Below, in pieces: positions 1-11,122 of a DNA stretch of 11,122 nucleotides. Numbering within the stretch: position 1 is the stretch's first letter; each line of letters starts with the position of its first letter. The notes below the pieces were generated by a model. It searched no databases, was not told the DNA's origin, and worked only from the letters and a program-made list of their open reading frames with translations. Source of the DNA: a bacterium. GTDB taxonomy: Bacteria; Zhuqueibacterota; Zhuqueibacteria; Oceanimicrobiales; Oceanimicrobiaceae. The stretch spans positions 1 through 11,122 of the forward strand of contig JBBIIG010000094.1 in NCBI GenBank assembly GCA_037446635.1, in the 5' to 3' direction. The translations under genes were made by a program, and so were the position numbers.

Positions 1-19
1 CCTCGCCCAAAAGCGCTAA

Positions 20-103
20 GGAGGGCTAGTCCTAATTGGTAAGGCAGCGGTCTTGAAAACCGCCGGGAGTAATCCCTTGGGGGTTCGAGTCCCTCGCCCT
101 CCG
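20..103 (+). tRNA. tRNA-Ser, anticodon TGA (class II, long variable arm; CCA not encoded)
   Basis: Acceptor stem GGAGGGC(20-26)/GCCCTCC(96-102), discriminator G103. Anticodon arm GCGGT-CTTGAAA-ACCGC. Variable arm GGGA-GTAA-TCCC. T arm GGGGG-TTCGAGT-CCCTC. Followed by CTA, not CCA. Confidence 0.93.
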
Positions 104-105
104 CT

Positions 106-342
106 ATGCATTACGTCTATGTATTGAAAAGTGAGAAGACGGGCCGTCTGTATAAGGGTTCGACGAGTGATTTGCCGGCTCGGGTAAAATCACATAATCA
201 GGGAAAAGTAAGATCGACAAAGGCAGGGCGGCCGTGGGTTCTGGTTTATCATGAGGAGTACGCAGACAAAACCGCAGCGCGCAAGCGGGAGTTGTTTTTA
301 AAGAGTGGTTCGGGGAGAAGATTTCTCCAGAGTGTTCTTTGA
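106..342 (+). CDS. Stand-alone small GIY-YIG nuclease (UPF0213-like), 78 aa
   Basis: MHYVYVLKS...LYKGST..L.AR.KSHN.G....TK..RPW.LVY.E.Y.....A.KRE.FLKSG.GR matches the small GIY-YIG pattern, with the conserved Tyr/Gly/Arg/His/Glu positions present (YIG appears as YKG). Confidence 0.92.
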   Translation: MHYVYVLKSEKTGRLYKGSTSDLPARVKSHNQGKVRSTKAGRPWVLVYHEEYADKTAARKRELFLKSGSGRRFLQSVL

Positions 343-349
343 AGTGTGG

Positions 350-423
350 AATTGGTAAGGCAGCGGTCTTGTCCGCGCAGCGGATCCGCTGAGGCGGAAA
401 AACCGCCGGGCGCAATTTGCCTT
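350..423 (+). pseudogene. Internal fragment of a tRNA-Ser(TGA) (D-loop to variable arm), interrupted in the anticodon
   Basis: 350-371 is identical to 34-55 (22 nt) and 399-410 is identical to 56-67 (12 nt), separated by a 27-nt insert. A variable-arm-like GGGC-GCAA-ttt-GCCT follows. No acceptor stem and no intact T arm. Confidence 0.88.
372..398. repeat. 27-nt palindromic insert TCCGCGCAGCGGATCCGCTGAGGCGGA
   Basis: Terminal inverted TCCGC/GCGGA enclosing the perfect 14-nt palindrome CAGCGGATCCGCTG. Boundaries are defined exactly by comparison with the intact tRNA at 20-103. Confidence 0.88.
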
Positions 424-484
424 AAGGTCGCTGTTCTTTTAAGCAAATTGTCGTCTATCGAATACTTAAGCGACTTAGACGCCC

Positions 485-571
485 GGAGAGGTGGCCGAGT
501 GGCTGAAGGCACAGGTTTGCTAAACCTGCGTAGGGGTAACTCTACCGTGGGTTCGAATCCCACCCTCTCCG
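485..571 (+). tRNA. tRNA-Ser, anticodon GCT (CCA not encoded)
   Basis: GGAGAGG/CCTCTCC acceptor stem, discriminator G571, anticodon arm CAGGT-TTGCTAA-ACCTG, long variable arm, GTGGG-TTCGAAT-CCCAC T arm. Confidence 0.96.
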
Positions 572-593
572 CTTCTTATTGTTGGTTGGTGAA

Positions 594-2102
594 ATGAATG
601 TCCGAGTAAAAAACCCCTCGGTTTCCCCTTTCAAGCAGGGGGGAGAAAACGAGGTTCGCGTGCGGTTCGCGCCGAGTCCAACTGGGTTTTTGCACGTGGG
701 CGGCGCGCGCACGGCGATTTTCAACTGGCTGTTTGCGCGCAAGCATCGCGGCCAGTTTTTTTTGCGGATCGAAGACACCGACGTCGCCCGCTCCGGCGAA
801 GAAATGGTGCGCGCCATTTTCAACGGGTTGCAGTGGCTGGGGTTGGATTGGGATGGGGAGGTGGTTTTTCATTCTCAGCGGTTTGGAGTGTACAAAGTCC
901 TGGCCGAGCAACTGGTTCAGCAAAAAAAAGCCTATCGCTGTTTTTGTTCGGCGGAGAAACTGCAAGCGGATCGCGAGCAAGCCGTTCAAGAAAAGCGGAC
1001 CTATAAATACGATCGCGCCTGCCTGCGATTGAGTGAAGATGAGATTCGCGCGCGAGAAAGCGCTGGCCAGCCCTACGTGATTCGCCTCAAAGTTCGCGAC
1101 GGCCAAACGGCATTTCGCGACGCGGTTTACGGCGACGTCAAGTTTGAAAATCAGCAGCTCGATGATTTTATTTTGCTGCGCAGCGACGGCCTGCCCACTT
1201 ATCATTTGGCGGTGGTGGTGGACGACAAGCACATGCACATCACCCACGTGATCCGCGGCGACGATCATCTCTCCAACACGCCAAAACACATTTTGCTCTA
1301 CGAGGCGTTTGGGTGGGCGCCGCCGGTGTTTGCGCACGTGCCGCTTATTTTGGGGCCGGACAAGCAACGGCTGAGCAAGCGCCACGGCGCAACTTCAATC
1401 GAGGAGTACGAAAAGGCTGGTTATCTTCCCGACGCTGTCTTTAATTTTTTGACGCTGCTGGGCTGGTCGCCCGGAGACGATCGCGAAATTTTTTCGCGAG
1501 CCGAACTAATTGAGGCGTTCGATCTCTCCGGCATTTCCAAAAAGAGCGCGGTGTTCGACGAGCGCAAATTGGAATGGATGAACGGCCAGTATTTGAACGC
1601 CATGAGCGTCGAGGAATTCGCCGTGCTGATGATAAAGAGATTGCAGGAAGCTGGCTTGCCTGATGTTGGAAAAAGTGAGGTATGCTCGAAAGTTGCGGCG
1701 CTGATTAAACCCCGCGTCCGCCGCCTCACGGAAATTCCGGGGATGACCAGCTACTTCTTCCACGACCCGGTCAGTTACGACGAAAAGGGCGCCGCCAAAT
1801 ACTGGCGGGATGCGGAGGTGGTTTCCGTGTTTGAGCAAATTAGCGATCGGCTTGCCGATTTAAACGTTTTCAACGCGGCAAATATTGAGCATGTGTTCCG
1901 GTCGCTGGCAGAAGAATTGGGCGTCCCTGCGGCCCAAATTATCCACCCGACGCGTTTGGCTTTGACCGGACAAACCAGCAGTCCGGGGCTGTTTGAGATC
2001 ATTGAAATTTTAGGCAAAGACACGGTGGCGCGGCGGCTGCAAAAAGCAGTTGCTTTCTTGCAAATTCATACTCCAGCCATTCAAGCTGCCGCTGAAGTTT
2101 AG
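594..2102 (+). CDS. gltX: Glutamate--tRNA ligase
   Basis: VRVRFAPSPTGFLHVGG (HIGH motif), LRIEDTD, AYRCFC...YDRAC, THVIRGDDH, RLSKR (KMSKS-like), and a C-terminal anticodon domain (RLALTG..SSPGLFE). ATG at 594 is preferred over TTG at 579. Confidence 0.98.
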   Translation: MNVRVKNPSVSPFKQGGENEVRVRFAPSPTGFLHVGGARTAIFNWLFARKHRGQFFLRIEDTDVARSGEEMVRAIFNGLQWLGLDWDGEVVFHSQRFGVYKVLAEQLVQQKKAYRCFCSAEKLQADREQAVQEKRTYKYDRACLRLSEDEIRARESAGQPYVIRLKVRDGQTAFRDAVYGDVKFENQQLDDFILLRSDGLPTYHLAVVVDDKHMHITHVIRGDDHLSNTPKHILLYEAFGWAPPVFAHVPLILGPDKQRLSKRHGATSIEEYEKAGYLPDAVFNFLTLLGWSPGDDREIFSRAELIEAFDLSGISKKSAVFDERKLEWMNGQYLNAMSVEEFAVLMIKRLQEAGLPDVGKSEVCSKVAALIKPRVRRLTEIPGMTSYFFHDPVSYDEKGAAKYWRDAEVVSVFEQISDRLADLNVFNAANIEHVFRSLAEELGVPAAQIIHPTRLALTGQTSSPGLFEIIEILGKDTVARRLQKAVAFLQIHTPAIQAAAEV

Positions 2103-2109
2103 CCAAAAC

Positions 2110-2183
2110 TGGGGAGTCGTCCAACGGCAGGACATACGGCTCTGGACCGTAGAATCGGGGTTCGAATCCCTGCTCCCCAGCCA
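2110..2183 (+). tRNA. tRNA-Gln, anticodon CTG (CCA encoded)
   Basis: TGGGGAG/CTCCCCA acceptor stem (U1-A72), GTCC/GGAC D stem, TACGG-CTCTGGA-CCGTA anticodon arm, TTCGAAT T loop, ends G-CCA. Confidence 0.97.
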
Positions 2184-2253
2184 ACTCTTACTTGCCCAAT
2201 TTGTTCGTAAGGCAAACACAGTGAAAGTCGAACGTTATGAATAGCAGGCAAGA

Positions 2254-2329
2254 GGAGTCATGGATGAATGGAGCGATGGATTGTAGTTCGTTTCACGTTT
2301 CATGTCTGACGTTTCACGATCATTACTCC
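2254..2329. repeat. Degenerate short tandem repeats (8-mers then 7-mers) inside a short inverted repeat
   Basis: GAGTCATG-GATGAATG-GAGCGATG (2255-2278); CGTTTCA-CGTTTCA-TGTCTGA-CGTTTCA (2289-2316); flanking GGAGTCATG(2254-2262)/CATTACTCC(2321-2329) are complementary at 8 of 9 positions. Confidence 0.6.
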
Positions 2330-2402
2330 CCGAACTGAATGGATCAAATCCAGCAGCACCACAAAGATTGCTACAACGCATTTTCTCAATTGACAAGCTT
2401 CC

Positions 2403-2476
2403 GCGCCCGTAGCTCAACTGGATAGAGCATCTGACTTCGGATCAGAGGGTTGAGGGTTCAAATCCTTCCGGGCGTA
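2403..2476 (+). tRNA. tRNA-Arg, anticodon TCG (CCA not encoded)
   Basis: GCGCCCG/CGGGCGT acceptor stem, GCTC/GAGC D stem, TCTGA-CTTCGGA-TCAGA anticodon arm, GAGGG-TTCAAAT-CCTTC T arm. Confidence 0.95.
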
Positions 2477-2486
2477 CTTACCTTTC

Positions 2487-2530
2487 ATAAATGCCACTCA
2501 TCTCGCCAAGATGAGTGGCATTTATATTTA
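2487..2530 (+). terminator. Probable intrinsic terminator after tRNA-Arg, possibly bidirectional
   Basis: Perfect 17-bp inverted repeat ATAAATGCCACTCATCT(2487-2503)/AGATGAGTGGCATTTAT(2509-2525), 5-nt loop, T-rich tail. Confidence 0.75.
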
Positions 2531-2555
2531 CAAATAAAAATATTTTTCTTACCTT
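2527..2555 (+). promoter_or_regulatory. Candidate sigma70-type promoter for the DUF2207-like gene
   Basis: TTTACA(2527-2532) - 17 nt - TACCTT(2550-2555) in an AT-rich stretch about 30 nt upstream of ATG 2587. Confidence 0.4.
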
Positions 2556-2586
2556 TAGCCGCAAAACCTGAGAGAGTGATCCGACT

Positions 2587-4389
2587 ATGTTAAGAAAAAT
2601 ATTTCTGTGGTGCGGTTTTGTTTTGCTCGCGGCTGCCACTGATTCCGCGATGGCCAAGTCGTACCGACTCGACCGAGTCGTCATCATGGGTGAAGTCACC
2701 GCCCATGGCAGCTTAAAGATCGAGGAGTCGCGAACCTACTCTTTTCGCGGCCGTTTCAGTTGGGCCGACTATCGTCTGCCGCTCGACGAGTTGGGAACCG
2801 TGACAGATTTCTCCCTGCGCGAAGACTCGCAAGTATATCGCATGGTCGCCAACAAAGACCCCGGCACCTACCAAGTCGAGCAGAGCAATAGCGAATTTTA
2901 CGTGAAGTGGTTTTACCGCGCGCGAAACGAAACCCGCACGTTCGTTCTGAATTACACCGTTACTCATGCGGTCACGAAATATGCGGACGTGGCGGAATTG
3001 TACTACAAGTTTATCGGAGAAGCCAATCCCAAAGCGATTGACTCAGTCCGCGTCAGCATCCGCTTGCCGCAGCCGGCAGACACCGCCTTTGTGAGAGCCT
3101 GGGCGCACGGACCGCTGTGGGGCGAGCTTCGTTTCGAAGGGGGTCAAATCGCCATGAACGCCTCTCCGTTACCGGCCCGACGTTACTGGGAGGCGCGAGT
3201 CGTTTTTCCCAACTCATGGTTGGACGACGCCCTACCCTCTAATAGCGAAGAAAGGCTGCCAGCTATTCTCGCCGACGAGCAGCGCTGGGCGCGCGAAGCC
3301 AACGAGCTGCGCCAGCGCGAATTGCAGGATTTGGCGGAGCGCCGCGAGAACGAGAGGAAAGCCTGGCCGATTGCCGCCGCGATCTCAGCCGCTGGACTTC
3401 TGGGAATTGCGTTGCTTTATCACAAGTTCGGCCGCGGCTACGACGTGCCCTATCGTCAAAAAATCGATTCCACGATTCCCGATGATATCCATCCCACGTT
3501 GGCCAGTTACCTCTATTATCAAAAACAGATGACCGGCAATGCGCTCATGGCCGCCCTGCTCCATCTCGCTAATCGAGGTTACCTCAAAATTGGAGAACAA
3601 CCTGCGGCGACGGGCGGGAGGCGATTCGGTGCAAAGAAGCCGCGCTTCATGATTCAGCTCGAAAATCCAGATTGGCGGTTCGATTCCTCCCTCATGAACT
3701 TTGAAGCCAGCCTGCTGGAGTTTCTTTTCGATGAGCTCGCCAACAAAAGCGGCCAGCTTGATATCGATGATTTCTGAATGAATCATCGCTAAGTGCGCAA
3801 ATGGTTTAACGAGTGGCAGAAGATGGTGAAAGGCCACGTTCACGGCCAGCCATTTTGGGACCGCGCGAGCATCAAAGGCACGCTCATGGCAATCGGGCTG
3901 GGAGCCGTGGTTGTTGGCGCCGGCATCGTCATCAATATCAAGCTTGGGCGTCCGGGAGGGCTGGCGATTGTGAGCGGATTGGTTTGCTGCGGTCTGGCTT
4001 TCACCATCTTGCGTTACACTCCGGAAATGAAGCTCCTGCGAAAAAGACTCCAGGCTTTACGGAGATATTTAAAAACCTACCATTCCCGCACCACACGAGG
4101 ACAGAACATCCTGCAAAATATTCAGAACTATTTGGTCTTTGCCGTGGCGCTGGGCGTCGGCGCAAGCGTCATACAACGGCTTCTCGAAACCGTGCCCGCC
4201 TATCAACACCAGGTGTACTTTCCGTGGTATGCCGCGGGCGCCCACGCCGCGACCGAGAATTTTGCGGCGGCCGTGTCTTCATTTGTTTCGGTTGCCAACA
4301 GTTCCATGAGCTCGGCGGCGGGAGTGGGCGGCGGCGCGTCCGTTGGCGGCGGAGGCGGCGCTGGCGGGGCAGCGGGCGGCGCCGGATAA
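2587..4389 (+). pseudogene. DUF2207-like membrane protein (600 codons) interrupted by two in-frame stops; pseudogene or base-call error
   Basis: ORFs 2587-3777 and 3793-4389 share one frame (..DIDDF*MNHR*VRKWF..). Signal peptide, KSY.., DVAELYYKFIG, RAWAHGPL.G, TM segments, YLVFAVALGV and a Gly-rich tail GGGGGAGGAAGGAG are typical of DUF2207 proteins. Confidence 0.82.
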
Positions 4390-4582
4390 ATCCTTTTCTG
4401 AAAAGTTCGGTCAACTTTTGTTATTTCGTTCAGCAAGAAACAATAACAACGGGCTTTGAGTGCGCTTCGATTTGGCAGGCCCGTTAAAGGTGAGTCTATG
4501 TCTTCACACCGTTCTCTGATAATCACTGCACGATGACATGACGATGGTGGTCCTGAAAGTTCAATAACCAAATTTCATAATC

Positions 4583-7171
4583 ATGCCGGAAACCAATTTT
4601 CGCGCCGCCGCGCGGTTTCGCGAGTTCTGGACGCTGCTCAAATCTTCCAATTTCAAATCCGTTCCCACCTTCTATTTTCTCGGTTGGCTGATCACTCTGT
4701 TCATTATCCTGCTTTCCGAAAATTCGATTTTCACCTCCGTCGGCTTGATCCACGTTCTTTATCTTTGGTGCTGGTACAAGCTCACCACGGCGATCGATCA
4801 GAAATATCGCCCGCAGGCGGAGTTTCTGATTCTCATGTTCTTCGCGATTTTTTTATTGGACGCGAGCCTTCTGCGCTCCCTCCCAGCGGTCCCTGCGCCG
4901 ACGCTGGTTTTTTTGAGCGGCCTGCAAGCGTTGTTGCTGGCGGCGCTCACTCTAATTTTCGGTTTGGTTCTCATTCACAACACTCAAACCAGTTTCTGGT
5001 TTTACCTGCTGACGTTTTTCCTCGCGATGATTTTGTTGAACCTGGTCGATAACGAGGGCGCCCTCTACCAGGTCATCGTTCAGCTTATTTTGTTGGTGTT
5101 TTTGTTGCGCCGCACCGCCTGGCTCGAGCTGCTCACCAAAACCGAGTGCTGGCTTTATCTCTTTTTGCTGCTGGCGGCGTTTTTCACTTTTTCTAAAATC
5201 GAGCCTTTCGCCGCCGTGCCTCACAACACCAGTATGCTCTGGTTCGGCCTGCCCAGGATTTTTTATTTTAGTTTTAAGATGTACCTGCTGGCGCTGCTGC
5301 TGAAAATTCCCGTGGTGCTGGTGTACAACTTTGCCAGCCTGTCGCGCAAGCTCAAAATCTCCAGCCTGTTTCAGGCGACGGTTCCGCAGTTTATTCAATT
5401 GTGCATGTTGCTGCTCGTCATCTTTTTCTTTCTCGCCGGTTGGCAGGCGGAGAAGCTGCGTCTGGCGCTGGTCACAAAGTTTGAGGAGATGGTTTCCGGG
5501 AAAAACGCCGCGCCCGCTCCGGTTTTTCAATTCCCGCTGAACTCCGATCGCAGCGTTCAGCTCGAAGGTTACCAGCCGCTGCAAGCAACCAGCAGGCTGC
5601 CGGACCAGGGCGTGATGGCGCTGGCGCGTTTGCCGTCGCCGGCGGACACCAGCGCCGGCGAAGATTACTTTATTTTTTTGGAATCCCATGATGACTCGAA
5701 TCGCCGGCTGTTGAACTTTGTGAAACTGGACACGCTTTTTCTGAGCGCCGTTTCTGAAGAAGTTTCGATTTTCGCCGCCTCGCAATTGACGGCTTATCCC
5801 TACCAGCCGTCGCGCTGGGAGTCGTACATTTACGATTTTAGTTTTTTGAAGAGCGATCGCAAACTCTGGATTTTTCCCTTCGCGATCCTTCCGCCCAAGC
5901 CGGCGTGGAGCGTTTCCTGGCCGCTAACAAATGGCAACGCTGCTTCGCCCGAGTGGGTGAAAGTCATCGATCGCGAGCTGCTGCAGCGCGCGCCCGTCGC
6001 CGTCGGGCGGGTGGTGGCGCCGCTGGTGGACGCCTCCAGCCGCGCCGGCGGCTTCTTTGCGTTTGATATCATCCTCCTGCCGCAGCTTTCCGTTTTTACT
6101 CCTACTTTAATTGGCTACATTCTATTGCTGGCGCTGGTTTACCTGCTGGTGAACGCCGTGGTGGTGGGCCGCATGGTGAAATTCGGCGAGGAGATCAACC
6201 GCATGATCGTTCAAAAATTCAACCAGCTTAAAACCGGCATTCGGGAAATTTCCGCGGGCAATCTCGATTACAAAGTGCAAATTGAAGGCCGCGACGAATT
6301 TGTGGAGTTGGCCGAGCGCTTCAACGTCATGGGCGAAAAATTGCAGGAGTCGATGGCGAAGGAGCGGGAAAAAGAACGCCTCGAGCACGAGCTGGCCATT
6401 GCCCGCCAGGTGCAGCTCGCCCTGCTGCCGCGTACGCTGCCAAACATTCCCGGCTTTCAAGTGGCGGCCGCCCTCCAAACCGCCAACGAAGTCGGCGGCG
6501 ATTTTTACGACCTGCTGCCCCTCGACAAGCAGAATTTTTTGTTCACCATCGGCGACGTTTCCGGCAAAGGCGCCTCCGCCGCGTTTTACATGGCGCAGTG
6601 CATCAGCTTGCTGCGGTTTTCACCGCAGTTCAGCCGCGACCCGCAGGAGATCGTCGTGCGGCTCAACAAATATTTTTCCGACCCCCTCATCGATCGCCAG
6701 GTGTTTGTGACCGCCGTGGTCGGGAGTTTGGATGCCAAAACCGCGCGCGTGCAACTGGTGCGCGCCGGCCACACTCCGCCGATTTTGATCCCGGGCAATT
6801 CTGCAAAATCCATCGCCGAGCTGCACTGCCAGGGGCTGGGCATTGGCATCGAGCGCCGCGGCGGCCTGTTCGAGAAAAACCTCAAATCGCTTTCACTGAA
6901 ATTACAGCCCGGCGACACCCTGCTGTTCTACACCGACGGCCTGGTGGAAGCCGCCAGCCTGCCCGCCGGAGGACTTGGGCAGGCGGGCGCCGCCGAGAAT
7001 GCCGCCGCGGCGTTTTACAGCGAAGAACGGCTGCGTTCGCTATTGCAAAAATCCCGCGGCGCCAACGCGGAGGAACTGCTGCGAATTTTGAAAGACGACA
7101 TCACGCAGTTTTATGCTGGCCGGCCGCTGGTGGACGATTACACGCTGCTCATCATTCAAAAACGCCAATGA
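4583..7171 (+). CDS. Multi-TM HAMP-domain PP2C-type (SpoIIE/RsbU-like) Ser/Thr phosphatase
   Basis: Long hydrophobic N-terminus, a soluble (probably extracytoplasmic) domain, a TM, a HAMP domain (ISAGNLDYKVQIEGRDEFVELAERFNVM), ELAIARQVQLALLP, GGDFYD, IGDVSGKG, RAGH, YTDGLVEA, DDYT. Confidence 0.93.
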   Translation: MPETNFRAAARFREFWTLLKSSNFKSVPTFYFLGWLITLFIILLSENSIFTSVGLIHVLYLWCWYKLTTAIDQKYRPQAEFLILMFFAIFLLDASLLRSLPAVPAPTLVFLSGLQALLLAALTLIFGLVLIHNTQTSFWFYLLTFFLAMILLNLVDNEGALYQVIVQLILLVFLLRRTAWLELLTKTECWLYLFLLLAAFFTFSKIEPFAAVPHNTSMLWFGLPRIFYFSFKMYLLALLLKIPVVLVYNFASLSRKLKISSLFQATVPQFIQLCMLLLVIFFFLAGWQAEKLRLALVTKFEEMVSGKNAAPAPVFQFPLNSDRSVQLEGYQPLQATSRLPDQGVMALARLPSPADTSAGEDYFIFLESHDDSNRRLLNFVKLDTLFLSAVSEEVSIFAASQLTAYPYQPSRWESYIYDFSFLKSDRKLWIFPFAILPPKPAWSVSWPLTNGNAASPEWVKVIDRELLQRAPVAVGRVVAPLVDASSRAGGFFAFDIILLPQLSVFTPTLIGYILLLALVYLLVNAVVVGRMVKFGEEINRMIVQKFNQLKTGIREISAGNLDYKVQIEGRDEFVELAERFNVMGEKLQESMAKEREKERLEHELAIARQVQLALLPRTLPNIPGFQVAAALQTANEVGGDFYDLLPLDKQNFLFTIGDVSGKGASAAFYMAQCISLLRFSPQFSRDPQEIVVRLNKYFSDPLIDRQVFVTAVVGSLDAKTARVQLVRAGHTPPILIPGNSAKSIAELHCQGLGIGIERRGGLFEKNLKSLSLKLQPGDTLLFYTDGLVEAASLPAGGLGQAGAAENAAAAFYSEERLRSLLQKSRGANAEELLRILKDDITQFYAGRPLVDDYTLLIIQKRQ

Positions 7172-7186
7172 ATTTGAGGAGGAAAA

Positions 7187-7843
7187 ATGGACGCCGCAAC
7201 TTTAGAGATCATTAAACTGATTCCATCGTTGTGCTGGTTTTTGCTGGTGGCCGGTTTGATCGTGAGCCACCGCCGCTGGATTCGCGACGAGCTGCTGCCG
7301 AACCTCAGCGGCCTCAAGGTTTTGGGCGTGGAAGTTTCGTTCATAAAAGCCTCGTTCGACGCCGCCGTCGAAATCGGCGAGAAATCGCCGCAGTGGAAAA
7401 TCGAGGTTCCCGAAAAAGCGAAGCAAGCGGCGTTGCGGCGAGTGAAGCAGCGGCTGGATGTATTTCGCGGTGCTCGCATTCTGTGGGTGGACGATCATCC
7501 GGAAAACAACCGCAACGAGCGCCGCATGTTTCGCCAACTGCGCGCCGAAATGGATCTGGCAACCACCTCCGAAGAGGCGCTCAAAAAATTGCAATTGGAT
7601 ATTTACGATGTGGTGATCTCCGATATCGGCCGCGACAACCCAACCGATAAAAGCGGTCTGGCGTTTTTGCACGCCCTGCGAAGCGGAGATCAATCTCGAA
7701 AACCGGAGGCCAACACGCCGGTGGTTTTTTACGTCGGCAATTTTAACGCGAAGCTGGGGACGCCGGCCGGGGCCTTTGGCATCACCAATCGCCCGGACGA
7801 GCTGCTGCATTTCGTGTTGGATGTTTTGGAGCGACGCCCATAA
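7187..7843 (+). CDS. Membrane-anchored response-regulator receiver-like protein with no output domain
   Basis: RBS GAGGAGG; N-terminal TM (IPSLCWFLLVAGLIV); C-terminal REC-like domain ILWVDDHPENN...YDVVISDIGR...SGLAFL...PVVFYVG...GAFGITNRPDEL. Confidence 0.85.
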   Translation: MDAATLEIIKLIPSLCWFLLVAGLIVSHRRWIRDELLPNLSGLKVLGVEVSFIKASFDAAVEIGEKSPQWKIEVPEKAKQAALRRVKQRLDVFRGARILWVDDHPENNRNERRMFRQLRAEMDLATTSEEALKKLQLDIYDVVISDIGRDNPTDKSGLAFLHALRSGDQSRKPEANTPVVFYVGNFNAKLGTPAGAFGITNRPDELLHFVLDVLERRP

Positions 7844-7878
7844 TTTTTTGACTGAATTCTAATTCGAGGGAGGCAGAA

Positions 7879-8334
7879 ATGATGAAGAAGATTTTGATGG
7901 CAATTGCAATTGTGGCAGTTGGAATTCAGCTCGTACCCGTGCAGCGCAGCAACCCGCCGGTTACGAAAGACGTGGGCGCGGAGCCAGCCGCCGCTACCAT
8001 TTTGCGCCGCGCCTGTTACGACTGCCATTCCAACGAAACCGCCTGGCCGTGGTATAGTTACGTGGCGCCGGTGTCGTGGCTGGTGAGCGATGACGTAAAA
8101 GAGGCGCGCTCGCATCTCAATTTTTCGGAATGGGATAAATACGATGAAAAGCGGCGCCGAAAAATTAAAGAAGAAATTGTTGAGGAAGTTGGTGAGAAAC
8201 GCATGCCATTGAAAATTTATCTGCCGCTGCATCCCGAAGCCAGGATCAGCGAGACGGATTTTCAGACCATCAAAAGCTGGGCCGAGAGCTCGACAGAAAG
8301 GGCAAACGAAGGGGAAGAAGGTGATAGTAAATAA
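7879..8334 (+). CDS. Exported monohaem c-type haem-binding domain protein
   Basis: RBS GGGAGG; signal/anchor sequence; RACYDCHSNET.WPWYS.VAPVSWLV..DV...R.HLNFSEW with CxxCH and a distal MP (candidate Met ligand). Confidence 0.88.
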   Translation: MMKKILMAIAIVAVGIQLVPVQRSNPPVTKDVGAEPAAATILRRACYDCHSNETAWPWYSYVAPVSWLVSDDVKEARSHLNFSEWDKYDEKRRRKIKEEIVEEVGEKRMPLKIYLPLHPEARISETDFQTIKSWAESSTERANEGEEGDSK

Positions 8335-8356
8335 AATCAAAAAGGAGTTGGCGAAA

Positions 8357-8538
8357 ATGGCTAAATCTAAAAACAATTTTTTTATGTCGTAGTCAAAGTA
8401 GAAAGTGGAATTCCTGTTCAGGTAAAAGCTCTGTCTGATCTGAGAAAAGCGCGGCGGGAAGAAAGACGACTACGACAGTCTATGCGTTCAGAGTGTGATG
8501 AAACCGGTCTTTTTCACGTTTCGATAATCAACCCTTAG
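8357..8538 (+). pseudogene. Small (about 60 aa) hypothetical protein gene needing a -1 frameshift near its start
   Basis: AAAGGAG (8341-8347) precedes ATG 8357 (MAKSKNNFFMS*). The -1 frame is open 8371-8538 (KQFFYVVVKVESGIPVQVKALSDLRKARREERRLRQSMRSECDETGLFHVSIINP*) and overlaps the first frame across A5 and T7 runs. Confidence 0.55.
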
Positions 8539-8580
8539 TTAGTACTCCATTGCAAAAATGCTTGTAGGGATGCTCATTCC

Positions 8581-9768
8581 ATGACTCGGCTGCAACAAAT
8601 TCACGCTAAATCAGAGCGCCTGGTCCTCGGCCTCATGTCTGGCACTTCGGTGGATGGCGTCGATGCGGCGTTGATCAAAATAAAAAATAGCGGCGTGCAG
8701 ACCCAACTGGAGGTGCTGCGATTCATCACCTTCCCCTATCCCCCCGGCTGCAAAGAGAAAATTTTGGAAGTCTCAGCGCCCGGCCGCGGCGCCGTCGATG
8801 ACATTTGCCGCATGAATGTTGTAATCGGCGAAATCTTCGCGGAAGCAGCGTTAACGCTCATCCGCGAGGCGGGGCTTTCTCCGCCGCAAATTGATCTGAT
8901 CGGCTCCCACGGCCAAACCATCCACCATCTTCCCAATGAAATCGAAATGTTCGGCTACAAAATTCGGGCGACCTTGCAATTAGGCGAACCGTCGGTGATC
9001 GCCAAACGCACCGGCATCGTCACCGTCGCCGATTTCCGTCCCGCCGATTTAGCCTTAGGGGGACAGGGTGCGCCGCTGGTTTCGTATTTTGATTTCATTT
9101 TATTTCGATCAACCGAAAAACATCGCGCGCTGCTCAATTTGGGCGGCATCGCCAACTTCACGATTTTGGAAAAGAACTGCCGCATCGAAGACGTGATCGC
9201 GTTCGACACCGGCCCCGCCAACATGCTCATCGATGCGTTGATGCAGCGAATGTTCAACGAGCCGTTTGATCGCGATGGCCGGGCCGCGCAAGCCGGCAGA
9301 GTGAGCGAAGAATTACTGGCGATCGCTTTGAGCCATCCTTATTTTAAAAAGCCGCCGCCCAAATCGACCGGCCGCGAAGAATTTGGCGCGGATGTTTGCA
9401 GCCAATTTTTACAAAACGCCCTGCGCATGAACGTTCCGCCAAACGATATGATCGCAACGGCGGCAGAGCTCACGGCCCGCACGGTCTGGCAAAATTATCG
9501 CGATTTTGTTGAGCCGAACATCACGGTGGATGAGGTGATCGTCAGCGGCGGCGGCGCAAAGAACGGCTTTATCATGAATTCGCTGCGGGAAAAATTTCAC
9601 GGCGTGGAAGTAAAGCTGATCGACGATTTTGGCATCCCGTCCGACGCCAAAGAAGCGGTGTGTTTCGCGGTGCTGGCCAACGAGACCATCGCCGGCAACC
9701 CCAGCAACGTGCCCGCCGCTACCGGCGCGGGCCAACCAACGGTTTTGGGAAAGATTTGTTTATTATGA
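8581..9768 (+). CDS. anmK: Anhydro-N-acetylmuramic acid kinase
   Basis: GLMSGTSVDGVD, IGSHGQT, DFR..D.A.GGQGAPL, NLGGIAN, FDTGPAN, PPKSTGREEFG, GGGAKN, KEAVCFA; adjacent to murQ. Confidence 0.97.
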   Translation: MTRLQQIHAKSERLVLGLMSGTSVDGVDAALIKIKNSGVQTQLEVLRFITFPYPPGCKEKILEVSAPGRGAVDDICRMNVVIGEIFAEAALTLIREAGLSPPQIDLIGSHGQTIHHLPNEIEMFGYKIRATLQLGEPSVIAKRTGIVTVADFRPADLALGGQGAPLVSYFDFILFRSTEKHRALLNLGGIANFTILEKNCRIEDVIAFDTGPANMLIDALMQRMFNEPFDRDGRAAQAGRVSEELLAIALSHPYFKKPPPKSTGREEFGADVCSQFLQNALRMNVPPNDMIATAAELTARTVWQNYRDFVEPNITVDEVIVSGGGAKNGFIMNSLREKFHGVEVKLIDDFGIPSDAKEAVCFAVLANETIAGNPSNVPAATGAGQPTVLGKICLL

Positions 9769-9779
9769 GGTTTCAAATC

Positions 9780-9810
9780 TCTTTACTAAACCTTAAAGGT
9801 TTAGTAAAGA
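9780..9810. repeat. Perfect 14-bp inverted repeat between anmK and murQ
   Basis: TCTTTACTAAACCT(9780-9793)-TAA-AGGTTTAGTAAAGA(9797-9810). Confidence 0.85.
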
Positions 9811-9842
9811 TTAAGTAAAGATGAATTCAAAGCAAGTTTATT

Positions 9843-10754
9843 ATGAGCGACGACGTATTCAACGAAATCAAAGATCTGATCACCGAAGCGCGCAATCCCG
9901 CCTCCGAAGAGATCGACGTCAAAACTACGGAAGAAATTCTGCGCATCATCAATAATGAGGACAAAAAAGTCCCATTTGTTGTCGAGACCGAGATTCCTTA
10001 CATCTCGCAGGCGGTGGAGATTCTGGTGGCGGCGTTCAAAAACGGCGGGCGGCTTTTTTATATCGGCGCCGGCACCAGCGGCCGGCTGGGCGTGCTGGAC
10101 GCCGCCGAATGTCCTCCCACCTTTGGCACCCAACCCGAAATGATCCAGGGCATCATCGCCGGTGGAGCCGAAGCGCTGGTGCGGGCGCAGGAAGGCAGCG
10201 AGGATCGCGGCGAGGACGGCGTGCGCGATATTTTGGCGCGCGGCTTCAACGAAAAAGACGTTTTGTGCGGCATCGCGGCCAGCCGCCGCACCCCGTATGT
10301 GTTGGCAGCCCTGAAAAAGGCGCGGGAGTTGGGCGCCAAAACCATCTTTGTCACCTGCAATCCCCGCAGTGAATTGAATCTTGAAGTGGATGTGGCCATT
10401 TGTCCGGTGGTGGGCCCGGAAGTGGTGATGGGCTCCACGCGCATGAAAGCCGGCGCCGCCACCAAATTGGTGCTCAACATGCTCACCACCGCCGCGATGA
10501 TCCGCCTCGGCAAAGTTTATGGCAACATGATGGTGGACTTGCAGATGAATTCCCGCAAATTGGAGGAGCGCTCCAAGCGCACGGTGATGATGGTGACCGG
10601 CGTGGATTATAAACACGCGGAAAATGTTTTGCGGAAAGCGCAGGGGCACGTCAAAGCCGCGCTGGTGATGATCCTCGCCGGCGTGGATGCCGACGAAGCT
10701 CGCCGGCGGCTGCAAGTCAGTGACGGCTTTGTGCGCCGGGCAATTGGGAAGTGA
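9843..10754 (+). CDS. murQ: N-acetylmuramic acid 6-phosphate etherase
   Basis: TEARNP, GAGTSGRLGVLDAAECPPTFG, GIAASRRTPYV, GPEVVMGSTRMKAG, MIRLGKVYGNMMVDL...N.KL..R. Confidence 0.97.
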   Translation: MSDDVFNEIKDLITEARNPASEEIDVKTTEEILRIINNEDKKVPFVVETEIPYISQAVEILVAAFKNGGRLFYIGAGTSGRLGVLDAAECPPTFGTQPEMIQGIIAGGAEALVRAQEGSEDRGEDGVRDILARGFNEKDVLCGIAASRRTPYVLAALKKARELGAKTIFVTCNPRSELNLEVDVAICPVVGPEVVMGSTRMKAGAATKLVLNMLTTAAMIRLGKVYGNMMVDLQMNSRKLEERSKRTVMMVTGVDYKHAENVLRKAQGHVKAALVMILAGVDADEARRRLQVSDGFVRRAIGK

Positions 10755-10881
10755 CAGACGGTGTTTCCGCGAAAAGTTTGGCAGGGCAAATTGGGATTCG
10801 AGGGTCATGGTAGTTGATCAAGCAAGCTCCGCAAGCCTGCCTGCCTCCCACTCCTATTTGTGGCGCTAACAATATGGATCC

Positions 10882-10948
10882 TACACTGTTTGCAACAGTG
10901 TATTGGAACGTCGTTAAGACAAACACAGTTTCAAGCTGTGTTAGGAAC
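10882..10948. repeat. Two related hairpins in tandem
   Basis: TACACTGTT-TGC-AACAGTGTA (10882-10902) and AACACAG-TTTCAAG-CTGTGTT (10922-10942), each followed shortly by GGAAC. Confidence 0.55.
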
Positions 10949-11067
10949 CGTTTCAATAATACGTATCTGAATTTATGAAATCGTATACTTAGTCGCTCAT
11001 TGCAGCGCCAGATCAAAGCGTTTTTCGCCGGTCATCCGATAGAATGCGATGGATGGGTTTTATACTT

Positions 11068-11122
11068 TGTCAGCGGGCGGTCAAAAGCGGCCACCTGTGG
11101 GCACTTTAAAAGCGGCCATTTT
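11068..11122. mobile_element. Probable terminal region of an IS21-family insertion sequence, truncated by the window end
   Basis: Begins TGT and carries two direct repeats GGGC-N4/5-AAAAGCGGCCA (cores at 11083-11093 and 11108-11118, 25 nt apart), the multi-repeat end structure of IS21-type elements. No transposase is visible in the window. Confidence 0.65.

Follow-up and report, generated by a model that had tools for sequence, protein, structure and literature searches.

How REP-like palindromes arise and spread with no transposase has long been an open question, and mobility of a nuclease together with its hairpin has only been hypothesised, for Ssn. Rickettsia palindromic elements are short palindromes that occur as in-frame insertions in protein genes. 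SsnA of Neisseria meningitidis is a GIY-YIG nuclease that is associated with NTS/SRM hairpins (Chenal et al. 2025, PMC11893778). Its authors noted an insertion-sequence-like layout and raised the possibility of a mobile origin, and they found NTS rarely within genes (2%; PMC11893778). REP/RAYT and IS200/IS605 are summarised in the same source as hairpin-nicking systems. SegB cleaves both DNA strands within a 27-bp site over the T-psi-C arm of a tRNA gene and homes between phages (PMC2330249). Stand-alone Slx1-like/UPF0213 GIY-YIG proteins are described as conserved, as lacking a C-terminal Asn and as probable repair enzymes (PMC1564403). In CPR rRNA genes, non-intron GIY-YIG insertions are scattered in stem-loops, and homing was judged unlikely to account for them (PMC11270868).

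The DNA analysed here, termed the window, is a stretch of 11,122 nt (contig JBBIIG010000094.1 of assembly GCA_037446635.1) from a bacterium of the Oceanimicrobiaceae. Near its left end a 78-aa GIY-YIG gene lies between an intact tRNA-Ser(TGA) gene and a partial copy of the same tRNA (Table 1). This layout, proposed in a preliminary description, was confirmed by ARAGORN, Rfam, Pfam and exact repeats. The hairpin that splits the partial tRNA copy is also precisely inserted at dozens of other sites in the genome; therefore the locus is likely a selfish element made of an enzyme and a hairpin.

Table 1. Features at the left end of the window, in nucleotides from its first letter
Feature	Position	Strand	Remarks
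Leader of tRNA-Ser(TGA)	1..19	+	Equals the final 19 nt of contig C90 (same genome)
Intact tRNA-Ser(TGA), without encoded CCA	20..104	+	ARAGORN, Rfam
78-aa single-domain GIY-YIG nuclease gene	106..342	+	ATG 1 nt past tRNA call
End of stop codon and linker, weakly like tRNA-Leu 5' end in D-loop register	341..349	+	
Duplicate of tRNA-Ser(TGA), D-loop to anticodon G35	350..371	+	22 nt identical to 34-55
27-nt GC-rich double mini-hairpin in anticodon loop	372..398	+	Member of genome-wide family
Remainder of tRNA duplicate, then breaks off	399..415	+	12 nt match resident tRNA (399-410 identical to 56-67)
AT-rich inverted repeat, start of spacer toward tRNA-Ser(GCT)	413..450	.	
tRNA-Ser(GCT), host gene, ancestral neighbour of Ser(TGA), outside cassette	485..572	+	ARAGORN, Rfam

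The intact tRNA-Ser(TGA) is the only intact copy in the genome. The partial copy starts 7 nt past the nuclease stop codon, and the chance expectation for a 22-nt repeat within 400 nt is about 5e-9. It spans D-loop to variable arm and lacks the acceptor stem and the T arm. The 17 nt at its 3' side are identical to the variable-arm allele of 3/28 relatives, a better match than the resident allele. The 9 nt in front of the fragment resemble a tRNA-Leu 5' end, a resemblance equalled by 30/1500 random linkers (p about 0.02). This linker is a possible relic of an earlier target and is treated as a lead only. Together with the foreign variable-arm allele it hints, weakly, at target switching and exchange between copies.

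The absence of an integrase, a transposase and an intron, pointed out in the preliminary description, held for the 9 window ORFs scanned and for bases 1-2600. Unlike integrase-type tRNA islands, the locus has no integrase among the 9 ORFs, and its duplicate runs from D-loop to variable arm and not to the 3' end. Unlike group I or group II tRNA introns, the insert in the tRNA copy is only 27 nt long, matches no Rfam intron family and interrupts an incomplete tRNA copy. No sigma70-like promoter was found in window 1-700. The GC3 of the nuclease gene is 0.49, vs 0.64 in gltX.

The remainder of the window was also inspected. After gltX there are tRNA-Gln(CTG) (2110-2183) and tRNA-Arg(TCG) (2403-2477), with a short repeated GTTTCACG motif in the spacer. 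A DUF2207 membrane-protein gene (2587-4389) has two in-frame stops at about 3775-3792 that split DUF2207_C, and is either a pseudogene or affected by an assembly error. The anmK-murQ peptidoglycan-recycling pair (8581-10754) is ordinary. In the N-terminus of gltX (597-660), a hairpin at about 604-645 is read as peptide between two VRV words. The gltX N-termini of relatives are unrelated and mostly shorter, and this hairpin is possibly another in-frame palindromic insertion.

The protein encoded at 106-342 matched the Pfam GIY-YIG family (PF01541) at 1.6e-14, and residues Y5, Y16, G18, R26, H30 and E62 are invariant in 45 homologues. The structure model has a pLDDT of 96.9. Its closest folds are the UPF0213 protein 1ZG2 and Slx1 (TM 0.71, rmsd 2.2 A), which come before I-TevI and UvrC; the best matches by sequence and fold are 1ZG2, 1YWL and Slx1. 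The ORF stops where the catalytic domain stops, and it carries neither a C-terminal Asn nor a C-terminal DNA-binding module. At least 30 differences between alleles fall within the gene, and among those listed 22/30 are at third codon positions. The third-position excess is consistent with a working protein. We class the protein as a Slx1-like (UPF0213) single-domain GIY-YIG nuclease with an intact active site, outside the Ssn-like group.

Like the prokaryotic Slx1-like/UPF0213 proteins, the window protein is a minimal domain without the C-terminal Asn (PMC1564403). In contrast, no tRNA-duplication or hairpin context appears in the accessible text of that paper. The window nuclease is 36–42% identical to the two Ssn-like proteins of the same genome. 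A 100/100 branch separates it from six Ssn-like proteins in a tree of 47 rows and 86 columns, which was built without SsnA and the CDD model cd10448; "Ssn-like" is our own label, and one of the six has SRMs on both sides. The two Ssn-like genes of the genome (C6:91719-91946 and C4:20504-20722) each have their own flanking hairpin family. Four Y1_Tnp genes and one DUF559 gene are likewise flanked by distinct repeats. NCBIfam, PADLOC and PHROG yielded no family match for the nuclease, and the ESM Atlas returned generic GIY-YIG clusters only. A search of viral contigs with the single protein gave 23 pattern stretches, none of which was confirmed as a relative, and the alignment of homologues contained no conserved seed for such a search.

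Exactly 27 extra bases part the 22- and 12-nt matches to the resident tRNA. They sit between anticodon G35 and A36, without target duplication and 30 nt behind the nuclease stop, and fold with a z of -2.7. The pattern is TCCGC-N3-GCGGATCCGC-N4-GCGGA. With up to 6 mismatches allowed there are 48 copies in the genome, and 5 shuffles gave none at 5 mismatches. A pattern search found 54, so that about 50 copies exist overall. Among 61 genomes searched, the pattern was confined to the genus, with 40 occurrences in this genome, 5 elsewhere in the genus and none in the 59 other relatives. The same-genus genome has hairpins and no assembled Ser(TGA) locus. One viral contig (827 nt) contains the 27-mer pattern.

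An exact empty site exists elsewhere in the genome for 15/48 copies, many of them from the same few repeat families. At C2:4821, a copy adds 9 residues within the motif NYPNPF|NP, which is uninterrupted in 60 paralogues. ORFs of 300 aa or more, not all of them verified genes, contain 22/54 copies. In this the hairpin differs from NTS, for which only 2% lie in genes (PMC11893778). From these sequences, the 27-nt hairpin is a genome-wide insertion element in its own right that is precise, duplication-free and compatible with reading frames. Only 20/48 copies lie in a stem-loop, vs 12.6% at random, so loop targeting is a bias and not a rule. The idea that the 27-mer always occupies a hairpin apex was ruled out by the same count. 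A second palindrome family of 19 nt has 22 copies in the genome.

Nine candidate mobiliser genes in the genome were compared, namely 4 Y1_Tnp, 3 small GIY-YIG and 2 DUF559 genes. A 27-mer copy lies within 6 kb of the window nuclease alone; repeats of other kinds flank most of the remaining candidates. The link between enzyme and hairpin is suggestive and not proven because it rests on one gene in the genome. The pair resembles REP/RAYT, IS200/IS605 and the Rickettsia palindromic elements in having palindromes without target duplication, one enzyme per repeat family and in-frame insertions in protein genes (the hairpin-nicking systems as summarised in PMC11893778). Unlike REP/RAYT, the candidate enzyme is GIY-YIG and not HUH/Y1, and 0/4 Y1_Tnp genes have the 27-mer within 6 kb.

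The first 19 nt of the window recur at the very end of contig C90, and the assembly has 10 such exact overlaps between contig ends. The C90 end is probably located directly upstream of the window. It consists of a sigma70-like promoter, the leader, another interrupted tRNA-Ser(TGA) copy, whose 27-nt insert is identical and which stops after the variable arm, and then a second such promoter and leader. The 58-nt promoter and leader duplication around this copy occupies C90:12404-12646 (L235). Reading from C90 into the window, the locus probably runs from a promoter through an interrupted tRNA copy, another promoter, the intact tRNA, the nuclease gene, the second interrupted copy and the spacer to Ser(GCT) and gltX. 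Because of the promoter repeat, the assembly breaks at this point and the number of units is uncertain. The preliminary description had drawn the partial copy accurately but had missed both its 27-nt hairpin insert and the second broken copy on C90.

Contigs of four runs (of 13 listed) were compared with window 1-1500. Runs X1 and X2 are probably one data set filed twice, so that X1/X2, X3 and X4 make three apparently distinct sets. A single contig covers 56-377 in X1/X2 (13 differences), 75-379 in X3 (54 differences) and 193-409 in X4 (31 differences); all three cross the gene-fragment junction into the 27-nt insert, which the X4 contig contains in full. No contig from X1–X4 covers the full 1-1500 stretch. 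These independent contigs have the same order at about 82–96% identity. In X1/X2, an extra 19-nt hairpin, a variant of the second palindrome family, lies in the T-loop of the upstream, gene-adjacent tRNA copy (window position 86). X3 has a second form, in which the gene end (340) joins via 32 nt to 475 and the fragment is absent. Contig depth in X3 is 64.9 on the nuclease gene and 21.2 on gltX, which hints at an array and is not a copy number. Relatives with about 90% identity in gltX retain the nuclease gene here. Persistence at the site also fits slow vertical inheritance.

Other relatives have the site empty. The nuclease gene was encoded in 0/29 loci from relatives, and the distance from Ser(TGA) to the next tRNA is 6–131 nt in the 28 relatives where it was called, vs 380 nt here. 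The DNA of the nuclease gene had a match in 0/124 other genomes of the class. Some GIY-YIG match was present in 37/61 genomes, the best non-self match being 48% identical. Judged against these empty sites, the nuclease gene has evidently been inserted between the two serine tRNA genes. Filled alleles (X1/X2, X3, X4) and empty alleles thus occur at one site. Such alleles are also a feature of the GIY-YIG homing endonucleases SegB and I-TevI, but the window family uses many sites, and the window ORF lacks the C-terminal DNA-binding module of these enzymes.

Homologues were collected from GTDB genomes (best 80 of 104 loci, 39–61% identity, many phyla) and from metagenomes (best 80 of 181 loci). 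tRNAs were counted from a strict ARAGORN run because a run that allowed introns gave many spurious calls. A tRNA or tmRNA lies within 300 nt in 45/80 GTDB loci (best 80 of 104), vs 2/67 distal control windows, and the nearest one is on the same strand as the gene rather than the opposite strand by 51 to 1. Among the metagenome loci (best 80 of 181), 25/80 have a same-strand tRNA. Of 75 non-identical loci with a same-strand tRNA, the window included, 39 have a partial tRNA duplicate across the gene and 36 have none. The preliminary description had suggested a minimal element that settles at tRNA genes and leaves a dead copy behind, and had proposed the flanks of homologues and the Ser-Ser site of related genomes as places to look. 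The enrichment of tRNAs and duplicates next to homologues and the empty Ser-Ser site in 28 relatives both support that suggestion.

An insert of at least 12 nt is present in 26 of the 39 duplicate-bearing loci. By heuristic region labels, 18/31 inserts are in the D arm and 7 in the anticodon loop. Upstream duplicates start at tRNA base 1 in 29/29 cases, and downstream duplicates reach the 3' end in 8/10. The window copy appears to be a downstream duplicate that was cut short at its 3' side. The emphasis that the preliminary description had placed on a duplicated tRNA middle is correct for the window, where the copy runs from D-loop to variable arm, but the middle is no special signature, as fragments beside homologues reach tRNA base 1 or the 3' end. 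Double mini-hairpins resembling that of the window were seen beside 17/170 homologues, vs 1/263 controls. L111 and L116, which rank with the closest homologues, are among the 17. The window's own 27-mer gave 1 poor match beside 187 other homologues. A generic 6-bp hairpin test separated poorly (38/78 loci vs 32/141 controls).

Many homologues are bounded by repeats. Direct repeats were found in 25/78 GTDB loci vs 0/141 controls, and inverted repeats in 22/78 GTDB loci vs 2/141 controls and in 18/68 metagenome loci vs 0/83 controls. There was no tRNA, direct repeat or inverted repeat in 14/78 GTDB loci and 27/68 metagenome loci. The inverted-repeat forms interrupt 16S/23S rRNA in 5/9 loci tested. 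In the same genus as the window, two GIY-YIG relatives, each bounded by inverted repeats, split an integrase gene (Phage_int_SAM_4 and Phage_integrase; L193, G001:C522), and the first of these copies is broken. Relatives of the window protein thus occupy rRNA sites like those described in CPR bacteria. The account of those sites in PMC11270868 covers rRNA only, with "tRNA" 0 times in its accessible text, and there proposes no mechanism.

Some further loci deserve mention on their own account. In L036 and L189 (786-875), a homologue lies in a 16S rRNA insertion with a group II intron D1-D4 piece. L040 had looked like RNase P RNA by eye, but Rfam did not bear this out, and the assignment was dropped. 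Two tRNA-Ala loci, L030 and L060, contain an inverted-repeat-bounded gene plus a gene-less hairpin built from the ends of that form, which points to a route by which non-autonomous hairpins could originate.

At the level of sequence, the insertion, the duplicate, the hairpin family, the intact active site and the recurrence across phyla are all evident. The explanation that we consider probable is a selfish nuclease-hairpin cassette, whose enzyme would, by prediction, nick DNA at stem-loops and in this way spread both itself and the 27-nt hairpin. Transcription of the nuclease gene would start at the promoter of the tRNA operon, which lies on C90. The ATG of the gene is placed 1 nt past a tRNA without encoded CCA, which suggests leaderless translation after 3' processing; the message would then be a near-leaderless trailer released from the tRNA. 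The enzyme would nick single-stranded or cruciform DNA, either at its own hairpin or at the stem-loops of a tRNA; we propose this action on hairpin or cloverleaf DNA by analogy with SsnA (PMC11893778) and Slx1. From such nicks, host recombination could make tandem duplications of part of the tRNA plus the gene, insertions of the hairpin at loops, and conversions of empty alleles. One intact tRNA would have to survive, which would account for hairpins being seen only in spare copies. The "middle" fragment of the window probably remains from a longer array whose 3' part was lost.

Other explanations were weighed against this cassette. The gene may have arrived by ordinary recombination as a passive passenger, with the hairpins moved by a REP-associated Y1 transposase or an Ssn-type nuclease and merely accumulating in a dispensable tRNA copy. 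The genome does encode suitable agents (4 Y1_Tnp, 2 other small GIY-YIG and 2 DUF559 genes), the 27-mer is often nested inside other repeat families, and the 19-nt palindrome family (22 copies) also landed in a relative's spare tRNA copy. However, 0/8 of the other candidate genes have the 27-mer within 6 kb and most have repeats of their own, and passive arrival leaves unexplained both the strand bias of 51:1 and the inverted-repeat-bounded gene copies that lie within rRNA and integrase genes. We regard a passenger as rather unlikely. The nuclease might instead be a domesticated, Ssn-like host factor that cuts incoming hairpin-bearing ssDNA and tunes recombination, with the tRNA site as a safe, expressed home. 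SsnA cuts ssDNA beside its own hairpin and lowers Neisseria transformation (PMC11893778), the window gene looks to be under purifying selection, and about 50 cognate hairpins are available genome-wide. The patchy presence of the gene, the repeated duplication scars on both sides and the insertion of relatives in essential RNA genes all fit selfish spread better, so a domesticated role appears unlikely. Such a role and a selfish cassette are not mutually exclusive.

A system that acts on RNA seems very unlikely. Here the nuclease would be a tRNA-directed toxin or an RNA-guided nuclease, and the broken tRNA copy a decoy, antitoxin or guide. Gene and fragment are co-oriented and probably share one transcript. 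The tRNA isotype also clusters on the protein tree (33 changes vs at least 52 in 200 shuffles, 78 rows), a weak signal because kin share labels and kinship alone can produce clustering. Against this, the length, side and insert of the fragment vary freely, the fragment lacks acceptor stem and T arm, neither PADLOC nor PHROG gave a match, and SsnA is inactive on RNA according to PMC11893778. The guide or decoy role for tRNA-like RNA that the preliminary description had put forward is likewise unsupported, since many relatives have no tRNA, among them those that lie within 16S/23S rRNA and integrase genes away from any tRNA. Finally, the duplicate could have arisen from mis-joining, since the locus lies at a contig end where the 58-nt promoter repeat broke the assembly. 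This is extremely improbable. The tRNA copies differ in the variable arm, and the joint between gene and fragment is spanned in other samples by contigs that differ from the window at 13, 54 and 31 letters. For the gene-fragment junction these contigs refute an artefact, and with it the misassembly that the preliminary description had named as a threat to its reading.

The selfish nuclease-hairpin cassette works like the Ssn/SRM and RAYT/REP pairs, but it departs in tested features from Ssn, homing endonucleases, integrase islands and REP/RAYT. It shares with Ssn a small single-domain GIY-YIG gene, a short genome-wide hairpin and the equivalent catalytic Tyr/Tyr/Glu (PMC11893778). Unlike Ssn, SRM is absent from window 1-900 and the C90 end and was found in 3/188 homologue flanks (shuffle mean 0.95, range 0–3), counts obtained with a narrow motif that missed the C6 Ssn-like gene of this genome too. 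The window nuclease also sits in tRNA duplications, and the word "tRNA" is absent from the main text of PMC11893778. Like SegB of phage T4, it is a free-standing, intron-less GIY-YIG gene in a tRNA cluster, and SegB spreads at a tRNA sequence (PMC2330249). Unlike SegB, the window protein is a bare catalytic domain, is chromosomal, had no relatives in the viral contigs searched and is accompanied by partial tRNA duplicates and hairpins. No description of GIY-YIG cassettes in partial tRNA duplications was retrieved in a literature search whose scope excluded most subscription papers.

A broader reading is possible, and we offer it tentatively. The clade of ~80-aa Slx1-like GIY-YIG proteins may be the sole mobility enzyme of undescribed, ultra-small elements. 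Autonomous copies would reside in genes for tRNA, rRNA and proteins, with inverted repeats or partial duplications of the target at their edges. Below them would stand non-autonomous hairpin families of 19–30 nt, each paired with one enzyme lineage and inserted precisely, often in-frame, so as to remodel host proteins. Switching of targets between tRNAs might proceed via microhomology shared in the D-loop.

What is new here is a hairpin that is confined to one genus, has empty sites and in-frame insertions, and is tied to one candidate enzyme. The locus offers a clean test set, in which a single enzyme and a single 27-nt hairpin of one genus come together with precise empty sites elsewhere in this genome and with proteins that bear in-frame insertions. 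If the proposal is true, it would give a role to abundant "hypothetical" GIY-YIG genes, would provide a possible source of very small hairpin-specific nickases, and would explain pseudo-tRNAs in many uncultured bacteria.

Follow-up and report, generated by a model that had tools for sequence, protein, structure and literature searches.

How did a 27-nt palindrome come to lie inside the anticodon of a truncated tRNA gene, just downstream of a gene for a very small nuclease? This question is raised by an 11,122-nt stretch of bacterial DNA (contig JBBIIG010000094.1 of GenBank assembly GCA_037446635.1), which is hereafter called the window. It lies on contig C94 of the source genome, designated G000, and the features of the locus are collected in Table 1.

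Table 1. Features of the tRNA-Ser locus at the start of the window.
Feature	Position	Strand	Remarks
Intact tRNA-Ser(TGA)	20..104	+	sole complete one found in the genome; empty target TG^AA at 55/56
78-aa GIY-YIG nuclease gene	106..342	+	PF01541; UPF0213/Slx1-like fold; start codon 1 nt past the tRNA
Dead partial tRNA-Ser(TGA) copy, left part	350..371	+	D-loop to anticodon TG; equals 34-55; repeat family D12
27-nt double-hairpin element	372..398	.	two hairpins without spacer, GATC at the centre
Hairpin 1 of the element	372-384		5-bp stem, 3-nt loop
Hairpin 2 of the element	385-398		5-bp stem, 4-nt loop; abuts hairpin 1
Dead partial tRNA-Ser(TGA) copy, right part	399..410	+	anticodon A to variable-arm start; equals 56-67
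tRNA-Ser(GCT)	485..572	+	

A first-pass annotation of this DNA had placed the insert between the TG and the A of the anticodon, with no base lost, no target duplicated and no freedom for the junction to slide. All of this was borne out by the intact tRNA gene, as the two flanking pieces, rejoined without the 27-mer, match positions 34-67 exactly. The insert begins with T where the right flank begins with A, and ends with A where the left flank ends with G, so the junction is fixed. On the ARAGORN call, the insert follows tRNA nucleotide 36 with 0 bases deleted. Neither a T arm nor the 3' strand of the acceptor follows the right part of the copy. A second, identical 27-mer occupies the same tRNA site in a partial copy on another contig of G000 (C90:12498).

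The insert had also been described as a hairpin extending the anticodon stem. It is indeed palindromic, and 199 of 200 shuffled versions fold worse (z -2.8), but the extension of the stem did not stand. When the doublets of the family described below were compared at the variable position of their stems, pairing inside the hairpins was kept in 121 of 122 halves, whereas pairing across the centre was broken in 24 of 61 copies. The single long hairpin was therefore rejected, and the conserved fold is two small hairpins. The further proposal that two palindromic modules had been joined fits the genome well, in which the strict pattern finds 40 back-to-back doublets, 31 of them 27 nt long, against 1, 0 and 0 in three shuffled genomes.

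The genome-wide search for such modules and their dimers, which the first-pass annotation had called for, revealed a multi-copy family. TCCGC-N3-GCGGA occurs 103 times in G000 and TCCGC-N4-GCGGA 71 times, other spacers giving 6-20 matches. A wider definition raises the number of doublets from 40 to 73, among which lengths of 24, 26 and 27 nt dominate and 58 have a length divisible by 3. What looks like a single hairpin is in many cases one half of a variant doublet, and of 93 isolated halves, many of them of this kind, only 5 fit the target motif given below. The doublets lie in both orientations, within and between genes, and nest inside several other repeats of the genome.

The family extends well beyond G000. 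In a sample of 167 genomes of the phylum, 12 match the doublet pattern (37 matches in G000, six each in G001 and G081, three in G082, two in G083, one each in G067 and G092, and five single weak matches), and controls with the reversed pattern gave 0. A 30-nt form was found in 14 of 49 distant genomes, namely those behind 50 of the 80 loci at which we located homologues of the nuclease; 44 of its 45 copies are 30 nt long, and the 14 genomes are small (0.6-1.2 Mb), many being labelled Patescibacteria. Altogether, 60 of the 61 copies outside G000 are 27 or 30 nt. Among the 120 metagenome stretches listed for a loose pattern of the tRNA-insert junction, one is a genuine Ser(TGA) copy that carries a 30-nt doublet, and none of the 120 has a nuclease match. 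Four stretches of viral contigs carry the pattern, none of them inside a tRNA.

If the doublet is mobile, some copies should have an unoccupied counterpart. An exact empty allele, in which the 9 + 9 flanking bases are joined, was found elsewhere in G000 for 14 of the 40 strict doublets. In the wider set the figure is 16 of 73, with 11 distinct 18-mers, the chance expectation being 2 in 2000. Empty alleles at a duplication offset were absent from G000 for both sets (40 and 73 doublets), and at most one of the 73 has direct-repeat flanks. Many of the G000 sites are copies of a few host hairpin repeats, and these sites are thus not independent insertions. Two of the doublet-bearing genes are, judging by their motifs, presumably metH and recC. 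The metH-like gene carries an in-frame 27-nt doublet at TG^AA that is absent from all 11 orthologues compared, the gap being exactly 27 nt in nine of them; on this alignment, the site is an independent case of clean insertion. The orthologue comparisons for the recC-like gene and for the gene at C2:79692 are not clean, because the doublet sits inside a larger insertion of a host repeat, and the gene at C1:287536 has no orthologue in five genomes. The earlier claim of a miniature mobile palindrome thus gains its support from the exact empty alleles and from the insertion missing in every metH-like orthologue. Judged by these comparisons, the element is mobile and inserts cleanly.

The insertion sites share a preference that can be read from their flanks. 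YK^MR was present at 36 of the 40 strict G000 sites against a background of 6.8%, the motif having been drawn from those same sites, and it fits only 45 of the 73 sites of the wider set. Among the 61 sites in other genomes, YK^MR occurs at 24 (background 5.9%) and the relaxed form YN^NR at 52 (background 24%). As read from these alignments, the target preference is weak and symmetric, with a pyrimidine at -2 and a purine at +2, and it takes the form TG^AA at the present site. The first-pass annotation had also suggested tabulating copies in protein genes: 22 of the 73 doublets lie inside long ORFs, and the length is a multiple of 3 in 21 of these 22 versus 37 of the 51 outside. The ORF copies are read in all three phases. 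The length of 27 nt is therefore explained as the outcome of a filter imposed by protein genes rather than as a feature of the tRNA. Copies in genes, being 24, 27 or 30 nt, add 8-10 codons.

Genes for tRNAs stand out among the targets. In G067, G082, G083 and L035, as well as in a metagenome locus (L251), the Ser TG^A site is likewise occupied, by variants whose sequences differ. In the distant genomes, 9 of 45 doublet sites lie in dead partial tRNA copies, where a generous estimate gives an expectation of 0.8; this was the outcome of the tabulation of tRNA sites proposed at the outset. These nine sites involve Thr, Pro, Val, Asp and Arg tRNAs, with the element in D-arms and T-loops and an intact copy near each. 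Among 13 cleanly parsed placements in tRNA copies (excluding three of 16 rows, one for L353 and two for L357, in which the parsing went wrong), none deletes a base, and the duplicated tRNA piece ends within 12 nt of the element in 11 and 4-5 nt from it in eight. The two tRNA copies of G000 end 12 and 21 nt from it. On this distribution, tRNA genes are favoured targets in which inserts survive only in dead copies. We also considered that the element might be specific for the anticodon and rejected this, as the element also occupies the D-arms and T-loops of the copies listed above, besides a TG^AA site in a protein gene. As a separate observation, partial copies of Met, Asn and some Ser tRNAs (L126, L131, L134-L137, L140, L142 and L267) contain a 16-18-nt hairpin that replaces ~10 nt of the tRNA.

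Introns of tRNAs occur in the anticodon loop, which is where this insert sits, and the copy on C90 has its own sigma-70-like promoter (11/12 match) and may be transcribed. Both facts would suit an insert that acts at the RNA level, either as a mini-intron or as part of a structured RNA to which the partial tRNA gives rise. We nevertheless regard this as very unlikely. Both host copies in G000 lack the T arm and the 3' strand of the acceptor, and removal of the doublet restored a complete tRNA in none of the 73 cases in G000, in contrast to what is expected of a tRNA intron, be it group I/II or of the archaeal BHB type. In addition, Rfam gave no match at window positions 340-420, and the element occurs in either orientation, genic as well as intergenic. 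The insert is thus not a tRNA intron, as the first-pass annotation had already held. The C90 region concerned (C90:12403-12646, locus L286), which lies upstream of window position 1, comprises a tandem duplication of the promoter, with two TTGACA-17-TATATT sites, and a 5' partial tRNA-Ser copy without the nuclease gene but with the identical 27-mer.

The arrangement of the locus in relatives indicates which part is new. The tRNA-Ser(TGA) motif was found in 28 of 29 loci of relatives, uninterrupted in all 28, with the next tRNA within 200 nt. Since the next tRNA directly follows tRNA-Ser(TGA) in those genomes, positions 106-410 of the window represent a later addition. Could the locus instead be an assembly artefact or a chance micro-rearrangement? 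It lies at a contig break in a repeat; the end of C90 and the start of the window overlap by only 19 nt at the putative C90-C94 join, and a synteny check of this join found no match in 33 loci. Such an explanation is, however, barely credible, because near-identical sequence is present in contigs from other samples, the same site holds variants in other genomes, and the family has 40 members against 0-1 in shuffled sequence. In related strains, short contigs of sequencing runs X1 and X2, possibly one data set filed twice, cover window positions 349-408 with one difference, and those of X4 cover 360-416 with 3-6 differences; by the bridging rule of 31 letters on both sides of the insert, no contig from X1, X2 or X4 spans it. 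A screen of sequencing runs found none containing half of the query words, the shares in RNA runs being 0.05-0.06.

Several other details of the region are worth recording. Window positions 411-415 (CGCAA), directly after the partial copy, equal the variable-arm loop of tRNA-Ser in several relatives and not that of the genome's own tRNA, a hint that the partial copy in the window is older than that on C90 despite the same insert in both. The X1/X2 contig that covers window positions 56-377 carries a 19-nt palindrome in the T-loop of a tRNA copy before the nuclease gene, as does L116. Further downstream, a perfect 17-bp inverted repeat with a 5-nt loop (2487-2525) directly follows tRNA-Arg(TCG), and a gene for a DUF2207 membrane protein is split into 2587-3777 and 3793-4389 by a frame change near 3775, in the middle of the C-terminal domain, which may be a real frameshift or an assembly error.

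The 78-aa protein encoded within the added segment retains Y5, Y16, G18, R26, H30 and E62, which are invariant in 55 aligned relatives. Its structure, predicted with a pLDDT of 97, most resembles those of UPF0213, HIGLE and Slx1. These belong to a group of enzymes that cut branched DNA, in agreement with the titles of PDB entries; a search of NCBIfam gave no family above the cut-off. Of 80 loci with a homologue, 43 have a tRNA within 400 nt, and many of these have a partial copy with a hairpin insert. The start codon leaves no space for a ribosome-binding site after the 3' end of the tRNA (window positions 104-108), and homologues too start directly after a tRNA or a partial copy, which suggests leaderless translation after tRNA processing. 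In a sister clade (L118, L125, L133, L127, L049 and L050), the nuclease gene has short terminal inverted repeats and lies inside protein genes, which from their motifs are presumably integrase-like, in the manner of an insertion sequence without a transposase. At L052, a homologue is apparently inserted near the 5' end of what is, judging by a motif, presumably a 16S rRNA gene.

Does this nuclease have anything to do with the element? The first-pass annotation had suggested that the enzyme generates or recognises the palindrome, which is plausible from the sequence context. The two best matches to the nuclease in the 167 genomes of the phylum (63% and 61%) both sit at tRNA-Ser(TGA) with an insert; the gene in G067 has an internal stop. 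Among nine candidate mobiliser genes in G000, this one alone adjoins the element, at 29 nt, the others having it at least 3 kb away or not at all on their contig. The tabulation of sites near GIY-YIG genes was positive in one respect, as a nuclease homologue is found no more than 250 nt away at 3 of the 45 distant sites (0.27 expected), and negative in another, since 58 of the 61 sites outside G000 have no homologue within that distance. Sister clades of the nuclease associated with Arg, Gln, Ala and Met tRNAs each stay with one tRNA and one type of hairpin across phyla; the Arg-type hairpin, for instance, has 3-10 matches in all four genomes of the Arg clade, four in one other genome and at most one in the other 44.

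Such a correspondence does not hold for the present element. The nucleases found beside it, at Ser, Pro, Val and Asp loci, do not form one clade. The Ser group has a support of 83 in one tree and is broken up in the other, and the tree of 111 proteins, calculated in quick mode, leaves 53 of its 108 forks open. The two distant genomes with a Ser-type nuclease contain 0 matches to the doublet pattern, whereas 14 genomes sampled for other clades contain 1-10. G081 has six copies of the element and only one weak match to the nuclease family, and at six of the nine tRNA-copy sites the stretch examined lacks a nuclease gene. Members of the family occur in 46 of 46 genomes tested, 43 of which were chosen for having it, so their co-occurrence with the element is uninformative. 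As far as gene neighbourhoods can tell, the link between element and nuclease is real but loose: enriched nearby, and not one nuclease clade per element.

The proximity of the two might recall homing, in which the nuclease cuts the anticodon site of tRNA-Ser and the insert marks the cut site and makes it immune. The same TG^A site is filled in at least six other loci and nuclease clades track tRNA isotypes, as this explanation would have it, and immunisation of the site had been proposed from the outset. The sole intact tRNA-Ser(TGA), however, keeps its site open and ends 1 nt before the start codon of the nuclease, which leaves immunity unsupported and distinguishes the locus from that of a GIY-YIG homing endonuclease, where the target site is lost. 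The element occupies dozens of sites outside tRNAs as well as other arms of tRNAs, and a bare catalytic domain of 78 residues has no room for a domain that binds a long site. Homing is accordingly improbable.

The main rival to the neighbouring type of nuclease is a different mover. Besides the present gene, G000 has matches to four Y1-transposase-like and two DUF559 proteins, and to two proteins that we take to be Ssn-type from their motifs and their GTCATT/GTCGTT flanks; all of these could act in trans on the element. Clean insertion without duplication is typical of the single-strand chemistry of HUH enzymes, to which the Y1-like genes would correspond. If a HUH/Y1 enzyme, another small nuclease or host repair alone moved the element, the cassette at this locus would only supply redundant tRNA copies in which an insert is harmless, and the loose tie between element and nuclease clade as well as the tRNA-copy sites lacking a nuclease gene would be expected. 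We consider this possible and well short of probable. Every Y1, Ssn and full-length DUF559 gene of G000 is flanked by another palindrome, particular to that gene, and the element does not occur within 3 kb of any of them. The excess of distant sites near nuclease homologues also argues against it, as does the tendency of copies to end 4-5 nt from the element, since a passive landing pad would not lead one to expect such clustering. Ssn-, Y1- and DUF559-type genes, each flanked by its own palindrome family, are found at C6:91719, C4:20504, C29:28227, C2:204828 and C7:26170, and G000 is in this sense a collection of nuclease/hairpin pairs.

We therefore favour, with a probability of roughly 55%, the reading that the insert is a miniature, probably non-autonomous double-hairpin element, and that small GIY-YIG nucleases of the neighbouring type, together with host repair, are its likely movers. 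The element and its targets would be handled as single-stranded DNA hairpins, and the nuclease would place its nick a few bases outside the hairpin, much as Ssn cuts beside its own. Repair of such a nick in a tRNA gene could lead to a local duplication with one end ~5 nt from the element, and the nuclease gene may ride in some of these duplicated tRNA segments. Only outcomes that keep one intact tRNA would survive, which would account for inserts being seen only in dead copies. Joining of strands after the action of a hydrolytic nuclease would need a host ligase or template switching at the fork. Which enzyme acts, that its substrate is single-stranded and how strands are joined are all inferences of ours. 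It is tempting, and decidedly more speculative, to extend this favoured reading to a general transposase-free system, in which a twin hairpin of 24-30 nt would be paired with a minimal nuclease of the Slx1 type, a nick ~5 nt off followed by host repair would paste the hairpin cleanly into new loops and duplicate nuclease-bearing tRNA segments, and sister clades would do likewise across phyla with their own hairpin and tRNA.

To our knowledge, most very small palindromic repeats, such as RPEs, SDRs, mitochondrial double hairpins and many REP-like families, have no known enzyme behind their movement. The 27-nt element offers a target rule, clean junctions and duplication end points that can all be read from genomes, and the candidate enzyme, with its active site intact and its gene so close by, would make a pair directly testable by an oligonucleotide assay. 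If our reading is correct, there is a further way in which DNA moves without a transposase, essential proteins can gain insertions of 8-10 residues from such elements, and a set of very small nucleases specific for a structure or a site is to be added to those known. For annotation, such inserts in partial tRNA copies should not be called introns. A literature search covering the main text of openly accessible papers found no description of the element or of the tRNA-nuclease layout, and the literature matches listed for four short motifs of the element are all unrelated by title. The element is real and widespread, and apparently an unpublished variant of miniature mobile palindromes. Tiny palindromic insertions as such are known already; what is notable here is the readable target rule, the tRNA duplications that end ~5 nt from the element, and the candidate enzyme.

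How, then, does the element compare with known systems? Unlike a MITE derived from an insertion sequence, it has no target-site duplication. Among the smallest repeats, the small dispersed repeats of Nostoc, reportedly described by Elhai et al. in 2008, are said to be 21-27 nt, to lack target duplication and to occur also in genes. One-line mentions in PMC2884548 and PMC3116915 give them as ~20-nt, possibly mobile repeats; those families (SDR1-8) are cyanobacterial, and the comparison is by description only.

REPINs, or dimers of REP sequences, and their RAYT transposases, as characterised in PMC3116915 and PMC3733652, resemble the present system in that short palindromes are involved, a doublet moves, the repeat is non-autonomous and it nests in other palindromes. 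The doublet is the moving unit here as well, since the empty alleles match its ends. REPs are defined in PMC3733652 by a tetranucleotide, GTAG or CGTC, that borders the palindrome on one side, a tag that the consensus of our element lacks, and REPINs are inverted REPs that form one hairpin with a spacer, in contrast to spacer-free twin hairpins of 24-30 nt in total. Some REP dimers lie in genes according to the same two papers, whereas our element has 22 of 73 copies in ORFs and is in excess in dead tRNA copies. None of the four Y1 matches, the counterparts of RAYTs in G000, has the element within 3 kb.

The closest parallel in layout is Ssn, a single-domain GIY-YIG protein whose gene lies beside a multi-copy hairpin repeat (NTS/SRM), an arrangement that the authors of PMC11893778 liken to a mobile element in its main text. 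The window likewise has a single-domain GIY-YIG gene beside a hairpin repeat. Its protein has no long C-terminal tail like that of the two Ssn-type proteins of the same genome. A tblastn search of G000 with it does not find these two, and it branches apart from them in the tree, which sets it outside the cd10448 clade as far as they represent that clade. According to the main text of PMC11893778, from which the word 'tRNA' is absent, Ssn acts on single-stranded DNA alone and cleaves it at a fixed position 5' of the hairpin, and few NTS copies (2%) lie within genes. NTS carries an oriented leader of the CGTCATT type there, whereas our element is symmetric. The copy ends 4-5 nt from the element recall cutting of the Ssn type beside a hairpin, an analogy that is suggestive only.

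Rickettsia palindromic elements, as outlined in PMC10969869, share with our element in-frame palindromic inserts in housekeeping genes. They are ~150 bp and encode a conserved peptide in that account, in contrast to 24-30 nt, or 8-10 codons, read in three phases, and our element additionally has tRNA copies and a nuclease gene nearby. The double-hairpin elements of fungal mitochondria, as described in PMC10085805, are GC-rich, consist of two adjacent hairpins, are potentially mobile and are near-identical across species; they are mitochondrial and mostly intergenic, and the likeness to our element is one of description. The double-hairpin element thus works like REPINs, RPEs, NTS/Ssn and mitochondrial double hairpins, and departs from each family tested in a defining feature.
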